Shown one piece after another: positions 1-64,000 of a stretch of 64,000 nucleotides of DNA (position 1 is the stretch's first letter; the number at the start of each line of letters is the position of its first letter). The DNA comes from Thermoanaerobaculia bacterium. Lineage in GTDB: Bacteria > Acidobacteriota > Thermoanaerobaculia > Multivoradales > UBA5704. The stretch spans positions 32,001 through 96,000 of the forward strand of contig JBGAGQ010000010.1 of the NCBI GenBank assembly GCA_044226625.1, written 5' to 3'. The notes beneath the pieces were generated by a model. That model ran no database searches. It saw nothing but the letters and a program-made list of their open reading frames with translations, and was not told the origin of the DNA. A program made the position numbers and the translations under genes.

Positions 1-60
1 GCGGGGCGCCAACCGCGGGCGGAAGCGGAGCGCCGAGCCCGATCTTCGCGTTCCGGGGCG

Positions 61-378
61 TGAAGCGACTTCCCGCGGCCGACCGACTCTTCCGGCGCCG
101 CAAAGCGACTTCCCGCCGCGGAAACACGTTCTCGGAGCCAGGAAGTCACTTCCTGCGCTGGGAAGTCACTTTCTGGGCTGGGAAGTCACTTCTTGGCGTA
201 GGAAGTCATTTCGTGGTGCTGAGAAGTCACTTCCTGAGCTCGGAAGTCACTTCCTGGCTCGGGAAGTCACTTCCGGCTGTGGGAAGTCACTTCCGGCTGT
301 GGGAAGTCACTTCCGGCTGTGGGAAGTCACTTCCTGGCTCGGGAAGTCACTTCCTGGCCTGAGAAGTCACTTCCTGGA
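61..378. repeat. Tandem array of ~20-bp units with palindromic core GGAAGT-C-ACTTCC
   Basis: GAAGTCA(C/T)TT cores start at 142, 162, 182, 202, 223, 243, 263, 283, 303, 323, 343 and 363 (12 copies). Degenerate in-phase units at ~62 and ~102. Confidence 0.95.
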
Positions 379-422
379 CTGTACGCGCTGGATTCCTGAG
401 CCGAGATAAGCTCCCGCTCCCG

Positions 423-1922
423 ATGGCCGAAACCTCCGATCGTTTGGTCCAAAAACTCTGGAGCTACTGCCAGGTTCTGCGCGACGACGGCTTGTCGTAC
501 CAGGATTACCTGGAGCAGCTCACCTTCCTCCTCTTCCTGAAGATGGCCGACGAGCGGGAACGGCTGACCGGCGAAACGCAGCCGATCCCCAAAGGCTTCC
601 GTTGGAAAGACCTCGCGGCGCCGCGGATGGAAGGGGTCGCGCTCGAAGACCACTACCGGAAGACGCTCGCCCGGCTCGGGCGCGAAGGGGGGATGCTCGG
701 CCTGATCTTCCGCAAGGCGCAGAACAAGATCCAGGATCCCGCCAAGCTGCGCCGGCTGATCGTCGACCTGATCGGTCAGGACGACTGGCTCTCCATGACC
801 GCCGACGTCAAAGGCGACGCCTACGAGGGGCTGCTCGAACGAAACGCCCAGGACGTCAAAGGAGGGGCCGGCCAGTACTTCACACCGCGCCCGTTGATCG
901 ACGCGATCGTCGACTGCATCCAGCCGCGCCCGGGCGAAGTGATCGTCGATCCGGCTTGTGGCACCGGTGGATTTCTGCTCGCGGCTTACGGCTACGTCGC
1001 CGGAAACTACAGCCTCGACAAGAAGCAGAAGAGCCACCTGCGCTACGACGCGCTACGGGGCGTCGAGCTCGTCGACGGCGTCGCACGGCTGTGCGCGATG
1101 AACCTGCTCCTCCATGGCGTGGGGCCGACCGACGACGAGCGCGAGCCGCCGATTGCGATCGACGACGCCTTGCGGAACGAGCCCGAGGCGCACGCCGACG
1201 TCGTGCTCACCAACCCGCCGTTCGGCAAGAAGTCGAGCATCACCGTGATCAACGAGGAGGGGGACGCGGATCGCCAGTCTCTCGCCTACAACCGGCCCGA
1301 CTTCTGGACCACCACCTCGAACAAGCAGCTCAACTTCGTCCAGCACGTCAAATCGGTCTTGAAGATCCACGGACGCGCCGCGGTCGTGGTTCCCGACAAC
1401 GTGCTGTTCGAAGGGGGAGCGGGCGAGACCGTCCGCCGCCGGCTGCTCCACGACACGGAGCTCCACACCGTCCTGCGGCTGCCCACCGGTATCTTCTACG
1501 CGCAGGGGGTGAAGGCGAACGTCCTCTTCTTCGACCGCAAGCCGGGAAGCGACAAGCCTTGGACCCGCGAGGTCTGGTTCTACGACCTTCGGACCAACAA
1601 GCACTTCACGCTCAAGGAGCGGCGCCTCATCCGCGCCGATCTCGACGAGTTCGTCGCCTGCTTCAAGCCGGGCGAGCGCGCGAAGCGCAAGGCCACCTGG
1701 TCCGAAAAGAACCCCGAGGGGCGGTTCCGTCGCTACGGCTACGACGAGCTGATCCAGCGCGACAAGGTGAGCCTCGACCTCTTCTGGTTGCGCGACGAGA
1801 GCCTCGAAGACGCGGCGAACCTTCCCGACCCGCACCTCCTCGCCGCCGAGATCGCCGACGATCTGCGCGCCGCCTTGGAGCAGATCGAGGACGTTCTCGC
1901 CGACCTGCGCGCGCGGGCTTGA
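423..1922 (+). CDS. hsdM: Type I restriction-modification DNA methyltransferase subunit M (N6-adenine)
   Basis: 499 aa. N-terminal LVQKLWSYCQVLRDDG..YLEQLTFLLFLKM, GQYFTPR, DPACGTGGFL (motif I), NPPF (motif IV), LRLPTGIFYAQGVKAN. Confidence 0.95.
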   Translation: MAETSDRLVQKLWSYCQVLRDDGLSYQDYLEQLTFLLFLKMADERERLTGETQPIPKGFRWKDLAAPRMEGVALEDHYRKTLARLGREGGMLGLIFRKAQNKIQDPAKLRRLIVDLIGQDDWLSMTADVKGDAYEGLLERNAQDVKGGAGQYFTPRPLIDAIVDCIQPRPGEVIVDPACGTGGFLLAAYGYVAGNYSLDKKQKSHLRYDALRGVELVDGVARLCAMNLLLHGVGPTDDEREPPIAIDDALRNEPEAHADVVLTNPPFGKKSSITVINEEGDADRQSLAYNRPDFWTTTSNKQLNFVQHVKSVLKIHGRAAVVVPDNVLFEGGAGETVRRRLLHDTELHTVLRLPTGIFYAQGVKANVLFFDRKPGSDKPWTREVWFYDLRTNKHFTLKERRLIRADLDEFVACFKPGERAKRKATWSEKNPEGRFRRYGYDELIQRDKVSLDLFWLRDESLEDAANLPDPHLLAAEIADDLRAALEQIEDVLADLRARA

Positions 1923-2030
1923 AGGCCGGCCCTGCCGGGGCTGCCGGCATGCCGCAGATCGTTCCAGCGGAATTGCCGTTCCCTCGGGAAGAATCACCGC
2001 ACCTCGGCGAAAAAACTTCCGCCGCGGCTG

Positions 2031-2719
2031 CTACCCGCCGAGCCCGAGCTCTTCGATCGACTGGACCTCGAACACCCGATCGGCGACGGTGCTCAGCTTC
2101 TCTACGGACTGAAGTGCGTTCAGGCGCTGTTGGATGGCTGAAGGCACTTCGCCGAACCGCTGGCCGATTTGGCGGATCAGCATTCGGCGCAGAACGGCCG
2201 CAACCTCTTCTCGCCCTTCTTCTCGGCCTTCCTGTCGGCCTTCTTTCCGGCCCTCTCGGAGGCCCTTTTTGAGCCCCTTCGCTTCGATCTTGTCAGCCCA
2301 GGTCATTTGCATCGCTCGGATCTCCGGAGAGTCTTGGGCAGCGGCGAGAGAAGCGTACTCCTCGGCGTCACGCCCCTTCAAGGGTAGATAGGTCTCGACA
2401 CAGTTGACCAGCAGGAGCTTCTGGTGCTCGTCGATTGGTGCAGCGGCGATCTTCGTGAGCGCCATGAACTTAACCTTGGCTCGTCCGCGACCTCATGCCC
2501 TGCCGTTTCCTCGACGTGGAAATTCCAGGAAGGGCCGGCGGCGAGCAGGTCGACTACGCGATGCTCCTCTTCCGGGGAGTCCGGAATCAGCTCCTTGTCG
2601 CGGAACTCGACCTCGATCTCGGCTGGAAGCCGAGCAGCGAGCTGGGCGTCCACCAGCAGGAGCAGATCCCGAAAGAACGCGCGGAACAGCGATTTGAACA
2701 GGTGGTCGTGGGGAGGCAC
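2031..2719 (-). pseudogene. Rpn family recombination-promoting nuclease/putative transposase (DUF4351-like C-terminus), split with apparent internal deletion
   Basis: ORF 2378..2719 begins PHDHLFKSLFRAFFRDLL. ORF 2031..2465 has the EGRKEGRQEGREEG repeats and the RQIGQRFG tail typical of this family. The middle is missing or frameshifted. Confidence 0.7.
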
Positions 2720-2815
2720 GGCGAAATTCTCCTTTCGTCGTACCTAGGACGTGGACGCGCCCTTTCCATCTTGCAATTCGTGTCGATCGGCTCTTGAGTC
2801 CTACCCAGGCCGAGA

Positions 2816-4225
2816 TTAGGCCGCTTCGACGCCGGGCGATCCGGCCCCGACCTTCACGACGACGAACGTCAGGTCGTCGCGCTGGGGGGCGCCAGCCTGG
2901 AACTCTGAGAAGTCGGCGAGCAGAGCGTCGCGCACTGTCTCGGCCGAGACTCCGCGCGGTATTCGCGCGAGCGAGGCGGCGAGCCGATCGAGGCCATAGG
3001 GCTCGCCGTGTCGGTCTTCCCCTTCGTAGAGGCCGTCGGAATGGAGGAGGAGCAGGTCGTCCTCCTCGATCGTCACTTCGCGGGTGCCGAAGCGCGGGTC
3101 GAGCTGGGTGCCGAGCGGCAGCGAAGGCAGGTCGACCTCGTTCACCCCGGCGCGGCTCGCGTGGAGAATCGGCGGGTGGCCGGCGTTGGCGACGGTCGCG
3201 GTCCGTCGGGTTGGGTCGAGCACGACGATCGCGAGCGTCACGAGCTTGCGGCGTCGCGCGGTCTGCTGGACCATCGCGTTGAGCTTGCCGAGCACTTCGA
3301 GCGGTCGATCGAGCTCCGTGGCGAGGAGCGTGAGGCAGCTGCGGACACCCGCGAGCAGCAGGCCGCTCGCCATGCCGTGACCGGCGACGTCGCCCACGAC
3401 GATCGCGAGCTTTCCCCCTTCGAGCGGGAAGTAATCGTAATAGTCGCCTCCGACCTCGGTCGCCGGACACGACAGGCTGCAGATGTCGAGCCATCCTTGC
3501 GGGGGGCAGCCTTCCGGGAGCATCGCGAGCTGGATCTCGCGCGCGTAGTCGAGCTCCTGCCGCATGCGCAGCTGTTCCCGCGTGCTCGTCTGCGCCGCCG
3601 TGAACAGGCCGAGGATCTCGCGCCTTCGTCGCCGCGAAGCGGCGAGACCGACGATGAGCGCGAAGACCTGATTGCTCGAGACCGCGAAGAAGGTGGGCGT
3701 CGAATCGTCGGGGCTGCCGCCGAACGGCATGCCGAACACCGCCGCGACGAGAAGGCCGAGCACGACCGAGCCGTGGATCAGCAGGCGCTCGACCGGCCGT
3801 AGGCGGAACGGAGCCACCAGATAGCCGACGATGATCGTCAACGGAATCAGCGCGTCCAGGCCGAGCGTCGCCCCGAGCGTCGAAAGGAGGGCGACTTCGA
3901 GCAGGACCACGACCGAGGCCCGCGGCTGGCGGGCGATCAGCGCTCGCGCCGGCTCGACGATCCGGTCGGCACCTTCGGTCGGGGAACGGCGCAACCGCCA
4001 ACGCCGCAAGGCGAAGAACCAGACCAGGGCGAACAGGACGCTGGGCGCGGTGATCGCGAGGCGCTTCGGATCGCCGGTCGCCGCCGCGATCGTGCCGCCG
4101 ATCGCGGTGAGTCCGTAGAGGACGACGAACCACCGCGCTCGACTCAGGTTCGACGCGTCGAACCGACGGGCGACCGCCTGTTCGCCGGACAGCTCGGTCA
4201 ACTCGTCCAGGGTGAAGGGCTCCAC
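2816..4225 (-). CDS. Membrane-bound PP2C-family (SpoIIE/RsbU-like) Ser/Thr phosphatase
   Basis: N-terminal TM helices, AREIQLAMLP, VGGDYYD, GDVAGHG, HSDGLYE, DDLT motifs. Confidence 0.92.
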   Translation of the reverse strand: MEPFTLDELTELSGEQAVARRFDASNLSRARWFVVLYGLTAIGGTIAAATGDPKRLAITAPSVLFALVWFFALRRWRLRRSPTEGADRIVEPARALIARQPRASVVVLLEVALLSTLGATLGLDALIPLTIIVGYLVAPFRLRPVERLLIHGSVVLGLLVAAVFGMPFGGSPDDSTPTFFAVSSNQVFALIVGLAASRRRRREILGLFTAAQTSTREQLRMRQELDYAREIQLAMLPEGCPPQGWLDICSLSCPATEVGGDYYDYFPLEGGKLAIVVGDVAGHGMASGLLLAGVRSCLTLLATELDRPLEVLGKLNAMVQQTARRRKLVTLAIVVLDPTRRTATVANAGHPPILHASRAGVNEVDLPSLPLGTQLDPRFGTREVTIEEDDLLLLHSDGLYEGEDRHGEPYGLDRLAASLARIPRGVSAETVRDALLADFSEFQAGAPQRDDLTFVVVKVGAGSPGVEAA

Positions 4226-4391
4226 GCGGCTATCTTACCCGTGGCCTCCTTCCTCTCGGCCTTTCGACCTCGAGCGACCCCTCGGCGGACCGAAACGGAT
4301 AGGTCCGTCGACCTCCGCGGAAGCGAGAGCCGTGCTCAACGGGTACACTCTCGCGGCTGATCCAAACGGTCTATTTGAGGAGAGGGTTCCA

Positions 4392-5396
4392 ATGCCGATT
4401 CGTGTCTTGCAGGTGGGGCTGGGGCCGATCGGGCTATCGATCGCTCGGCAGGTGGCGGGGCGGGCGGGGTTCGCGCTCGTGGGTGGGGTCGACCTGGACC
4501 CCGCGAAATCGAACCGCGATGTCGGAACCCTCGCGGGGCTCGGGCGCGAGATCGGGGCGATCGCTTCGGGCGACCTCGCCGAAGCGCTCGTGCGGATGCG
4601 GCCGGAGATCGCGGTCGTTTCGACCAGCTCGGCGCTCGAAAGGGTCGAGCCGACGATCGCGGCCTGCCTGGAGGCGGGGGTGGCCGTCGTCTCGACCACG
4701 GAGGAGCTGTCGTTTCCCTGGCGGGAGCGGCCGGAGCTCGCGCGGCGGATCGACGAGGCGGCGAAGCGTGCCGAGCGCGCGGTGCTTGGCACGGGCGTGA
4801 ACCCGGGTTTCGCGATGGACGCGCTGCCGCTCGCGCTCTCCGCCGTGTGCGAGCGGGTGGACGCCGTCACCGTCCGCCGGATCCAGGACGCCTCGAAGCG
4901 TCGCCTACCGTTCCAGAAGAAGATTGGCGCCGGGCTTTCCGTCGAGGAGTTCCACGCCAAGGTCGCGGCCGGCGGCGTGCGCCACGTCGGGCTCGCCGAA
5001 TCGATCGGCATGCTCGCGAGTGCGTTCGGTTGGAAGCTCGATTCCGTGACCGACGAGATCTGGCCGAAAATCGCCGAGGCGCCGGTCGTCTCGTCGGAGC
5101 TCTCGGTCGCCGCGGGCGATTGCAGCGGCGTGGTGCAGCTCGGTCTAGGGAAGGAAGGGGAGACCGTCCGCGTCCGCCTCGAATTCGAGGCTTATCTCGG
5201 GGCTCCGGAAAGCTACGACGAGGTCGAGATCGCAGGGTCTCCAGCGCTCACGTCGCGCGTCGTGGGTGGTATCCCCGGCGATCTGGCCACGGCCTCGATC
5301 GTGGTCAACGCGATCCCCCGCGTGCTCGCGGCGCCCGCCGGCCTGATCACCATGCGCGACCTGCCCCCGGCCCATTGGTGGCCGGGGGAGGTTTGA
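4392..5396 (+). CDS. Dihydrodipicolinate reductase-like / 2,4-diaminopentanoate dehydrogenase family oxidoreductase
   Basis: Rossmann GLGPIG, STTEEL, GTGVNPGFAMD, GDLATA motifs. ATG at 4392 follows GAGG. Confidence 0.8.
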   Translation: MPIRVLQVGLGPIGLSIARQVAGRAGFALVGGVDLDPAKSNRDVGTLAGLGREIGAIASGDLAEALVRMRPEIAVVSTSSALERVEPTIAACLEAGVAVVSTTEELSFPWRERPELARRIDEAAKRAERAVLGTGVNPGFAMDALPLALSAVCERVDAVTVRRIQDASKRRLPFQKKIGAGLSVEEFHAKVAAGGVRHVGLAESIGMLASAFGWKLDSVTDEIWPKIAEAPVVSSELSVAAGDCSGVVQLGLGKEGETVRVRLEFEAYLGAPESYDEVEIAGSPALTSRVVGGIPGDLATASIVVNAIPRVLAAPAGLITMRDLPPAHWWPGEV

Positions 5397-5398
5397 CG

Positions 5399-7360
5399 TC
5401 AGGCCACCACGGCCATCGGGCGTTCCGTCGCATCCTGAGCCGAGATGCGTGCCTCGACCTCTTCGCGATCCTCGGCTTGCGGACGAAGATCAAGATAGGT
5501 CACGAGGTCTCGGCTGGCGTCCTGGATCCGTCCGAGATCGGTTAAGAGGACCGCCCGATTCTGGTACAACTCGGCCTCGGTCGGCGCGATCTCGATCGCG
5601 CGATCGAGGTCTTCTAGGCTTTCCTGGAGCCGACCGAGCTCATAGAGGAGAACCGCTCGACCCGCGCGAGCCTGCCACAGGAGCGGATCGAGCTCGAGGG
5701 CCCGACTGTAATCGCGAATCGCATCTTCGATCTCGCCGAGAGTTTCTCTCGCCTGGGCACGGCCGAGCCACACTTTCTCCTGAATCGGCAGGAGGTCGAG
5801 GCTTCGAGAGTAGGCCTCCTTGGCCTCCGCCATTCGTCCGGTCAGCCTCAAACATTGACCGAGATTCGACCAGACCTCGTGGTAGGGCGGGCTCAATTCG
5901 ATCGCCTGGCGATAGTCGCGTTCCGCTTCCGCGTACCGCTCGAGCTTGAGGAAGACGTTACCGCGCTCGTTGTAGTACTCGGAATAGTTGGGGTCCATCC
6001 GCATCGCGGCTGAGAACCGGTCGATGGACTGTTCGTAGGCACCGAGCTGGGCGTACACCTGCGCCATGTTATAGAGGAGAACCGAGCGATGGAGTCGGTG
6101 CTGCTCGGGGCTCAAGTGTCGCTCGAGCAGCTCAAGGCCCTTCTGACAAAGCTCAAGCGCTTCGGCCTGCCGTCCTTGGAAGTTGCGGATCATCGCCAAG
6201 CCGTTGCGATTGAAAACGTATTGGAACCAATGCTCGTGCTCGGGAAGGCCCGATCGCTCCAGGTATTCGAGGCCTCGTTCCAGGAGTTGCTCACCCTGCA
6301 CCAAGTCGCGCTCCGGCATGTACCGGGCGAAGAGCATGGCCATCAGGTAGCACAGCCGGATCCTCATTGGGGCCTCTTGCGGATCACCGTGATCGGTGAG
6401 GACGTCCTCTTCAGCCAATCGATACGCGGCACCGACGTCGCCGGTCCCGAGGTAGGACATGAAGAGCTTGAAGAAAAGCCCCCAATGGATCGCCAGAGGA
6501 ATCTGAACTTGGCCGGAGCGCACTCGCGCTCGAATCGGTTCCCCATAGCGCAGGGCATCATGGTAGAGCCCAAGCGTGTTGTAGGTGTGGAGCGCGTGGT
6601 ACTTCCACATCAGGACCTTCTCTTGGTTCTCCGCGAGCTCCCACAGGCCCATCAGCTCGGCCAACCGCTCGGTGCTCGCGAGGGCATCCGGTGAAATCTC
6701 AGATTCGATCGCGAGAGCTCGACGAGACGCTTCGTCCTGAGCGAAAGCGACCCCTCGAGCGATCGACGGCAGAAGCGAGAACGGAAGCTCCTCGCGGGGG
6801 CATTCGAACCCATCGGCGTCAGGACGCTCCCCAGGAGAAGGAGCCAGGAGCACGGAGATCGCGGCTTGCGCTCCGCGGCGGCGCATCAGCTCGCGGAAGA
6901 ATCCACGAGCCAAGAACCCCCCGCGCTCGAAGTCGAGGCAGACCAGAAGGCAGGGCTCCCGCTTGAGTGCAATTCGAAACGCCGAGAGCAGATCGATCAG
7001 CCCATGTACGATTCGCAGCGCACGATCGGCTGGATAGTTCCGAACCCGTTCATCCGCGGATGCGATGTCGGTCAGATTCATCCTGCAGGGGCCGATCCGG
7101 TCTCGCGCTTCCGGAAGGACATGCACGAGCTCATAGCCATGCCGCTCGAGGAGGTGAGGTGTCCGCGAGCGCATCTCATCGAAAATCCCGCCGAAAAGAT
7201 CCCGCACTCCGGCCCACGGGCCTCCTTCGTCGAAATTACAGCGGAGAACCGTGACCTCCGGGCTCGGAACCAAGACGCCCGGCAGTTCTTCGAGGGAGAT
7301 GGCCGGTACGTCCGTTCGAGCGGTGGGTGTCAATAGCGTTCCCGGCCTGTACGTGATCAT
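5399..7360 (-). CDS. Tetratricopeptide-repeat protein with uncharacterised N-terminal domain
   Basis: Likely start MITYRPG at 7360 (ATGA overlap with the upstream gene). Multiple C-terminal TPRs, e.g. LYNMAQVYAQLG, YYNERGNVFLKLERYAEA. Confidence 0.85.
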   Translation of the reverse strand: MITYRPGTLLTPTARTDVPAISLEELPGVLVPSPEVTVLRCNFDEGGPWAGVRDLFGGIFDEMRSRTPHLLERHGYELVHVLPEARDRIGPCRMNLTDIASADERVRNYPADRALRIVHGLIDLLSAFRIALKREPCLLVCLDFERGGFLARGFFRELMRRRGAQAAISVLLAPSPGERPDADGFECPREELPFSLLPSIARGVAFAQDEASRRALAIESEISPDALASTERLAELMGLWELAENQEKVLMWKYHALHTYNTLGLYHDALRYGEPIRARVRSGQVQIPLAIHWGLFFKLFMSYLGTGDVGAAYRLAEEDVLTDHGDPQEAPMRIRLCYLMAMLFARYMPERDLVQGEQLLERGLEYLERSGLPEHEHWFQYVFNRNGLAMIRNFQGRQAEALELCQKGLELLERHLSPEQHRLHRSVLLYNMAQVYAQLGAYEQSIDRFSAAMRMDPNYSEYYNERGNVFLKLERYAEAERDYRQAIELSPPYHEVWSNLGQCLRLTGRMAEAKEAYSRSLDLLPIQEKVWLGRAQARETLGEIEDAIRDYSRALELDPLLWQARAGRAVLLYELGRLQESLEDLDRAIEIAPTEAELYQNRAVLLTDLGRIQDASRDLVTYLDLRPQAEDREEVEARISAQDATERPMAVVA

Positions 7361-8592
7361 GCGGTTCTCCCTTTGATCAGGCTTCTCACCCAGAGGCCGA
7401 GCCCGAGCGCTAGCGGCGCGAGATTGACAACGCCGACAAGTAACGAGTCCGCGACCCGATACGCACCGATTGAGCTTGCGGCCAGCGTCGCCCGCAAGGC
7501 GCCTGCGATGTAGCTGAAAAGGACCGGAAGGGTGACGAGAAACAAAGCCGCCAAGGCCAATCCCCGCCCGGCCAGCCAGAGGAAGGAAAAAGTGGAGATC
7601 ACCGTTCGCTCGCGGGCCGGAATATGGGACTGATCGATGAGTGGCTTCAAGCGCAAGAGGCGCCGAAATTGATTCCGGACGAAGTTCTCGGTATCGCTCA
7701 TTAGGTTCTTGCAGCCGAAGTAGTTCGTCAGCACGAAATAGAAGTCGGTGCGGACGAAGAAGAAGCACTGGAAGAGAATTCTGAATAGACAGAGAAACAG
7801 CGTCGCGCGAGCCACTTCGACGAGATTCGGTGAGAGGGCGATCTGTCCGAGCGAACCTGCGAAGAGCAATAGGACGATCAGGGAGCCAAAGAAGGCATCG
7901 AAAATAGGTCCCGCCAACATCGGTAGATAGCGCTGGTTCTTGGGTTGGGCCCAAAGCCCTGTCATGTCCGTCTCCGCCACGAGGACCCAGAGTCGATTGC
8001 TGATGCCGAACCGAGATTTGACTCCTACCGCTCGTGCCGCAAGAAGGTGGCAGAACTCGTGGGCGAACAATGAGGCGTAGGAGATCAGCACGACGATCAG
8101 CACTTTCGCGGTCTTGTCCTCGGCGAACAGCAAACTACTCTTGCCCGGTATGAGATCCGGATTACGCAAAAAGAGATACAAGGCCCAGCCAATCGTCCCC
8201 AAGTACAAGCTCAACGCGATCGGGCCCCAGAAGATTCGCGCCACCGACTGCGGAATCGTCGCGAAGTGATACCGGATCGGCTTTGGAGTTGCGGGGAGAA
8301 GAGTGGCGGCCGGAGCCGTTTCGGTCACGCCCGCGGCGGGGCGGACCAGCCCTTTCGATTCCAAGACGGTCAAGAGGTCTGCCAGCGCGGGGCGAAGACC
8401 ATGGCGCCGCTCGTACTCGGCCTCGACCTCGCCGACGCTTCGCCCTCCTGCCAAGCGATCGAGCAGCTCTACCGCCTCGACGGGGAGGGCGACGAACGTT
8501 CCGGTATCCGGACGTCCAATGACGACCTCGTCACCGTCCGGCTGTCGGGTAAAGGGATAGATCTGGACGAGGTCCGCCTGGAGGTATCCCAT
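7357..8592 (-). CDS. PqqD/RRE-like domain fused to M50 (site-2 protease-like) membrane zinc metalloprotease
   Basis: Start MGYLQAD at 8592. N-terminal beta-beta-beta-helical RRE-like segment (EVVIGRPDTGTFVALP..VELLDRL..LLTVLESKGLV), HEFCH in a TM segment, AGPxxD, RTDFY. Confidence 0.78.
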   Translation of the reverse strand: MGYLQADLVQIYPFTRQPDGDEVVIGRPDTGTFVALPVEAVELLDRLAGGRSVGEVEAEYERRHGLRPALADLLTVLESKGLVRPAAGVTETAPAATLLPATPKPIRYHFATIPQSVARIFWGPIALSLYLGTIGWALYLFLRNPDLIPGKSSLLFAEDKTAKVLIVVLISYASLFAHEFCHLLAARAVGVKSRFGISNRLWVLVAETDMTGLWAQPKNQRYLPMLAGPIFDAFFGSLIVLLLFAGSLGQIALSPNLVEVARATLFLCLFRILFQCFFFVRTDFYFVLTNYFGCKNLMSDTENFVRNQFRRLLRLKPLIDQSHIPARERTVISTFSFLWLAGRGLALAALFLVTLPVLFSYIAGALRATLAASSIGAYRVADSLLVGVVNLAPLALGLGLWVRSLIKGRTA

Positions 8593-8614
8593 CCTCTTCC
8601 CCTTGGCTTGCTGG

Positions 8615-9541
8615 CTACTTCTCGACCACGGATTGTGCGACGAGGAGCATCTCGACGTCTCGAGCGAGATCGGCCGCGTTGAAGCGATCCGACTCCGGAA
8701 CTGCCTTGGGTCCTCGACTGGAAACGAGCCGTACGAGATCCGAGGGCGGAGGAGCTTCGCTCCAGTGCTTGCCGCGCGAGAAAACAAAGCAAGGGAATGT
8801 GCCGGCATCCTTACCGATTTCGTTCAGGTTCGAGCGGAAGAGGTCTCCGATCCTGCGATCGAGGGTCCAAAACTGAAGTACGCGACCGTCTCGGGCCAGA
8901 TTGGCTGCCGGCTGGATCGCCCCTTCGATCGCGGAGTCGAAAGCCTGGCTTGAAGTTTCCCAGAGAACGTAAAGGCGGAGATCCGGATCGGCGTTTCGAT
9001 CGAGAACGTAACGCTCGATCAGACTCAGCATGACCTTGGAGGCGAAAGACGAGGGAGAGAGGATCACAAGCAATCGCCGCCGATCGGTGTCTGAGTTGAA
9101 GGCGCTCTTCAGCTCTTCGCCTCCTGGCGACAACTTACGAAGCGTCGGTGCATTGTCCTTACGAGCGCCGAGGACCTCCCGCTCCAGCGTGAACACGAAG
9201 GAGCTCTTACCCTCTAACATCTCGCCCGCGATCTTGTTCCCATCCGAGGAGACCTGGCCCCGAAACGACGAGGTGACACCGCTCTCATCACGCACGCTGA
9301 ACGATACCTCGGAGCCCTTCATCGCAAAATTCTCAATCGCATACCACGCCGGACCGCTGATCGGAAAATTGAGACGCCCGGTGGTCTCTCCCTGTTCGGT
9401 GATTCGAAGCTCGACCGAGACGTCCGCCTCGAGCACGGCAGGCGACATGACCAGCTCACCACGCCAGGAACCTTCCAAGCACTTGCCTTGAGAGGCAGTC
9501 ACCATGAAGAGCATAGATAGAATCCGTAACTTGATCTTCAT
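8615..9541 (-). CDS. Secreted hypothetical protein, beta-rich N-domain plus thioredoxin-like C-domain without CxxC
   Basis: Signal-peptide-like N-terminus, GSWRG beta domain, C-terminal RRLLVILSPSSFAS..LRLYVLW. Co-oriented with its neighbours. Confidence 0.65.
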   Translation of the reverse strand: MKIKLRILSMLFMVTASQGKCLEGSWRGELVMSPAVLEADVSVELRITEQGETTGRLNFPISGPAWYAIENFAMKGSEVSFSVRDESGVTSSFRGQVSSDGNKIAGEMLEGKSSFVFTLEREVLGARKDNAPTLRKLSPGGEELKSAFNSDTDRRRLLVILSPSSFASKVMLSLIERYVLDRNADPDLRLYVLWETSSQAFDSAIEGAIQPAANLARDGRVLQFWTLDRRIGDLFRSNLNEIGKDAGTFPCFVFSRGKHWSEAPPPSDLVRLVSSRGPKAVPESDRFNAADLARDVEMLLVAQSVVEK

Positions 9542-9582
9542 CCCGACCTCCGTTCACCCAAGGGCAAGTGCCGTACTGAGAG

Positions 9583-9606
9583 GCCGCCGGACCGTGGTCC
9601 GGCGGT
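9583..9606 (-). terminator. Hairpin downstream of the small peptide gene
   Basis: GCCGCCGGACC-GT-GGTCCGGCGGT inverted repeat, about 20 nt after the stop codon. Confidence 0.55.
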
Positions 9607-9624
9607 GATCGACGTTTGGTCCTG

Positions 9625-9771
9625 CTAGCTCGCGTCCGGAGAGCAGCAGGTCAACCAGTTGCAGGAGAGGGTTTGATTGGTCCAGTCAAGGTTCTGGCAG
9701 CAACAGTCGCAGCCGTAGAAGGCCGCCGTGGTCTTGAGGGTCTCGACTTCGCGAACGACGAATCGCTTCAT
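9625..9771 (-). CDS. 48-aa Cys-rich putative RiPP precursor peptide (absent from the ORF track)
   Basis: Manual translation: MKRFVVREVETLKTTAAFYGCDCCCQNLDWTNQTLSCNWLTCCSPDAS*. Very strong SD (AAGGAGGTGA) just before the ATG. Confidence 0.85.
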   Translation of the reverse strand: MKRFVVREVETLKTTAAFYGCDCCCQNLDWTNQTLSCNWLTCCSPDAS

Positions 9772-9981
9772 GTTCTGTCACCTCCTTTCCTTAAAGGATT
9801 TCAAAGTGCGCAGCTCCGCCGGCTGGCGCGATCTAACGATTACGCGCCTTGGCGTTTCGCGCGGGTAAGACGCGGATACTTGTCTGCTGCTCTTGAGCCT
9901 GGAACGTACAGTAAGGGAGGTCAGATGCTGTTGGGTTGACTCAAGCTCTTGACGAAATCTCTTGCTATCTCTTCTTGGGGA

Positions 9982-10425
9982 TCAGCCGTTGGGGTTGGCG
10001 ATTCGCCCGCGGTGCTCCGAGGGAGCAACTCCAAAGCGACGATGAAAGGCCCGGCAAAACGTTTCTTGATGCTCATATCCAACGACGAGTGCAATCAGGT
10101 AGATGTCGATATCGCAACGTTCGAGGAGATGCCTTGCCGCCTCGAGTCGCAATTGCTCGATGTACTCTCGGATGCCGAGTCCTACGAATGTGCGAAATCG
10201 GGTCGAAATATTGTTGTTGCGGAGGCGACAGTCTCGCTTGACCGCGTTGACGTTCAAGGAGGGCTCGAATGGGCGACCGTGAATCAGGTCGAGAACCGCG
10301 GCGACTTCGCGGGGGAAGCTCTGCGAGAGGATCTGGTTCTGGGCGAACGCAAGGCGTAGCTCGCTCTCGATCCGCTCATAGTCGATGCCGAAGCGAGCTT
10401 TTCGTGCCGCACCGTCGAGCCGCAT
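9982..10425 (-). CDS. Stand-alone AraC-family HTH transcriptional regulator
   Basis: IREYIEQLRLEAARHLL..IALVVGYEHQETFCRAFHRRFGVAPSEHR AraC signature. Confidence 0.88.
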   Translation of the reverse strand: MRLDGAARKARFGIDYERIESELRLAFAQNQILSQSFPREVAAVLDLIHGRPFEPSLNVNAVKRDCRLRNNNISTRFRTFVGLGIREYIEQLRLEAARHLLERCDIDIYLIALVVGYEHQETFCRAFHRRFGVAPSEHRGRIANPNG

Positions 10426-10546
10426 TCAACCCCCAGTTCGATCCAGTCGCGGGAGGCGCCCACAGGTCAAAGTGCGTTACAGCACGTTTTCGTGACAACG
10501 GCCCGAAAAATATACCGCGATCATGAAACTTTGATGCACCAGGCCA

Positions 10547-12634
10547 TCAATCGACGGGTCTGCCGAATAGCGTCTCCCGTTCGAGCAACGGCCGGGTGAT
10601 CGCGTCCGCCCGGTCCCAAGCGCGGCGGACGTGCTCGCGGAGATCGGGCTCACGCAGAAGAGCGGAAACCTCGGCTCTTTTGAACAGCGCCATCGGTAGA
10701 TCGGGGTGGCGCGCGGGAAGACGGGCGATCGCGCGATCGAGGGCGTCGCGTGCGTCGGCGAAACGCCGGGCATCCATGGAGCAGACCCCTATCGCGAGAT
10801 CCTCGGCGAATCGATCCCCCAGGATTTCGCGAGAGCGCTCGAACGCCAGGAGCGCACCGGCGGTGTCGCCCATGGCCATCTTGAGCGTACCCAGACGCGA
10901 AAGCTCCGCGCCCGGCGCCCCTTTCTTTTCGATCACCCGCTCGAGCAGGCGAGCGGCTTCCGGAACGTTTCCTTCCCGCTCACGGATCGCGGCGAGCCCT
11001 TCGAGCGCGGCGAGGCGGTCGGGATCGGCCGCGAGCACGCTCTCGAGCAGCGGCGCCGCCTCTGTGTCATGGCCGAAGCGGAGGAGGTGGAGTCCCTCGT
11101 AGGCGCGCAGGTCGAGAGAATCGGGCCGTAGGCGCCGGGCCGCGGCGAACTGCTCGGCGGCCTTCGATTCCTTTCCGAGGATCGACCAGGCGACCGCGAG
11201 GCGAAGGCGCGCGGTCTGATTGTTCGGGTCTTTTGCCGCCACGCGGGTGAGCGGCTCGATCGCCCCGGCGTAATCCTCGCGGACGAAGCGCGCGGAGCCG
11301 AGGTCGAGGTCCCGAAAGAGATCGGTCCGGTCTTTGGGGCTCGGCGCGTCGGGCCGAACCTCCGCGGGTGCCTCGCTTCCGGCGACGTAGCCGAGGCTCG
11401 CGAGGCGCTTCCGATCCTCATCGGAGAGGTTCGCGTCGGAGGCCGACGGCGAGGTGGGAAGCTTCGCGAGATAGGCCGACAACGCGGCGGCCGCTTCGCG
11501 ATTCGGCTCGGTCCGCCCCGCGAGATTCGTCGACTCACGCGGATCGGCTGCGAGGTCGTAGATCTCTGTCGCGCCCGAGCGGATCAGCTTGAGCTTGCCC
11601 TCGACCGCCATCGCCTGGGGCTGCCAGCCGTAGTCGAGGAACGGCATCATCGCCTCGCCAAGCACGATCTCCGGTCGAGGCGCGGCAGGCGCGGCGAGGC
11701 CCGCGTCCGTCCGCCCAAGCCCGGCGAAGGCGAGGATCGTGTCGAAGACTCTTCGGGTGGAGACCGGCTCGTCGCGCGCGCCCGGTGCAAGGCCCTCGCT
11801 CGCCGCGATCACTAGCGGCACGCGCATCGTCCCCTGGTAGAGCAAGTGGCCATGGAACGCCTCGCCGTGCTCGCCGCGCCCTTCGCCATGATCGCCGACG
11901 ACGATCGCGCGCCAGCCGGTCGGTGCCGCGCTCTTCTCGAGCTCGGTGAGCAAACGGCCGAGCTGCTCGTCCATCGCGGCGATCTCACCCAGGTAGGGAT
12001 CCTTGGCGTAGCGCGAGCGGTACGGCTCGGGCGGCTCGTACGGATCGTGCGGGTCGTAATAGTGGACCCAGAGAAAGACCGGCGAGCCGGCGGCCGGCGC
12101 GTTCGACCGAAGGAAGGCGAGCGCGCGATCCGTGGTGGCCGCGGCGGGACGCTCGGCCTTTCCGGCGCCGAAATCGTCGTCGTAGGTCTCGAAGCCCGCG
12201 CCGAGCCCGAAAGCACGCGCGAGCGGGAATCCGGAGACGAACGCCGCCGTGCGATAGCCAGCCTTCGCGAGCCGCGCGGCGAGCGGCTCGCGATCGGCAG
12301 GAACGGCGAGCGAGCGTCCGTTTTCGCGCACGCCGTGCTCGTTCGGATAGAGCCCGGAGAGCATCGAGCCGTGGGACGGGAAGGTCTGCGGCGCCGTCGC
12401 GTAGGCCTGGAAGAAACGGAGCCCTCGCGCGGCGAGCGCGTCGAGGTTCGGCGTCGTGGGAGCCTTCGATTCGTAGCCCACGGCGTCGGCGCGCGTGGTG
12501 TCGAGCGTCACGAGCAGGATCGACGGTGCCGGCTTCCCGGCGCCTTCTGCGCCCGCGCCGGATTCCTCGCCCTTGGAGCAGCCGAGCGGCACCCAGACAA
12601 CGACCGGAAGAAGAATGGCGGCGAGGAGTTTCAT
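10547..12634 (-). CDS. Sulfatase-like (alkaline phosphatase superfamily) hydrolase with C-terminal TPRs, probable lipoprotein
   Basis: Start MKLLAAILL..LGC at 12634. LVTLDTTRAD, TFPSH, HYYDPHDPY, GDHGE motifs. Confidence 0.88.
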   Translation of the reverse strand: MKLLAAILLPVVVWVPLGCSKGEESGAGAEGAGKPAPSILLVTLDTTRADAVGYESKAPTTPNLDALAARGLRFFQAYATAPQTFPSHGSMLSGLYPNEHGVRENGRSLAVPADREPLAARLAKAGYRTAAFVSGFPLARAFGLGAGFETYDDDFGAGKAERPAAATTDRALAFLRSNAPAAGSPVFLWVHYYDPHDPYEPPEPYRSRYAKDPYLGEIAAMDEQLGRLLTELEKSAAPTGWRAIVVGDHGEGRGEHGEAFHGHLLYQGTMRVPLVIAASEGLAPGARDEPVSTRRVFDTILAFAGLGRTDAGLAAPAAPRPEIVLGEAMMPFLDYGWQPQAMAVEGKLKLIRSGATEIYDLAADPRESTNLAGRTEPNREAAAALSAYLAKLPTSPSASDANLSDEDRKRLASLGYVAGSEAPAEVRPDAPSPKDRTDLFRDLDLGSARFVREDYAGAIEPLTRVAAKDPNNQTARLRLAVAWSILGKESKAAEQFAAARRLRPDSLDLRAYEGLHLLRFGHDTEAAPLLESVLAADPDRLAALEGLAAIREREGNVPEAARLLERVIEKKGAPGAELSRLGTLKMAMGDTAGALLAFERSREILGDRFAEDLAIGVCSMDARRFADARDALDRAIARLPARHPDLPMALFKRAEVSALLREPDLREHVRRAWDRADAITRPLLERETLFGRPVD

Positions 12635-12719
12635 GCGCGGGTCGAGCCGCGCCGGAGTATACGGCCCGGCAGCCGGCGCTAGAATCTCGCGCGAACCGCC
12701 CCCCAAGGAGCCGAGCACC

Positions 12720-13814
12720 ATGCCGAGCCAGCTGAGCCGCCGCGATCTCGCCGGATTTCTCGCCGCCCTTCCTCTCGCCGGTCTCGCTCCGCGCGTCGCC
12801 GCGGCGGCCGAGAAGGAAGCGCGGAAACCGGTGTCGAAACCGGCCCCGGATGCGAAAGGCCCGAAGCCGATCCTCAAGCCGGCGAAGCTCTCGCCCGGCG
12901 ACACGGTGGGGATGATCCTTCCGGCGACGCTCGAGTTCACTCCGAGCCTGATCGACCTGGGCAAAGAGCAGCTGGAGGCCCTCGGCTTCAAGGTGAAGAT
13001 CGGCGCACACGCCCGCGACCGTTACGGCTCGTTCGCCGGGACCGACGCGAACCGCGCCGCCGACGTCAACGGGATGTTCGCCGATCCGGAGGTGAAGGGG
13101 ATCTTCTGTTACGCCGGAGGGTGGGGGACGCCGCGCCTCCTTCCACTTCTCGATTTCGAGCTGATCCGGAAGAACCCGAAGGTGCTGGTCGGCTACAGCG
13201 ACATCACGGCGCTCTTGAACGCGATCCGGCAGGAGACCGGGCTCGTCACCTTCCACGGCCCGGTCGCGGCCTCCAATCTGCGCCCCTACTCGGTCGACAA
13301 CCTTCGACGCGCCGTGATGTCCACCGAGCCGCTCGGCCTCCTCGAAAACCCGCCCAAGGAGGACGACGAGCTGGTCGCTCGCACGTTCCGCCTGCGGAAG
13401 ATCCGCGGCGGCAGGGCGCGCGGCCGACTGGTCGGCGGCAACCTCACGCTGTTTTCCGCGCTCCAGGGGACGCCCTGGCAGATCGACACCCGGGGCGCGA
13501 TCGTCTTGCTCGAGGACATCCACGAGGCGCCCTATCGGGTCGATCGGATGCTCACCCAAATCGCCCAGGGAGGGGCTTTCGAGCACGCCGCGGCGGTCGT
13601 CTTCGGCTACTGCACCGAGTGCGATGCGGATGGCCCCGTTTCGTTCAACATCGAGGAGATCCTCGACGACCACCTCGCCGGCCTCGGGATCCCCGTTCTC
13701 TCCGGCCTCGCCTTCGGCCACTTGCCGAAGATGCTCACCCTACCGCTCGGCCTCGAGGCGGATCTCGACGTCGACGCCGGGACGATCTCGATCGCCGAGG
13801 CGGCGGTGGTTTGA
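12720..13814 (+). CDS. LD-carboxypeptidase (peptidase S66), Tat-exported
   Basis: Start MPSQLSRRDL after AAGGAG. GYSDIT, GGNL, LLEDI, FGH catalytic motifs. Confidence 0.92.
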   Translation: MPSQLSRRDLAGFLAALPLAGLAPRVAAAAEKEARKPVSKPAPDAKGPKPILKPAKLSPGDTVGMILPATLEFTPSLIDLGKEQLEALGFKVKIGAHARDRYGSFAGTDANRAADVNGMFADPEVKGIFCYAGGWGTPRLLPLLDFELIRKNPKVLVGYSDITALLNAIRQETGLVTFHGPVAASNLRPYSVDNLRRAVMSTEPLGLLENPPKEDDELVARTFRLRKIRGGRARGRLVGGNLTLFSALQGTPWQIDTRGAIVLLEDIHEAPYRVDRMLTQIAQGGAFEHAAAVVFGYCTECDADGPVSFNIEEILDDHLAGLGIPVLSGLAFGHLPKMLTLPLGLEADLDVDAGTISIAEAAVV

Positions 13815-14037
13815 GGCAGTAGGCCCTTCGGCCGGCCGGGGATCGGGACCCCCACGCCGGCCGCGCGGCATGGTATCTTCCGCAGAGCATTTCTCAGGTC
13901 ATTTCTCGCGCAGCCGGCAGGCGAAGCTTGCCGCCCAGGTTGGCCCCCCGCCCCGGATTAAAGTCGTCTGGCTCGCGGCGGACCGCCGCGGCATCGGGCT
14001 CCATTTGCGGTTTTCGCGCGAATAGGGGGTCTCTCCG

Positions 14038-16941
14038 ATGAAGAAGTTCTTTGCCGCTCTCCTCGTTCTCCTAGCAGTGGGCTTCGCCGGCTCGGCCGCG
14101 TTCGCCCAGCAGACCGGCTCGATCGAGGGCAAGGTCACCCTCGCCGACGGTTCGGCGGTCGCCGGGGTGGCCGTCGAGGCCCGCTCCGCGGTCCTGCCGC
14201 AGGCGCGCACGACGGTGACCAATGCCGCGGGCGAGTACCGACTGCCGCTCCTGCCGCCGGGCGATTACGAGATCACTTTCAAGCTCGGCGACCTGGCGCC
14301 CGCGAACGAGAAGGCCCTCGTGCTCCTCCAGCAGACGACGGTCAAGAACGTGACGCTGTCGCCCGAGGCCGTGACCGAGGCGATCGAAGTGGTCGCCGAA
14401 GGGTCGCCGACGGTCGACACCACCTCGTCCGAGCTCAAGACCGCGATCTCGAACGGGACGATCGACGCCCTGCCGGTCGGCCAGGACTATCGCGACCTGA
14501 TCAAGCTGATCCCCGGCGTCCAGTACACCGAGGACAACGTGCGCGGTCCGAGCGCGGGAGGCAGCGGCCAAGACAACGCTTACCAGTTCGACGGCGTCAA
14601 CGTCGCGCTGCCGCTGTTCGGAACCCTCTCCGCCGAGCCGTCTTCTTACGACATCGACCAGATCGCGATCGTCAAGGGGGGCGCGAACGCGGTCGATTTC
14701 AACCGCTCCGGCGGATTCACCATCAACTCGGTGAGCAAGTCGGGCACGAACAGCTACCACGGCCAGGCGAGCTATCAGGTCCAGCCGAAGAGCACCACCA
14801 GCTCGCGCGAGAACCAGGGGAACACCTCGGTCTTCGAAGACGACAAGGACTGGGCGACGCTCTCGGCCGGCGGACCGGTGGTCCGCGACCGGCTGTTCTT
14901 CTACGGCTCCTATTACCGGCCGACGGTGCAGCGGAACAACACCGCGAACGCATACGGCTCGGTACCCGATTTCAAGAGCACCCGCGACGAATACTTCGGC
15001 AAGCTGTCGTACACCCCGCTGCCGAACCTATCGCTCCATGGCAGCTACCGCGACTCGTCGCGCGAGAACGAGGTCACCTCGGTGGGCGCGTTCGCCGCCG
15101 CCTCGACGTCGCTCGGCGAAGAGGCGTCGCTCGGCATCGCGATCGCCGAAGGCTCCTGGATCGTGAACGACAAGAGCTTCGCGAGCTTCAAGTACACCGA
15201 TTTCTCGAACGAGACCTCGTCGCGGCCGGACGTCCGCTTCGGCTTCACCCCCGCCGCCGGTCAGCGGCTCGACATCGCGAACCTCGAGAAGCAGGGTCTC
15301 TTGAACGTGCCGCTGCCGATCGCCGGGCAGACGGCCTTCAACGCGTTCATCGCCCCGCTGATCCAGCGCTACGGTTTCGACCGCAACGGCGTTCGGCTGG
15401 GCGGCGGCCAGGTCGGTGGCGGCAGCACTGTGACCGCGAACGACTTCTTCCGCAAGAGCTATCAGGGCGGCTGGAACTTCCTGTTCGGCCAGAAGGTGAG
15501 TCACGAGATCCACCTCGGCTACAAGTACTCGAAGGACGAGGAGGATCTGCAGCGGACGAGCAACGGCTACGGCTCGATCAGCGTTCCCGGCGGGCGCACC
15601 TCGTTCAACGGCCGTCCGGTGTTCTTCGAGGCGGCGGTCGATCAGATGGGCCTTCCCGGCGGCGTGCCGCGCATCCACTCCGAGTTCGTCTCGCACAGCG
15701 TCGAGATCAACGACCAGATCCGGCTCGCCAACTGGACGTTCAACCTCGGCATCCTCGCGAGCAACGACATCTTCTACGGCCAGGGACTGCGGGAAACCTC
15801 GGGCAACCTCTCCGGTTTCGCGCTCGCGCCCGGCAACAAGTACAAGATGTACGACATCGGCTTCTCCGACATGATCCAGCCGCGTCTCGGCGCGACCTGG
15901 GCCTACAACGGACGCGACACGCTGTTCGTCAACTACGCCCGCTACAACCCACCGGCGAGCTCGCTGCCGCGTGCCGCCGCCTGGGATCGGAACCTCGCCC
16001 GCACCATCCGCTTCTTTTTCGCCGCGGACGGCAGCTACATCGGCAACGAGCCTCTCGCCTCGTCCTCGGGCAAGTTCTTCGACGACGACCTCGATCCGCG
16101 GCGGGTGGAGGAGTTCCTGATCGGCACCTCGCGCCAGCTCTCGGCCCATTGGGTGGGCCGGGCGCACGCCCGGTATCGCTACGCCAACAACTTCTGGGAA
16201 GACACCAACAACGACGCGCGGATCGCCTTCAACGCGCCGGCTGGCATCCCGCGCGAGCTGTACGTGCCGAACCTCTCCCAGGTGCAGCGCGAGATCGGCG
16301 GCTCGTCCTACGTGATCGCCGAGCTCGACGGCGCGTTCACCAAGTACTACGAGGCGAGCGTCGAGAGCGAGTACCGGGGTAAGAACACCTACCTGCGCGC
16401 CTCCTACGTCTGGAGCCATTACTACGGCAACTTCGACCAGGACAATACGACCACCGAGAACGACCAGTCGATCTTCATCGGTTCGTCCAACCTGGCCGAC
16501 GGCGCGGGACGCCAGCTTTGGAATCTGAAATACGGCAACCTGCGCGGCGACCGCCGCCACCAGCTGAAGCTCTACGGCTCCTACGACCTCGCCTGGAAGG
16601 CGACCGTCGGCGCGTACGCGATCTACCAGTCGGGCCAGCCGTGGGAGACCTGGGACGTCGAGGTCTACCGCGCGCTCACCACCAGCACGAGCGACGTGAA
16701 CCGGAACGCCGAACCGGCGGGCTCGCGCAACACCGACGCCCATTACCAAGTCGACCTGAACTACACCCAGAACTTCTCGTTCGGCCGCTACAACGTTCAG
16801 CTGCGCGCCGACCTGTTCAACGTCACGAACAACCAGACCGGGTACAACATCCAGAACCAGAAGCACTCGGCGGGCTTCGGCACGCCGCGTACCTTCTACG
16901 ATCCGAGGCGACTGCAGATCGGCGTGAAGTTCGAGTTCTAG
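14038..16941 (+). CDS. TonB-dependent receptor (Oar-like) with carboxypeptidase-regulatory-like N-domain
   Basis: 967 aa. Signal peptide, GSIEGKV..GEYRL..LPPGDYEI, plug-like GGFTINSVSKSG, C-terminal PRRLQIGVKFEF. Confidence 0.92.
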   Translation: MKKFFAALLVLLAVGFAGSAAFAQQTGSIEGKVTLADGSAVAGVAVEARSAVLPQARTTVTNAAGEYRLPLLPPGDYEITFKLGDLAPANEKALVLLQQTTVKNVTLSPEAVTEAIEVVAEGSPTVDTTSSELKTAISNGTIDALPVGQDYRDLIKLIPGVQYTEDNVRGPSAGGSGQDNAYQFDGVNVALPLFGTLSAEPSSYDIDQIAIVKGGANAVDFNRSGGFTINSVSKSGTNSYHGQASYQVQPKSTTSSRENQGNTSVFEDDKDWATLSAGGPVVRDRLFFYGSYYRPTVQRNNTANAYGSVPDFKSTRDEYFGKLSYTPLPNLSLHGSYRDSSRENEVTSVGAFAAASTSLGEEASLGIAIAEGSWIVNDKSFASFKYTDFSNETSSRPDVRFGFTPAAGQRLDIANLEKQGLLNVPLPIAGQTAFNAFIAPLIQRYGFDRNGVRLGGGQVGGGSTVTANDFFRKSYQGGWNFLFGQKVSHEIHLGYKYSKDEEDLQRTSNGYGSISVPGGRTSFNGRPVFFEAAVDQMGLPGGVPRIHSEFVSHSVEINDQIRLANWTFNLGILASNDIFYGQGLRETSGNLSGFALAPGNKYKMYDIGFSDMIQPRLGATWAYNGRDTLFVNYARYNPPASSLPRAAAWDRNLARTIRFFFAADGSYIGNEPLASSSGKFFDDDLDPRRVEEFLIGTSRQLSAHWVGRAHARYRYANNFWEDTNNDARIAFNAPAGIPRELYVPNLSQVQREIGGSSYVIAELDGAFTKYYEASVESEYRGKNTYLRASYVWSHYYGNFDQDNTTTENDQSIFIGSSNLADGAGRQLWNLKYGNLRGDRRHQLKLYGSYDLAWKATVGAYAIYQSGQPWETWDVEVYRALTTSTSDVNRNAEPAGSRNTDAHYQVDLNYTQNFSFGRYNVQLRADLFNVTNNQTGYNIQNQKHSAGFGTPRTFYDPRRLQIGVKFEF

Positions 16942-16968
16942 CGGTTCGCCTGGCGGTTCGATCTGCGG

Positions 16969-16996
16969 CGCCCCGGCCTTGCGGCCGGGGCGTTTT
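16969..16996 (+). terminator. Rho-independent terminator
   Basis: CGCCCCGGCC-TTGC-GGCCGGGGCG followed by TTTT. Confidence 0.75.
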
Positions 16997-17077
16997 CGCG
17001 TTTGGGGCGCTTCTCTCGAATCACCGTCTGCCGCGATCGCAGCCCCGCAATCAACCCGCGGGACCAACCCGCCGTGA

Positions 17078-18658
17078 TCAGGTCGCCGGAACCATCCTGC
17101 CGACCGCCGGCGGCGCGATCGTTTTCGCCGCGCGGACGTGGTCCATGACGACGTCGCTCACCAGGGCGTCGCGCCCCGTCTCCTTGCCGCGCAGGAAGGC
17201 GCCGTAGAGATCGCCCCCTTCGGCGAGGAAGCTGTTCGTCGCCACCCGATAGGTCCGCTCGAGGTCGAGCGGGCGGCCGCCCACCTCCACCGGTCCCAAC
17301 CGTTGGCCGGCCGGCGCTTTCGGGTCGTAATGGGCTCGTACGCCGGAGATCTGAACCATGCCGCGTTCGAGCGTGCAACCCTGCTCGAGGATTTCGCGCA
17401 GCTCGTGGCCGCGAAGCTCCAGGGCGACAGCGGCGTTCACGAACGGCAGGGCGTCGAGGACGTGCGAGCGGTCGATCGATCCGACCGGCAGGTCGGCCCG
17501 CAGGCCGCCGGCGTTGGTGATCCCGACCTCACACTCCATGCGCTCGCGCAGCACGTCGGCGACGAAGTTTCCGAGCGGGGACTCGTGATGGTAACGGCGC
17601 ACGAAACGCTCGGTCGCCCGGCCGAACGCCGGTCCGATCTCGGGTGCCACCACCCGGCGGTAGTGCTGGATCCGGTCCGCCACCCGCGGGTGCGCTGGCA
17701 GCTCGTCGCTCCGCACCTCGAGCAGCGAGCCGCGATGCCCGACGACCTTGCGGTCCGCGATCGACAGGTCGAGCACGCCGAGCCGGGTTCCGTAGCCGTA
17801 GGTTTGGACCAGAAGCGTGCCGCTCTCGGGATGGACCAGCGGCTGCTCCAATCCGCGATGCGAGTGGGCCGCGACGTAAACGTCCACCCCTCGGACCGCG
17901 CCGCAGAACCGAAGATCCGCGTCGATCGACCGCTGGACCTCCGGATCGTTTTCGGCGTCGGTCTGCATCGGCCCGGTGAGTCCCTGATGGCCGAGGACGA
18001 CGACGAGATCCACGGTGTCCCGCACCAAGTCGACGCAGGCGCGGGTCTCGGCGGCCGGATCGGTGAACTCGAGCTCCGCCACCTTGGACGGCAGCACGAC
18101 GCTTCGCGCGTCGAGGCCGATCACGCCGATCACCGCGAGCCGCGTGCCGTTACGTTCGATCAGCGTGTAAGGCCGGCAGAAGCGGTGCCCCGAGTCCTTG
18201 TAGCGGATGTTGCAGCAGACGATCGGGAACGGCACCCGGTTGGCCTGCGTGTCGAAGATCTGCCAGCCGTAATCGAACTCGTGGTTGCCGACCCCCATTG
18301 CGTCGTAGCGCATCAGGCTCATCAGCTCCATGAGCGCCTCGCCGCGGGTGAGGAAGGAGAGGGTGCCGGTGAACATGTCGCCCGAGTCGAGCAGAAACGA
18401 GGTCCCCGCCGCCGCGCGCTGTTGCTCGACCAGGGTCGCGAGGTGGGCTGCCCCTCCCAGGTGCGGCGAGCCCGCGCGCCAGTAGGCGGGGATCGGCTCG
18501 AACGCGCTGTGGAAGTCGTTGGTGTAGAGGAGGCGGATCGAATGCGCGCCCCCGCCGAGCTTGCCGACGTCCGCCCGGAGCTCGCCGAGCGCCGCGTACA
18601 TGCCGAACGGCGCGAGCCCGGCCATTTTCAGGAACCGCCTGCGATCGAAGGTCGCCAT
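17078..18658 (-). CDS. Bifunctional metallophosphatase/5'-nucleotidase, Tat-exported
   Basis: Start MATFDRRRFLK at 18658. TNDFH, DSGD, GNHEFD, NAGGLRA, GGDLY motifs. Confidence 0.92.
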   Translation of the reverse strand: MATFDRRRFLKMAGLAPFGMYAALGELRADVGKLGGGAHSIRLLYTNDFHSAFEPIPAYWRAGSPHLGGAAHLATLVEQQRAAAGTSFLLDSGDMFTGTLSFLTRGEALMELMSLMRYDAMGVGNHEFDYGWQIFDTQANRVPFPIVCCNIRYKDSGHRFCRPYTLIERNGTRLAVIGVIGLDARSVVLPSKVAELEFTDPAAETRACVDLVRDTVDLVVVLGHQGLTGPMQTDAENDPEVQRSIDADLRFCGAVRGVDVYVAAHSHRGLEQPLVHPESGTLLVQTYGYGTRLGVLDLSIADRKVVGHRGSLLEVRSDELPAHPRVADRIQHYRRVVAPEIGPAFGRATERFVRRYHHESPLGNFVADVLRERMECEVGITNAGGLRADLPVGSIDRSHVLDALPFVNAAVALELRGHELREILEQGCTLERGMVQISGVRAHYDPKAPAGQRLGPVEVGGRPLDLERTYRVATNSFLAEGGDLYGAFLRGKETGRDALVSDVVMDHVRAAKTIAPPAVGRMVPAT

Positions 18659-18794
18659 CCGGACATCTCCTCGGGACGAAAGTGGGGGAGGGTGCGCCGA
18701 GATCATAGGCCGGTCGAGGCGCCTGGAACAGATCGCCGATTCGCTTTGTTCAGCTATGAAGCACGTCGTTTTACCGCACCCGAGGAGGTTCCCG

Positions 18795-19694
18795 ATGTCC
18801 ATTCGACCCGTCAAGCAGCTCTCCCACGCCACCCCGACTCTCGAAGGGGCGGGCGTCCATCTCCGCCGCGCGTTTGGCTTCGGCAACACCGATGCGACCG
18901 ATCCGTTCCTGCTGTTCGACGACTTCCGCAATGAGCGGCCGGCCGACTACCGCGCGGGCTTCCCCTGGCATCCGCACCGGGGGATCGAGACGATCACCTA
19001 TGTGCTCGCCGGAAGCGTCGACCATCAGGATTCTCTCGGCAACGCCGGCTCGCTCGGCGCGGGCGACGTGCAGTGGATGACCGCCGGCCGCGGCATCCTC
19101 CATCAGGAGATGCCGCAGGGGGACATCGGCGGGCGGATGCACGGCTTCCAGCTTTGGGCGAACCTGCCGTCGTCGCTCAAGATGACCGCGCCGCGCTATC
19201 AGGACGTGACGTCGAAGGACATCCCGGAGGTCACCGACGACGACGGCACGAAGGTCCGCGTCGTCTGCGGCGAGTTCTGGGGGGTCTCCGGCCCGGTCGA
19301 CGGCATCGCGGCCGACCCGCGCTATCTGGACGTTTGGGTTCCCCCTGGCCGGAAGAAGACGCTGCCGGTCGAGACGACCTGCCACGCCTTCGCCTATGTG
19401 TTCGACGGGACGGGGAAGTTCTTGAACGCCTCGGATCCGCTGCCCGTGGCGACGGAGGACCTCGAAAGCGGCGAGATCACCCGGAGCACGGACGTCGCGA
19501 ACCGCAACCTAGTGCTGTTCGACCGCGGCGACGAGGTTGTGGTCCAAGCGGGCGAGGGGGGCCTTCGGTTCCTCCTCGTCTCCGGGAAACCCCTGGGTGA
19601 ACCGATCGCCTGGCATGGCCCGATCGTCATGAACACGCAGGCGGAGATCCAGCGCGCGCTCTCCGATCTGCGCAACGGGACTTTCTTGGGTTGA
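18795..19694 (+). CDS. Pirin family protein
   Basis: ATG after GAGGAGG. DPFLLFD, HPHRGIET, QWMTAGRGILHQE, GPIVMN. Confidence 0.95.
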   Translation: MSIRPVKQLSHATPTLEGAGVHLRRAFGFGNTDATDPFLLFDDFRNERPADYRAGFPWHPHRGIETITYVLAGSVDHQDSLGNAGSLGAGDVQWMTAGRGILHQEMPQGDIGGRMHGFQLWANLPSSLKMTAPRYQDVTSKDIPEVTDDDGTKVRVVCGEFWGVSGPVDGIAADPRYLDVWVPPGRKKTLPVETTCHAFAYVFDGTGKFLNASDPLPVATEDLESGEITRSTDVANRNLVLFDRGDEVVVQAGEGGLRFLLVSGKPLGEPIAWHGPIVMNTQAEIQRALSDLRNGTFLG

Positions 19695-19794
19695 GCCCCC
19701 CGTAAGGGGAGGCCCTTTTCTCCCGGCTCTCACCCCGGGGGGCGGGGGAAGGCCCGAGGCGGAGCGCTACGATCGCCCGCGAGGGTCTTCCCCC

Positions 19795-21843
19795 ATGGGC
19801 GAGAAGGACGTCTCCTTCGAGCAGGATCCAGAAGAGGCGCAGCGGTTCCTGCGCGCTCTCCTGTCGGACCTCACGGCGCTCGAAGCGCTGCTCGAAGCCG
19901 ATCTCATCGAAAGCGGCAAGTGCCGGATCGGCGCCGAGCAGGAAATGTTCCTGATCGATCGCGAGCTCCGGCCGGCGCCCGTCGCGGTCGAGCTGCTCGC
20001 CCGGGCGAACGAGCCTCGGCTGACGCACGAGATCGGCCGCTTCAACCTCGAAGCGAATCTTCAGGCCCGGCTCTTTGGCGAGCGTTGCCTCTCCGACATG
20101 GAAGCCGAGCTGCACGAGGTGATCGGCACCGCCCGGACGGCCGCCGCCGAGGTCGGTGCGGACGTCGTCCTCTGCGGCATCCTGCCGACCCTTCGTCTCT
20201 CCGATCTGACGCTTGCGAACCTGACCCCCAACCCGCGCTACGCCGAGCTCGACCGGGTGCTCATGGCGCGGCGCGGCGGGCGCTTCGACCTGCTGATCAA
20301 GGGGATCGACGAGCTGCGGGTGAGCCACGACAACCTGATGCTCGAGGCGGCGTGCACCAGCTTTCAGGTCCATTTCCAGGTCGGGGCGCGCGAGTTCGCC
20401 CATCTGTACAACGTCGCCCAGGCGGCGACCGCGCCGGTGCTCGCGGCGGCCACGAACTCGCCGCTGCTCCTCTCCTCGCGCCTCTGGCAGGAGACCCGGA
20501 TCGCCCTGTTCCAACACTCCGTCGACGACCGGTCGAGCGCGCACCAGCAGCGCGGCACGCCTACCCGCGTGAGCTTCGGTCAGGGGTGGCTCCACGACTC
20601 CGTGCTCGAGTATTTCCGCGAGGAGATCGCCCGGTATCGCACCATCCTCACCCGGCGGATCGACGATGATTCGCTGGCCGCGATCGCCCGCGGCGAGCTG
20701 CCGCAGCTCGCCGCGCTGCGCCTCCACAACGGCACGGTCTGGCGCTGGAACCGTCCCTGCTACGGCCTCCACGAGGGGCGCGCCCACCTGCGAATCGAGA
20801 TGCGGGCGCTTCCCGCCGGTCCCACGGTCGCCGACGAGATGGCGAACGCCGCGTTCTTCTTCGGCCTCCTGGTCGCGATGCCCGAAGAGTACGGCCCGAT
20901 CGACCGCGCGATGCCGTTCGACGCGGCGCGGGAGAATTTCCTGGCCGCCGCCCGGCAGGGGCTGCGCGCGCAGTTCGACTGGCTCGGCGGCAAGAGCATC
21001 CCCGCGGCGGCGCTGATCCTCGACCATCTCCTGCCGCTCGCCCGCGCCGGCCTCGCGTCCACGGTCTCGCTCGACGACGCCAGCCGCCTGCTCGATCTGC
21101 TCGAAGAGCGCGTCCGCAAGGAGCAGACCGGCTCGCTCTGGGCGCTGCGCTCGCTCGCCGGGATGGCCGATCGAGGAACGCCCGAACAGCGCCACCGCGC
21201 CCTGGTCGCCGCGATGCTCGCCGAACAGAAAGCCGACCGCCCGGTGGCGGAGTGGCCGCTCGCCTCGGTCTCCGCGGCGGACCGCCGCTCCGGTTACCGC
21301 CAGGTCGAGCAGTACATGACCACCGATCTCTTCACCGTCCGTCCGGACGATCTCGTCGACCTCGCGGCGAGCGTGATGACCTGGCGCCACATCCGCCACG
21401 TGCCGGTCGAGGACGACGAGGGGTGCCTGGTCGGTCTGGTCTCCCACCGCGACCTGCTGCGCCTGTTCGCCGCCCGAGGATTCTCCGGCACGAAAGCGCC
21501 CGTGGTGGTGCGCGAGATCATGAAAGCGCAGCCGGTCACCGTGGAGCCCGAGACGGCGACGCTCGACGCCGTCCGCCTGATGCGCGAGCGGAAAGTCGGC
21601 TGCCTGCCGGTCGTCCGCGCCGGCCGCCTGGTCGGCATCGTGACCGCGCAGGATTTCCTCGCGCTCTCGGCCGATCTGTTCGAGGAGCACCTCCGCGGCG
21701 AATCGCCGGCCGCATTGCTCGGGGCGAGCCCTGCCGCGAGCGCACCTGAATCGGCCGCGAGCCCAGCGGACCGGGCTGCGAAACCTGCCGAGTCGGTCTT
21801 CGGGGAAGCCCTCGGCGGCGACGCCGCCGCGACTGCGGGCTGA
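19795..21843 (+). CDS. Glutamate-cysteine ligase (GCS2) family protein with C-terminal CBS pair
   Basis: IGAEQEM, TSFQVHFQV, HNGTVWRWNRPCY, LRIEMRALPAGPT, followed by two CBS repeats. Confidence 0.88.
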   Translation: MGEKDVSFEQDPEEAQRFLRALLSDLTALEALLEADLIESGKCRIGAEQEMFLIDRELRPAPVAVELLARANEPRLTHEIGRFNLEANLQARLFGERCLSDMEAELHEVIGTARTAAAEVGADVVLCGILPTLRLSDLTLANLTPNPRYAELDRVLMARRGGRFDLLIKGIDELRVSHDNLMLEAACTSFQVHFQVGAREFAHLYNVAQAATAPVLAAATNSPLLLSSRLWQETRIALFQHSVDDRSSAHQQRGTPTRVSFGQGWLHDSVLEYFREEIARYRTILTRRIDDDSLAAIARGELPQLAALRLHNGTVWRWNRPCYGLHEGRAHLRIEMRALPAGPTVADEMANAAFFFGLLVAMPEEYGPIDRAMPFDAARENFLAAARQGLRAQFDWLGGKSIPAAALILDHLLPLARAGLASTVSLDDASRLLDLLEERVRKEQTGSLWALRSLAGMADRGTPEQRHRALVAAMLAEQKADRPVAEWPLASVSAADRRSGYRQVEQYMTTDLFTVRPDDLVDLAASVMTWRHIRHVPVEDDEGCLVGLVSHRDLLRLFAARGFSGTKAPVVVREIMKAQPVTVEPETATLDAVRLMRERKVGCLPVVRAGRLVGIVTAQDFLALSADLFEEHLRGESPAALLGASPAASAPESAASPADRAAKPAESVFGEALGGDAAATAG

Positions 21844-21871
21844 GACTGCGCCCCAAGCCTCGACCTGGCGG

Positions 21872-22657
21872 TCAGGCCCGACTTTCCAGCCACCGGCCGA
21901 GCGCCGGGACCTGCTCCGCGGCGGGTCCGATCAGGCGTAGGTCCGCGAGATCGGAGAGCGGGGTCTCTTCGACGTTCACCTCGACCACCAATGCCCCGGC
22001 CCGGGCTGCGATTTCGATTAGGCCGGCGGCCGGATAGACCGTCGCCGAGGTTCCGATCGCGACGAACAGATCGGCCGAGCGCGCGGCGTCCGCCGCGGCT
22101 TCGAACACCCCGACCGGCAGCTGCTCGCCAAACCAGACGACGCCCGGCCGCATGCGCCCTCCACACGACGGGCAGCCCGGCGGCCGCTCGGCCGACCGAG
22201 CCACCGCGTCGGCCATCGGCTCGCGCCGGCTGCAGACGGAGCAGCGGGCGAAGGCGAGAGAGCCGTGCAGCTCCGAGACGTTCGAGCTGCCGGCCGCGAG
22301 GTGGAGCCCGTCGACGTTCTGGGTGACCACGTGGAGCGACGTGAAGCGGCTCTCCCAGCGGCCGATCTCCCGATGGGCGGGATTCGGCGCCGCGGCGGCC
22401 ACCTGCTGCCACCGCCAGGCGTACCAACGCCAGACCGTCTCGGGATCGCGGGCGAACGCCTGTGGCGTCGCGAGCTCCTCGGGCCGCATCCGCTCCCAGA
22501 GCCCGCCGGGGCCACGGAAGGTGTCGAGTCCGCTCTCCTTGGAGAGACCGGCGCCGGAAAACACCACGGCCCGTCGCGCCGCGCGTGCCCGCTCGGCTAG
22601 GCGCCCTTCGGTCGGGAGATCGAGCCCCACCCTGCTTTCGATACGTTCTCTGGCCAC
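21872..22657 (-). CDS. cobB: NAD-dependent protein deacylase (Sir2 family)
   Basis: GAGLSKESG..TFRG, TQNVDGLH, HGS, CxxC..CxxC, RPGVVWFGE, GTS motifs. Confidence 0.93.
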   Translation of the reverse strand: MARERIESRVGLDLPTEGRLAERARAARRAVVFSGAGLSKESGLDTFRGPGGLWERMRPEELATPQAFARDPETVWRWYAWRWQQVAAAAPNPAHREIGRWESRFTSLHVVTQNVDGLHLAAGSSNVSELHGSLAFARCSVCSRREPMADAVARSAERPPGCPSCGGRMRPGVVWFGEQLPVGVFEAAADAARSADLFVAIGTSATVYPAAGLIEIAARAGALVVEVNVEETPLSDLADLRLIGPAAEQVPALGRWLESRA

Positions 22658-22674
22658 CGGGGTCTCCTCGAAGC

Positions 22675-23844
22675 TCAGCCTCGCCGCGGATCGGCCGGAC
22701 GACGCCGCCGCTCGACGAGCAACTGCTGCCCGTCGTGCGATTCCTTGCGGAAGCCGAGCAGATGGCAGACATCGAGCGCGAACGCGCGGGCGACGCGGGT
22801 ATCGAGGCGCAGCGCGTCGTTCCGGCCGGGGACCCTCCGGACGCCCGGGAGGATCGGCAGGAGGCGATCGACCTGGAGCGCGCGCAGGGCGGAGGAGACC
22901 CCGAGCCAGAACGGCGCCACGCGGCGGACCAGAAAATAGCCGTCGTCGCCCAGCTTCTGGTAGAGGGGCATGAACAGATAGCCCCCTTCCTCCGCGCGCA
23001 CGTCGCCGCTCCGGTCGTGGGCGACGACCGCCCCTTTCTGGATCGGAAAGAAGTTTTTGAACCCCGGGTTCATCGCGAAGTCGTCCTCCGGCCGGATCGC
23101 GTGCCGATGCCGGAGCTCGAGCGTCGCGGGAAGCCCGCGCGTCGCCTGGTCGAGCAGCGCGCGCCGCCCCGACAGATTTGCGATCCGCTCGGCGTCCGCC
23201 TCGGAAAGCAGCCCCGAGGCCACCATCGTAAGCCAGAGCGCGGCGAGATGCCGCTCTTCCGACTCGGGCGCCTCGTGCTGTCCAGCCTCGAAGCCGATCG
23301 CCACGTGCCCCTCGCGGTTCACCCAGTTGAGCAGCGTCCCTTCCAGGCTCTCCTCGAGCCCGAGCAGGATCGGCACCCCGAGCGTCTGGGCGATCCTCCG
23401 GTTCACCCGCGAGTCCGAGACGATCGCAAACGGCGCGCTGTCCGAGGAGGTGGTATGAAGATCGAGGAACACGGCCGCCCCCGTGCGCGCGGCGAGCGCA
23501 TCCTCGATCGCGCCGGTGAGCTCGACCAGCTCGCGATCCTCCCCTTGAAGCTCCGCCGGGTTCCTCGTCGAGAGCTCCTCCATCCGCTCAGGCCGCCAAG
23601 CCCGATTCAGATCGCGATCGAGAAACCGCTCCCCTCGGTTGAGTGCCGCGAGATTGCCTGAAAGCCCGAGCACCCGCCCGCGGATGGTCGGGGCGTGGCG
23701 TTCGAGATCCGCGAAAAACCGCACGATCGCGCGCGCCCCCGAAGGCTCGTTGCCATGGATCGCCCCAGTCGCGACAAGCAGCGGGCCGGGTACTCCGGAA
23801 GAGTACGAACCGAGGACGCGGGGGAAGGGTGAGGGAACGGGCAT
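22675..23844 (-). CDS. Succinylglutamate desuccinylase/aspartoacylase family (M14-like) protein
   Basis: Likely start MPVPSP at 23844. HGNE, DLNR, DLHTT, FEAGQH motifs. Confidence 0.88.
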   Translation of the reverse strand: MPVPSPFPRVLGSYSSGVPGPLLVATGAIHGNEPSGARAIVRFFADLERHAPTIRGRVLGLSGNLAALNRGERFLDRDLNRAWRPERMEELSTRNPAELQGEDRELVELTGAIEDALAARTGAAVFLDLHTTSSDSAPFAIVSDSRVNRRIAQTLGVPILLGLEESLEGTLLNWVNREGHVAIGFEAGQHEAPESEERHLAALWLTMVASGLLSEADAERIANLSGRRALLDQATRGLPATLELRHRHAIRPEDDFAMNPGFKNFFPIQKGAVVAHDRSGDVRAEEGGYLFMPLYQKLGDDGYFLVRRVAPFWLGVSSALRALQVDRLLPILPGVRRVPGRNDALRLDTRVARAFALDVCHLLGFRKESHDGQQLLVERRRRPADPRRG

Positions 23845-24137
23845 CGCGACCACCTGTCGAATCGAAGGGAAATCGGGAAAATGGGACCGTGGGGCACCGC
23901 GGCGCGTTCCGAGTGAACCGCTATCTCCGGCCCGCCGGTACCTCGGTAAAACTATAAGGCCCTGCCAGCTCGGAGGAACCGGCCGAGCGGGTGGTTCGGC
24001 CAGCGCAGCCATGCGCAGCTCCAGGGTCCACCCTCGCGCAACCCCAAGGCCGCCCTTGGCGTACCATGTCTTCAAATCGCTCCGTCGTTCCGCCCGGCTC
24101 GCCTCGCTGGGCCCTTCCTGCTTGAAGGAGACGCCGC

Positions 24138-25670
24138 ATGACCGCAAAGCCACTCGCCTTGGCCGCCCTTCTTCTGTGTTCCACCTCCCTCGCCCGCGCG
24201 GCCGACATGGCCGCTCCTTGCGGGGGAGATCACAAGCCCGCCATGGAGGCTCCGAAGTCCGAGAAATCCGAGACGCAGCACTCGATCACGATCGATGGAA
24301 AGGCGGTCGCCTACACGGCGACGGCCGGGCTGTTGATCGTCCAGAACGGCAAGGGCGAACCGGTCGCGAGCATCGGCTACACCGCCTACACGAAGAAGGA
24401 CGCGGAGCCGAACCGGCCGCTCATGTTCGCCTACAACGGCGGCCCGGGATCGTCCTCGATCTGGCTGCACATGGGGGCGCTCGGACCGCGGCGGGTGGTG
24501 ACGGTCGATTCCGGCCCGACCCCGCCGCCGCCTTTCGACGTGGTCGACAACAACTGGAGCGTGATCGACAAGACCGACCTGGTCATGATCGACCCGGTGG
24601 GCACCGGCTTCTCCCACGCGGTGGGGGAGGCGAAGGACAAGGACTTCTGGGGCGTCGACGCCGACATCGAATCGGTGAGCCGGTTCATCAAGACCTACGT
24701 CTCGGAGAATGGCCGCTGGCGCTCGCCGAAGTTCCTTCTCGGCGAAAGCTACGGCTCGACCCGTTCGGGCGGCATCGCGAAGTACCTCGAGACCAAGGAA
24801 AACATGGCGCTGAACGGCGTGGTCCTGGTCTCGGTCGCGACCGACATCGAGGCGCTGTTCGCCTGGCCCGGCAACGACCGGCCGTATCCGCTGATCCTGC
24901 CGACCTTCACCGCGGTCGCCGCCCATCACAAGGTGCTGCCGAACGCCCCTGCCGACATCGAACCGCTCCTGGTCGAGGTGCGCGCGTTTGCGCTCGGCGA
25001 GTATTCGGCGGCGCTCGCCAAGGGAGACCGGATGAGCGAGGCCGAGCGCGACGCGCTCGCCGCGAAGCTTCACCGCTACACCGGCCTCTCCGCCGAGTTC
25101 TGGAAGCGCGCGAATCTCCGCGTGCGCGAGTCGCAGTTCTGCCAGGAGCTGCTGCGCGAGCATCGCGAGGTGGTCGGCCGGCTCGACGGCCGCTTCCTCG
25201 GCCGTTCCTATGACGCACTCGCCGAAGAGGCGGACTACGACCCGCAGTCCTCGGCGATTTCGGCCGCCTTCACCGCGGCGTTCCTCGACTACATCCACAA
25301 GGACCTGAAGTGGGGCGACGGCAAGAGCTACACCGTCCTGAGTGAAGAGGTCGCCCCGGCCTGGGAGTGGAAGCACAACACCGGCTGGTTCGCCGCCTCG
25401 CCCACGCCGAACACCGGCATCGACCTCGGCCAAGCGATGATCTACAACCCGAATCTACGCCTGCTCGTGCTCAACGGCCTCTACGACCTCGCGACGCCGT
25501 TCTTCGCGACCGAGTCGATGATGGATCACCTCGGCTTGCCCGCCGACCTCCAGTCGCACATCGAGATGAAGTACTACCCGGCGGGGCACATGATGTACCT
25601 GCACGAGCCGTCCCTCAAACAGTGGAAGGCCGACATCGCGTCGTTCATCGACCGGACGACGAAGCGGTAG
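24138..25670 (+). CDS. Secreted serine carboxypeptidase (peptidase S10)
   Basis: Signal peptide, NGGPGSSS, DPVGTGFS, GESYG, DLATP, GHMMY. Confidence 0.93.
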   Translation: MTAKPLALAALLLCSTSLARAADMAAPCGGDHKPAMEAPKSEKSETQHSITIDGKAVAYTATAGLLIVQNGKGEPVASIGYTAYTKKDAEPNRPLMFAYNGGPGSSSIWLHMGALGPRRVVTVDSGPTPPPPFDVVDNNWSVIDKTDLVMIDPVGTGFSHAVGEAKDKDFWGVDADIESVSRFIKTYVSENGRWRSPKFLLGESYGSTRSGGIAKYLETKENMALNGVVLVSVATDIEALFAWPGNDRPYPLILPTFTAVAAHHKVLPNAPADIEPLLVEVRAFALGEYSAALAKGDRMSEAERDALAAKLHRYTGLSAEFWKRANLRVRESQFCQELLREHREVVGRLDGRFLGRSYDALAEEADYDPQSSAISAAFTAAFLDYIHKDLKWGDGKSYTVLSEEVAPAWEWKHNTGWFAASPTPNTGIDLGQAMIYNPNLRLLVLNGLYDLATPFFATESMMDHLGLPADLQSHIEMKYYPAGHMMYLHEPSLKQWKADIASFIDRTTKR

Positions 25671-26990
25671 GACCCGAATCTCCGGCCGGCTCGAGCCCTT
25701 CGAGCCGGCCGCTCCACCAGATCACCCGCGCCGTGCTTCGAAACCAGGGAAGACCCGGGCCGAGGGCTCGCAGGCGGACGATTCCCGACCTCGGCGCCGG
25801 ATCGTCCCAGAGCGCCGCGAGCTCCGCCGGATTGCGCGCCGCTGGGCTCATCAAGAGCCCTTCGGTCGCCGTCGCCGGGACCAACCGCCAGACTTTCTTA
25901 CGCCCGTCCTCGTATTGGGCCTCGAAATAGAGAGGCGGCACGCGCCAGAGCATCGCGGCGAGCCGGCCGCCGATCGAGAGGTCGACGTGGATCTCGGCGA
26001 AGCGCCAGCCCGGGCCGCGGGGAACCTCGAGCGGTTGCGCCAAGGAGAACGTCCGCTTTCCAGCGCGTTCGAGTTGGAACGCGGCCGGGCGTGCCCTTTT
26101 TCGGAGAACGATCCAGTCCGAATGCCGGTCTAAGGCGACCGGCCCCGGCAGGCGTTCGTAGCGTTCCAGGATCGCGCGCCAAGTTTCCGGTGTGTCCCAA
26201 ACCATCTGGCGACGATCGATCGCCCGGTTCTCGACCAGCAGGAGATCCGCGCCGTGGCCGGATCGAAAGTGCTCGGCGTCGAGGCGGTCGAGACGCGGCG
26301 AGTAGGCGAGGTACAGCTGGAGCGTCGGAGTCGGCGTCCAAGAGAGGTCGTTCGCCGCGAGGACGCTCAGCTCCATGGGAAGGACGTCGACGCTGGCGCC
26401 CGCGGCCCGGATCCACGAGAGAAGCGGCGCAGGGAGACGAGCGGGCGCGAGAGCCAGGCGCCGACCAGCGCGACCGCGGCGATCCCCAGGCTGACCTTGA
26501 TCAAAGCGAAGACGACGACGAGCGCACCGGCGGCGATCGCCGTGATCGGCACCCGGCTCGGCCGATCGACCTCGGGCGCGACGAGCAGCGCGAGGGTGAA
26601 CAGCAGCGCGTACTCCGCTCGCAGGCCGGCAAGGTAGGCGACGAGAAGCAAACCGGCGAAGAGGAGACCGCGCCGGAGCGGGACGCTACGGAGCGCACGG
26701 ACGAGCGCGAGGCCGAAGAGGATGTGTAGGGCGAGCCGAAGGGACTCGGTGGAGGCGGTCGTTCGGGGGACGGGCAGCACGAGCGAGCCGAGCGGACCGT
26801 AGGTGTAGACCACGTCGCGGCCGTGTACCAGGCCTCGGGCGGTGGTTTCGCTGAGGCCGAGCGTGTAGGAGGGGTCTAGACCGGTGCCGGGCGAACCGCG
26901 GGGACCCGGAAAGAGCACGACCCAGAGCGCGAGGCCCAGAGCTGCGCGCGCCACCGCGGTGCGCGCCGCGGGCTGCAAGAGCTTGCGCAT
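25645..26990 (-). pseudogene. Integral membrane protein (possibly GT-C-like), split or internally deleted
   Basis: Two abutting ORFs: 26367..26990 (TM, GLDPSY..YTYGPLG) and 25645..26376. The abrupt junction may be a sequencing artefact. Confidence 0.55.
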
Positions 26991-27030
26991 GTGAGGGCCA
27001 GTATAGCCCTCGGGTTCTTCGGGGATGCGG

Positions 27031-27068
27031 AAAAGGAAAAAGGCCGACGCTTGCGCGCCGGCCTTTCC
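27031..27068 (-). terminator. Rho-independent terminator of the cold-shock gene
   Basis: AAAGGCCG..CGGCCTTT stem with an A-run on the plus strand (U-tract on minus). Confidence 0.7.
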
Positions 27069-27092
27069 CCTAGCTATTGGAAGGGTTCGGAC

Positions 27093-27263
27093 TTAGCCGA
27101 GCTTGACGACGTTCTCGGCCGCGGGGCCCTTCTGGCCCTGGACGATGTCGAACTGGACGCGCTCGCCCTCGGAGAGGCTCTTGAAGCCCTGAGCCTGAAT
27201 CGCCGAGTGATGGACGAAGCAATCCTTCTCGTTGAACCACTTCACAACGCCGGTGGTACGCAT
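27093..27263 (-). CDS. Cold-shock protein (CspA family) lacking the RNP-1 segment
   Basis: [64 protein letters not shown] upstream. The KGFGFI segment is absent. Confidence 0.85.
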
Positions 27264-27620
27264 AGCTGACCTTCTCCTTAGTGTTTGTAATCGGAGTCCG
27301 GCCAAAACCGTGCGTGCCGACTACAGATCGTGAAAAACGCCCTCACGCTGGGCTTTAACCCGCTACGCACGGAAACCGTCATGGTTTCCGGCTGAAGCGG
27401 CTGGAACGGGTGGAAGTTTACCGCGATCGCCTTTTCCTTCGTCGAGCTGTTCCGGAGGGATTCGATTCCATGACCTGAAGGGAGGGGATGACTCGATGTT
27501 GCAATACCGGTCCGTCGCTCTGGGCGAGCGGAAGGATCATACCTGGGTTTCTCCGAGAGTGCAAAGTGGCTCGTCCCAACCGTTCGGACGGGGCGCCCGG
27601 CCGAGATCTAGACTCGCGCC

Positions 27621-28742
27621 GTGATCGATCCGACACGGCCCCCGGGGAGGAGATCGACGAGGGGCTCCACGAGGACCCCGGCATCCCGCCTCCGCTTCAC
27701 GCTGCTCAACGTGGGCGGCTGGGTTCTGTTCTCCGCCGTGGTCTCCGTCTGGCTCGAGGCGCAGCGGCGAGGCCTCGGAGTGCCCGCGCCCTATGGGACC
27801 CTCTTCCGCCACACCCTCGTCTTCTGGATCCTCTGGACGATCCCGACCGTGTTCATCTTCCGCGCGTTCCGCCGCTTTCCCTGGGAGCCCGGGCGCACGC
27901 GGCGAACCCTCGCGCTCCACCTCGCGGCGAGCCTTCTGTGGATGCCGATCTACGGCGCCTTGCTCGTTCCCGTCGCGACGCTCGTCTTCGGCGTCCCGTG
28001 GAGCCGCTTCCCCGAGTTCGCGCCGCGGTTCTACGGCACCCTGTTCTGGATCGAGTACCTGCTCTATTGGCCGGTCTTCGCGGTGGCCGCCGCCCACGAC
28101 GGGCTGCGTCGCGCGCGCGACCGCGAGGCGCTCGCGCGGGAGCTCACGCAGGCGCGGCTCGATGCGCTCCGCTCGCAGATCCAGCCGCATTTCCTGTTCA
28201 ACACCCTGGCCGCCATCTCGGGGCTCCTGCGGAGCGGCGAGACCGCCCTTTCGGCGCGCTCGATCGAGAGTCTGGCCGACCTCTTGCGCCGCGTCGTTTC
28301 GCAGTCCGACCGGCCGCTCGTGCCGTTCGCCGAAGAGCTCGCGACCGCCGAGCTCTACCTGGAGATCCAGAAGATCCGGTGCGGCAATCGCCTCTCGGTC
28401 GAGATCGCCACCGATCCTCGCTCGCTCGCCCTCGGCGTGCCGAACCTCTTGCTCCAGCCGCTGCTCGAAAACGCCTTCGAGCACGGCGTCGCGCGGGTTC
28501 CGGGGCGTGTGAGGGTCGCCGTCCGGACGGTCCTCCGGGAGGAGGGAACGCTCTCGATCGAGATCGAGAACCCGATCCCTGCCGACGCCGCGCCACCCTC
28601 CGACACCGGGCTGGGGATCGCGAACACCCGCTCGCGGTTGGAGCTGCTGTTTCCGGGGCAGGCGCGTCTCGATCTCGCGCTCGATCGAACGGCACGGCTC
28701 GCCCGAACGTCCGTTCTCCTGCCCGAAAGGCCGCTCCCATGA
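27621..28742 (+). CDS. LytS/YehU-family sensor histidine kinase
   Basis: N-terminal TMs, LRSQIQPHFLFNTL, LQPLLENAFEHG, GLGIAN. Confidence 0.92.
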   Translation: MIDPTRPPGRRSTRGSTRTPASRLRFTLLNVGGWVLFSAVVSVWLEAQRRGLGVPAPYGTLFRHTLVFWILWTIPTVFIFRAFRRFPWEPGRTRRTLALHLAASLLWMPIYGALLVPVATLVFGVPWSRFPEFAPRFYGTLFWIEYLLYWPVFAVAAAHDGLRRARDREALARELTQARLDALRSQIQPHFLFNTLAAISGLLRSGETALSARSIESLADLLRRVVSQSDRPLVPFAEELATAELYLEIQKIRCGNRLSVEIATDPRSLALGVPNLLLQPLLENAFEHGVARVPGRVRVAVRTVLREEGTLSIEIENPIPADAAPPSDTGLGIANTRSRLELLFPGQARLDLALDRTARLARTSVLLPERPLP

Positions 28743-29554
28743 ACGAACCGCCCAAGATGCCACTCAAAGTCCTGGTGGTCGACGACGAGCCGCTCGCCCG
28801 CACGGACCTCGAGGTTTTGCTCCGGGCCGAGCCCGATCTTCACCTGCTCCCGGGCGTCGAGGACGGCGAGAGCGCGCTCGCGGCGCTTGCGAAGCACCGC
28901 CCCGACGTGCTCTTCCTCGACATTCGGATGCCGGGGCTCGACGGATTCGAGGTGCTCGCGCGGATCGACCCGCTCGACCTGCCGATGGTGGTCTTCGTCT
29001 CGGCCTACGATGAATTCGCGCTCGACGCGTTCGCCGTCTCGGCCCTCGATTACCTAATGAAGCCGGTCCGGCCCGCCCGCCTGCGCGAGACCCTGGCGCG
29101 CGTCCGGAGCCGGCGCGACGACCGCTGGCGCGAGCACGTCGTCCACGAGATCGCCGAGCTCCGCGCGCTCTACGAAGGGCTGATCGCCGATCGGCCGCTC
29201 TCGGCGGAGGGGCCGTTCGCCACGCGGCTCGCGGTGCGCGACGCCCAGCGCATCCGCTTCGTCGCGGTCGAATCGATCGATTGGATCGAAGCCGACCGCA
29301 ACTATTGCGTCCTCCATACGCCGCAGGGGCGCCTCTCGCTCCGGGCGACGATCTCCGACCTCGAACGGCGGCTCGATCCGAGGGCGTTCTCCCGCATCCA
29401 TCGCTCGACGATCGTGGCGCTCGGCCGCATCCGCGAGATGCGCCCGACGTTCCGCGGCGAATACTCCGTCACCCTGGAGGACGGCACGGTGCTCCATTGG
29501 ACCCGCGGCTACCTCGCCGCGCTTCAGAAGGTGCTCGAGCCGAAGGAGGGCTGA
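28739..29554 (+). CDS. LytTR-family response regulator
   Basis: ATGA overlap with the kinase. VVDDEPLAR, FLDIRMP, DYLMKP, IEADRNY, RIHRSTIV. Confidence 0.93.
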   Translation: MNEPPKMPLKVLVVDDEPLARTDLEVLLRAEPDLHLLPGVEDGESALAALAKHRPDVLFLDIRMPGLDGFEVLARIDPLDLPMVVFVSAYDEFALDAFAVSALDYLMKPVRPARLRETLARVRSRRDDRWREHVVHEIAELRALYEGLIADRPLSAEGPFATRLAVRDAQRIRFVAVESIDWIEADRNYCVLHTPQGRLSLRATISDLERRLDPRAFSRIHRSTIVALGRIREMRPTFRGEYSVTLEDGTVLHWTRGYLAALQKVLEPKEG

Positions 29555-29640
29555 AGCGGGATTCCGTCTCGTCCCCGATCGCGGCGTGTTCGTCCCCCGG
29601 CGGCGGAGCGTCCGCTCGGCCGTCGGCGAGCCTTCCCGGC

Positions 29641-30228
29641 ATGCGCAACCGGACCGAATCCGCTCGACGATCGATCTCGCTCCTCCCCCTCGCGATCCTT
29701 CCGCTGCTCGCCGGTGATGGAGAACGCGCTCCTTCTCCCGTGGCCTCGGTGTCTCCTGCGGCACCGGCTGCCCCGGCGGCTCAATCCTTTCCATGTTCCG
29801 GCGCGCGCCACCGCGAATTCGATTTCCTCCTCGGCGATTGGGAGGCCTATTCGCCCGACGGAAAGCTCGCCGGCCGTGATCGGATCACCCGAATCCTGGA
29901 CGGCTGCGCGCTCGAAGAGGCGTGGAGCGATCCCGCCTCCCCGCCGTCGTACCGCGGCGGCAGCGTGAGCGCGTTCGATGCGCGGACCGGCCGCTGGCAC
30001 CAGACGTGGGTGGACAACCAGGGGGTGACCAGCCGGCTCGAAGGAGGACGGGTCGAGACGCGGATGGTGCTCGAAGGAGAGGCCGGCGCCGGCCCGCCGG
30101 GCCGGCGCGTGCGGCTCACCTGGGAGCCTCTACCGACGGGGGAGGTCCGCCAGACGATCGAGCGCGCGGACGCGCCGGATGCCTGGCGGACCGGCGTGGT
30201 TTTCCTGTACCGGCGGCCCGCCGCCTAG
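29641..30228 (+). CDS. Secreted hypothetical protein (DUF1579-like beta-barrel)
   Basis: Hydrophobic leader, HREFDFLLGDW, WHQTWVDNQG. Confidence 0.7.
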   Translation: MRNRTESARRSISLLPLAILPLLAGDGERAPSPVASVSPAAPAAPAAQSFPCSGARHREFDFLLGDWEAYSPDGKLAGRDRITRILDGCALEEAWSDPASPPSYRGGSVSAFDARTGRWHQTWVDNQGVTSRLEGGRVETRMVLEGEAGAGPPGRRVRLTWEPLPTGEVRQTIERADAPDAWRTGVVFLYRRPAA

Positions 30229-31214
30229 GCCTTCCAGATCTGGCCGAGCGCCCGGCGGAAGTTGCCGCCCAGGATCAGCTCCACCTCGGATTCGGAAAAG
30301 CCGCGCCGCAGCAGGCCGGCGGCGAGCTCATAGGCGCGCCGGCCGTTCTGTAGACCCGGCAGGTCGTAGGCCGCGCGCGGCCGGCCGGTCGCCGGATCGG
30401 CGAGGTCGAGATCGCAGTCGCTCCCGAGCCCCACGTGCTCCGCCCCGACCAGCCGCGCCACGTGGACGAAGTGGTCGAGCAGGACGTCGAGAGTCGGACG
30501 GTCGCCCAGAAACGCGCGCACCGCCGCGATGCCCATCACGCCGCCGCGGGCGGCGAGGGCGCGGATCTCCGCGTCGGCCTTGTTGCGCGGATGGGGCGCG
30601 AGGGCCCGGCAGTTGGCGTGGGTCACCAGGACCGGACGGTCCGAGCGCGCGATCGAATCCAGCGTCGTCCGCTCCGAGCAGTGCGAGACGTCGACCGCCA
30701 TGCCCACGCGGTTCATCTCGGCCACCACCTGCCGCCCGAATTCGCTGAGCCCCTGGTCGTGAGGATCGCGGCAGCCTGAGCCGAGGCGGCACCGGTCGTT
30801 GTAGGTCAACTGGGAGACCCGCTGGCCGAGTGCGTGGAACCGCTCGACGTCCTCGACCGTGCGGAAGTGCTCGCTGGTCTGGAAGCCGAGCAGGATGCCG
30901 ATCCGCCGGTCGCTCCGGGCCGGGTCGAGATCGGCGGCGCCGCGCACGGCGCGCAGATACGCCGACTGGCCGCGCAGCAGCTGGTTCCACCCTTCCATCC
31001 AGCCGAGCGCCGCGGCATGGGGATCCGGGGAGTTCGGGTCGACCGCAGGATGGAAGACGTCGACGCCGGAGGCGACCAGACGCCGGAAATCCTCGAGCCC
31101 GAACGTCGTCGGCTTGCGCTGCCAGGCCCGCAGGTCCGCCGATCCGCGCCGGGAAAGAACGCTGCCGCCCATCCATACGGCGCAGCCCCAGAGAAACCGC
31201 CGACGGCTCCACAT
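30225..31214 (-). CDS. Membrane dipeptidase (M19), Tat signal, copy 1 with ~124-nt internal deletion
   Basis: SRRRFL, QLTYN, DVSH, THAN, GSD, GGNF motifs. Lacks the segment present at 32855-32978 in copy 2. Confidence 0.8.
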   Translation of the reverse strand: MWSRRRFLWGCAVWMGGSVLSRRGSADLRAWQRKPTTFGLEDFRRLVASGVDVFHPAVDPNSPDPHAAALGWMEGWNQLLRGQSAYLRAVRGAADLDPARSDRRIGILLGFQTSEHFRTVEDVERFHALGQRVSQLTYNDRCRLGSGCRDPHDQGLSEFGRQVVAEMNRVGMAVDVSHCSERTTLDSIARSDRPVLVTHANCRALAPHPRNKADAEIRALAARGGVMGIAAVRAFLGDRPTLDVLLDHFVHVARLVGAEHVGLGSDCDLDLADPATGRPRAAYDLPGLQNGRRAYELAAGLLRRGFSESEVELILGGNFRRALGQIWKA

Positions 31215-31338
31215 CGAAGGCGGCCCGAAACGTAGACCCCTCCCCGGTCCAAGTCAAGGACGATGGGACGAAGCGCGGGCCCCGCCCTGGGGGGCCCGCC
31301 TACGTCCTGTCCCTCCGGGACCTGTGCTGCTCGGCGGC

Positions 31339-32005
31339 TCAGCGATTCGGTGCGACCGCGTCCCCCGCCACGAGGAGCGGGCAGTCGGCGCTTTCAGCCG
31401 CTCCGGGAAGGACGACCGCGACCGGGCGGTAGCCTCGCCGGGAGGTCGCGGGGAGGGTGAAGTCGATCGCCGTTTCGCCGTGCGCGTCGGTCCGGCCGGA
31501 GGCTACGACCTCGCCCGCGACCCAGACCTCCGCCGGTCGGTCCGGGGTGAGCCCGTTCGCCCGAACGGTCGTCGTCCCTCCCGGCGGAAGGATCGCCTGC
31601 GCGAAGGTGCAGGACGGGAGCGGCGGTGGGATCAGGTCGATCTCGGCGCCGCGGCCGTCGGCAGGCAGGCGTTCCGCCGGCAACCCCGCGCGGCGGGCAA
31701 TCGCCTGGAGGCGGATTTTCGGACCGGCCTCGCCGCGGAGCGCGTCGGGCAGGCTCGCCGAGACGATCAACGAGAGAGGGGCCTGGCCCTGGCGCTCCGA
31801 CACCGAGGGCGCGAAGACCCGCCCCTCGATCCCCGGATCCGTGAGCGCGGTGAACGCCCCCCGCGCGCAACGCCAGAACGTCGCCACGGCGCGCCCGCCC
31901 GCTCCACCGCTCACCGCGACGCGCGAGACCAGCTCCGCGCCGGCGAAACCCGGTTGATCGGGAAACAACGTCGCGGGGTCGCAGCCGGTCGACGGCTTCG
32001 CGTCG
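31339..32005 (-). pseudogene. Duplicated 3' fragment of the secreted metalloprotease gene
   Basis: In-frame DAKPSTGCDPATL..GDAVAPNR*, matching 33180-33845. Confidence 0.8.
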
Positions 32006-33058
32006 CCACCTCCGTTCGGAAAAGCCGCGCCGCAGCAGGCCGGCGGCGGGCTCATAGGCGCGCCGGCCGTTCTGTAGACCCGGCAGGTCGTAGGCCGCGC
32101 GCAGCCGGCCAGTCGCCGGATCGGCAAGATCGAGATCGCAGTCGCTCCCGAGCCCCACGTGCTCCGCCCCGACCAGCCGCGCCACGTGGACGAAGTGGTC
32201 GAGCAGGACGTCGAGAGTCGGACGGTCGCCCAGAAACGCGCGCACCGCCGCGATGCCCATCACGCCGCCGCGGGCGGCGGGCGCGGATCTCCGCGTCGGC
32301 CTTGTTGCGCGGATGGGGCGCGAGGGCCCGGCAGTTGGCGTGGGTCACCAGGACCGGACGGTCCGAGCGCGCGATCGAATCCAGCGTCGTCCGCTCCGAG
32401 CAGTGCGAGACGTCGACCGCCATGCCCCGCGGTTCATCTCGGCCACCACCTGCCGCCCGAATTCGCTGAGCCCCTGGTCGTGAGGATCGCGGCAGCCTGA
32501 GCCAGGCGGCACCGGTCGTTGTAGGTCAACTGGGAGACCCGCTGGCCGAGTGCGTGGAACCGCTCGACGTCCTCGACCGTGCGGAAGTGCTCGCTGGTCT
32601 GGAAGCCGAGCAGGATGCCGATCCGCCGGTCGCTCCGGGCCGGGTCGAGATCGGCGGCGCCGCGCACGGCGCGCAGATACGCCGACTGGCCGCGCAGCAG
32701 CTGGTTCCACCCTTCCATCCAGCCGAGCGCCGCGGCATGGGGATCCGGGGAGTTCGGGTCGACCGCAGGATGGAAGACGTCGACGCCGGAGGCGACCAGA
32801 CGCCGGAAATCCTCGAGCCCGAACGTCGTCGGCTTGCGCTGCCAGGCCCGCAGGCGATCCCAATCGAGCGTCAGCAGCCCGAGCATGTCGATCACCGTGG
32901 TCCGATCGACCAGGCTCAAGACTCGCGGATCGTCGGAAGCGATCGGGTCGGGGGGCCGTGGCATGGAGCGGCCGGTCGTCCGCCGATCCGCGCCGGGAAA
33001 GAACGCTGCCGCCCATCCATACGGCGCAGCCCCAGAGAAACCGCCGACGGCTCCACAT
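32006..33058 (-). pseudogene. Membrane dipeptidase copy 2, frameshifted and 3'-truncated
   Basis: Intact N-terminal VIDMLGLLTLD segment, but several 1-nt indels and loss of the last ~18 codons at the junction. Confidence 0.75.
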
Positions 33059-33179
33059 CGAAGGCGGCCCGAAACGTAGACCCCTCCCCGGTCCAAGTCA
33101 AGGACGATGGGACGAAGCGCGGGCCCGCCCTGGGGGCCGCCTACGTCCTGTCCCTCCGGGACCTGTGCTGCTCGGCGGC

Positions 33180-35335
33180 TCAGCGATTCGGTGCGACCGC
33201 GTCCCCCGCCACGAGGAGCGGGCAGTCGGCGCTTTCAGCCGCTCGGGAAGGACGACCGCGACCGGGCGGTAGCCTCGCCGGGAGGTCGCGGGGAGGGTGA
33301 AGTCGATCGCCGTTTCGCCGTGCGCGTCGGTCCGGCCGGAGGCGACGACCTCGCCCGCGATCCAGACCTCCGCCGGTCGGTCCGGGGTGAGCCCGTTCGC
33401 CCGAACGGTCGTCGTCCCCTCCCGGCGGAAGGATCGCCTGCGCGAAGGTGCAGGACGGGAGCGGCGGTGGGATCAGGTCGATCTCGGCGCCGCGGCCGTC
33501 GGCGGGCAGGCGTTCCGCCGGCAACCCCGCGCGGCGGGCAATCGCCTGGAGGCGGATTTTCGGACCGGCCTCGCCGCGGAGCGCGTCGGGCAGGCTCGCC
33601 GAGACGATCAACGAGAGAGGGCCTGGCCCTGGCGCTCCGACACCGAGGGCGCGAAGACCCGCCCCTCGATCCCCGGATCCGTGAGCGCGGTGAACGCCCC
33701 CCGCGCGCAACGCCAGAACGTCGCCACGGCGCGCCCGCCCGCTCCACCGCTCACCGCGACGCGCGAGACCAGCTCCGCGCCGGCGAAACCCGGTTGATCG
33801 GGAAACAACGTCGCGGGGTCGCAGCCGGTCGACGGCTTCGCGTCGAGGTCGACGAACGTGAGGTATTCGTTCTCCACCCCGTCGGGGAGCGGCCCGCGGA
33901 GCGTTTGGGTGAGCGCGGTCGCCGCGAGCCGAGGGGTTTCGGCGAAGCCGGCTTTGATCAGGTTGAGGTCGCCCGGCCTCTCGCAGTGCGGCTCGCACGC
34001 CCGGAGCGGCGCGACGATCCAGCCGGCGGGATCGTTGACGTCGGTGAAGATCGCCCCCGGCACCAGCTTGCCCACGTGGCGGAGCGTCTCGCGCTGGAGC
34101 GGCGAGATCTTCGTGTCGCCCGTGTAGTCCATCAGGCTCGTCGCGGTGCCTCCCAGGTCTTCGTAGGGGAAGTCGGAGTTGCGCGGGTCGGTGCCTTTCG
34201 GATCGCAGTAGCCGTCGTAGAGCCGCTTTCCAGCCGTGCCGGCCGGCGATCCGTCGCCGTTGTCGTCCACTCCGTTGCCGTGGCCCAGGCCCAGGGAATG
34301 GCCGATCTCGTGCCCGATCGTGTGGAGATAGTCGGCGGGTTTGCCCACCGGGCAGCGCCGACCGGTCGGGCAGGCGTCGGGATCGTACGTGGCGAGGCGC
34401 TGGATGCCGTCGAGCACGTCGACGGGAAGCGTTTCGGGAAAGGCACAAAGCAGCGGGCCGATCCGGCCCAGCGCGTTCTTGAGCGACGGCGTCACCCCTT
34501 GGACCCCGCCGCCGTCGAGGTTGGTGGCGTTGATCAGGATCGTTCCGCGCTGCCCCGGGTAGAGCCGGCTCCAGGCGAGCTCGCACTGCGCGGTCGCGTT
34601 GCGCAAATTGGACGAGAGGAGGTCGTCCTCGAACTCGCCCGGCAGCTCCACGCCGTGGGTGCCGTCCGGATCGTCGATCACCGGAATCCCCTGGCCGGCG
34701 AGAGCATGGCGGAACAGCGTGTGGGCCTGCGGAAAGTAGATCTGGTCGTCGAGCTTCTGGAGCATCTCCATCAGGCGCGGTGCCGGGACCGTGCGAAAGA
34801 CGCCGTTGTTGCTCCCCGGACCGGTCACGCCGTGGGCTTGCGGGCTCCCTTCGACGGCGCAGAAGCGGACGGGGATCTCGACGAAGTCGCTCGGCGGCAC
34901 GATCGTCAGGTCGTACTCGCACTTCCAGGGACCCCATACCTTGTAGATCGGCGGCAGGGCGCCGTTGCCGAAGACGTCGAGCACCAGTCGGTCGCTGCCG
35001 GTCGTGGTGAGCGGCGGAATCGGGAAAGCATGGTCGAGGATCTGCCGGTGCGAGTGCGGCGCGAGCACGATCTTGCCGTAGCGCGGATCGATAAGCGGCG
35101 ACGGCAGGTTGAACAGGTTCGGCGTGTTGTCCTGAATCGTGAACGTGACGGTGAAATCGGTTGGATTGTCGAACTCGAACGGCAACGGCAAGCCTTGGCC
35201 GAGGCCGACCGACAGGGCGCGGATCGTCGGGCAGACGATCGACGGGTCTTGCGCCCGCGCGGGGGCTAACGTCGCGAGGAAGATCCCGAGGAGGATCGCG
35301 AGGGAGGTGAAGAAGGATGGCTGCGCCGTCCGCAT
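33180..35335 (-). CDS. Large secreted metzincin-type zinc metalloprotease (apparent frameshifts near 33240-33630)
   Basis: Signal peptide MRTAQPSFFTSLAILLG.., HEIGHSLGLGH (HExxHxxGxxH), Met-turn SLMDY. The C-terminus is in frame in the duplicated copy. Confidence 0.75.
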
Positions 35336-35523
35336 CGCGGCGCGGTGAGCGAGATGTGAGTTCAAGAGGTGGCTCCTTTTCGTCGGAGCCCCGGAACGTC
35401 ATTCGTCCGGGGACGCCGAGGAGCTGTCGCGAGCGCGGCCGTTATCTCACCCCGGACTCTCCCGCTCGCTTCGAATCCTCCTCCGCGGGCGGACCTGCCC
35501 GCTCGCGGAGGAGATCGGTTCGA

Positions 35524-36060
35524 CTATCGGAGCGGCTTCGCCAACCGGTAGGTGAAGGCCTTCACCGGCACGCCGGTCTTCTGCTCGATCTCGTCGCGGA
35601 ACGACTCGATCAGCTCGCGCAGGTTCGGGTTGATCTCCGAGGCGTCGGCCGGCACGGTCGCGAACTCGTTGCCGCAAACCCCCTCACCGTCATCGCACAC
35701 TGGCTCGTCGGACAGCCCGCACTGGATCACCTCGGCCGAGTCGACGATCACGTCCACGGTGCCCGGGTTGTCGTCATCGGTGCCGGTCGCCACGCGGAAA
35801 TACGGATACGGATTGCCGACCGGGAAGTCATAGCTGGTCCACGTGCAGTGGCACTCGGGCGGCAACACGGCCAAGGGCGGGCAGGAGCTCGCGCCCACGT
35901 AAGCGGCGGTCGAATGCCCGTCCGGCGGATACGGACCACACGACTTGACCCAGTGGTGGATGCCGGTGCCGTAGTGGACCGGAGCGGCGGTGGCCGGCAA
36001 GGCGGCGAGAACCGCGATGAGGGCGAGCGACGACAGAGACAGGACGGACTTCGATCGCAT
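35524..36060 (-). CDS. Secreted Cys-rich hypothetical protein
   Basis: 178 aa, signal peptide, 7 Cys, SD GGAGG. Confidence 0.7.
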   Translation of the reverse strand: MRSKSVLSLSSLALIAVLAALPATAAPVHYGTGIHHWVKSCGPYPPDGHSTAAYVGASSCPPLAVLPPECHCTWTSYDFPVGNPYPYFRVATGTDDDNPGTVDVIVDSAEVIQCGLSDEPVCDDGEGVCGNEFATVPADASEINPNLRELIESFRDEIEQKTGVPVKAFTYRLAKPLR

Positions 36061-36231
36061 GCTTCCTCCGAAGGAAACGAGGGTTTCCGCGGCCTCGTTC
36101 GAGGCGCGGTGGTTTTGCGGTGCAATAAACCGGGGTGCGCGCGGAGGTCGGAGGCGAGCCGCTCAGGCCGCGCTTTGTCGGGGGCTTCCCTTGTCCCCTC
36201 CCTCGCCGATCGGCGATGATCCGCGTTCTCT

Positions 36232-37530
36232 ATGAAAGCTGGAATGGAAATCGACAATCCGACGTCCCGCCCGTCCACCCTTCACGCCTTCCGCTCGGTG
36301 CCGCGGACGGGCGTCGTCTACGTCACCAAGGAGGCCGCGCTCCACGGCTATCGCTCGGGGCATCCCGATTGGGCGAATCTTGGCCAGGGGCAGCCGGAGA
36401 CCGGTCCGCTCCCCGGCGCGCCGGAGCGCGTGGGGGAGGTAGCGATCGACCCGGGCGATCACGAATACGCCCCGGTGCCGGGCATTTGGGAGCTGCGCGA
36501 AGCCGTCGCCGATCTCTACAACCGCCTGTTTCGGCGCGGCCTGCCGTCCCAGTACAAGGCGGAGAACGTGGCCATCTCCGGCGGCGGGCGCGCCGCGCTG
36601 ACCCGCGCGGTCGCCTCGCTCGACAAGGTGCACCTCGGCCACTTCCTCCCCGATTACACGGCCTACGAGGAGCTGCTCGACATCTTCCGCCTGGTCTCGC
36701 CGATTCCGATCCTGCTCTCGCGCGATCAGGGGTACCGCTTCACGGTCGACGAGCTCCAGCGCGAGGTCTCCGGCCGCGGGCTTTCGGCCCTGCTCCTGTC
36801 GAACCCGTGCAATCCGATGGGCAAGGTGATCTCCGGCCACGAGCTCTCGGAGTGGGTCGCGGCGTCTCGCTCGCTTGACTGCGCGTTGCTGATCGACGAG
36901 TTCTATTCCCACTACGTCTGGCGCCTCGGCTCCGGAGAGCCGGGGCCGGTCGTCTCGGCCGCTCGTTACGTCGAGGACGTCGACCGCGATCCGGTCGTCC
37001 TGGTCGACGGTCTGACGAAGAACTGGCGCTATCCGGGCTGGCGGGTGACTTGGACGATCGGGCCACGCGCCGTGATCGAGGCGGTCGAGAGCGCCGGGTC
37101 GTTCCTGGACGGCGGCGGCAGCAAGCCGCTCCAGCGGGCCGCGGTTCCGCTGATGGATCCGGATCTCGTGCTCGCCGAAACCAAGGCGATCCGCGAAGCG
37201 TTCCTGCCGAAGAGGGAGCTGATGCTCTCCCGCGCGCAGGAGCTGGGCTTGAGGATCGACAAGGAGCCCGACGGGACCTTCTACGCCTTCGCCTCGGTGG
37301 CCGATCTTCCCGAGCCGATCGCCGACGGCATGAGCTTCTTCCGCGCCGCGCTCGAGCACCGGGTGATCTGCGTGCCCGGCCAGTTCTTCGACGTCAACCC
37401 CGGCCACCGCCGCGCGCCGCGCCTGTCGCGATTCCATCACTACGTTCGACTGAGCTTTGGCCCGAGCTACGAAGAGGTCGCGAGGGGGCTCGACCGGTTG
37501 GAGGCGATGATCGCCTCGTATCGGCGGTAG
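36232..37530 (+). CDS. PLP-dependent aminotransferase class I/II
   Basis: NLGQGQPE, NPCNPMG, DEFY, GLTKNWRYPGWR, VRLSFG. The start may be 36244. Confidence 0.92.
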   Translation: MKAGMEIDNPTSRPSTLHAFRSVPRTGVVYVTKEAALHGYRSGHPDWANLGQGQPETGPLPGAPERVGEVAIDPGDHEYAPVPGIWELREAVADLYNRLFRRGLPSQYKAENVAISGGGRAALTRAVASLDKVHLGHFLPDYTAYEELLDIFRLVSPIPILLSRDQGYRFTVDELQREVSGRGLSALLLSNPCNPMGKVISGHELSEWVAASRSLDCALLIDEFYSHYVWRLGSGEPGPVVSAARYVEDVDRDPVVLVDGLTKNWRYPGWRVTWTIGPRAVIEAVESAGSFLDGGGSKPLQRAAVPLMDPDLVLAETKAIREAFLPKRELMLSRAQELGLRIDKEPDGTFYAFASVADLPEPIADGMSFFRAALEHRVICVPGQFFDVNPGHRRAPRLSRFHHYVRLSFGPSYEEVARGLDRLEAMIASYRR

Positions 37531-37538
37531 ATGCTCTA

Positions 37539-37850
37539 GCGGCCTTTCAGGCCGCGAGAGGGTGCGGTTTCCGAACCCGGGGCATCGGCCTTCGGCCTCA
37601 GCCCCGGGCTAAATTCTTCCGGCCCGTTGGGCCGGGGGTTTGTGGAGTTTCGATCCGTTGTTGCCTTACCCGCCGGTACCGGCCCAATGGGTCGGGGCTC
37701 TTCGAACCCGAGGCTGTGCCTTTGCCGTCCGCGCCGATGCCGAGCCGCGCCGTACCGGCCCGAAGGGCCGGAAGAGTCCAGCCCAGGGCTGAGGCCGAAG
37801 GCCGATGCCCTGGGTGAGAGGCGACATGTACCGGCGGCCTGAAAGGTCGC
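37539..37850. repeat. REP/REPIN-like composite inverted repeat between convergent genes
   Basis: ~60-bp arms (37575-37635 and 37755-37815: ACCC(A/G)GGGCATCGGCCTTCGGCCTCAGCCC..GGGCT) in inverted orientation, plus outer GCGGCCT-TTC/GAA-AGG hairpins. Confidence 0.8.
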
Positions 37851-37855
37851 CGGAC

Positions 37856-38404
37856 CTACCCCGGCTGCTTCGCTGGGGCCGGAGGATCGAGCGAGGTCGC
37901 GGGGTGGGAATGGCCGCGATGGCAGGTGGTGCAGTTCACCACCGCCGGCTCCTCGTCCTTCCGCTCCGGATAGGCCGTGATCGTCTTCGACACGTCGGCC
38001 GCGAGGGCCGCCATCCGCCGTGTGATCTCTTTGTTCGGCTTCGCATCGGAGGCCCAGTCGGCGGGCGTGTGGCACTTCATGCACGTCACGCCGAGCGAGC
38101 GCGAATAGCCGAACTCCATGATCCGCAGAACGTTCTCCGCCGGAACGCCGCGGAGCAGCTTGATGTTCTTGAACACCGTCTCGGCCGGTTCCTTCTCGTG
38201 GCCCGCGATCCGCGTCCGCAGATCGGCGAGCGCCGCGGCCTGATCGAACGCGATCTGTTGATGGTCCTCGATCGGCGGGGGAGCGGGGATGCCGACGGGG
38301 GCCTTCGGGGGAGTCGGCGGCGCCGGGGGTTGACTCGGGGGCTGGCCGGCCGCGGCGCCGCCCAGGATCAGCGAGAGGATCGTCAAGCCGAACGCGTTTC
38401 TCAT
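37856..38404 (-). CDS. Diheme c-type cytochrome (photosynthetic RC cytochrome c subunit family-like)
   Basis: Signal peptide, FKNIKLL, CMKCH and CTTCH heme motifs. Confidence 0.88.
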   Translation of the reverse strand: MRNAFGLTILSLILGGAAAGQPPSQPPAPPTPPKAPVGIPAPPPIEDHQQIAFDQAAALADLRTRIAGHEKEPAETVFKNIKLLRGVPAENVLRIMEFGYSRSLGVTCMKCHTPADWASDAKPNKEITRRMAALAADVSKTITAYPERKDEEPAVVNCTTCHRGHSHPATSLDPPAPAKQPG

Positions 38405-38493
38405 GGAGCTTCTCCTTGCGACCGATGGTGCGAGCGCGTGCTCGGTTCGAGCACTCTTTTCGGTCGTCGACCCGCTCTAAGATACCCGACATC

Positions 38494-39978
<1,485 letters not shown>

Positions 39979-40007
39979 CGGGCTGCTGGAGAGTTTTTAA
40001 GCAGCTT

Positions 40008-40433
40008 TTACCGCGAGCCCGCCTCGGCATCGGTCTTGGCCGCCTCGCGGGCGACCGGGTCGGCGCCCTTGAGGACTTTGATCTCGAGGAGCCGGAACGG
40101 CTGCTCCTGGTAGCTCAGTCGGATCGCCTGGCCGGCGGCGAGATCCTCGGGGCGCAGCTTTTTGCGGCCGGAGAACGCGGCCTTGTCGGCCGACTTGAGC
40201 TTGAGGCCGTCCGGCAGCACGAAGGCGAGCTCGCGCTTGTCCTCGAGCCGGATCTGCACCTCGTACCCCGGGGCCGGGCCGACGGAGAGGATCTCCCCCT
40301 TCACCCACCGGATCTGGGCGTACGCCTCGTTGTCGAGCGTGCCGGAGGAGACGGAACCCGAGGCCAGAAGGGTGGCCGGGGCGAGAGCGGCGGCGAGTAG
40401 CAGGGCGATCGAGAACCGGGCGATGCGGCGCAT
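40008..40433 (-). CDS. Secreted hypothetical protein
   Basis: MRRIARFSIALLLAAALAP signal peptide, SD AAGGAG. Confidence 0.7.
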   Translation of the reverse strand: MRRIARFSIALLLAAALAPATLLASGSVSSGTLDNEAYAQIRWVKGEILSVGPAPGYEVQIRLEDKRELAFVLPDGLKLKSADKAAFSGRKKLRPEDLAAGQAIRLSYQEQPFRLLEIKVLKGADPVAREAAKTDAEAGSR

Positions 40434-40542
40434 GAGACGTCTCCTTCGGGTTCTTGGGGTCCGAGGCGGATGGTCCTTCTTCTCTCCAGTCCGTTTCCCG
40501 GACGCGGTTGGATTTCGTCGAAACGCGCGGAACAATGGTCGC

Positions 40543-42009
40543 ATGCCCGATCACCCCGACGGCCGTGCCGGAGAGGATCGCACGGCGGCGCCGGTTGCGC
40601 TGGCCGGTCTGCTCGGCGCCGCGGCCGGCTCGGCCGGGATCTGGGCGTTCCTCTCGTTCCGGTTCCACGGCGAAAACGGCGCCGCTCCGGTCGCGATCTT
40701 TCTGTGGGCCATCCTCGCCCTGTTCGTCATCCTAGGGGCCGGTTTCGCCTCCGCCCGCCGCCTCGCGGCGGAGCGACCGCAGCTCGCGCTCGTCCTGATT
40801 CTCGGCACCGCGGCGCTCTTCCGGCTGCTGCTCCTTCCGGCGGGGCTCGCCGCTTCCCGGGGCGCGGCGGCCGACGACCTCGCCGGTCGCGCGGTGGGCT
40901 TCGAGCGCTTCCTGCTCTACGACCAGGACGTCTGGCGCTACCTTTGGGACGGCCATCTGGTCGCCCGGGGAATCGATCCCTACGGTCGGACGCCGGAGGA
41001 GTGGGAACGGCTCACCGAAGCGGGAGACCCGCGGGCCGAGGCGATCCTCGAAGAGCCCCCGTGGCTCGACGCGTTCGACATGATCGCGTTTCGCGGCCAT
41101 CGATCCGTCTATCCTCCGCTCGCGCAGGCGGCGTTCGGCCTGTCCGCGCTCGTGGCGCCTGGCAGCGTCCTCGTCTGGAAGCTCCTGCTGCTGGTCGTCG
41201 ACCTCGGCACCTGCGGGCTGCTCGCGGCGCTGCTCGCCCGGTTGGGGCGCGGCCGGTGGGAGGTGATCCTCTACGCTTGGAATCCGCTCGTTTTGAAAGA
41301 GGTCGCCGGCTCCGGGCACGTCGACGCCCTCGCGGCGCTCGGCCTCGCCGGAGCGGCGCTCGCGCTGGTCGCGGCGGACCGTTCATCCCACCCGAAAGAG
41401 CGCCGACGGGGCGAATCGCTCACGCTGGCTGCCTTGGCTTTCGCGGGCCTCGCCAAGCTCACCCCGCTCGTCGCCGCCCCGGCGTTCCTCGCGCGGATCC
41501 CGCGGCGGAGGGGGTGGATTCTCCCGGCGGCTCTGGCGGTGGGTTCCCTGCCTTTTGCGGCCGGCCTTCCGGATCTCCTCCACGGTCTCTCGGCGATGGC
41601 CGCCGAATGGCGATTCCAAGCCGGTGGGTGGGATCTCTTCGCGGCGCTCGGCGAGTGGATCGTGCCGGGCGCGGGCCGTGGCGTCGCGACGGCGTTTGCG
41701 CTGCTCGCGACGCTCGCCCTTGGCGTCTGGATCCTTCGCGATCGGAGCGCCCTCGGAGCACTGCGGGCCGCGTACGCGATGCTGCTCGCGTTCCTCCTGC
41801 TCGGTCCGGCGGTGATGCCCTGGTACGCGGTGGGCCTCCTGCCGCTCGCGGTCGCCGTCCGCGGCCGGGCGGGGCTCGCCTTCTCGGCGCTGGGGTTCCT
41901 CTCCTACCTGGTCTACGTCGACGGGACGGAAGGGATCGCCGCGCGGGCTTTCGTCCACGCGGCGACCTGGGCGCTGCTCGCGATCGATCTCAGGCGAATC
42001 GAGGGTTGA
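40543..42009 (+). CDS. GT87/DUF2029-like membrane glycosyltransferase
   Basis: DVWRYLWDG, GIDPY, VYPPLAQ, YAWNP, SGHVD, PWY motifs. Confidence 0.85.
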   Translation: MPDHPDGRAGEDRTAAPVALAGLLGAAAGSAGIWAFLSFRFHGENGAAPVAIFLWAILALFVILGAGFASARRLAAERPQLALVLILGTAALFRLLLLPAGLAASRGAAADDLAGRAVGFERFLLYDQDVWRYLWDGHLVARGIDPYGRTPEEWERLTEAGDPRAEAILEEPPWLDAFDMIAFRGHRSVYPPLAQAAFGLSALVAPGSVLVWKLLLLVVDLGTCGLLAALLARLGRGRWEVILYAWNPLVLKEVAGSGHVDALAALGLAGAALALVAADRSSHPKERRRGESLTLAALAFAGLAKLTPLVAAPAFLARIPRRRGWILPAALAVGSLPFAAGLPDLLHGLSAMAAEWRFQAGGWDLFAALGEWIVPGAGRGVATAFALLATLALGVWILRDRSALGALRAAYAMLLAFLLLGPAVMPWYAVGLLPLAVAVRGRAGLAFSALGFLSYLVYVDGTEGIAARAFVHAATWALLAIDLRRIEG

Positions 42010-42182
42010 TCTCAGATCGTCGGCGGCGGTGGGGTGCGGCCTCCGGGTGCCTGCCCGCCGCCGGGTTGATCTCAGATCGTCGGCGGCGGTGGGGTGCGGC
42101 CTCCGGGTGCCTGCCCGCCGCCGGGTTGATCTCAGATCGTCGGCGGCGGTGGAGTGCGGCCGCCGGGTGCCTGCCCGCCGCC
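42003..42182. repeat. 60-bp tandem repeat, 3 copies
   Basis: GGGTTGATCTCAGATCGTCGGCGGCGGTGGGGTGCGGCCTCCGGGTGCCTGCCCGCCGCC at 42003, 42063 and 42123. Confidence 0.95.
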
Positions 42183-42419
42183 GTCGATGGGGCCTCCGGC
42201 CGCTTCGTTGCCGCGGCGGGCTTGGAAGGAGGGCCTGGGGGCCTTCGGGGTCTTGCCGATCGGGAAGGATTTCGGACAGGAGGGACGCGCGGGGAAAGCT
42301 TGCAGGTTTTCCATCGATAAGTCTCCTTGATCGGCGTTCGGGGCGCGGAGCCGGGGGCGTCGCGCCGGGGTGAAAACTTGCGGGATCAGTTGGGGAGATC
42401 CGATCGGAGCGCCGAAGGG

Positions 42420-45359
42420 TTAGCCGTCCGGATCGCCGAACACGACGAAACCCGCCCAGTGGCGAAGATCGCCCCGGCCGGGGCGGCCGCGCATTTCCCG
42501 CTGCGCCGCGCGGAGCGCCGTCGCGGGCGATTCGCCGCGCTCGACGAGCCCCCGGTAGAAGGCGGTCATCAGGTCGGCGGTCGTCTCGTCGTCGACCCGG
42601 TAGAGGCTTTGGACGGACGCGCGAGCCCCCGCGATCAGAAAGCTCTGGGCGAGGCTCGCGAGCCCCTCGCCCTCGCGCTCGCGGCCGGCGCCCGTCTCGC
42701 ACCCCGAAAGGACGACGAGGTCGGCGCCGAGCCGCAGACGTTGGATCTCATAGGCCTTGAGCCGCCCCTCGCGCGGCCGGCCCTCGGCGTCGAACGCCGA
42801 GAGCGCGATCGCCGAGAGCGCCGGCCGATCCGGATCGAGCAGCGCGTGGGTCGCGAAATGCAGGTAGCGCGCGCCGGAAAAGCGGCCGGCCAGGAGCGAT
42901 TCCATGTTCGCGTCGAAGCCGACCAAGGCGTGGCCGCTCCCGCCCGCGAGCGCGAGGATCGCTGCGGCTTCGCGGGCCGTTCCGGGCAGCCGCGGAAGCG
43001 CGGGGCTCCGGGAGGGCGAAGGGGATCCGGCAGTTCTCGGCAAACGTGGGTCGCCGCTCGAGTAGACCGGGTCGGCGAACACCACGAGGTCGCCGACCCG
43101 CCGCGGGCCCGAGGACCTCGACCGCGCGCCACGTAGCGCGGCGAGTGCCGCGACCGAGGGGAGGACCGCGACCTCCGCCCGCTCGACGAGAGGCTCGCCG
43201 TCGGCGAGCGGAAGGGCGGCGAACGGCACGTAGAACAGCGCCCCCTCCGGAACGAAGAGTAGGCGGCGGAGCGGCGTGCCGCCTACGGGCGCCGGCCCGC
43301 GGAACAGCAGCCGGGCGGACAGCTCCGCAAGCGCGGTCCGGGTGGCCGTTCTCGCGAGGCTCGGCTGGGGCGACGCGACGAGCGCGTGGGCGCGGCGGGC
43401 CAGCGCTTCGAGTGCCGCCCGGGGCGGGAGCGCACGGACTTCGAGCCGGTCCCCGGCGAGGCGCCAGGCGAAGCTCTCTCGCTCGCCGAGCGAGTAGGCG
43501 ATCAGCTCGGTCCCGGGCGCCAGGCGGGGGAGGGCCGGAGCAGGGGACGCACCCCGGCTCGGCGGACCGAACGCCCGCCTCCGACAGGCGGCCTCGGACC
43601 GCTCGCGGGCCTCGAGCAGGCGATCGACCTCCGCGCCCGCCTCTTCGCGGGCGGCCGCCGGCGCCCGGTTGTCGGCGAGCCAGGCCGCCTTGGCGCTCGC
43701 CGCGTTGAGCGCGCGGACGGTCTCGGCGAGGCGGGTCGCTTCCTCCGGACAGCTGCCGGCGGCCGTTTCGGTCGGGCCGCGCGGAGCCTCCAACGCCTCC
43801 AGCAGACCGCGGGCGCGGCCCGTCTCGGCGAGCGCGAACGCCTCGCGTTCGAAGCCGGCGCGGGGCGCCGCACGGTGTCGCGCCATCGCGATTCCGACCG
43901 AGAGATCCCAGAGCTCGCGCCGGCTGCCGAAGAACGCGGCGGCGAGCCCGCGCGGCGCGAGGTCTCGGCGGAGCGATTCGACGATCGCGCGCGCCGCGCG
44001 CGCCGCGTCCGCCGCCGCGGTGAGATCGCCCGATCTCCATTGGGCCCGCGCGAGACCGGTCAGGGCGGCGGCCTCGGCCTCTCGGTTGGTCCCTTCGCGC
44101 GCGAGCCGCAGGGCGGGCAGGATCTGGGCGAGCGCCTCGCGCGGCCGGCCGCGCCGGGTTTCGATCCGGCAGAGCACGATGCGGCCCGAGGTCTCGCCCG
44201 CCGCGTCCCCTAGCTCCACATATCGGTCCACCGCTTGCCCTTCGATGCTCGCCGCCGCCTCGAGGTCTCCAGCCGCTTCGGCGAGTAGCCCCAGCTGACC
44301 GAGCGCGATCGCCTCGCCATGCCGGTCGCCGACCTCGCGGCCGATCGCAAGGGCCCGGTCGAGCACCTCGCGCGCCTCGCCGCGGCGCCCGGCGAGGATC
44401 AGCGATTCGCCCAGGTTGAGGAGCGCCGCGCCGAGCTCGCGGCTCCGGCCCGCGAGGTCGCGGCAGGCGGCGAGCAGATCGCGCCGCGCGGCGTCGAGGT
44501 CGCCGAGCTTGAGCCGCAACCGGCCGCGGTTGGCTAGCGTCACGCCGCGATAGGTCGAGTCGCCGATCTCGGTCCAGATCGCGAGCGCCTCGTCATAGGC
44601 GGCGAACGCCCGGTCGGAGCGATCCCGGTCGGCGAGCGCGCGGCCGAGATTGGTGAGCGAGACCCCTTGTTCGAACCGCCGGCCCGCGTGCCGTTGGATC
44701 GCGAGCGCCTCTTCGTAGCAGCGGGCCGCGGCGTCGGGGTCGCCCAGCAGCCGGTAGGCCAGGCCGAGGCCGTTCAGGGCGTCGGCGAGACCGCCGGGTG
44801 TTTCCGGGGGAGGATCCGGGGGGCCCGACATCGGCCGAGGCGGAGCTCCGCGCTCGCGGCGGAAGATCTCGACCGCCTCGGCGAACGCGCGGCGCGAGCC
44901 GGCGATGTCGCCGAGCCGCGCGAGCGTTCGGCCGAGCCGGTCGAGGGCGTCCGCGCGTCGGATCGGATCGTCGAGGGCGGAAAACTCTCCGAGCACGGCG
45001 CGGTATCCCGCGGCCGCTCGGCGTAACGTGGCCTCGCCCTCCTGCCGCCGCGCCGCCTCGGCTCGCGCGAAGCTCCATTCGGCTCGAGTTCGCCGCCGGT
45101 CGACCGCCGTCGCGGCACGGAGCGTCTCGATGCGCAGGACGTACCGGCCGGCCGGGGCGGACCGGTCGGGAGCGGTTACGGAAAACGTCATGCCTCCGCC
45201 CAGACCCCAGCCGCCGGCCGCGAGCAGGTAGATCCGCTCGATCCCCTCGCGGCCGGTGGGGCTGTCGATCGGGGGCAACCGGGTAGCCTCGATCGGGCCC
45301 CGGCCCTTGCTCAGGACCTGGAGCTCGAGATCGACCCCCCTCTGTTCGGCGGCGACCAC
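42420..45359 (-). CDS. TPR + CHAT (caspase-like) domain protein
   Basis: TPR array, LHFATHA, VVLSGCETG, SLYRVDD, HWAGFV. The frame stays open upstream through a signal-like AAAVACAWIACAC segment, so the true start is probably ~45600. Confidence 0.88.
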   Translation of the reverse strand: MVAAEQRGVDLELQVLSKGRGPIEATRLPPIDSPTGREGIERIYLLAAGGWGLGGGMTFSVTAPDRSAPAGRYVLRIETLRAATAVDRRRTRAEWSFARAEAARRQEGEATLRRAAAGYRAVLGEFSALDDPIRRADALDRLGRTLARLGDIAGSRRAFAEAVEIFRRERGAPPRPMSGPPDPPPETPGGLADALNGLGLAYRLLGDPDAAARCYEEALAIQRHAGRRFEQGVSLTNLGRALADRDRSDRAFAAYDEALAIWTEIGDSTYRGVTLANRGRLRLKLGDLDAARRDLLAACRDLAGRSRELGAALLNLGESLILAGRRGEAREVLDRALAIGREVGDRHGEAIALGQLGLLAEAAGDLEAAASIEGQAVDRYVELGDAAGETSGRIVLCRIETRRGRPREALAQILPALRLAREGTNREAEAAALTGLARAQWRSGDLTAAADAARAARAIVESLRRDLAPRGLAAAFFGSRRELWDLSVGIAMARHRAAPRAGFEREAFALAETGRARGLLEALEAPRGPTETAAGSCPEEATRLAETVRALNAASAKAAWLADNRAPAAAREEAGAEVDRLLEARERSEAACRRRAFGPPSRGASPAPALPRLAPGTELIAYSLGERESFAWRLAGDRLEVRALPPRAALEALARRAHALVASPQPSLARTATRTALAELSARLLFRGPAPVGGTPLRRLLFVPEGALFYVPFAALPLADGEPLVERAEVAVLPSVAALAALRGARSRSSGPRRVGDLVVFADPVYSSGDPRLPRTAGSPSPSRSPALPRLPGTAREAAAILALAGGSGHALVGFDANMESLLAGRFSGARYLHFATHALLDPDRPALSAIALSAFDAEGRPREGRLKAYEIQRLRLGADLVVLSGCETGAGREREGEGLASLAQSFLIAGARASVQSLYRVDDETTADLMTAFYRGLVERGESPATALRAAQREMRGRPGRGDLRHWAGFVVFGDPDG

Positions 45360-45601
45360 GGCGAGCTCCCCGGCGCGGAGCGCGAGCCGATAGCGGTGGG
45401 ACTCGCCTCCGGCGAGCGCGCGCTCGAGCGGACCGGCGTTGCGCGGCAGGACCCGCGCGGGAACGGCAACGGACGTTCCGGACGGCGCCGCGGGGCCTCG
45501 CGCGCAGGCGCAGGCGATCCACGCGCATGCGACCGCGGCGGCCCACCGCGCCGGCGGGGGGTGAAAAGGAGCCAGGGAACCCCCTTTCGGGACGGATCGG
45601 C

Positions 45602-46459
45602 TCAGGAGTTTGTGATGTTTAGATGATACACGGCGACCGCATGGCCGTCCGCCGGATCGAGCAGACGGATCGCGATCGAGCGCGCGGAGGAGAGGGCGCG
45701 GCGGGGGATGGCGAGGGTATAGGAGTCGCCCGCGTTCTTCTCGAGCCCTGCGCCGCGCCAGAGGATCCGGCCGGAGTCGCCCGTCCCGTCCCCGGCGGCG
45801 ATTTCGACCGCGACCGGTCCCTCGGGCGCTCCGGGCGGCGCCGCGAGGACGAGAGAGAAGACCCGCGCGTCGCGAGGGAGGGCGAGGGTGGCCGCCGTCT
45901 CGGCATCTCCCCGCTCCGGCGTCGCCGAAAGATCGACGAGCGGCGCGTTCGCGGTCGGCGTGGAGAGCTCGCGGCGCAGGGCGACGTCGTCGAAGGCGAG
46001 GCCGATCGCTGCGATCAGGGCTGCCGCGGCGAGGGCGAACGGGCCACGCCGGGAGCGGAAGGTCGAGGCTTCGACCGGGGTATCGCGCGTCGCCGGCCCG
46101 ACCCGTTCCATCCGCGCCGAGGCCGCCGCGTCATCCTGAGCCCGACGCACGCCGCGCCAAGCCGCCGCGATCTCGAACTCGCTCGGCGGTGGTAGGTCCG
46201 CGCCGAGCTCGCCGCGAGCCCAGAGATCGAGATCGACGAGCAGATCGCCGCATTCGCGGCAGGCGAGGAGGTGCGCGCGGATCTCGTCCGCTTCGGCCTC
46301 GGGGAGCGTCCCCGCGCGGTAGGCCGCGAGCCGCTCGGGCTCGACGTGCGCGCCGGGGACGTCGCCGCCGGACGCCGCGAAGGCCCGGATCTCGGCTTCG
46401 ATCTCCGGCTCCCACGCGCCGCCTTCCGCTTCGAGATCGACCTGCCGTTCCTCGCTCAA
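45602..46459 (-). CDS. zf-HC2 anti-sigma factor
   Basis: LAAYRAGTL..IRAHLLACREC (HxxxCxxC), single TM segment. Confidence 0.88.
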   Translation of the reverse strand: MSEERQVDLEAEGGAWEPEIEAEIRAFAASGGDVPGAHVEPERLAAYRAGTLPEAEADEIRAHLLACRECGDLLVDLDLWARGELGADLPPPSEFEIAAAWRGVRRAQDDAAASARMERVGPATRDTPVEASTFRSRRGPFALAAAALIAAIGLAFDDVALRRELSTPTANAPLVDLSATPERGDAETAATLALPRDARVFSLVLAAPPGAPEGPVAVEIAAGDGTGDSGRILWRGAGLEKNAGDSYTLAIPRRALSSARSIAIRLLDPADGHAVAVYHLNITNS

Positions 46460-47145
46460 GACCGCTCCTTTGCGTTCCCGTCCACCCTCGCGCCCTCGTC
46501 GGCGAGGGCGATGCGCAGCTTCTTCTTCGCCTGGAATAGATGCGCCTTGACCGTCTCGGCCGACCGGCCGAGCAGGAGCGCGATCTCCTGAACCGCGAGC
46601 TCCCGCTCGACCCGAAGGATCACACAGGCGCGCATCTGCTCGGGCAGCGCCGCGATCGCCGCGCGCAGGCGGGCGGCGCGCTCCCGCCGGAGCGCGAGCT
46701 CCTCGGGCGCCGGATCGGAGGAAGGCAGAACGATCGCTCGGCCCCCTTCGACATCTCCCGCGTGCCCCCCGGAGCCCGGAGGAGCCGCGTCGAGGGAGAT
46801 CTCCTCGGCGTTCCGCTTGATCGTGAGCTGCCCGCGCAGCCGCTTCTTCCAGGCGTTGGTCGCGATCGCGAACACCCAGGCGTCGAAGCCCGCGTCCTCG
46901 CGAAGCGACCCGATGCCTCGATAGATCCCGACGAGCGTCTCTTGGGTTAGATCGCCCGCGTCCTCCGGAGAAAACCCGCGGCGGGCGAAAAACGCCTGGA
47001 TCGGCCGCAGGTAGAAACCGATCAGGCGGCGAAACCCCTCCTCGACGCGGACGCCCGCCCGGATCTCCGCAACGATCCGGGCGACCGCCTCCGCACGTTC
47101 CGCCGAACCGGCCGCCGGACGAGGAGGGTTGTTGGCAATACTCAA
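46456..47145 (-). CDS. ECF RNA polymerase sigma factor
   Basis: DLTQET, WVFAIATN, LPEQMRACVIL..EIALLLG..TVKAHL. Confidence 0.92.
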   Translation of the reverse strand: MSIANNPPRPAAGSAERAEAVARIVAEIRAGVRVEEGFRRLIGFYLRPIQAFFARRGFSPEDAGDLTQETLVGIYRGIGSLREDAGFDAWVFAIATNAWKKRLRGQLTIKRNAEEISLDAAPPGSGGHAGDVEGGRAIVLPSSDPAPEELALRRERAARLRAAIAALPEQMRACVILRVERELAVQEIALLLGRSAETVKAHLFQAKKKLRIALADEGARVDGNAKERS

Positions 47146-47311
47146 GATGCTACCACCGCGGGTGAGCCGTGGGTCCCTCTCACTGGAGACGCCCCGACGG
47201 AGGCGGTTCCGGAACCTGCCCGGTTGTGGACTGGGGCGTCTCTACGGCCCTACGGCAGATCTGTGGCGGGGTGGTGTGCGGTCCCTTCGATCTGCCGACA
47301 CAGTTCGGCCC

Positions 47312-47396
47312 GGGTCCCTCCCCCCCTTGTGGGGGGAGGTCAGGAGGGGGGGACCCCGCCACCCCCGCCAGACGCGGTACTCTTCCCCCCACAAGA
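47312..47396. repeat. REP-like palindromic element
   Basis: GGGTCCCTCCCCCCCTTGTGGGGGGAGGTCAGGAGGGGGGGACCCC nested hairpins, plus a downstream CCCCCCACAAG complement. Confidence 0.6.
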
Positions 47397-47433
47397 AGCC
47401 AAGCGCGGCAGCGCGCGCTCGGGAGGTTAGACG

Positions 47434-49776
47434 ATGGAAACCCAAGTCCTCGGGGAGCGCGTCCCCAGAAACGAAGACGCCCGCCTGCTCTCCGGCCGCG
47501 CTCTGTTCATCGACGACCTCGACCTTCCCGGCATGGCGCACGTGGCGTTCCTGCGCAGCCCGCACGCGCACGCGCGGCTCCTCTCCGTCGACACGTCCCG
47601 CGCCAAGACGCGCCCGGGGGTCTTCGCGATTTACACCGCAGAAGACCTCGGCGACTACTGGCGCCCCGGGCCGCTGCTCGTGCCGCCGCCGCCCGTTCCC
47701 GGGATGACGTTTCACGAGCGCACCCAGGTGCCGCTCGCCAAGGGCAAGGTGCGCCAGACCGGCGAGCCGATCGCCGTCGTGGTCGCCGCCTCGCGCTATC
47801 TCGCCGAGGACGCGCTCGAAGAGATCGAGGTCGAGTACGAGCCGCTCCCCGCGGTGATCGATCTCGAACGCGCGCTCGAGCCCGGCTCGGCGCTCGTCCA
47901 CGAAGACGTGGGGACGAACATGGCCGCCCACGTGCCGCAGAAGAAAGGGGATTACGCGGCGGCGCGCGCCCAGGCGGACCTCGTCCTCTCGCGCCGCTTC
48001 TCCTACGACCGCGGGGCCTCGGCCGCGATCGAAAACCGCGGCGTGGTCGCCCAATGGGACGGCCGCGCCGAGCGCCTCACCGTCTGGGATACGACCCAAG
48101 CGCCGATCCCGATCCGCAACGGTCTCGCCGCGATGCTCGGCCTGTCCGAGCACCAGGTGCGCGTGGTGGCACCGTTCATCGGCGGCGGCTTCGGGCCGAA
48201 GATCATGATGTTCTATCCGGAGGAGGTCCTGATCCCCTGGATCGCAAAGCGGCTCGAACGGCCGATCAAGTGGATCGAGGACCGCGCCGAGAATTTCCTG
48301 GCGACGACCCAGGAGCGCCTGCAGATCCACGACGCCGAGATCGCGCTCTCGAAAGACGGCCGCATCCTCGGGGTCAAGGACTCGTTCCTTCATGACACGG
48401 GCGCCTACGATCCCTACGGACTCACCGTGCCGCTCAACAGCCAGTGCACGCTGATGGGGCCGTACGACATCCCGGCCTACGACAGCGAGTTCCGCGCCGT
48501 CTTCACCAACAAGCCGATCGTCACGCCGTACCGCGGCGCCGGCCGGCAGCACGGCGTGTTCGTCATCGAGCGCCTGCTCGATCTCGCCGCGCGCGAGCTG
48601 GGGATTTCCCCGATCGAGATCCGGCGGAAGAACTTCCTCACCCCCGACCAGTTTCCGCACGACCACGTGATCATCTATCAAGATTTCGCGCCGCTCTATT
48701 ACGACAGCGGCAACTATGCGCCGGTGCTCGACAAGGCGCTCGCGATGATCGGTTACGAAAGCTTTCGATCGGAAGAGCAGCCGCGCCTCCGCGCGGCGGG
48801 AAAGACCGCGGGGATCGGCGTCGTCGCTTACGTCGAGGGGACGGGGATCGGCCCGTTCGAAGGGTCGCGCGTCCAGGTGCAGACGAACGGCAAGGTGACC
48901 GTGGTCACCGGTGTCGGCACGCAGGGTCAAGGGCATTTCACCGTCCTCGCCCAGGTCGCGGCCGAGCAGCTGGGCGTTGCGGTCCGCGACATCGAGGTGG
49001 TAACGGGCGACACCGACCGCTTCCACTGGGGGACCGGCACGTTCGCGAGCCGTGGCGCGGTGGTCGCGGGTAACGCCGTCCACGAGGCGGCAAAAAAGGT
49101 GCGAGAGAAGGCGATCCGCCTCGCGGCCGAGAAACTCGGCGTCGAGGAGGCCGAGATCGAGCTCGCCGAAGGCAAGGTGCGCGTCGTCGCCGACCCGGGG
49201 CACTCGATGCCTCTTTCCGAGCTCGCCTCGCTCGCGAACCCCATGCGCGGAGCGGTCAAGCCCGGCGCCGAGCCGGGCCTCGAGGCGACCGCCTATTTCG
49301 GACCCTACCGCGGAGCCACCGCGAGCGGCGTCCACGCGATGATCGTCGAGGTCGATCCCGAGACGATGCAGATCGAGGTGAAGAAATACGTCGTGGTCCA
49401 CGACTGCGGCCGCGTGATCAATCCGCTCCTGGTCGACGGCCAAGTCCACGGCGGCGTGGCGCAGGGGATCGGCAACGCCTGGTACGAGCAGCTCGTCTTC
49501 GACGACAACGGCCAGCTCACCAACGCTTCGTTCATGGACTTTCTTCTTCCGACCGCCCTCGACGTCCCGCGCGTCGACGTCGGCCACGAGGAGACCGTCT
49601 CCCCCCTAAACGCCCTCGGCACGAAAGGCGCGGGAGAAGCAGGAACCATCCCCGTCGGCGCCCTCTTCGCCCAAGCTCTCGAAGACGCCCTCGCCATCCC
49701 CGGCCTCGAGATCAACGAGATCCCGTTGAAGCCGAGCCGGTTGTGGGAGCTGGCGGAGGGTGTGAAGGGGAAGTGA
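47434..49776 (+). CDS. Xanthine dehydrogenase-family molybdopterin-binding large subunit (CoxL/CutL-like)
   Basis: RSPHAHA, IGGGFGPK, PYRGAGR, QGQGH, GQVHGGVAQG, KGAGE. Confidence 0.92.
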   Translation: METQVLGERVPRNEDARLLSGRALFIDDLDLPGMAHVAFLRSPHAHARLLSVDTSRAKTRPGVFAIYTAEDLGDYWRPGPLLVPPPPVPGMTFHERTQVPLAKGKVRQTGEPIAVVVAASRYLAEDALEEIEVEYEPLPAVIDLERALEPGSALVHEDVGTNMAAHVPQKKGDYAAARAQADLVLSRRFSYDRGASAAIENRGVVAQWDGRAERLTVWDTTQAPIPIRNGLAAMLGLSEHQVRVVAPFIGGGFGPKIMMFYPEEVLIPWIAKRLERPIKWIEDRAENFLATTQERLQIHDAEIALSKDGRILGVKDSFLHDTGAYDPYGLTVPLNSQCTLMGPYDIPAYDSEFRAVFTNKPIVTPYRGAGRQHGVFVIERLLDLAARELGISPIEIRRKNFLTPDQFPHDHVIIYQDFAPLYYDSGNYAPVLDKALAMIGYESFRSEEQPRLRAAGKTAGIGVVAYVEGTGIGPFEGSRVQVQTNGKVTVVTGVGTQGQGHFTVLAQVAAEQLGVAVRDIEVVTGDTDRFHWGTGTFASRGAVVAGNAVHEAAKKVREKAIRLAAEKLGVEEAEIELAEGKVRVVADPGHSMPLSELASLANPMRGAVKPGAEPGLEATAYFGPYRGATASGVHAMIVEVDPETMQIEVKKYVVVHDCGRVINPLLVDGQVHGGVAQGIGNAWYEQLVFDDNGQLTNASFMDFLLPTALDVPRVDVGHEETVSPLNALGTKGAGEAGTIPVGALFAQALEDALAIPGLEINEIPLKPSRLWELAEGVKGK

Positions 49777-49836
49777 GCCGCCAAACGAGTTCGGCCGGAG
49801 GAGGTTTTCGGCAAGCGCGCTAGAATCGCCGACGCA

Positions 49837-50076
49837 ATGTTCGATCCGCAAAAGGCTTTCGAAACCCATCGCGGCGAGGTCGCTCGCCTCGTCGACAGCT
49901 ATCGCACGCGATGTCTCTGGTTTCTGCGAGAGGATTTCTACCCGACCAACGCCGAGGAGGCCGTCCGCGTCCTCTCGCAAATCGAGCGCAACGCCGACCT
50001 CGAAGGGTTCCGGCGCGCGGCCCGGCTTCGCTCATGGCTCTCACCGACTTCCAGCGCACCGTCTGCCGCCTCTTAG
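49837..50076 (+). CDS. Small protein, putative antitoxin partner of the downstream nucleotidyltransferase
   Basis: 79 aa (YRTRCLWFLREDFYP), overlapping the start of the toxin-like gene. Confidence 0.65.
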   Translation: MFDPQKAFETHRGEVARLVDSYRTRCLWFLREDFYPTNAEEAVRVLSQIERNADLEGFRRAARLRSWLSPTSSAPSAAS

Positions 50077-50846
50077 CGGCCCATCGCGTGGCGTCCGGGG
50101 AGAGCTACGTCGCGGGCGGGGTGGCGCTCAACGAATGGCTCGGCGCACCGCGGCTGTCGCGCGACGTGGACCTTTTCCACGATACGGAGAGCGCCGTCGA
50201 ACGGAGCTGGAACGAAGACCGTGCGCTCCTCGTCGAGTCGGGCTTCGCGGTCCTCCCAGTGCGGGAGCGTCCAGGGTTCGTCGAGGCGGAGGTCCAAAGG
50301 GGCGGCGCTTCGTTGCACCTCGAATGGGTACGCGACAGCAGTTTCCGCTTCTTCCCCCTCGTCGAGCATGCTGAGCTCGGCCTCACCCTCCACCCCTTCG
50401 ACCTCGCGACGAACAAGCTGCTCGCCCTGGTCGGGCGTCGCGAAGTCCGCGACTGGATCGACGTCCTCGAATGCCATGCGCGCTTGCAACATCTCGGCTA
50501 CCTCGCTTGGGCCGCCTGTGGCAAAGACCCCGGCTTCTCTCCGACGACACTCATCGAACACTCGGCGCGCGGCGGAAGGTTCACGGCGCCGGAGGTGGCA
50601 AGCCTCGCCTTCGTAGGGTCCGCTCCCGATCTCGGCTCCTTCTCCCGAGCGTGGCACGCGGCGATCGAAGAGGCCCGTCAACTGGTCGCCGTCCTGCCCG
50701 CGGCGGAAGCGGGAAACTGCGTCCTCGACGCCGAGGGGAAGCTTCTACGCGTCGGGCCCGTCGGCCTCCCGGCGGCCATCTCTCGTGGAGAGGTTCGATT
50801 CCACGCCGGTAGCATCCGGGGGGCTTTTCCGACGCTGATGGCGTAA
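50034..50846 (+). CDS. AbiEii/AbiGii-like nucleotidyltransferase toxin
   Basis: Start MALTDFQ at 50034. AGGVAL, RLSRDVDLF, NKLLAL..RREVRDWID motifs. Confidence 0.8.
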   Translation: MALTDFQRTVCRLLAAHRVASGESYVAGGVALNEWLGAPRLSRDVDLFHDTESAVERSWNEDRALLVESGFAVLPVRERPGFVEAEVQRGGASLHLEWVRDSSFRFFPLVEHAELGLTLHPFDLATNKLLALVGRREVRDWIDVLECHARLQHLGYLAWAACGKDPGFSPTTLIEHSARGGRFTAPEVASLAFVGSAPDLGSFSRAWHAAIEEARQLVAVLPAAEAGNCVLDAEGKLLRVGPVGLPAAISRGEVRFHAGSIRGAFPTLMA

Positions 50847-51004
50847 GACGACGACGTTGCGAACCTGGATCCCTGGGGCCGCTGACAGCTCGCCGGCGCT
50901 TCTGTCGAGCGAGGACCCAGCGAAACGTCTGCCGCCTCGTAGCGGCCGAAAAGGGCGCACCAAACACGCCTAAAGTGCGCTCAACCTTGAGCCTCTCGAA
51001 ACAC

Positions 51005-51086
51005 GGCTGGCGCCTTCCGGCGCCAGCCTTTGCTTCTACACCATGGAACACACTGTTTCAATCCGCGCCCCTCCGAGAGAGGCGGC
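51005..51086 (-). ncRNA. CRISPR-like mini-array (pseudo-repeat + 26-nt spacer + hairpin), putative CreA/CreR-type crRNA-like RNA
   Basis: Minus strand reads GCCGCCTCTCTCGGAGGGGCGCGGATTGAAAC (array repeat: GTCGCCCTCCGCGCGAGGGCGTGGATTGAAAC), then spacer AGTGTGTTCCATGGTGTAGAAGCAAA, then GGCTGGCGCC-GGAA-GGCGCCAGCC. Confidence 0.8.
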
Positions 51087-51089
51087 CAG

Positions 51090-51144
51090 TTCAGTGTATA
51101 CCACGGTCTAGGGGGTTGACTTTAGCTTTGGAGACGCCGAAAAT
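51090..51144 (+). promoter_or_regulatory. Putative promoter region with TTC-PAM-flanked target of the mini-array spacer
   Basis: TTC (51090-92) followed by AGTGTATACCACGGTCTAG (51093-51111). TTGACT (51116-21)-17 bp-GAAAAT on plus. TACACT -10-like box on minus, ~7 nt before the pseudo-repeat. Confidence 0.65.
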
Positions 51145-51272
51145 AAATCGGCCCCGGAGGAGGACGAGTCCTCTAGGGCCGCGGAGATTCAACCGGGCCG
51201 AGGTAGGCACCAGCTGAAATCGCACAGTAGCAGTGTACCTGCCGAGGTCCTTCCAATTCAAGGAGGAGCGCG

Positions 51273-51446
51273 GTGAAAAGGCCCGACTGGGTCGTCCGGC
51301 TGCTGGTGGAGTTGCTCCGTCCTCAACTTCCCCGAAGCTGGACATTCACCCTTGGGCTCCGACGGGCGGACCGTCGGAGCCCAGGTTCTCGCGTAAACGA
51401 CCTGATGCGAAATCAAATTCAACGGAATCATCCAGCCCTGGGTTGA
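51273..51446 (+). CDS. Small 57-aa ORF upstream of cas3 (candidate CRISPR-repressed toxin or leader)
   Basis: Strong SD AAGGAGGAG then GTG AAA AGG. Translation MKRPDWVVRLLVELLRPQLPRSWTFTLGL..PALG*. Internal 13-bp perfect hairpin at 51353-51383. The stop abuts the cas3 ATG in frame. Confidence 0.45.
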   Translation: MKRPDWVVRLLVELLRPQLPRSWTFTLGLRRADRRSPGSRVNDLMRNQIQRNHPALG

Positions 51447-53636
51447 ATGCTCGTAATGCGGCCAGGCAAGTTCTACTCCCATACCCTCCTCGGTCGCCCT
51501 CAATCGGAGTGGGAGCGACTCGAAGAGCACCTGGTTCAGGTAGCCGAGAAGGCGTCCGAGTTTGCCTCGGTATTTGGAGCCTCCGAATGGGGCCATCTTG
51601 CGGGGCTGTGGCACGACCTGGGGAAATACCGGAGATCCTTCCAGGAGTACCTCGATCGGACGGGAGCGGTCGGATTCGAGGCGACCCAAGAGCAAGCTGC
51701 GGGCCGAGTCGATCACTCGACGGCGGGGGCGCAGGTCGCCGTCGAGCGGCTCGGTCCCTTCGGGAAGGTACTCGCCTACGTGATCGCCGGGCATCACGCG
51801 GGCTTGCCGGACGGGCTCGGCGGACAGAGCTCCTTAGAAGCGAGACTTGCAAAAGCCGAGGTGATGGCCGACCTCGATCTGGCCGCGATACCGGGGGCGA
51901 TCCTGAACGCTTCATGCCCCGGGAGCCGGCCACCTTCCCGAAATGCCGAGGAAGCGCACCTTTGGGTGCGATTCCTGTTCTCCGCGCTCGTCGACGCGGA
52001 TTCCTTGGCGACCGAAGCGTTCGTCGATCCGGAAAAGTCGCGCCTCCGTTCAACTCATCCCGAACCCGGACCGCTCTTAGAGGTTCTCGAACGACATCTT
52101 TCGGCGAAGTTCGGTGAGCCACGGACGGAAGTTCAACGCATCCGTCGCGAGATTCTCAGAGCATGTATCGAAAACGCGCAGCTATCGCCGGGCGTCTTTT
52201 CGCTTACGGTTCCCACGGGGGGAGGAAAGACCCTCTCGTCGCTCGCGTTCGCTCTTCGCCACGCAAGCCTGCACGGCCAGCGGCGAGTGATCTACGCGAT
52301 TCCCTACACCAGCATCATCGAACAGACGGCCACGACCTTCCGCGAGATTTTCGGGGAGTGGGTCTTGGAGCACCATAGCAATCTGGATCCGGAGGACTCC
52401 TCGCGCGAGACCCTTCGGGGCACGTTGGCCGCAGAGAACTGGGACGCGCCGATCGTCGTCACCACCAACGTCCAGTTGTTCGAGTCCGTGTTTTCGGCGC
52501 GCAGGACCCGTTGCCGAAAGCTCCACCGCCTGGTCCGATCGGTGATCGTCCTCGACGAGGCCCAGCTCCTTCCTCCGGAGTTCCTCAAACCGATCCTTCA
52601 CGTCCTTCGCGGTCTGGTGCGCGACTACGGCGCCTCGGTAGTCATCTCGACCGCGACCCGGCCGGCGCTCGATCTCGGTGAAATTCGGGAGCTGGCATCC
52701 GATCCGGCGGATCTCGACCGACGACTCCGGCGGGTGCGCTACGAGTGGCCGAAATCGCGCGAACCGAGAACCTGGGACGAGATCGCCGACCGTCTGACGG
52801 CTCACTCGAGCGTCCTCTGCGTCGTCAACCGCCGCGACGACGCCCGGCAGTTGGTGGGCTTGTTGCCGGAGGACACGGTACATCTCTCGGCGCTGATGTG
52901 CGGAGCGCATCGCTCGGAGAAAATCGCCGAAATCAAACGGTGTTTGGCGGAACGCAGGCCTGTTCGGGTCGTCAGCACCCAGCTGGTCGAGGCCGGGGTC
53001 GATCTCGATTTTCCGGTGGTCTATCGCGCATTCGCCGGGCTGGACTCGATCGCGCAGGCCGCCGGACGCTGTAACCGCGAAGGTCGGCTGGATGGCCCTG
53101 GCCGAGTGGTTGTGTTTCACCCTCCCAAGGGCTCGCCACCCGGATTGCTCCGCAAGGCGGAGGACACCGCCGCGGAGTTGATCGGCGACCGCGCGCCGGA
53201 GTTCCTGGAGCCGGACCTGTTCACCCGCTATTTCGACCTCCTGTACCGAACCAAGGTCGACGATCTCGACAAGCACGGAATCTTGGACCTGTTGGGCAAG
53301 AACGCCCGTGCGCTCGACGTCCAGTTTCGCGAGGCGGGCGAGCGATTCCGACTGATCGAGGAATCGGGTTACCGGCCGGTCTTGGTCGCCTGGCGCGACG
53401 GCGCCGGTCTCCTCCGCGAATTTCGACGCCGAGAACCCGATCGGAGTCTGTTTCGGCGCGCACAGCGCTACGTCGTCACGTTGCCGCCGTGGCAGCTCGG
53501 AGCGCTCGAAAAGGCCGGGGCAGTTCGTGAGATCGCTCCCGGCTTCTTCGGTCAAGAACATTCGCTCCTGTACGACGAGAAGCTGGGGCTGCTTACGACC
53601 GTGCCCGAGTTTCGAGCTGAAGACCTGGTCGTATGA
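51447..53636 (+). CDS. cas3: CRISPR-associated HD nuclease/helicase Cas3
   Basis: EEHL, HDLGK, GHHAGL, LVDAD, PTGGGKT, DEAQ, STQLVEAGVD, QAAGRCNR. The start may be 51456. Confidence 0.97.
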   Translation: MLVMRPGKFYSHTLLGRPQSEWERLEEHLVQVAEKASEFASVFGASEWGHLAGLWHDLGKYRRSFQEYLDRTGAVGFEATQEQAAGRVDHSTAGAQVAVERLGPFGKVLAYVIAGHHAGLPDGLGGQSSLEARLAKAEVMADLDLAAIPGAILNASCPGSRPPSRNAEEAHLWVRFLFSALVDADSLATEAFVDPEKSRLRSTHPEPGPLLEVLERHLSAKFGEPRTEVQRIRREILRACIENAQLSPGVFSLTVPTGGGKTLSSLAFALRHASLHGQRRVIYAIPYTSIIEQTATTFREIFGEWVLEHHSNLDPEDSSRETLRGTLAAENWDAPIVVTTNVQLFESVFSARRTRCRKLHRLVRSVIVLDEAQLLPPEFLKPILHVLRGLVRDYGASVVISTATRPALDLGEIRELASDPADLDRRLRRVRYEWPKSREPRTWDEIADRLTAHSSVLCVVNRRDDARQLVGLLPEDTVHLSALMCGAHRSEKIAEIKRCLAERRPVRVVSTQLVEAGVDLDFPVVYRAFAGLDSIAQAAGRCNREGRLDGPGRVVVFHPPKGSPPGLLRKAEDTAAELIGDRAPEFLEPDLFTRYFDLLYRTKVDDLDKHGILDLLGKNARALDVQFREAGERFRLIEESGYRPVLVAWRDGAGLLREFRRREPDRSLFRRAQRYVVTLPPWQLGALEKAGAVREIAPGFFGQEHSLLYDEKLGLLTTVPEFRAEDLVV

Positions 53637-53663
53637 ACCGAGTGTCCGAACCAAGAAAGGACG

Positions 53664-54335
53664 GTGCGAATGCCTCTGCATTGTCTCGAAGTCTGGGGTG
53701 ACTTCGCCTGCTTTACCCGACCGGAGATGAAGGTGGAGCGCGTTAGCTATGACGTGATGACGCCCTCCGCCGCGCGTGCGATCTTCGAGGCGATCCTCTG
53801 GCGGCCCGCGATCCGGTGGCGCATCCATCGCATCGACGTGCTGCAGCCGATCCGCTGGCTTTCGTTTCGCCGCAACGAAGTCGGCGCCGTCGTGCCCGTC
53901 GGGAGCGTCAAGAGCGCGATGAAATCAGGGACCGGGTGCCTGGCCCTGAACGTCGAGGACGAACGACAGCAACGGGCTGGTCTCCTGCTGCGCGACGTGC
54001 GGTACCGGATCTCCGCCTCGTTCTCCATGACCGGCAAGGCGGGGCCTGCGGAGACTGAAGGGAAGTTCGCCGAGATGTTTCGGCGCCGGGCTCGGAAGGG
54101 GCAGACCTTCAACCAGCCCTACCTAGGGTGCCGCGAGTTCGCCTGCGGTTTTCGTTACGTCGAGGATCCGACCCGTGAACGCCCGCCCATTGAGGAGAGC
54201 CGACACCTCGGTTTGATGCTCTACGACCTCGATTTCTCCGACCCCGCCGAACCCAATCCCGCGTTCTTCGACGCCCGTTTGGGGCGCGGGACTCTGGAAG
54301 TCCCCGACTGGGAAAGCGCCGAGGTGCTGAGGTGA
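53664..54335 (+). CDS. cas5: Type I-C Cas5 (Cas5d)
   Basis: GDFACFTRPEMKVERVSYDVMTPSAAR, RRNEV, QPYLGCREF. Confidence 0.97.
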   Translation: MRMPLHCLEVWGDFACFTRPEMKVERVSYDVMTPSAARAIFEAILWRPAIRWRIHRIDVLQPIRWLSFRRNEVGAVVPVGSVKSAMKSGTGCLALNVEDERQQRAGLLLRDVRYRISASFSMTGKAGPAETEGKFAEMFRRRARKGQTFNQPYLGCREFACGFRYVEDPTRERPPIEESRHLGLMLYDLDFSDPAEPNPAFFDARLGRGTLEVPDWESAEVLR

Positions 54336-56029
54336 TCCTGCAGGCGCTCTGCGACTATTACAGGCGGAAATCGTCGGACGACGAGGCCGAGGTTGCCCCA
54401 CCAGGTTTTGAGCACAAGGAAATCCCCTTCGTTCTCGTGCTCGACCGAGAGGGGCGCCTGGTGCAAATCGACGACCTCCGGTCGCCCGACGGCAAAAGGG
54501 CCAAGAGACAACTGGTCCCCCAGGCGGTCAAACGCACGGTTGGCGTGTCGGCGAATCTCCTGTGGGACAGCCTCGAATACGCCCTCGGTTACGACTCGCG
54601 GGGCCGGGCGGAGAGGGTGGCCCGGCAGCACGCCGATTTCCGGCAACGAATCGATCGGCTTCCCGGCGATGACGAGGCGCTTGCCGCGGTCAAGATTTTC
54701 CTGGCGGGCGACCCTCTGGAAGAGACTCGGCGTGCGTCCCTGTGGCCCGAGCTCGCCGAGGGGAACCCCCTGGTGACCTTTCGACTCGCCGACGATCCCG
54801 AGCTCGTGTCGCAGCGGTCCGCCGTTCGAGGGCTGCTCACCGGCGGTGAGCCCCGCGAGGTCGAGGCCCGTTGCTCGATCACCGGTCGGCTCGACGCGAT
54901 TTCGCGGCTTCATCCTTCGATCAAGGGTGTTCGAGACGCCCAACCGACCGGCGCGAGCCTGGTTTCCTACAACGAGCCCGCTTTCCGTTCCTTCAACAAG
55001 GACCAGGGCGCGAACGCTCCCGTGGGTGAGGAGGCCGTGTTCGCTTACACGACCGCCTTGAATCACCTCTTGCGGCCGGGCTCGTCCCAACGAATCCAGC
55101 TGGGCGACGCGACGACCGTTTTCTGGTCCGAGAAGGCGAGCGGCGGCCTCGTCGAGCGGGCCTTCACGTCCTGGTTCGACCCCCCGCGTGACGATCCGGA
55201 CGCCAACGTCGAGAGCGTTCGCGCTCTCTACGAGTTTCAGCGCGGGCGACCCTTGACCGACGATGATCAGCAGCGCTTTTTCGTGCTTGGCTTGGCGCCG
55301 AACGCCGCGCGCCTGGCCGTTCGCTTTTGGCAGGTAGCGACCATTGCCGACTTGGGGCAGCGGATCTTCGAACATTTTTCCGCGCTCGAGATCGTCCTGC
55401 CTCCCAAGAGCCCTCGGTATCCCTCTCTTCCGCAACTACTCGCTTCGATCGCGGTCCAGGGCAAGCTCAAGAACGTTCCTCCTGGGCTTGCGGGCGATTG
55501 GCTCCGCTCGATCCTGTCCGGCTCGCCGTACCCGCACACTTTGCTCGAAGCGGCGATCCGCCGTTGCCGTGCCGAACAGGCCGTGACCCCCTCCCGCGCC
55601 GCGCTGATCAAGGCATCACTCATTCGATCGTCCCACCAACGAAAGGAGAATCTCGCCGTGTCGCTCGACCTGAGCAATGTGAATCCCGGGTACCGGCTCG
55701 GGCGGTTGTTCGCCGTGTTCGAAAAGCTCCAGGAGGACGCTCAGCCAGGAATCAACGCGACGATCCGCGACCGCTACTTTGCCTCGGCTTCCAGCAATCC
55801 GCTGGTTGCGTTTTCGACCCTCAATCGATTGAAGAACCACCACCTGGCGAAACTCTCGAATCGGGGTCTCGCGGTCGTCCGCGAAAAACTGATCGGCGAG
55901 ATCATGTCCGGAATCGATGCCAAGGATCCCTTTCCCGCGCGGTTGTCGCTCGCGGACCAGGGCCGCTTCGCCGTCGGCTACTACCACCAACGCCAAGCAT
56001 TTTTCGAGAAGCAAGGAGGCAACGACTAA
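54332..56029 (+). CDS. cas8c: Type I-C Cas8c (Csd1)
   Basis: [40 protein letters not shown]. Confidence 0.96.
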
Positions 56030-56916
56030 TGGCCCTCGAACACCGTTATGACTTCGTTCTACTTTTCGACGTTCAAGACGGCAACCCCAACGGCGACCCG
56101 GATGCCGGAAACCTTCCGCGGATCGATCCCGAGACCGGCGAGGGTTTGGTGACCGATGTCTGCCTGAAGCGCAAGGTGCGCAACTTCGTCGGCTTGGTCA
56201 AGGGCGAGCAGCCTCCGTTCGAGATCTACGTCAAGGAGAAGGCGGTTCTCAACCAACAGCACGAACGGGCCTACGTGGCGATCGGGAAACAAGACCTCCT
56301 CAAGAAGGCCGACGAGAAGGACAAGAAGAGAAAGGGCGGCGACGCCGTGGACGAGGCTCGCGCCTGGATGTGCAAGAACTTTTACGACGTACGCACCTTC
56401 GGGGCGGTCATGTCCACCGGTACCAATTGCGGCCAAGTCCGCGGCCCGATCCAGATCACTTTCGGCCGTTCGGTCGCGCCGGTCGTGTCGCTCGAGCACT
56501 CGATTACCCGGATGGCGGTCACCACCGAGAAGGAAGCCGAAGAACAGGCGGGTGACAACCGGACCATGGGCCGTAAGTTCACCGTTCCTTACGGTCTCTA
56601 CCGTACTCACGGTTTCGTCTCGGCGCACCTGGCCGACCAGACGGGATTTTCGCCCGAGGATCTCGACCTTTTCTGGCAAGCGTTGACCCAGATGTTCGAG
56701 CACGATCGGTCGGCCGCTCGCGGTCAGATGGCGACCCGCAGGCTCTATGTGTTCGAGCACGCTTCGAAGCTCGGCAACGCGCCCGCCCACGCCCTGTTCG
56801 ACCGCGTCTCGGTCGGATTGAGAGAGTCGGGGCGGCCGGCTCGGAGCTTCGAGGATTTCGAGGTCCGGATCGATCGCGAAGGACTGCCGGAGGGAGTGAC
56901 GCTGCGCGAGATGTAA
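56029..56916 (+). CDS. cas7: Type I-C Cas7 (Csd2)
   Basis: ATG at 56029 overlaps the cas8c stop. [44 protein letters not shown]. Confidence 0.97.
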
Positions 56917-56921
56917 CCGCC

Positions 56922-57651
56922 ATGTTCTCCGAAGACGACCTCCTCCCGCTCTCCGCCCTGGCAGCACTACGTGTTCTGCCCGCGGCAAAGCGCGTTGATC
57001 CACGTCGAAGGGATCTGGCGGGACAACGTGCTCACGGTGACCGGGACGCAGCTGCATGAGCGGCTGGACGAGGCCGGAGGCGAGGCGCGGGGCGATCTCC
57101 TGGTCGCCCGCGCGCTGCCGCTTCGGAGTCTGCGGCACGGTCTCGCCGGCCGGGCGGACGCGGTGGAGCTGCATCGGCTGCCCGAGGGGGAGAGCGGAGG
57201 CGTGGCGCTTCCCGGCCGGACCGGCCGGTGGCGGCCGTTTCCGGTCGAAACCAAGCGCGGTAAACCCAAATCGCACGACGCCGACCGGGTCCAGCTCTGC
57301 GGTCAGGCGCTCTGTCTCGAAGAGATGCTCGGCACGGACGTTCCCGCGGGGGCGCTGTTCTACGGCATGCCGCGGCGTCGGGAGGAGGTCGCGTTCGACC
57401 CCCGTTTGCGCGAGGCGACCCTGACCGCGGCGCGCGCCGCACGCGAAATGATCGCTTCGGGAACGACGCCCCGGGCGGTGCGGGAGCCGAAATGCGATCG
57501 CTGCTCCCTCCTCGACCGCTGCCTTCCCAACCTCCTCGGCCGCTCTGCGAGCGGCTTTCTGGAAACCGCTCTCCGAGCGGAAAGTCAAGAAGCCGCGCTT
57601 CGAGCCGAGGGCATCGCCGCCGCGGTACCGCGGGAAGGGGAGGGTCCATGA
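56922..57651 (+). CDS. cas4: Cas4 (apparent +1 frameshift near 56960)
   Basis: MFSEDDLLPLSAL | QHYVFCPRQ..ETKRG..QLCGQALCLEEM..KCDRCSLLDRC. An extra G in GCCCTGGCAGCAC breaks the frame. Confidence 0.92.
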
Positions 57652-58752
57652 AACGCCTCGGCAACACGCTCTACGTCACCACGCCGGGCGCCTATCTGAG
57701 CAAGGACGGTGAGGCGGTCGCCGTGCGAGTCGAGGAGGAGGTACGGCTGCGGATCCCGATCCACCTGCTCGACGGCGTCGTCTGCCTGGGCGCGACCGGC
57801 GCGAGCCCGTATCTCCTCGGCTTCTGCGGCGAGCGGGGGGTGGCGGTGTCGTTCTTGACCGAGCAGGGGCGGTTCCTCGCGCGGGTCGAAGGGCCGGTTT
57901 CGGGCAATGTCCTCCTGCGTCGGGCGCAGTACCGCGCGGCCGACGAGCCGGGGCCGGCGTGCGGCATCGTGCGCGGGATCGTCGCGGCGAAGATCGCCAA
58001 TTCGCGCGCGGTGCTCCGCCGGGCGCTGCGCGACCGACCCGAGGCCGCTGGGAGCGAGGCGCTCGAATCGGCGGTTGTACGGATCGGAGCGCTGATTCCC
58101 GCTCTTGTCGGAGCGCCCTCGATCGACGTCCTGCGCGGTCTCGAGGGCCAGGCGGCGCGGATCTACTTCGAAGTCTTCGACGCCCTGATCGTTCAACAGC
58201 GCGAGGCCTTCGCCTTTCGCGGTCGAAGTCGCCGGCCGCCGCTGGATCCAATCAACGCCCTCCTCTCGTTCCTCTACGCCCTGCTCCGCCACGACACCGA
58301 GGCCGCGCTCGAAGGGGTGGGGCTCGATCCGGCGGTCGGCTTCCTCCATCGCGACCGCCCAAGCGGCCTCGGCGATCTGCAATCCGATTCCGCTCGATCC
58401 GGCGGTCGGCTTCCTCCATCGCGACCGCCCCGGCCGCCCTGGGCTCGCGCTCGATCTGATGGAGGAGCTGCGCGCCTTCCTCTGCGACCGGCTCGCTCTT
58501 TCCCTGATCAACCTGCGTCAGGTTCGGCCGGAGGGGTTCACCGTTCGCGAGACGGGCGGCGTCGAGATGGACGAGGCGACGCGCAAGGAGGTCCTCGTCG
58601 CCTACCAGAAGCGCAAGCAGGAAGAGCTGCTCCACCCGTTCCTGCGCGAAAAGGCGCCGGCCGGCCTGCTGCCGCACCTTCAGGCCGCTCTCCTTTCCCG
58701 CCATCTGCGCGGCGACCTCGACGCCTACCCGCCGTTTTTCTGGAAAGGCTGA
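57648..58752 (+). CDS. cas1: Type I-C Cas1, interrupted by a 70-bp insertion
   Basis: NTLYVTT, SGNVLLRRAQY, GLEGQAARIYF, RRPPLDPINALLS, GFLHRDRP | ALDLMEELR..YPPFFWK. Confidence 0.93.
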
Positions 58753-58764
58753 GAAGGGGGCGCC

Positions 58765-59055
58765 GTGCTCGTCCTGATCAGCTACGACGTCGCGACGACC
58801 ACCCGCGAGGGGAGGCGCCGGTTGCGTCGGGTCGCCAAGACCTGTCTCGACTTCGGCCAGCGGGTGCAGAAATCCGTCTTCGAGTGCCTGGTCGACCCGA
58901 CCCAGTGGGCGATCTTTCGCAACCGTCTGCTCGCCGAGATCGAGCCCGGTGAGGACAGCCTGCGGATCTACTTTCTCGGCAAGAACTGGCGCGGTCACGT
59001 CGAGCACCACGGCGCGAAGCCCAGCCTCGACCCGGAAGGGCCGCTCGTCGCCTGA
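58765..59055 (+). CDS. cas2: Cas2
   Basis: VLISYDV, RRLRRVAK, GQRVQKSVFEC, DSLRIY. Confidence 0.97.
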   Translation: MLVLISYDVATTTREGRRRLRRVAKTCLDFGQRVQKSVFECLVDPTQWAIFRNRLLAEIEPGEDSLRIYFLGKNWRGHVEHHGAKPSLDPEGPLVA

Positions 59056-59089
59056 AGTGCAGGGCCGCCAACGGCCGGAAAGCTCGTCG

Positions 59090-59520
59090 GTTGTGCGTTG
59101 TTCTCCTGGCGATGTGCGAGATCGTGTAGCCAGACCCCATTCGGAGGCGTCTGGAGGAGCTCCGCGACTCCGCTCTGTGCGGAGCTGGGAGAGATTGGCA
59201 CAGAGCCGAGAGAGAAAAGGACATTCCGCGGATCGTCTTGTGCGGTACTTGGTCTGGTCTGTGCGAGTTCCTGGGTGAAATCCGCTTTTTCAGACCACCC
59301 CGTCCGTAATCCCTTGGAGAGATCCGCTTTCCGCTCACGGCGCTGCACAAAGTTGCGTCGACTTTGTGCGGGGTCACGGCCGTGAGGAGTTCTCGCGCTC
59401 AAGAATGGCGAATTTTGAAACGCCACCGCACAGACATCTCTCGGATTCGCACAGAGCTTCCTCTCCGCTCGGCCTTGGGTGATAGGATCTGCACAAAGGC
59501 AGACCTCCTTTGCACAATTC
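59090..59520. repeat. Degenerate 21-bp-periodic array (TGTGC/YGCAC motif)
   Basis: TGTGC at 59092, 59113, 59176, 59239, 59260, 59365. TCCGC at 59281, 59323. YGCAC at 59344, 59427, 59448, 59490, 59511. Spacings are multiples of 21 with one 1-bp slip. Confidence 0.7.
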
Positions 59521-59541
59521 GCGGTCGGAAAAGAGGTTCCG

Positions 59542-59742
59542 ATGGCCACCAATGTCGAGCTGGACGAAGAGTTGGTCGATCGCGCCCTCCGGGCGACGGG
59601 CATTCGCACCAAGCGAGACCTGATTCACGCGGGTCTTCGCACGTTGGTGCGGCTGCATGAGCAGCGCGAGGTCCGCGACCTCCGCGGCCGGCTTCGCTGG
59701 GAGGAGAGCGAGGGCGTTCCGAGCGAAAAAGAGAACGGCTGA
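59542..59742 (+). CDS. vapB: VapB-family antitoxin
   Basis: MATNVELDEELVDRAL..TKRDLIHAGLRTLV (RHH-like), TGATG coupling to the PIN gene. Confidence 0.88.
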   Translation: MATNVELDEELVDRALRATGIRTKRDLIHAGLRTLVRLHEQREVRDLRGRLRWEESEGVPSEKENG

Positions 59743-60146
59743 TGCGGGTCCTGGTCGATTCTTCGGTCTGGATCGCCTACTTCCGCGGTGACATGACGCC
59801 ACGGACGGACCTTCTACACGAGTTGATCGGCTACGCCCCGCTGATCACCGCCGACCTGGTGCTCGCCGAGCTGCTTCGTGGTTTCCCCTCCGATGCCGAG
59901 CTGGAGCAGGTCCGCGCCGCGCTCGCGCTCTTTCCCCGCTACGAGATCGGCGGTGACGCTCTCGCCCTTGCGAGCGCTGGCCTTTCCCGGGTCCTCGCCG
60001 CCAAGCGAGCCAAGGTACCGCCGCTCGCCCAACGTCTGATCGCCACCTGGTGCATCCAGAAGAATGTGGCCCTCCTGCACGCCGATCCGAGCTACGAACC
60101 GTTCGAGCGCCACCTTGGCTTGAAGGTTCCCGACCCGGGGCTTTGA
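59742..60146 (+). CDS. vapC: VapC PIN-domain toxin (degenerate active site)
   Basis: VLVDSSVWI, LAELLRG, RLIA, LLHAD. The conserved third Asp appears as Gln. Confidence 0.85.
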   Translation: MRVLVDSSVWIAYFRGDMTPRTDLLHELIGYAPLITADLVLAELLRGFPSDAELEQVRAALALFPRYEIGGDALALASAGLSRVLAAKRAKVPPLAQRLIATWCIQKNVALLHADPSYEPFERHLGLKVPDPGL

Positions 60147-60161
60147 CTCTAGCTCGGGGGT

Positions 60162-60260
60162 GTCCGAGAAAACGATAGTTTTTTGCGGATGGCGGCGATT
60201 TCGTCCCGGACGCCTCGCCCGACGAAAGAAAGTCTCCAGAAATCTATCGTTTTCTCTGAC
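60162..60260. repeat. 17-bp terminal inverted repeats flanking a ~65-bp core (MITE-like or hairpin)
   Basis: GTCCGAGAAAACGATAG (60162-78) and CTATCGTTTTCTCTGAC (60244-60), 1 mismatch. Confidence 0.65.
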
Positions 60261-60398
60261 CTCTCTGGTGTAGGGTGTCGGCGGGGCGGCTCGCTTGCTC
60301 CGTCCTCCCGATCCGCCGCCCGGCCGACCGGGCCTCGCGGCCCATCCAGAACCGAAGAACCCGCATCGCATCCTTTCAACCCCGGAGGATGAGCTCGT

Positions 60399-60578
60399 GC
60401 GCGAACCGGAAGCGAACATCCGCCTCCCCGAGAGGTTCGCGCGGCCTATAAGTACTTTGGCGGCAGTGCCTTCCGTCGCGGAAGCTCCTCGCCGACGGTG
60501 GAATCCCTCGGCGACACACCCTGTTTCGCGCAAACCGGGTTCTAAACAATTGAAGGCAGGGGCGTTAAACTAGCCGCC
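60399..60578 (+). promoter_or_regulatory. CRISPR leader
   Basis: GCGCGAACC..GGTTCGCGC inverted motif typical of I-C leaders, with an AT-richer stretch just before repeat 1. Confidence 0.75.
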
Positions 60579-63500
60579 GTCGCCCTCCGCGCGAGGGCGT
60601 GGATTGAAACCGCGCGAGCGCAGCACCTCGGCGAGGTTCGCGAGCGTCGCCCTCCGCGCGAGGGCGTGGATTGAAACCCAGATGGTGAGATCGCGAGCGA
60701 CGAGAACAAAGTCGCCCTCCGCGCGAGGGCGTGGATTGAAACTGGTCGATCCAGTGGGGTACGCGCGACTCCCCGTGGTCGCCCTCCGCGCGAGGGCGTG
60801 GATTGAAACGCCTTTGCCGCCGGGGGCGATGCGGTCGTCGATCGGTCGCCCTCCGCGCGAGGGCGTGGATTGAAACCAGAAAGCCCAGCAGGACGTCAAG
60901 AAGGAGGTCGACGTCGCCCTCCGCGCGAGGGCGTGGATTGAAACCAGGAGATCCCTTTCTAGGGGAATCATCCCGCCGTCGCCCTCCGCGCGAGGGCGTG
61001 GATTGAAACTGTCCTGGCACCCGCACGCTGCGCGAGGGGTGGCCGTCGCCCTCCGCGCGAGGGCGTGGATTGAAACTCGATCTCGGACCGGATCGCGGCA
61101 ACTGCCTCCTCGTCGCCCTCCGCGCGAGGGCGTGGATGCGGGATTGAAACAGTTCCGCGATCGCCTGGACGAAGGCCGGTTGTCGCCTGCGCGAGGGCGT
61201 GGATTGAAACTTGTCATGCCGCCTTGCGGATGAGCAGCCAGCGTCGCCCTCCGCGCGAGGGGCGCGTGGATTGAACGCCTTCCACGCTCGTGCGCCTCGA
61301 TCACATCCGTCGCCCTCCGCGCGAGTGGGCGGACTGAAACTTGATTGCCTCATTCGCTGCCGCGCGAGGCGGCCTTGTCGCCTCCGCTGCGGCGCGAGGG
61401 CGTGATTGTACCGGCTCCCATCGAAGTCATCCCCGGAAGCAAGCGTCGCCTCCTCCGCGCGAGGGCGGATTGAAACCGATGGCCCAAATGATCATGCTCG
61501 CGCCTGGTGTCGCCCCCCCGCGCGAGGGCGGATTGAAACCCTCGTCGCCGACCCCGGAACCGACGGATCAGTCGCCCGCGCGAGGGCGTGGATTGAACCA
61601 CCGCCGAGTTCGGGTTCACAGCCGCCGCGCGAGGGCGTGGATTGAACTTGTAGGAGATCCCTCAGAAGCGGAGAGGGATGCCGTCGCCTTCCGCGCGAGG
61701 GCGGATTGAAACTCGAAGACGCCGCCGAGTGCCGAGGGTGTCGGTCGCCCTCCGCGCGAGGGCGGATTGAAACACACGGAGCGTGGCTGCTGGGACGGAG
61801 GTCGCCTTCCGCGAGGGCGTGGATTGAACCGCATGTCGTGACGTTTGCCACCACCACGGTCGCCTCCGCGCGAGGGCGTGATTGAAACCCCCGCCTCACC
61901 TCTAATCAAGAAGAAAACTGCGTCGCCTCTGCGCGAGGGCGCGGATTGAAACACCCCGGAAATGTCCCACCCTTCAACTGCGCTTTGTCGCCCTCTCGCG
62001 CGAGGGCGTGATTGAAACGCGGGCGTTCACGATTCGGGCGCTGCCAGCCACGGTCGCCCGCGCGAGGGGCGCGGATTGAAACATCGAGCATAGACGCTGA
62101 TGATCACGGCTGGCATGAGTCGCCCTCTGCGCGAGGGCGTGATTGAAACCATGACGAGGAAGTGAAGTTTGCCGGTGCGGCGGTCGCCTCCGCGCGAGGG
62201 CGTGGATTGAAATCTCGCAGAGCGCCGCCCAATGCAGTCCACGCAGGTCGCCCTCCGCGCGAGGGCGGGGATTGAACACCCTACCTGAATAGCCCAACGC
62301 CAGCGCGTGTTGCCCTCCGCGCGAGGGCGTGGATTGAAACCAGAAGCGCCTGCGCCTGCTGGACGGCGGCGGCGATGTCGCCCCTTCGCGCGAGGGCGAT
62401 TGAAACGATTATCGACGACAGCAGTTCTGGGCCGATCTGGCCGCCCCTTCGCGCGAGGGCGATTGAACGGTAACCAGCGGCGCCTCAAGGGCAGGGCGGT
62501 CGCCTCCTGCGCGAGGGCGGATTGAAACTCCTTGGCCTCAGGCGCTGGAGCCGGAATTGTATGTCGTCGCGCGAGGGCGTGGATTGAACACGCGGATCGG
62601 AGTCGACGCGATGAAGCAACTGGTTGCCCTCCCGCGCGAGGGCGGATTGAAACTGGTGCTGACCGGCGACGTCCGCTGCTCGCTGTCGCCTCCGCGCGAG
62701 GGCGTGGATTGAAACGTCTTGCGGCCATAGGCCACAGGTTTGGTGAAACTCGTCGCCCTCCGCGCGGAGGGCGTGGATTGAAACCCAGTCCTTGCCGATT
62801 GGTCTGGCCTACGGCGAATGGTCGCCCTCGCGCGCGAGGGCGGATTGAAAACGATGCCGTCGTGGCAATGGCCGAACGGATCGCGGTCGCCCGCGCGAGG
62901 GCGGGATTGAAACGCCGAGATGCGCCATGACATCCAAAAGGCACAAGTCGCCTGCGCGAGGGCGTGATTGAACCCCGATGGCCGCGATGATTTCGGGGTT
63001 GGCGTCGCCTCGCGCGAGGGCGTGTGATTGGAACCTTGAATCCTGCATCTGGGGACCATTTGACGAGTCGCCCTCCTCGGCGCGAGGGCGTGGATTGAAA
63101 CCTGGGGCGCGCGAGTCCATGTGCTCGAGAGCGATCGTCGCCTCGCGCGAGGGCGGATTGAAACCGTTCCTCGGCCTGCCCAGTGAAGCATTTCCGTGGT
63201 CGCCCGCGCGAGGGCGTGATTGAAATCGACCTCGGCGCGCACCGACGGCAACCAACGGTGTCGCCCTCCGCGCGAGGGCGTGATTGAAACCGCGCTGGTG
63301 GAGCGTCTAACGGGAGAAATGTCGCCCTCCGCGCGAGGCGTGGATTGAAACCCTGGACTTCTCCCGGCCGGGCGCAGGACGCGGTGGTCGCCCCTCCGCG
63401 CGAGAGGGCGATCGAAAACCAGCTCGCTGACGCCTTGTTACACCTTGGTTCTTCCTCGCGCGAGGGCGATCAAACGGTCGACCAGGGCGCTGCTGCTGCG

Positions 63501-64000
63501 TCGCCTTCGGCGAAGAAAGCGTGATTGAAACGGATCATGAGCGACGATGATTTTGTTCGATCTGGTCGCCTCGCGCGAGGGCGTGGATTGAAACACGTGG
63601 ATCCTAAGCCCGTGAAAGAAGGCGAGCGTCGCCCCCGCGCGAGGGCGTGGATTGAAACATGGTCAAGGCCAGCGAACCGAGCTGGTAACGCGCCTGCGCG
63701 AGGGCGTGGATTGAAATCATGCCCGTGCGGTCGGATGGTCAACGCAAAGTCGCCCTCCGCGCGAGGCGGGGATTGAAACACGATGGAAGTGATTCCGAGT
63801 TTTGTTTGTTTCCGTCGCCCTCTGCGCGAGGGCGGATTGAAACGAGTCGCGCTGACGCCTCGAACCTGCTTAAAATGACGAGCGTTCGCGCGAGGGCGGC
63901 GTGGATTGAAACCGTCCCAACCGGAGAGCAGCCAGCGAAGAAGTCGCCTTCCCGCGCGAGGGCGTGGATTGAAACCGTCTCGGCATGGCGAAATACGCGG
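60579..64000 (+). CRISPR. Type I-C CRISPR array, ~54 repeats, continuing beyond the window
   Basis: 32-bp repeat GTCGCCCTCCGCGCGAGGGCGTGGATTGAAAC. First 8 copies are perfect with 33-36-nt spacers, later copies carry scattered indels. Counted by hand. Confidence 0.99.

Follow-up and report, generated by a model that had tools for sequence, protein, structure and literature searches.

A conserved cassette of precursor peptide, RRE-M50 protease and TPR protein with a candidate RiPP maturase

The daptide protease MpaP or DapP, as presented by Ren et al. (bioRxiv 10.1101/2023.03.08.531785), combines an RRE with a site-2 protease. The cassette analysed here is similar in that an RRE is fused to the N-terminus of an intramembrane site-2 protease and short precursors, often in several copies, are encoded next to it, and the daptide protease model NF041824 matches 20 of 68 protease homologues (best E 6.5e-14). 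It differs in its leader; neither the ELExMEAP motif nor the invariant carboxy-terminal threonine described for daptides is found in the precursor lists or their consensus. The daptide dehydrogenase, aminotransferase and methyltransferase genes of that account are absent from the window cassette, with none recurring elsewhere; instead, the cassette has a TPR partner and a core with tyrosine and cysteine. In epipeptide systems, the M50 protease EpeP (YydH) is credited with cleavage and export of the RiPP (PMC10885120). The epipeptide protease model NF058609 weakly matches 8 of the 68 homologues, but the radical SAM epimerase described for epipeptides is found neither in the cassette nor among recurring neighbours. 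For the glycocins sublancin and pallidocin, five cysteines are described as forming two disulfides and leaving one blocked or modified (PMC6405829). Our precursors share this odd cysteine parity, with disulfides that are predicted; unlike glycocins as described there, they have short cores with an invariant tyrosine and 1 to 7 cysteines, with no GT2 glycosyltransferase in the cassette or its recurring neighbours and no peptidase-ABC exporter.

In galactose oxidase, an aryl-sulphur bond between tyrosine and cysteine is reported to form with metal and O2 within the enzyme's own chain (PMC4072685), and in the fungal DUF3328 copper RiPP enzymes, HxxH pairs on helices, in two HxxHC motifs, are described as copper ligands (PMC12435403). 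General searches revealed no sequence or fold relation of the TPR protein to either; both are analogies only. Thiolactone peptides of the agr type contain a cysteine from which a ring is closed to a residue further downstream, and are encoded with AgrB and AgrC/A. In contrast, cysteine is the terminal residue in 3 of our 40 single-cysteine precursors, and no AgrB or AgrC/A genes recur. The TPR proteins of ammosamide and biphenomycin-like systems are described in different gene sets. General features of RRE-dependent RiPP systems are present, namely a PqqD-like RRE domain and, next to the biosynthetic genes, a short reading frame whose leader is conserved and whose core varies. The leader, RRE and protease logic is of a known kind; the proposed modifying protein would be new. 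Family models and the literature outside subscription journals and supplements yielded no description of the system, which may be listed in a supplementary RRE-Finder table; text searches of the literature with the leader and TPR motifs gave no match.

The locus and its conserved three-gene unit

The window, the whole 64,000-nucleotide stretch of DNA analysed, contains five reading frames on the minus strand between 5399 and 10425, coding for an AraC-type regulator, a precursor peptide, a 308-residue protein, a protease and a TPR protein (Table 1). The coordinates bear out the five co-oriented genes of the preliminary description, and the low-GC island that it noted is also present, with a GC content of 0.600 over 5399–10425. 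The genome as a whole has 0.677, and values as low as that of the island occur in 1.1% of its 2451 5-kb segments. The start of the TPR gene overlaps the protease stop by ATGA, in line with the translational coupling proposed earlier. In one RNA run (share 0.06), two short contigs (192 and 151 bp) matched the TPR and AraC genes, but the precursor gene had none.

Table 1. Features of the cassette, with positions in the window
Feature	Positions	Strand	Evidence
Pseudo-STAND/TPR protein, 653 aa, candidate maturase	5399..7360	-	alignment, model
TPR-protein N-domain (STAND/AAA-like fold, no Walker A motif), residues ~1-200	6761..7360	-	fold match, profile
N-domain loop L96-T97...E104..R107, part of candidate site	7040..7075	-	conservation, co-loss
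H421-x-x-H424-x-S426, TPR helix start, part of candidate site	6083..6100	-	conservation, co-loss, tree
RRE-M50 intramembrane zinc protease, 411 aa from ATG at 8592	7357..8592	-	Pfam, alignment
N-terminal RRE (PqqD-like) domain, protease residues ~1-90	8323..8592	-	profile comparison
Accessory 308-aa protein: signal-peptide-like N-terminus, beta-rich domain, thioredoxin-like domain without CxxC	8615..9541	-	sequence, homologues
9-bp GC hairpin, no U tail, 3' of precursor stop	9584..9605	-	perfect stem; shuffles
Precursor peptide, 48 aa	9625..9771	-	ORF, precursor comparison
Shine-Dalgarno AGGAGGTGA of precursor	9778..9786	-	sequence; 6 nt before ATG
Accessory stand-alone AraC-type HTH regulator, 147 aa	9982..10425	-	HTH_18; 8/160 loci

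Among 100 loci with at least 2 kb of upstream DNA, a precursor is present at all (99 found by profile, the last by inspection) and a protease at 91. As had been expected, homologues are accompanied by precursors carrying the predicted leader, and precursor, RRE-M50 protease and TPR protein are a conserved three-gene unit in many kinds of bacteria. The five-gene system originally proposed is not supported in that form, because the secreted 308-residue protein (31 of 160 related loci) and the AraC regulator (8 of 160) are accessory. No modifying enzyme recurs in the neighbour clusters of the 160 loci, nor among the 88 of 172 listed neighbours that were scanned with Pfam, which extends the earlier remark that rSAM, YcaO and LanM enzymes are lacking; the same neighbourhoods contain no recurrent metal transporter or metal regulator. 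Viral contigs contained no relative of the TPR protein, and plasmids no match for P0208.

The protease matches Peptidase_M50 (PF02163) with 29.2 bits, above the cut-off of 27.2. Its residues H178, E179, H182 and D283, forming the HExxH motif with a downstream aspartate, are invariant in the 68 homologues, and hydrophobic segments fitting an M50 membrane domain are present. When the profile of its N-terminal domain is compared with structures in the PDB, the best match is the lasso peptide RRE TbiB1 (E 0.0091). PqqD matches 33 of the 68 homologues at E<=0.1, the window member with an E of 0.03 and under the gathering score. These matches agree with the earlier assignment as PqqD/RRE-like and support the prediction that the domain behaves as an RRE.

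Precursor peptides and their cysteines

Residues 1–18 of the window precursor make up the conserved leader, followed by Tyr19 and a core with seven cysteines (21, 23, 24, 25, 37, 42 and 43), of which Cys23 is at Tyr+4. The gene is present in the genome as a single copy; in Nostoc, strains with 3–5 precursor copies occur. The ideal Shine-Dalgarno sequence and the downstream hairpin of the preliminary description were both found, the latter with a perfect stem. The hairpin has a z of -2.5 over the 70 nt past the stop and of only -0.54 over 89 nt (9542–9630); of 124 distinct precursor genes, 18 are followed by stems of at least 9 bp, which arise in 0.08% of shuffles. The hairpin is likely to stabilise or truncate the mRNA of the precursor.

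Across the precursors, the leader is conserved and ends in the tyrosine, and the core is variable and cysteine-rich (20% of core residues). The number of cysteines is odd in 103 of 111 distinct precursors, in 63 of the 67 with at least two cysteines, and in 34 of 36 clusters when cores are grouped at 40% identity; four precursors have two or four cysteines. Single-cysteine precursors account for 40 of the 111, and in 39 of these the cysteine is located at Tyr+3 to +5. In a later set of loci, all 25 further tyrosine-bearing precursors likewise have odd counts (22 with one cysteine, three with three), including those beside a distant clade of TPR proteins, whose aligned members are 23–29% identical to the window protein. 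Even cysteine numbers are described as favoured in exported bacterial proteins (PMC7678975). The odd parity, together with a cysteine at Tyr+3 to +5, suggests disulfides plus one reserved cysteine. Given the odd counts, and only one cysteine in 40 of 111 precursors, a simply disulfide-rich or metal-binding peptide, as first envisaged, is not supported.

Separate boxes in the leader for the RRE and the TPR protein are not supported; both halves are degenerate at loci without a protease (9 leaders, compared with 75 from protease-bearing loci; p 2e-4 and 2e-7 for the two halves). This fits a leader that would serve the RRE over its whole length, though the protease-less loci are partly kin. In NCBIfam, no family matches the window peptide, and any one model matches at most 4 of 103 precursors.

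Fold and candidate site of the TPR protein

No membrane segments are predicted in the TPR protein. Its N-terminal domain, previously unassigned, can be assigned as a STAND/AAA-like fold. The top structural matches are MalT, ORC/Cdc6 and AAA+ ATPases of archaea, with a middling best Z of 8.2, for MalT (PDB entry 8bob, r.m.s.d. 3.8, 148 aligned residues); AAA_16 is matched in 20 of 83 sequences, and Foldseek returned nothing for the domain at E<=0.001. As in STAND proteins such as MalT, TPRs follow this fold, but the Walker A motif GxxxxGK[ST] is missing from the first 70 aligned residues of all 139 TPR proteins, so the domain is probably not an ATPase. Nor is the domain by itself supported as the new modifying enzyme that had been suggested; its fold is that of a pseudo-NTPase, and the residues of the candidate site are split between one of its loops and a TPR helix. 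In a profile comparison, the two N-terminal domains show no relation. RRNPP receptors are TPR receptors with an HTH or Rap output domain. According to Pfam and the model, the TPR protein contains neither of these nor any DNA-binding or other output domain, and it also lacks the helical and winged-helix domains of STAND proteins such as MalT. For the whole protein, Foldseek and VIA gave generic TPRs only, NCBIfam generic TPR models alone, and the ESM Atlas, as a lead only, unnamed Bacillota clusters (0.86–0.90) and AAA_16 clusters. Predicted complexes with the precursor scored 0.10 and 0.22 (mark 0.32).

Of the 131 loci whose precursors have the Tyr-Cys pair, 128 keep residues T97, R107, H424 and S426 all intact; changes at these residues are seen in 7 of the 9 lineages that lack the pair. 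On a quick tree, seven changes are needed, of which at least five are separate events forced by well-supported branches. H424 is changed in six of the nine lineages (permutation P 0.005 among 43 conserved sites, 0.012 among 33). In L054, just four of the 43 sites are changed, and these are T97, R107, H424 and S426; the same four are changed in an unrelated myxobacterial clade. Six lineages have at least two changes among T97, R107, H421, H424, S426 and Y459, and every one of them lacks the tyrosine or has it displaced. Since L161, L179 and L200 are generally diverged (10–14 of 43 sites changed), the sharp cases of co-loss are L054, L194, L050 and the myxobacterial clade only.

The site is kept in two lineages where the precursor has the tyrosine without a cysteine (L068/L112 and L104), and Cys-bearing precursors occur beside H424Y in L025/L127 and T97M in L075. 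H421 is replaced by tyrosine in L034, L209 and L078, which are Cys-bearing, and in L063, where no precursor was called. No precursor was found for two TPR genes whose site is intact (L203, L213), and in the L212 clade the system persists after loss of the site. Cys405 of the TPR protein was rejected as partner of the spare cysteine; members of the distant clade do not have it, and it is retained where the peptide has lost its cysteine.

Possible roles of the TPR protein

From cysteine parity and co-loss only, we infer that the core may be modified post-translationally. The TPR protein probably acts as a previously undescribed enzyme, modifying or cyclising the peptide, because a spare cysteine lies near a fixed tyrosine and the site residues are lost where this pair is lost; that it covalently modifies one cysteine, by whichever chemistry, has a probability of roughly 0.55 judging from the sequences. 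The cassette would then be a minimal RiPP pathway with the TPR protein as sole modifying enzyme. The RRE would bind the leader, the TPR groove would hold the precursor around the invariant tyrosine, and the site of T97 and R107 (loop) with H421, H424 and S426 (helix) would covalently consume one cysteine at Tyr+3 to +5. By analogy with daptides and epipeptides, the M50 domain may cut the leader off at or before residue -1, after which the product would be exported, its remaining even number of cysteines paired in disulfides. The most likely product, put forward tentatively, is a ring cross-linked between tyrosine and cysteine, perhaps formed at a metal bound by the HxxH pair; our next guess, a more doubtful one, is that a group is transferred to the thiol while the tyrosine serves as anchor.

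A different role, on the whole unlikely, would be in peptide signalling, in which the protease would free the peptide in unmodified form, to be sensed by the TPR protein as its cytoplasmic RRNPP- or STAND-like receptor. A binding pocket for the tyrosine and a thiol would give the same pattern of co-loss as a catalytic site, and the L212 clade keeps the system after the site has gone. Groove-facing asparagines 386, 431, 464 and 499 are conserved as in peptide-binding TPRs, PlcR (Z 16.9) and Rap (Z 16.2) are among the fold matches, though as generic TPRs, the N-terminal domain is nearest to MalT, and AraC, sigma-factor-like and kinase genes adjoin the cassette at some loci. However, no output domain accompanies the TPRs and no regulator recurs widely, the AraC gene included. 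Cores that vary freely before a near-invariant groove are the opposite of a specific receptor, which would also leave the odd cysteine count unexplained.

Less probable again is metal handling, in which the spare cysteine and the histidine pair of the TPR protein would share a metal and the TPR protein would load or chaperone the peptide, with no covalent change. The cysteine-rich cores and the co-variation of the HxxH pair with the cysteine agree with this, but metal-binding clusters give no ground for counts of 1, 3, 5 and 7, many precursors have one cysteine only, and metal transporters or regulators do not recur nearby. The joint loss of cytoplasmic TPR residues, tyrosine and cysteine is left unexplained if the spare cysteine forms an inter-chain disulfide, in a homodimer or with, for example, the secreted thioredoxin-like protein, with the TPR protein serving as a non-catalytic chaperone. 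We give this reading a slim chance: it accounts for odd parity with no new chemistry, and precursors at 26 of 26 loci with thioredoxin-like neighbours, in one locus set, have 3–7 cysteines, but the distribution of Cys405 speaks against it, as do two later loci that pair the secreted protein with single-cysteine precursors.

If the TPR protein is the catalyst, a TPR scaffold would have been turned into an enzyme that accepts nearly any core sequence around Tyr-x(2-4)-Cys; we know of no precedent for a cytoplasmic TPR metallo-oxidase. The system could, with no great confidence, represent a new RiPP class, in which a TPR solenoid with a dead STAND NTPase domain and a histidine-based metal site would cross-link tyrosine and cysteine in trans, giving small aryl-thioether rings with up to three disulfides in at least six bacterial phyla. 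It is new chemistry that sets new RiPP classes apart, and enzyme-based mining would miss this system because it has no recognisable enzyme. If the proposal is true, it would offer a compact, leader-guided tool for cyclising peptides. As candidate residues and a mass change are named and cultured carriers exist (Nostoc, Tolypothrix and Corallococcus), the question is directly testable.

The thioredoxin-like protein and the AraC regulator may be optional helpers. The earlier designation of the former as a redox-fold secreted protein stands as to its thioredoxin-like domain but not as to an active centre; where active oxidoreductases of this fold have CxxC, it has SPSSFAS, and the motif is absent from its closest homologues and present in others. 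An exclusive association of the protein with multi-cysteine cores, seen at 22 of 22 loci in the first set, was broken by the single-cysteine loci L173 and L176. These loci are all from related Acidobacteria.

Genomic setting and distribution of the cassette

The cassette is formed by five minus-strand ORFs, placed as a preliminary description had located them (see the table). Its GC content (0.600, against 0.677 for the genome) falls within the lowest 1.1% of 2451 genome windows, in agreement with the lower-GC island described earlier. In two genomes of the same genus (G002 and G004), the same flanking genes are adjacent, separated by about 0.5 kb with one different small gene; in the three other same-genus genomes searched, they lie on separate contigs. 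The TPR gene is present in 5 of 60 relatives. Because of the low GC content, the other small gene at the site and this sparse occurrence, the cassette is patchily distributed and was probably acquired. Elsewhere in the window, a type I restriction-modification gene is followed by a DUF4351/transposase-invertase-like gene, which appears to be divided into two ORFs.

Positions of the cassette genes and other features in the window
Feature	Position	Strand	Remark
Restriction-modification region	423-2797		
HsdM	423-1922		N6_Mtase
DUF4351/transposase-invertase-like gene	2031-2465 and about 2378-2769	opposite to HsdM	two ORFs
2,4-diaminopentanoate dehydrogenase-like gene	4212-5396		flanking gene
TPR protein	5399-7360	minus	
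RRE-M50 protease	7357-8592	minus	
308-aa secreted protein	8615-9541	minus	
Precursor peptide (48 aa)	9625-9771	minus	
AraC	9982-10425	minus	
Sulfatase-TPR fusion	10547-12634		flanking gene

A search with the TPR-protein alignment gave 118 genome loci and 158 metagenome loci, of which the 80 best of each kind, 160 in all, were taken; their record titles assign them to Acidobacteriota, Myxococcota, Cyanobacteriota, Chloroflexota, Actinomycetota, Gemmatimonadota and a Symbiobacteriaceae genome. Within this set, 122 loci have a match to the protease, 31 to the secreted protein and 8 to AraC, so that a five-gene system, as first proposed, is not supported. An iterated leader profile finds 136 precursor ORFs in 116 loci, every one on the cassette strand and up to five in tandem in Nostoc; homologues thus do have neighbouring precursors, as had been anticipated. 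Where the sequence extends 2 kb or more upstream (100 loci), protease and precursor occur together in 91 and the precursor on its own in eight. The remaining locus has neither by profile, but inspection shows a precursor whose leader has decayed. In several loci the cassette is made up of the precursor, protease and TPR genes only. Counting the seed genomes, prevalence in the sampled genomes is 4/401 in Actinomycetota, 12/169 in the class of a Ktedonobacteraceae genome, 1/251 in Cyanobacteriota and 15/251 in the Corallococcus class. Six loci (L057, L070, L071, L077 from Nostoc, L191 and L049) have three to six tandem precursor genes, with near-identical cores in Nostoc and diverse ones in L049 and L191.

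The neighbours that recur are MacB/FtsX permeases (one cluster touches 79 loci, some non-adjacent), thioredoxin-like proteins and ABC exporters, the last standing immediately downstream in three loci that lack the protease. Neither the neighbour clusters nor Pfam searches on 88 of the 172 listed neighbours show a recurring modifying enzyme, consistent with the earlier remark that no tailoring enzyme is recognisable. The 308-aa protein, whose gene in related loci mostly follows that of the TPR protein, has a signal-peptide-like start and, as proposed, a thioredoxin-like half, but the CxxC motif of some homologues is absent. Its family accompanies precursors with three to seven cysteines in 22/22 loci of one locus set; in L173 and L176 it stands beside single-Cys precursors. 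A minority of Acidobacteria have an AraC gene directly upstream of the precursor gene.

The cassette is a real, widespread RiPP-like system, and an undescribed one: no description of the three-gene system was found in the open-access main texts searched, and neither the precursor nor the TPR protein is named by any NCBIfam model. Of the systems described so far, daptides (bioRxiv 10.1101/2023.03.08.531785) and epipeptides (PMC10885120) come closest: they share the protease type, but their class-defining features are missing here.

Precursor peptide and protease

The window protease exceeds the Peptidase_M50 cut-off, and its HExxH motif and D283 are invariant among 68 sequences. The first 100 residues, earlier described as RRE-like, do resemble an RRE: PqqD is matched weakly in 33/68 members and the best PDB match of their profile is the lasso RRE TbiB1 (E 0.0091). 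Models of the daptide protease and YydH/LiaK match 20 and 8 of the 68 members, respectively, and neither matches the window protease at E 0.01. In protease-less loci both halves of the leader are significantly decayed while Tyr and Cys are retained, the pattern expected of a leader that serves the RRE.

The precursor consensus is MKKFxIREVETLKTTAAxYxxxC. The 111 distinct precursors, one of which (L080) starts right at the end of a contig and could be a mis-assembly, contain no cysteine in 4 cases, one in 40, two in 3, three in 40, four in 1, five in 14 and seven in 9. The number is therefore odd in 103/111, and in 63 of the 67 with at least two, which does not support the simply disulfide-rich or metal-binding peptide that had been supposed. 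When multi-Cys cores are clustered at 40% identity, 34 of 36 clusters are odd (p 2e-8, still inflated by kinship); no other residue tested in the precursors shows this pattern. A cysteine is located three to five residues after the leader-end Tyr in 104/111 precursors and in 39 of the 40 single-Cys peptides. Later-fetched loci add 25 Tyr-bearing precursors, leaving aside duplicates, two chance pattern-matched ORFs and precursors without the Tyr-Cys pair, and all are odd (22 with one Cys, three with three). In seven precursors a Cys immediately precedes the Tyr and must be included for the count to be odd, which would place the cut before that residue. Even numbers of Cys are favoured in exported proteins (PMC7678975), and glycocins have five cysteines because one is glycosylated (PMC6405829). 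Together with the odd counts, this suggests that one precursor Cys is removed from the disulfide pool.

The TPR protein and its candidate site

The TPR protein is confidently predicted as a single unit (pLDDT 93.2, pTM 0.91). Its N-domain, modelled alone, is structurally closest to MalT (Z 8.2, r.m.s.d. 3.8, 148 aligned residues), followed by ORC/Cdc6 and AAA+ ATPases; Foldseek gives no significant match. AAA_16 is matched by 20/83 members, and a Walker A motif is found in none of 139 sequences. A profile search yields 427 representatives, including a clade of 700-800 aa in which the aligned members share 23-29% identity with the window protein and the loci have the same gene order, with single-Cys precursors ending in PLY-x(2-5)-C. 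In the ESM Atlas, residues 1-210 of the protein (query P0001) match unnamed Bacillota clusters of 144-203 aa, with up to 1032 members (scores 0.86-0.90), possibly stand-alone relatives of this pseudo-NTPase domain.

There are 43 TPR positions with conservation of 97% or more across the 131 loci whose precursors have the Tyr-Cys pair. Of the nine lineages whose precursors do not contain the pair, seven have a change in one or more of T97, R107, H424 and S426, against 3/131 Tyr-Cys loci. Over the nine, H424 is changed in six, T97 in five, and H421 and S426 in four each (permutation P 0.005 for the maximum over 43 sites, 0.012 over 33 non-G/A/P sites). In the cleanest case, Nostoc locus L054, Tyr and Cys are both missing from the peptide, and T97A, R107L, H424Q and S426A are the only changes among the 43 TPR sites. 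The 11 changes of a myxobacterial clade include T97V, R107Q, H424Q and S426A, and the three of L194, from the Ktedonobacteria class, include R107I and H424Q. A quick IQ-TREE tree of 53 of 176 aligned proteins needs seven changes, at least five forced by branches with support of at least 95. Counter-cases are L068/L112 and L104, where the site is kept and the Cys is absent, with Ser or Thr nearby, and L025/L127 and L075, where one site residue is changed beside a Cys-bearing peptide. The cases of L161, L179 and L200 are weakened by general divergence of their TPR proteins, and in L203 and L213 the site is intact and a precursor was not found.

Proposed reaction and diverged loci

The TPR protein appears to be the only constant partner of the core, with a particular polar site linked to the Tyr-Cys pair, and is a specific candidate for the role of a new modifying enzyme. 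Since one Cys seems to be spared from disulfides, the simplest joint explanation, to which we give a probability of roughly 0.55, would be that the TPR protein covalently modifies that Cys, whichever the chemistry. The odd counts would also fit a spare Cys in an inter-chain disulfide, which the link between site and pair makes improbable. That link could also be that of a pure receptor, which we find unlikely given the spared Cys, or, more doubtfully, of a metal chaperone.

Should the TPR protein modify the Cys, the product tentatively favoured is a Tyr-Cys ring: where the site is lost, Phe, Trp or His takes the place of Tyr or the Tyr is displaced, which suggests that its phenol participates. 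Group transfer onto the thiol, with Tyr as the anchor, seems somewhat less probable. Galactose oxidase forms a Tyr-Cys bond in a metal-driven reaction (PMC4072685), and in the fungal DUF3328 enzymes copper is bound by HxxH helices (PMC12435403); these are analogies, with no kinship claimed.

Some loci depart from the common layout. The TPR gene of L175 (6316-6346, genome G025) is broken across two frames, by sequencing error or as a pseudogene. On Streptomyces plasmid NZ_CP109482.1 (L161, 6505-10148), the three-gene layout is found amid many transposases; its precursor contains no Tyr or Cys, and the TPR site is decayed. Kitasatospora plasmid NZ_CP108409.1 (L179, 3244-6965) encodes a diverged TPR homologue and a similar short leader peptide behind a methyltransferase-like ORF, the protease being replaced; this may be a variant with another modification. 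Finally, in four myxobacterial genomes (L212, L214, L215 and L216, from G954, G1111, G937 and G1046), a TPR clade has lost both the candidate site and the protease; it retains a short precursor with Trp and no Cys, and is possibly a non-catalytic offshoot with its own function.

Follow-up and report, generated by a model that had tools for sequence, protein, structure and literature searches.

A short element upstream of cas3 in a bacterial type I-C CRISPR-Cas locus is very probably the gene for a crRNA-like regulatory RNA of the CreR type, which would act as a functional guide and direct Cascade to a site adjacent to its own gene. We also consider it probable, with somewhat less confidence, that autorepression of the cas genes is the main effect of this RNA. 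What the sequences show is the anatomy of the element, the match statistics, the uniqueness of the target in the genome and the covariation of spacer, target and PAM between loci; transcription of the element, processing of its RNA, binding, repression and a response to anti-CRISPRs are inferred. An earlier note on this DNA had read the element as a CreA/CreR-like regulator in type I-C, and the comparative test in six further loci, presented below, supports that reading. Throughout, the window is the whole stretch of DNA that was analysed (64,000 nucleotides), and all positions refer to it.

A lone degenerate repeat opposite a type I-C operon

Pfam and NCBIfam matches for cas3, cas5c/d, cas8c and cas7 identify the operon in the window as type I-C, encoded on the plus strand (Table 1). 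The frameshifted appearance of cas1 may mean that parts of the locus are decaying, or may reflect an error of metagenome assembly. The cognate array is long and heavily degenerate, and its canonical spacers are mostly 33-37 nt long, with a mode of 35; a search for the PAM through self-matches of 64 array spacers returned nothing beyond chance matches of 17-21 nt. The orphan ORF that precedes cas3 matched no Pfam family, and no homologue of it was found. The host, a GC-rich bacterium from the environment, is known solely from a metagenome bin.

Table 1 Features of the locus, in window coordinates
Feature	Position	Strand	Remarks
AbiEii-like gene	49911-50846		Convergent gene
3' hairpin	51005-51028		GGCTGGCGCC-GGAA-GGCGCCAGCC; perfect 10-bp stem, GGAA loop
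Spacer-like guide (PsiS), 26 nt	51029-51054	minus	Shorter than most array spacers
Pseudo-repeat (PsiR), 32 nt	51055-51086	minus	Repeat-like hairpin and 3' handle
PAM TTC	51090-51092	+	Directly 5' of the target
Predicted Cascade target	51093-51111	+	Identical to guide nt 1-19 at 15/19
Promoter-like site TTGACT-17-GAAAAT	51116-51144	+	Consensus match, points to cas3
Terminator-like hairpin with T-tract	51181-51149 (hairpin), 51148-51140 (T-tract)	minus	-24.5 kcal/mol, z -2.9; closely precedes the RNA gene's predicted promoter
Orphan upstream ORF, 57 codons	51273-51446	+	Shine-Dalgarno AAGGAGG at 51260-51266; TGA stop abuts cas3 ATG
cas3	51447-53636	+
cas5c/d	53664-54335	+
cas8c	54332-56029	+
cas7	56026-56916	+
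cas3, cas5c/d, cas8c, cas7 block	51447-56916	+	Genes presumed under the regulated promoter
cas4	56971-57651	+
cas1	from 57648	+	Frameshifted in appearance
cas2	58765-59055	+
Cognate CRISPR array	60579-64000, extends past the window end	+	32-nt repeat GTCGCCCTCCGCGCGAGGGCGTGGATTGAAAC, ending in GGATTGAAAC

The 10-mer GGATTGAAAC, with which the repeat ends, occurs 32 times in the window, against a chance expectation of 0.07. Thirty-one copies lie in the array on the plus strand, and the remaining one, at 51055-51064 on the minus strand, precedes the array by 9.5 kb and cas3 by 392 bp, opposite in strand to both. This lone copy is the end of a degenerate I-C repeat, identical to the array repeat at 23/32 positions, whose hairpin folds with -13.1 kcal/mol versus -13.0 for the true repeat. 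The mature RNA would carry an 11-nt 5' handle, 51065-51055, reading CGGATTGAAAC, where the array repeat has TGGATTGAAAC; the two agree at 10/11 positions, and GGATTGAAAC is exact. Rfam gave no match at threshold, the best for the pseudo-repeat being CRISPR-DR9 at 17.6 bits versus a gathering score of 45. Five more lone copies of GGATTGAAAC exist in the genome, where we estimate about 3 from base composition, and these are only 12-19/32 identical to the repeat.

The 26-nt guide, at 51054-51029 on the minus strand, is followed directly by the GGAA-loop stem at 51028-51005. Thus, the anatomy described in the earlier note, a lone minus-strand repeat of 32 nt that keeps its handle and stem, then a 26-nt spacer and a 10-bp stem with a GGAA loop, is confirmed in each part. 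No second handle follows the spacer: GGATTGAAAC occurs only once outside the array in the window, and GTGTTTCGAG comes after the hairpin. With the hairpin at offset 26, the sequence predicts an RNA of 49 nt from the handle to the middle of the loop. Read on the plus strand, the same hairpin is also terminator-like, with the tail TTTGCTTCT, and would serve the convergent AbiEii-like gene.

The putative guide, its predicted target and the promoter-like sites

The target lies 38 bp from the spacer. The earlier note had reported that the first 19 guide nucleotides match it at 15 positions, immediately 3' of TTC, with mismatches at positions 6, 8, 12 and 16, and every one of these details holds. 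At positions 6 and 12 the mismatched pairs would form G:T and U:G wobbles, whereas 8 and 16 are true mismatches, and beyond guide position 19 the similarity is gone, with a match at 1/7 of the next positions. Position 8 falls inside the usual seed, and the mismatch there may be tolerated or may serve to tune binding, although weaker binding is also conceivable. With one mismatch allowed across positions 1-5 plus 7-11, a TTY-flanked match arose in 0/2000 shuffles of the 1.5-kb upstream region, and the target is the sole TTC-flanked site of that quality in the genome of 6,602,936 bases. The guide-target match is therefore very unlikely to be due to chance.

This result bears on the reading of the element as a decaying orphan repeat without function, left by erosion or rearrangement of the array, in which the inverted repeat would have arisen by chance. 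The heavily degenerate array and the apparent frameshift in cas1 fit such a history, and repeat-like sequences are common, being listed for 34% of 1206 I-C loci in PMC10120712 Table 1, where mini-arrays account for 7%. Yet chance would have to produce a seed match at the correct PAM that no shuffle reproduced and that the genome holds only once. A phage-borne mimic of the guide was considered as well and rejected: 69 viral contigs carry the 16-nt pattern, and the best of them agrees with the element at only 40/82 positions, in line with chance.

The target is flanked by a promoter-like site that points toward the cas genes. In a consensus scan of 50700-51600, TTGACT-17-GAAAAT was the only promoter-like hit (shuffle mean 0.1). 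Its -35 begins 4 bp past the matched part of the target, and the predicted rightward start lies near 51150-51153, about 40 bp past the target. Between this predicted promoter and cas3 there are about 300 bp, which hold an antisense terminator-like hairpin and the orphan upstream ORF.

On the minus strand, the target itself holds TACACT (51098-51093) and TATACA (51100-51095), either of which could be the -10 element of the RNA gene; the consensus scan called no minus-strand promoter for this gene in the window. The minus-strand terminator-like hairpin confines that promoter to only about 50 bp, so transcription on this strand is likely to start at or after the target.

Cognate guide-target pairs in related loci

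The element recurs in related I-C loci. When the 1.5 kb upstream of cas3 was scanned for the exact handle in 36 loci (L021-L056), a lone copy on the strand opposite cas3 was found in the window locus, L029, L030, L032, L034 and L035. In each of these six, a site close by matches the spacer of that locus in part and is flanked by TTC (TTT in L030). A blind, combined scan of 54 loci for the handle, then TTC or TTT, then at most one seed mismatch returned the same six together with L036, whose handle has one change, and gave no false hits. The element is present in seven of the 67 loci examined, a count that includes two duplicated loci and four with less than 300 bp of upstream sequence, and all seven belong to one family, in which they represent four genera. 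In none of 18 order-level and 13 phylum-level loci is cas3 preceded by a lone handle that has a target. A lone repeat on the sense strand of L022 was set aside, as it comes without target or hairpin. In all seven loci cas5c follows cas3, and the start of cas8c aligns in the five whose flank reaches it; cognate arrays with the same handle were found in G064 and G074.

We then compared the guides with their targets. The PAM is TTC in six loci and TTT in one, and at none of the seven loci does the region contain a seed match besides the PAM-flanked one, even when the PAM is disregarded; shuffles arrive at such a match 0-8 times in 2000 across the seven loci. Guide positions 1-5 are matched in 7/7, position 6 is mismatched in 7/7, with A always the target base there, and position 12 is mismatched in 6/7. 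This pairing pattern is typical of type I Cascade. Further mismatches within positions 7-9 occur in L029, L030 and L036, which together with the window makes four of the seven.

In cognate spacer and target pairs, 9-10 of the 10 seed positions agree, against 1-7 in non-cognate pairs, except for the near-identical L029 and L034, at 9. The window and L032 have the first five guide bases, AGTGT, in common, and their positions 9-11 differ in both guide and target; between L034 and L035, positions 2, 5 and 9 differ in both. These differences between related loci are compensatory: spacer and target covary. The earlier note had suggested searching related I-C loci for such covariation upstream of cas3, and had held that homologous loci without a spacer-target match would make the element just an inverted repeat around an orphan repeat. 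The search yielded six further loci with cognate pairs, and all seven keep a PAM-flanked match of their own.

The rest of the architecture is kept too. In 7/7 loci the handle is followed, after 26-28 nt, by a GC hairpin, and the predicted RNA length to the middle of its loop ranges from 46 to 51 nt. The hairpin of the pseudo-repeat is weak in the six relatives (-2.4 to -5.6 kcal/mol), and processing by Cas5c there is therefore uncertain. Within the collections searched, the window locus has no close orthologue: the best Cas3 is about 50% identical, and scans based on Cas3 turned up 4 loci in genome collections and 2 in metagenome collections, none above 52% identity. When 50960-51280 was searched as DNA against 61 related genomes, the only hits were CRISPR repeats belonging to other genomes and short matches attributable to chance. 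A look for sequencing runs that contain this DNA found none of RNA, and contigs of four other runs, aligned to 50600-52600, left 51002-51537 uncovered. Consequently, conservation is shown for the architecture, and not for the exact sequence of the window. Six other loci with this architecture, different but cognate spacer/target pairs and a constant hairpin offset speak against a repeat left over from the array, and make that origin very improbable.

The seven loci fall into two layouts. In L029, L030, L034 and L035 the target is on the strand of the RNA gene, as a direct repeat, just before the start of cas3, and hicA-hicB lie directly downstream of the RNA gene on the same strand. In the window, L032 and L036 the target is on the strand of cas3, as an inverted repeat; an NYN-domain gene lies between target and cas3 in L032 and L036, and these three inverted-layout loci have the antisense terminator-like hairpin in common. 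The window has neither HicAB nor NYN genes. Promoter-like sites touch the target in the window, L032 and L029, and the consensus scan called none near the target in L030, L034, L035 and L036.

The two orientations allow a judgement on whether the 19-bp inverted repeat itself could act, either as the site of a dimeric protein regulator or, with a start upstream of 51111, as a long RNA stem. In the window, a 121-nt minus-strand RNA over both arms would indeed fold into a long stem, at -67.9 kcal/mol and a z of -7.2. But four of the seven loci have spacer and target as direct repeats on one strand, where neither a stem nor a palindrome is possible and the PAM and seed pattern are nonetheless kept, so this explanation does not generalise. 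In the window, a minus-strand start at or after the target, as the upstream hairpin makes likely, also argues against a stem. We regard an action of the inverted repeat itself as extremely improbable.

The neighbouring genes raise a different question, that is, what a functional Cascade guide would mainly control. The RNA might chiefly restrain a harmful or defensive gene, as a CreTA-like or 'CRISPR-supervised' safeguard, and not Cas levels. The candidates for such a gene are hicA-hicB, which directly follow the RNA gene in four relatives, the NYN-domain nuclease between target and cas3 in two, and, in the window, the 57-codon ORF, with its strong Shine-Dalgarno sequence and a stop that abuts the start of cas3. 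Moreover, control of cargo defence genes by I-C crRNA-like RNAs has been described (10.1101/2024.12.27.630466). Against this, the window ORF belongs to no family and has no homologue, HicAB and NYN are missing from the window, and in all seven loci the transcriptional path past the target leads on into cas3, so that regulation of the cas genes follows in any case. We consider it unlikely that a safeguard is the chief role; it is worth noting that a safeguard role and cas regulation are not exclusive.

A broader idea, which we put forward tentatively and hold to be rather doubtful, is that in this family the I-C Cascade-guide complex sits on a compact bidirectional promoter and controls the guide gene, the cas operon and a neighbouring harmful gene together. 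The harmful gene would be HicA (with HicB) in four loci, the NYN nuclease in two, and the cas3-coupled orphan ORF in the window. If true, this would be a protein-toxin version of the CreTA safeguard, punishing the loss or inhibition of Cascade, and the conserved antisense terminator would insulate the promoter of the guide.

Proposed action and comparison with known systems

For the reading that we prefer, a CreR-type guide with autorepression of the cas genes, our model is as follows. The RNA gene would be read leftwards on the minus strand, its promoter overlapping the target of its own guide, with the transcript starting at or just before the pseudo-repeat. Cas5c would cut at the base of the pseudo-repeat hairpin to leave the 11-nt handle CGGAUUGAAAC, followed by the 26-nt guide, and the 3' end would lie in or after the GGAA hairpin, giving an RNA of about 49 nt (51065 to ~51016). 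Once loaded into Cascade (Cas5c, Cas8c, Cas7), this RNA would lead the complex to recognise TTC at 51090-51092 and to pair with 51093-51111. Because the guide is short and its pairing is interrupted and ends at nt 19, no complete R-loop should form, and Cascade should bind without licensing cleavage by Cas3. That short or interrupted pairing averts Cas3 cleavage follows from what is established for type I systems and is stated in PMC10120712, 10.1101/2023.03.10.532045 and 10.1101/2024.12.27.630466.

Once bound at this site, Cascade would lie over the candidate -10 of the RNA gene and abut or overlap the -35 of the predicted rightward promoter (51116-51144), from which transcription would run via the short upstream ORF into cas3-cas5-cas8-cas7. 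Repression would thus fall on the RNA gene and the cas transcript alike, a negative feedback on Cas expression. The repression would weaken when crRNAs titrate Cascade or when anti-CRISPRs block it; we infer this relief from the work on CreR in other subtypes (10.1101/2023.03.10.532045).

If correct, this model extends RNA-guided self-regulation of CRISPR-Cas to type I-C in an environmental lineage that is GC-rich and uncultured. The seven loci form a natural comparative series, in which no fewer than four guide/target sequences are unrelated to one another and the target occurs in two orientations. Several rules for regulatory guides of I-C systems emerge from it: an 11-nt handle, a guide of 26-28 nt, a 3' hairpin, a TTC PAM, and a seed made of positions 1-5 plus 7-11 around a position 6 that never pairs. 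The association with HicAB and NYN genes hints at more examples of toxins or defence genes under Cascade supervision. When genomes are annotated, lone repeats of this kind upstream of cas3 deserve to be called as regulatory RNA genes and not to be passed over.

This kind of regulation is already known from other bacteria, and the window adds no new mechanism. The earlier note had drawn on CreA/CreR-type guides as characterised mainly in type I-B; that such guides regulate stands, and the restriction is outdated, since I-C crRNA-like RNAs have been characterised as well (bioRxiv 10.1101/2024.12.27.630466). A later preprint (10.1101/2024.10.29.618823) has I-C CreA/R among its search queries.

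As with CreA of the haloarchaeal I-B CreTA modules (PMC10120712, 10.1101/2023.03.10.532045), a repeat-derived and partly complementary guide would direct Cascade to a promoter; according to the same sources, CreA can also repress the divergent cas8 promoter. In contrast to CreTA, the system is a bacterial I-C and not an archaeal I-B one, and no CreT-like toxin RNA is recognisable in the window. The sole candidate there for a toxin gene in the CreTA style is the orphan 57-codon ORF, 160 bp downstream, which has neither family nor homologue. Since no toxin is recognisable, we did not file the element under CreTA.

The I-F1 mini-array of Pseudomonas aeruginosa YL84, as described in PMC10120712, likewise has a shortened spacer and mismatches at positions 6 and 12, and it represses the cas promoter in a Cascade-dependent, Cas3-independent manner. 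It differs in subtype, in its place between cas3 and cas8, in having two repeats and in being processed by Cas6f. The two-repeat regulatory mini-arrays of Shmakov et al. have a second repeat-like sequence; the window element ends in a hairpin only, and because the second handle is absent it was not assigned to them.

The CreR elements come closer. As reported in 10.1101/2023.03.10.532045, they are degenerate mini-CRISPRs beside cas genes with limited complementarity to the cas promoter, and the predicted autorepression in the window would, like theirs, sense both the crRNA load and anti-CRISPRs. That source gives experimental proof of CreR autorepression for I-B, I-E and V-A and mentions I-C elements as found by hand. 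Its CreR elements are mini-CRISPRs with two repeat-like sequences, whereas in the window the distal repeat is reduced to a hairpin.

The nearest likeness is to the I-C crRNA-like RNAs studied experimentally in Neisseria, as described in 10.1101/2024.12.27.630466. In Neisseria, a single PsiR is cut 5' of a conserved 11-nt segment, and the 3' end falls in the loop of a 3' hairpin. The subtype, the one hairpin pseudo-repeat, the 11-nt handle, the short guide and the 3' hairpin are alike in the window, and by this analogy the 3' hairpin would belong to the known anatomy of I-C crRNA-like RNAs. The predicted 49 nt compare with the 48-50 nt measured there. The TTC PAM is the same, and mismatches at positions 6 and 12 are again in common. 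In Neisseria the target abuts the -35, transcription start sites lie 37-46 bp downstream of the target, and a reporter was repressed about 21-fold; in the window the target abuts the -35 of a promoter-like site, with a start predicted about 40 bp downstream. According to the same preprint, RNAs from such solitary repeat units, in Neisseria and others, repress the Nezha, Gabija and 'CRISIS' defence genes; the unit is placed on the cas strand, with the cargo genes on one side and cas5c on the other, and the cargo under its control is inserted between cas3 and cas5c. In contrast, the element in the window lies upstream of cas3 on the opposite strand and overlaps its own likely promoter, and the transcript that it would regulate leads into cas3 itself.

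Sequence between the predicted Cascade target and cas3

A terminator-like hairpin followed by a T-tract, on the strand opposite cas3, separates the predicted Cascade target from the next gene. This element was found in all three loci that have the target on the cas3 strand, namely the window and the compared type I-C loci L032 and L036, and in these loci no known gene was found upstream of it on its own strand.

In the window, cas3 is preceded by an orphan ORF for which homologue and family searches found no match. Because the TGA stop of this ORF immediately adjoins the cas3 ATG, and cas3 is without a ribosome-binding site of its own, the sequence suggests that the two are translationally coupled.

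Features of the window and of two compared loci
Feature	Locus	Position	Remark
Terminator-like hairpin and T-tract	window	51140-51181	strand opposite cas3
Terminator-like hairpin and T-tract	L032	4377-4402	strand opposite cas3
Terminator-like hairpin and T-tract	L036	3775-3800	strand opposite cas3
Orphan ORF, 57 codons	window	51273-51446	consensus Shine-Dalgarno sequence at 51260-51266
cas2	window	58765-59055	
VapB antitoxin gene	window	59479-59742	between cas2 and CRISPR leader
VapC toxin gene	window	59742-60146	between cas2 and CRISPR leader

Neighbouring genes and the CRISPR array

An AbiEii-like nucleotidyltransferase toxin gene (49911-50846) is convergent with the predicted RNA gene, and the two appear to share a two-way terminator in the hairpin at 51005-51028.

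Downstream, cas1 (57648-58752) appears frameshifted: Cas1 profile positions 1-236 match the frame starting at 57648, and positions 234-283 match a different frame, in the ORF 58459-58752. The gene may truly be a pseudogene, or the split may come from a mistake in the assembly of the metagenome bin. The array itself is very long, with 103 repeats retaining an exact handle (the conserved 3' end) across about 10 kb (window 60579-64000 and onward, to about 102500 of its contig, C121). From about 61100 on, many repeats are mutated and irregular gaps are numerous.

Elsewhere in the window, a near-perfect 60-nt unit (three copies, 42003-42183) and a 20-nt unit (12 copies, 141-381) form tandem repeats bearing no relation to the regulatory RNA element.

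Other I-C loci

At 3120-3160 of L022, a Nitrospirae-bin I-C locus, a single well-kept repeat shares the strand of cas3 and lies 779 bp upstream of that gene, and neither a PAM-flanked target nor a 3' hairpin was found for it. The related I-C loci L031 (genome G087) and L033 (genome G080) are without the RNA gene upstream of cas3, which is adjoined there by hicB or a truncated hicA. L031 retains the target-like CTCATTGTGG, followed by GAA, upstream of cas3, as would remain after deletion of the guide gene.

Follow-up and report, generated by a model that had tools for sequence, protein, structure and literature searches.

The ~300-nt, hairpin-rich stretch at 51145-51446 of the 64-kb window (the whole stretch of DNA that was analysed, to which all positions refer) is best read as a long 5' leader of cas3, rich in structure and under CreR-type autorepression, that may carry an upstream open reading frame (uORF) and an attenuator hairpin; we assign this reading a probability of about one half. 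The stretch contains a small orphan frame and lies between a promoter-like site and cas3. A first-pass annotation had proposed that it is either the toxin half of an addiction module protecting the cas locus or a leader coupling cas3 translation.

The cas3 upstream region

The window contains a complete type I-C CRISPR-Cas locus on the + strand. The first gene of the operon, cas3 (51447-53636, + strand), encodes an HD nuclease and helicase with HD, DEAD and Cas3 C-terminal domains. Next come cas5c, cas8c (Csd1, full-length match), cas7, cas4 and cas1, and then a CRISPR array that begins at ~60570 and has the repeat GTCGCCCTCCGCGCGAGGGCGTGGATTGAAAC. Upstream of cas3, an AbiEii-like gene (49911-50846) is followed by ~600 nt of non-coding DNA that contains both the leader and a mini-array. 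The DNA here has 68% GC, in a genome of 6.6 Mb. No tRNA was detected in a scan of 49000-52000, an Rfam search of 50500-51700 returned only three weak matches, all far under the gathering scores, and a blastn search of 50850-51460 against plasmids and phages gave no match.

A putative crRNA-like guide matches a site at the probable promoter ahead of cas3

The mini-array is read on the minus strand. It starts with a degenerate CRISPR repeat, psi-R1 (51055-51086), identified by alignment to the array repeat. Its conserved 5' handle, GGATTGAAAC, is exact at 51055-64 on the minus strand, where it is the sole exact copy outside the array, and 10 of the 11 handle bases are those of the array repeat. 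The same segment gives a weak Rfam match to CRISPR-DR9 (17.6 bits, under the gathering score). A 26-nt pseudo-spacer, psi-S (51029-51054, minus strand), follows and reads AGTGTGTTCCATGGTGTAGAAGCAAA... from 51054 downward. Beyond it lies a 10-bp GC-rich hairpin (51005-51028, minus strand), in which the arms GGCTGGCGCC and GGCGCCAGCC are separated by 4 nt; a terminator scan called it as terminator-like with 10 pairs. We propose that this hairpin is the 3' hairpin (equivalent to psi-R2) or the terminator of a crRNA-like RNA. On the + strand the hairpin is terminator-like too, with the tail TTTGCTTC.

A TTC PAM (51090-92) lies three bases past psi-R1 on the + strand and opens a protospacer-like target (51090-51126, + strand) that matches psi-S in part. 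When every sixth position is left unscored, 15 of the 20 scored positions among the first 24 match; position 6 is mismatched. None of 5000 shuffled spacers equalled this match when searched in 1400 nt. In the whole 6.6-Mb genome the target is the best TTC-flanked match to psi-S, with 13/15 positions, the next seven sites having 11/15. A second psi-S target beside the cas3 ATG, as found in the relatives described below, was looked for and is absent.

The target adjoins a sigma-70-like promoter, TTGACT-17 nt-GAAAAT (51116-51144, + strand), which is a consensus match only. If the protospacer is 34 nt long (51093-51126), it overlaps the -35 element at 51116-21. This is the sole promoter-like site on either strand of 50700-51600, a region for which shuffled sequences predict 0.1 such sites, and from it we infer a transcription start near 51151. 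The AT-run used as the -10 element would also, on the minus strand, supply the T-tail to a hairpin that makes a good terminator candidate, so that the promoter call could be wrong. The earlier proposal that the promoter in front of the stretch is targeted by a crRNA-like RNA is strongly supported by both the shuffling test and the genome-wide ranking of the site, and the CRISPR system probably represses by itself the promoter ahead of its cas3.

This arrangement matches CreR/crlRNA autoregulation in several respects: the repeat is degenerate but keeps its 5' handle, a hairpin lies on the 3' side, the pseudo-spacer has a partial match that is flanked by a PAM, mismatched at position 6 and adjacent to a cas promoter (here the consensus match), and the whole lies just upstream of the first cas gene. 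There are precedents in the literature. Type I-C Cascade has been described to repress promoters when guided by crRNA-like RNAs that have an 11-nt handle and end in a hairpin (10.1101/2024.12.27.630466). Elements resembling creA beside cas promoters, often toxin-free, are described as common and are noted for I-C (Liu et al., 10.1101/2023.03.10.532045), and mini-arrays are listed for 7% of 1206 I-C loci (Shmakov et al., PMC10120712, Table 1). Repression reported in 10.1101/2023.03.10.532045 and 10.1101/2024.12.27.630466 is that of cas promoters by types I-B, I-E and V-A, and of Nezha and Gabija by type I-C.

Related cas3 loci

We examined 55 related cas3 loci (L021-L024, L026-L056 and L057-L076). 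No close relative was found: the nearest Cas3 proteins are ~50% identical, and searches with the Cas3 query gave four loci in genome contigs (at most 52% identity) and two in metagenome contigs. Four of the 55 loci (L034, L035, L043 and L045), all from the same family of genomes as the window, have a homologous mini-array, in which a hairpin and a handle are 26-28 nt apart and which is likewise oriented away from cas3. Each contains a PAM-flanked partial match mismatched at position 6: 13/15 in L034 and in L035 (reached by 0 of 2000 shuffles in both cases), 11/15 in L043 (14/2000) and 10/15 in L045 (112/2000). L071 and L075 have full arrays upstream of cas3, and the remaining loci showed no such arrangement within the flanks examined.

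In the four loci the gap from handle to cas3 is only 74-103 nt, and the target abuts the cas3 start, so that the regulated gene there is cas3 itself. The conserved logic would then be a crRNA-like guide aimed at the region upstream of cas3, with no intervening element. Consensus scans for a cas3-directed promoter were negative in all four (0/4), so that in these loci the target is only presumed to be a promoter; the one promoter-like site in L034 faces the mini-array and overlaps the PAM.

Unlike these four loci, the locus in the window has ~295 nt of hairpin-rich leader with an SD-preceded frame between the probably targeted promoter and cas3, and the four relatives manage without such a leader. 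Neither the frame, nor its SD, nor the leader hairpin was found in any of the 55 related loci, and with the nearest Cas3 only ~50% identical this is a weak test. Conservation, for which the first-pass annotation had suggested a tblastn check, was therefore not borne out (0/55), and since the Cas3 relatives are too distant for a fair test, its absence lowers the toxin proposal and any other functional claim only moderately. Searches of 60 relatives' genomes with the leader DNA gave nothing except repeat-like matches and one 39-nt hairpin match, and searches of the genome itself with leader and frame (tblastn for the frame) gave self matches only. With the leader in no other genome searched, no covariation or conservation backs any function.

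Leader hairpins

As a whole, the leader (51150-51460) folds far better than expected by chance (z -5.35; 0 of 100 shuffles fold equally well), and four hairpins stand out within it. H1 (51149-51181, + strand; -21.9 kcal/mol, z -3.5), in which GGAGGA pairs with UCCUCU, would form the 5' end of the transcript, given the inferred start; read on the minus strand with the T-run at 51141-50, it resembles a terminator. Over 39 nt it is 87% identical to an intergenic hairpin in the genome G056, which follows a stop codon between convergent genes. Of the two stems that had been proposed for the 5' region, the one at ~51149-51181 (H1) holds up, and the other, at ~51201-51240, is at chance level: the stem at 51199-51241 has a z of -1.3, and 25 of 200 shuffles fold equally well.

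H3 (51241-51275, + strand; -16 kcal/mol, z -2.8) is predicted to bury the SD of the small frame together with the first two bases of its GTG. Specifically, the SD core GGAGGA (51262-67) and the GU of GUG are predicted to pair with UCCUUC at 51248-53, and the core bases have predicted probabilities of being unpaired of 0.01-0.16. H4 (51292-51345, + strand; -24.1 kcal/mol, z -3.2) lies within the frame.

H5 (51353-51383, + strand), a perfect 13-bp hairpin with a 5-nt loop, folds at -33.1 kcal/mol (z -6.8); with its extension (51351-85) it has 15 pairs and is followed by the tail GGTTCTCG. The earlier description of this hairpin was accurate, and the structure is beyond chance: the 6.6-Mb genome holds only 58 perfect hairpins of this class (stem of at least 13, loop of 3-8). 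H5 resembles the 41 of these 58 that lie outside genes, many with T-rich tails. Its own tail has only three T in eight positions and fails the terminator scan. A search of viral contigs for the exact-arm pattern of H5 gave no match. We regard H5 as a candidate attenuator or RNA stabiliser.

Downstream of H5, the stretch before the cas3 start (51386-51446, + strand) is unstructured in the folding and has no SD before either ATG, at 51447 or 51456. The segment 51386-51470 has a z of +0.56, with 143 of 200 shuffles folding equally well.

Start signals and codons of the upstream frame

The 57-codon orphan frame (51273-51446, + strand), a uORF candidate taken from the list of open reading frames and their translations, is in the frame of cas3. 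It is present as the first-pass annotation had described it, with its TGA (51444-46) directly abutting the in-frame cas3 ATG at 51447. The frame is preceded by the SD AAGGAGGAG at 51260-51268, 4 nt from the GTG at 51273-75. By sequence this SD is as strong as had been claimed; its accessibility is another matter, the core being predicted to be paired in H3.

AAGGAGG occurs 1016 times in the genome (both strands), and 259 of these copies have a start codon 3-10 nt downstream. From such genome counts, by our own arithmetic, an SD and start combination would arise by chance in a 300-nt stretch with a probability of roughly 0.6%. The shorter word GGAGGA is common (7581 copies). Use of SD sequences is weak in this genome, where 15% of AAGGAGG copies precede an open reading frame of at least 100 aa, versus 7-8% for control words. 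An ideally spaced SD-GTG pair is thus unexpected for a mere spacer, and it fits a CreT-like element equally well.

Codons 2-4 of the frame are AAA AGG CCC. The earlier suggestion of rare codons after the start holds in part. AGG, at 3.7 per mille and 4% of Arg codons, counts as a minor codon, but AGA, ATA and TTA are rarer in the genome, AAA (4.6 per mille) accounts for 20% of Lys codons, and the genome has two genes for tRNA-Arg(CCT).

Coding potential of the upstream frame

The length of the frame is uninformative, as 58 open reading frames of at least 40 aa overlap the 7 kb of 49000-56000. Its GC content at third codon positions (GC3) looks non-coding: the value of 0.60 compares with 0.75-0.80 in the cas genes, and when the neighbouring cas genes were cut into in-frame windows of equal size, just 36 of 1581 had a GC3 this low. 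Within the frame, the first 15 codons have a GC3 of 0.93 and the last 42 a GC3 of 0.48, a value matched by 4 of 1641 windows.

The encoded peptide has 11 Arg among its 57 residues and a net charge of +8. It contains no membrane or hydrophobic segment (maximal 19-residue hydropathy, 0.44). The amphipathic N-terminus proposed earlier is no more than chance would give, since shuffling the peptide gave an equal maximal helical moment in 526 of 2000 cases. A single-sequence AlphaFold model is of low confidence (pLDDT 65, pTM 0.29). Pfam and PADLOC searches found no family match for the frame, and the ESM Atlas gave no usable match, with a recognition value of 1477, under the level typical of real families. 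Among 1.84 billion protein representatives there were two matches, both to tandem-repeat proteins over six to seven short stretches each, which we rejected as homologues because they are tandem-repeat artefacts. In metagenome contigs, none of 598 pattern matches to the frame was confirmed. The frame shows neither a conserved family nor a transmembrane helix, by which small protein toxins of the CreP-like and type I kinds are recognised. The coding statistics and the missing homologues argue against a peptide under selection, and not against a translated upstream frame whose sequence is indifferent.

Comparison with known toxin RNAs and leaders

Known CreT RNAs are diverse, and their layout is one that the present element shares (PMC10097628, 10.64898/2026.06.02.729485). 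[quoted passage not shown] The P. aeruginosa type I-F CreT is described with an SD, a GC hairpin that has a stabilising role, and a 15-nt mini-ORF that begins ATG AAA and contains two proline codons in a row (10.64898/2026.06.02.729485). The Acinetobacter type I-F CreT is divergent from creA, lies downstream of the target and has an SD and a 33-bp mini-ORF, and the position of its start codon inside a short stem is tolerated (PMC10097628). The CreTA1 locus is reported to share promoters with the adjacent cas genes (10.1101/2024.10.29.618823).

Like these RNAs, the element in the window has, by sequence, a canonical SD and a start codon, and a stable GC-rich hairpin downstream of the start; its second codon is AAA, which is also that of the P. 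aeruginosa mini-ORF. Unlike them, it has a frame of 57 codons, where theirs have 5-11, it contains the hairpin within that frame, 78 nt past the start, and it lacks a pair of successive minor or proline codons. The folding predicts a buried SD and start, although the Acinetobacter start, as described in PMC10097628, is also inside a stem. Finally, the element was found in no related locus and is continuous with cas3 instead of forming a separate small gene. The proposed toxin half of an addiction module is therefore not supported: the paired stalling codons, the mini-ORF and conservation are all missing.

Two further classes of RNA bear on the comparison. In type I toxin-antitoxin mRNAs of the hok kind, a small frame sits behind a folded 5' region that hides its SD, and the present stretch likewise has a small frame and a heavily folded 5' region that conceals the SD. 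Unlike hok-like toxins, the peptide is Arg-rich and lacks a hydrophobic helix (the maximal hydropathy given above), and the promoter scan found no antisense promoter. Leader peptides and uORFs couple translation to downstream expression, either by attenuation or by termination and reinitiation at adjacent stop and start codons. What the stretch has in common with them is a short frame that is poorly conserved and preceded by an SD, hairpins that translation could open and a stop codon touching the next start. It differs from them in showing no regulatory codon run, no evident alternative antiterminator pairing and no U-rich terminator tail, and in that the downstream start is already unstructured.

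A leader model and its alternatives

In the structured-leader reading, Cascade with the mini-array RNA would occupy 51090-51126 and block the promoter; a shortage of Cascade or of the guide would let transcription proceed from ~51151 into cas3. The leader would fold as H1, H3, H4 and H5, with H3 concealing the SD and GTG of a non-conserved upstream frame, and would act as a second control layer on cas3. If the frame is translated, ribosomes would melt H4 and H5 and terminate at the TGA touching the cas3 ATG, favouring cas3 expression. If it is not, H5 would form and dampen cas3 through attenuated transcription or RNA stability (its tail is weak). The peptide itself would have no function. Of the proposals made in the first-pass annotation, the leader that couples cas3 translation is the best fit and is compatible with the features observed. 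The cas3 start is already unstructured (z +0.56), and a start in open RNA does not need coupling to an upstream frame.

A stretch that is leftover DNA, for example after a rearrangement moved the module of mini-array, target and promoter off cas3, would have no role other than being transcribed; its SD-like word would be a hairpin arm, and H1 and H5 would be old terminators. Several observations agree with this: no homologue of the stretch was found anywhere searched, its composition is non-coding, the target in the relatives sits right at the cas3 start, H1 has its near-identical counterpart (87% over 39 nt) between convergent genes in G056, most perfect hairpins of the genome are intergenic, and GGAGGA, at 7581 copies, is a common word. 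We nevertheless consider it rather unlikely that the stretch is neutral, as independently unlikely features are stacked within 300 nt (the fold z of -5.35, H5 with 58 of its class per genome, the SD-GTG pair and the contact of stop and ATG), and a functionless hairpin of such strength, placed between cas3 and the sole detectable promoter, would come at a cost. The same features could also belong to a structured, non-toxic small RNA of ~240 nt with its end at H5, working in trans or by titrating a factor, in which case cas3 would be expressed by read-through or from an undetected promoter. The resemblance of H5 to local terminators, the two GGAGGA/UCCUYY hairpins (H1 and H3) and the lack of anything else in Rfam that fits are in keeping with such an RNA. 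The tail of H5 (3 T in 8) that fails the terminator scan, the absence of a second promoter ahead of cas3 in the promoter scan and the lack of relatives of the RNA in 60 genomes and 55 related loci make it highly improbable.

A CRISPR-repressed toxin could take the form of a CreT-like RNA, composed of the SD, the start, slow codons close behind it and H5, or of a toxic peptide rich in Arg, and growth arrest would be expected once Cascade or the mini-array is lost or inhibited. The element points away from the crRNA-like gene and follows the site that this gene targets, a layout shared with the bacterial CreT genes published in the sources cited above; the SD-GTG pair and H5 are rarer than chance, AGG is a minor codon, and the likeness of H5 to the extragenic perfect hairpins (41/58), many of them T-tailed, makes a discrete RNA of ~240 nt possible. 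Against these points, codons 2-4 (AAA AGG CCC) include no identical minor codons, or proline codons, in succession, some codons are rarer than AGG, which is served by two tRNA-Arg(CCT) genes, and the frame runs for 57 codons through H4 and H5, whereas the known mini-ORFs of 5-11 codons close ahead of the hairpin. Base pairing is predicted for both the SD and the start, and the peptide has neither a membrane segment nor special amphipathicity and is modelled poorly (pLDDT 65, pTM 0.29). Nothing is conserved in the 55 related loci, the 60 relatives' genomes, metagenome contigs or the 1.84 billion representatives, and the four mini-array relatives leave no space between handle and cas3 that could accommodate a toxin. 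Both a toxin of this kind and the growth arrest that it would cause are unlikely. The toxin and the leader could in principle be combined: a CreT-like toxic RNA, or a translation-gated killer frame, might be embedded in the cas3 leader and kept silent by the SD-hiding hairpin until a trigger, a quite improbable arrangement in which one Cascade-repressed promoter would yield both the toxin and Cas3, giving a novel type I-C element that guards CRISPR.

If the structured-leader reading holds, the locus would be another natural case of CRISPR throttling its own nuclease gene via a crRNA-like guide, and a type I-C case with an unusual second layer of RNA structure, which is of modest interest. Together with the four related loci it offers concrete material for studying I-C self-regulation. 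A toxin, if that reading were true, would extend CreTA-type addiction modules to type I-C, with the toxin sharing a transcript with cas3; the existence of such modules outside the studied subtypes is posed as a question in a review (PMC12737573).

Other frames in the region

Three further coding interpretations of the region were considered and rejected. A protein gene on the minus strand at 51345-51091 has flat GC across the codon positions (0.61/0.56/0.59) and no family match. The +1 frame at 51233-52117, which overlaps cas3, is merely its shadow frame. The genome contains a tRNA-SeC, but selenocysteine insertion at the TGA, with translation continuing into cas3, is at odds with the unstructured RNA past the TGA and with the Cas3 relatives, which start at the same place.

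Toxin genes next to the mini-array

The mini-array, a degenerate repeat with a pseudo-spacer and a hairpin, has a HicA toxin gene as the first gene past it, on the mini-array's own strand, in all four related cas3 loci that carry such an element (L034, L035, L043 and L045). The observation also takes in L040, another related cas3 locus. Pfam searches run on L034 and L045 matched HicA at 1e-9 and 1e-15, and in these two loci hicA is followed by a HicB-like gene (Pfam HicB-like or UPF0150), the regions concerned being 3822-4384 of L034 (plus strand) and 842-1295 of L045 (minus strand). L034 also has a promoter-like site that overlaps the PAM and target and is oriented toward both the mini-array and hicA. 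In the relatives with a mini-array, hicAB may therefore be a Cascade-supervised toxin-antitoxin pair. The window itself lacks hicA. Its own gene convergent with the mini-array encodes an AbiEii-like nucleotidyltransferase toxin (49911-50846; Pfam, 7e-8), and position 49776 marks the end of a gene for a molybdopterin-dependent dehydrogenase.

Signals around the target site and cas3 leader

We noticed by eye an extended -10 look-alike, TGGTATACA, on the minus strand at 51096-51104, within the target site and just upstream of the degenerate repeat. The consensus promoter scan did not report this site. If it is a real extended -10, the crRNA-like RNA proposed to arise from the mini-array may also repress its own promoter.

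H1, the hairpin at 51149-51181 taken to lie at the 5' end of the cas3 leader transcript, reads together with the run TTTATTTT as a good minus-strand intrinsic terminator (51141-51181), and this same AT-run serves as the -10 of the putative plus-strand promoter. A hairpin in the genome of a relative (G056, locus L003) is 87% identical to the 39-nt stretch containing H1; it lies directly past a stop codon, between convergent genes. The window's own genome bin encodes 61 tRNAs, including a tRNA-SeC (anticodon TCA), which allows some of its genes to decode TGA as selenocysteine; this is irrelevant to the TGA before cas3.

Solitary and arrayed repeats

An exact GGATTGAAAC is found on the cas3 strand about 850 nt upstream of cas3 in L022 (2151-2300), a related locus from a Nitrospirae genome bin. 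Twelve bases beginning 9 nt past it are repeated in inverted orientation about 100 nt downstream, where the inverted copy adjoins an AT-rich box, and the element may represent another kind of solitary repeat unit. Repeats 1-8 of the window's CRISPR array (60570-64000) are identical, with a period of 65-68 nt. Beyond about 61100, and up to the end of the window, single-base deletions and substitutions are numerous in the repeats and the spacing is irregular. The distal array could truly be decaying, or the pattern could be assembly noise, the sequence being a repeat region of a genome bin.
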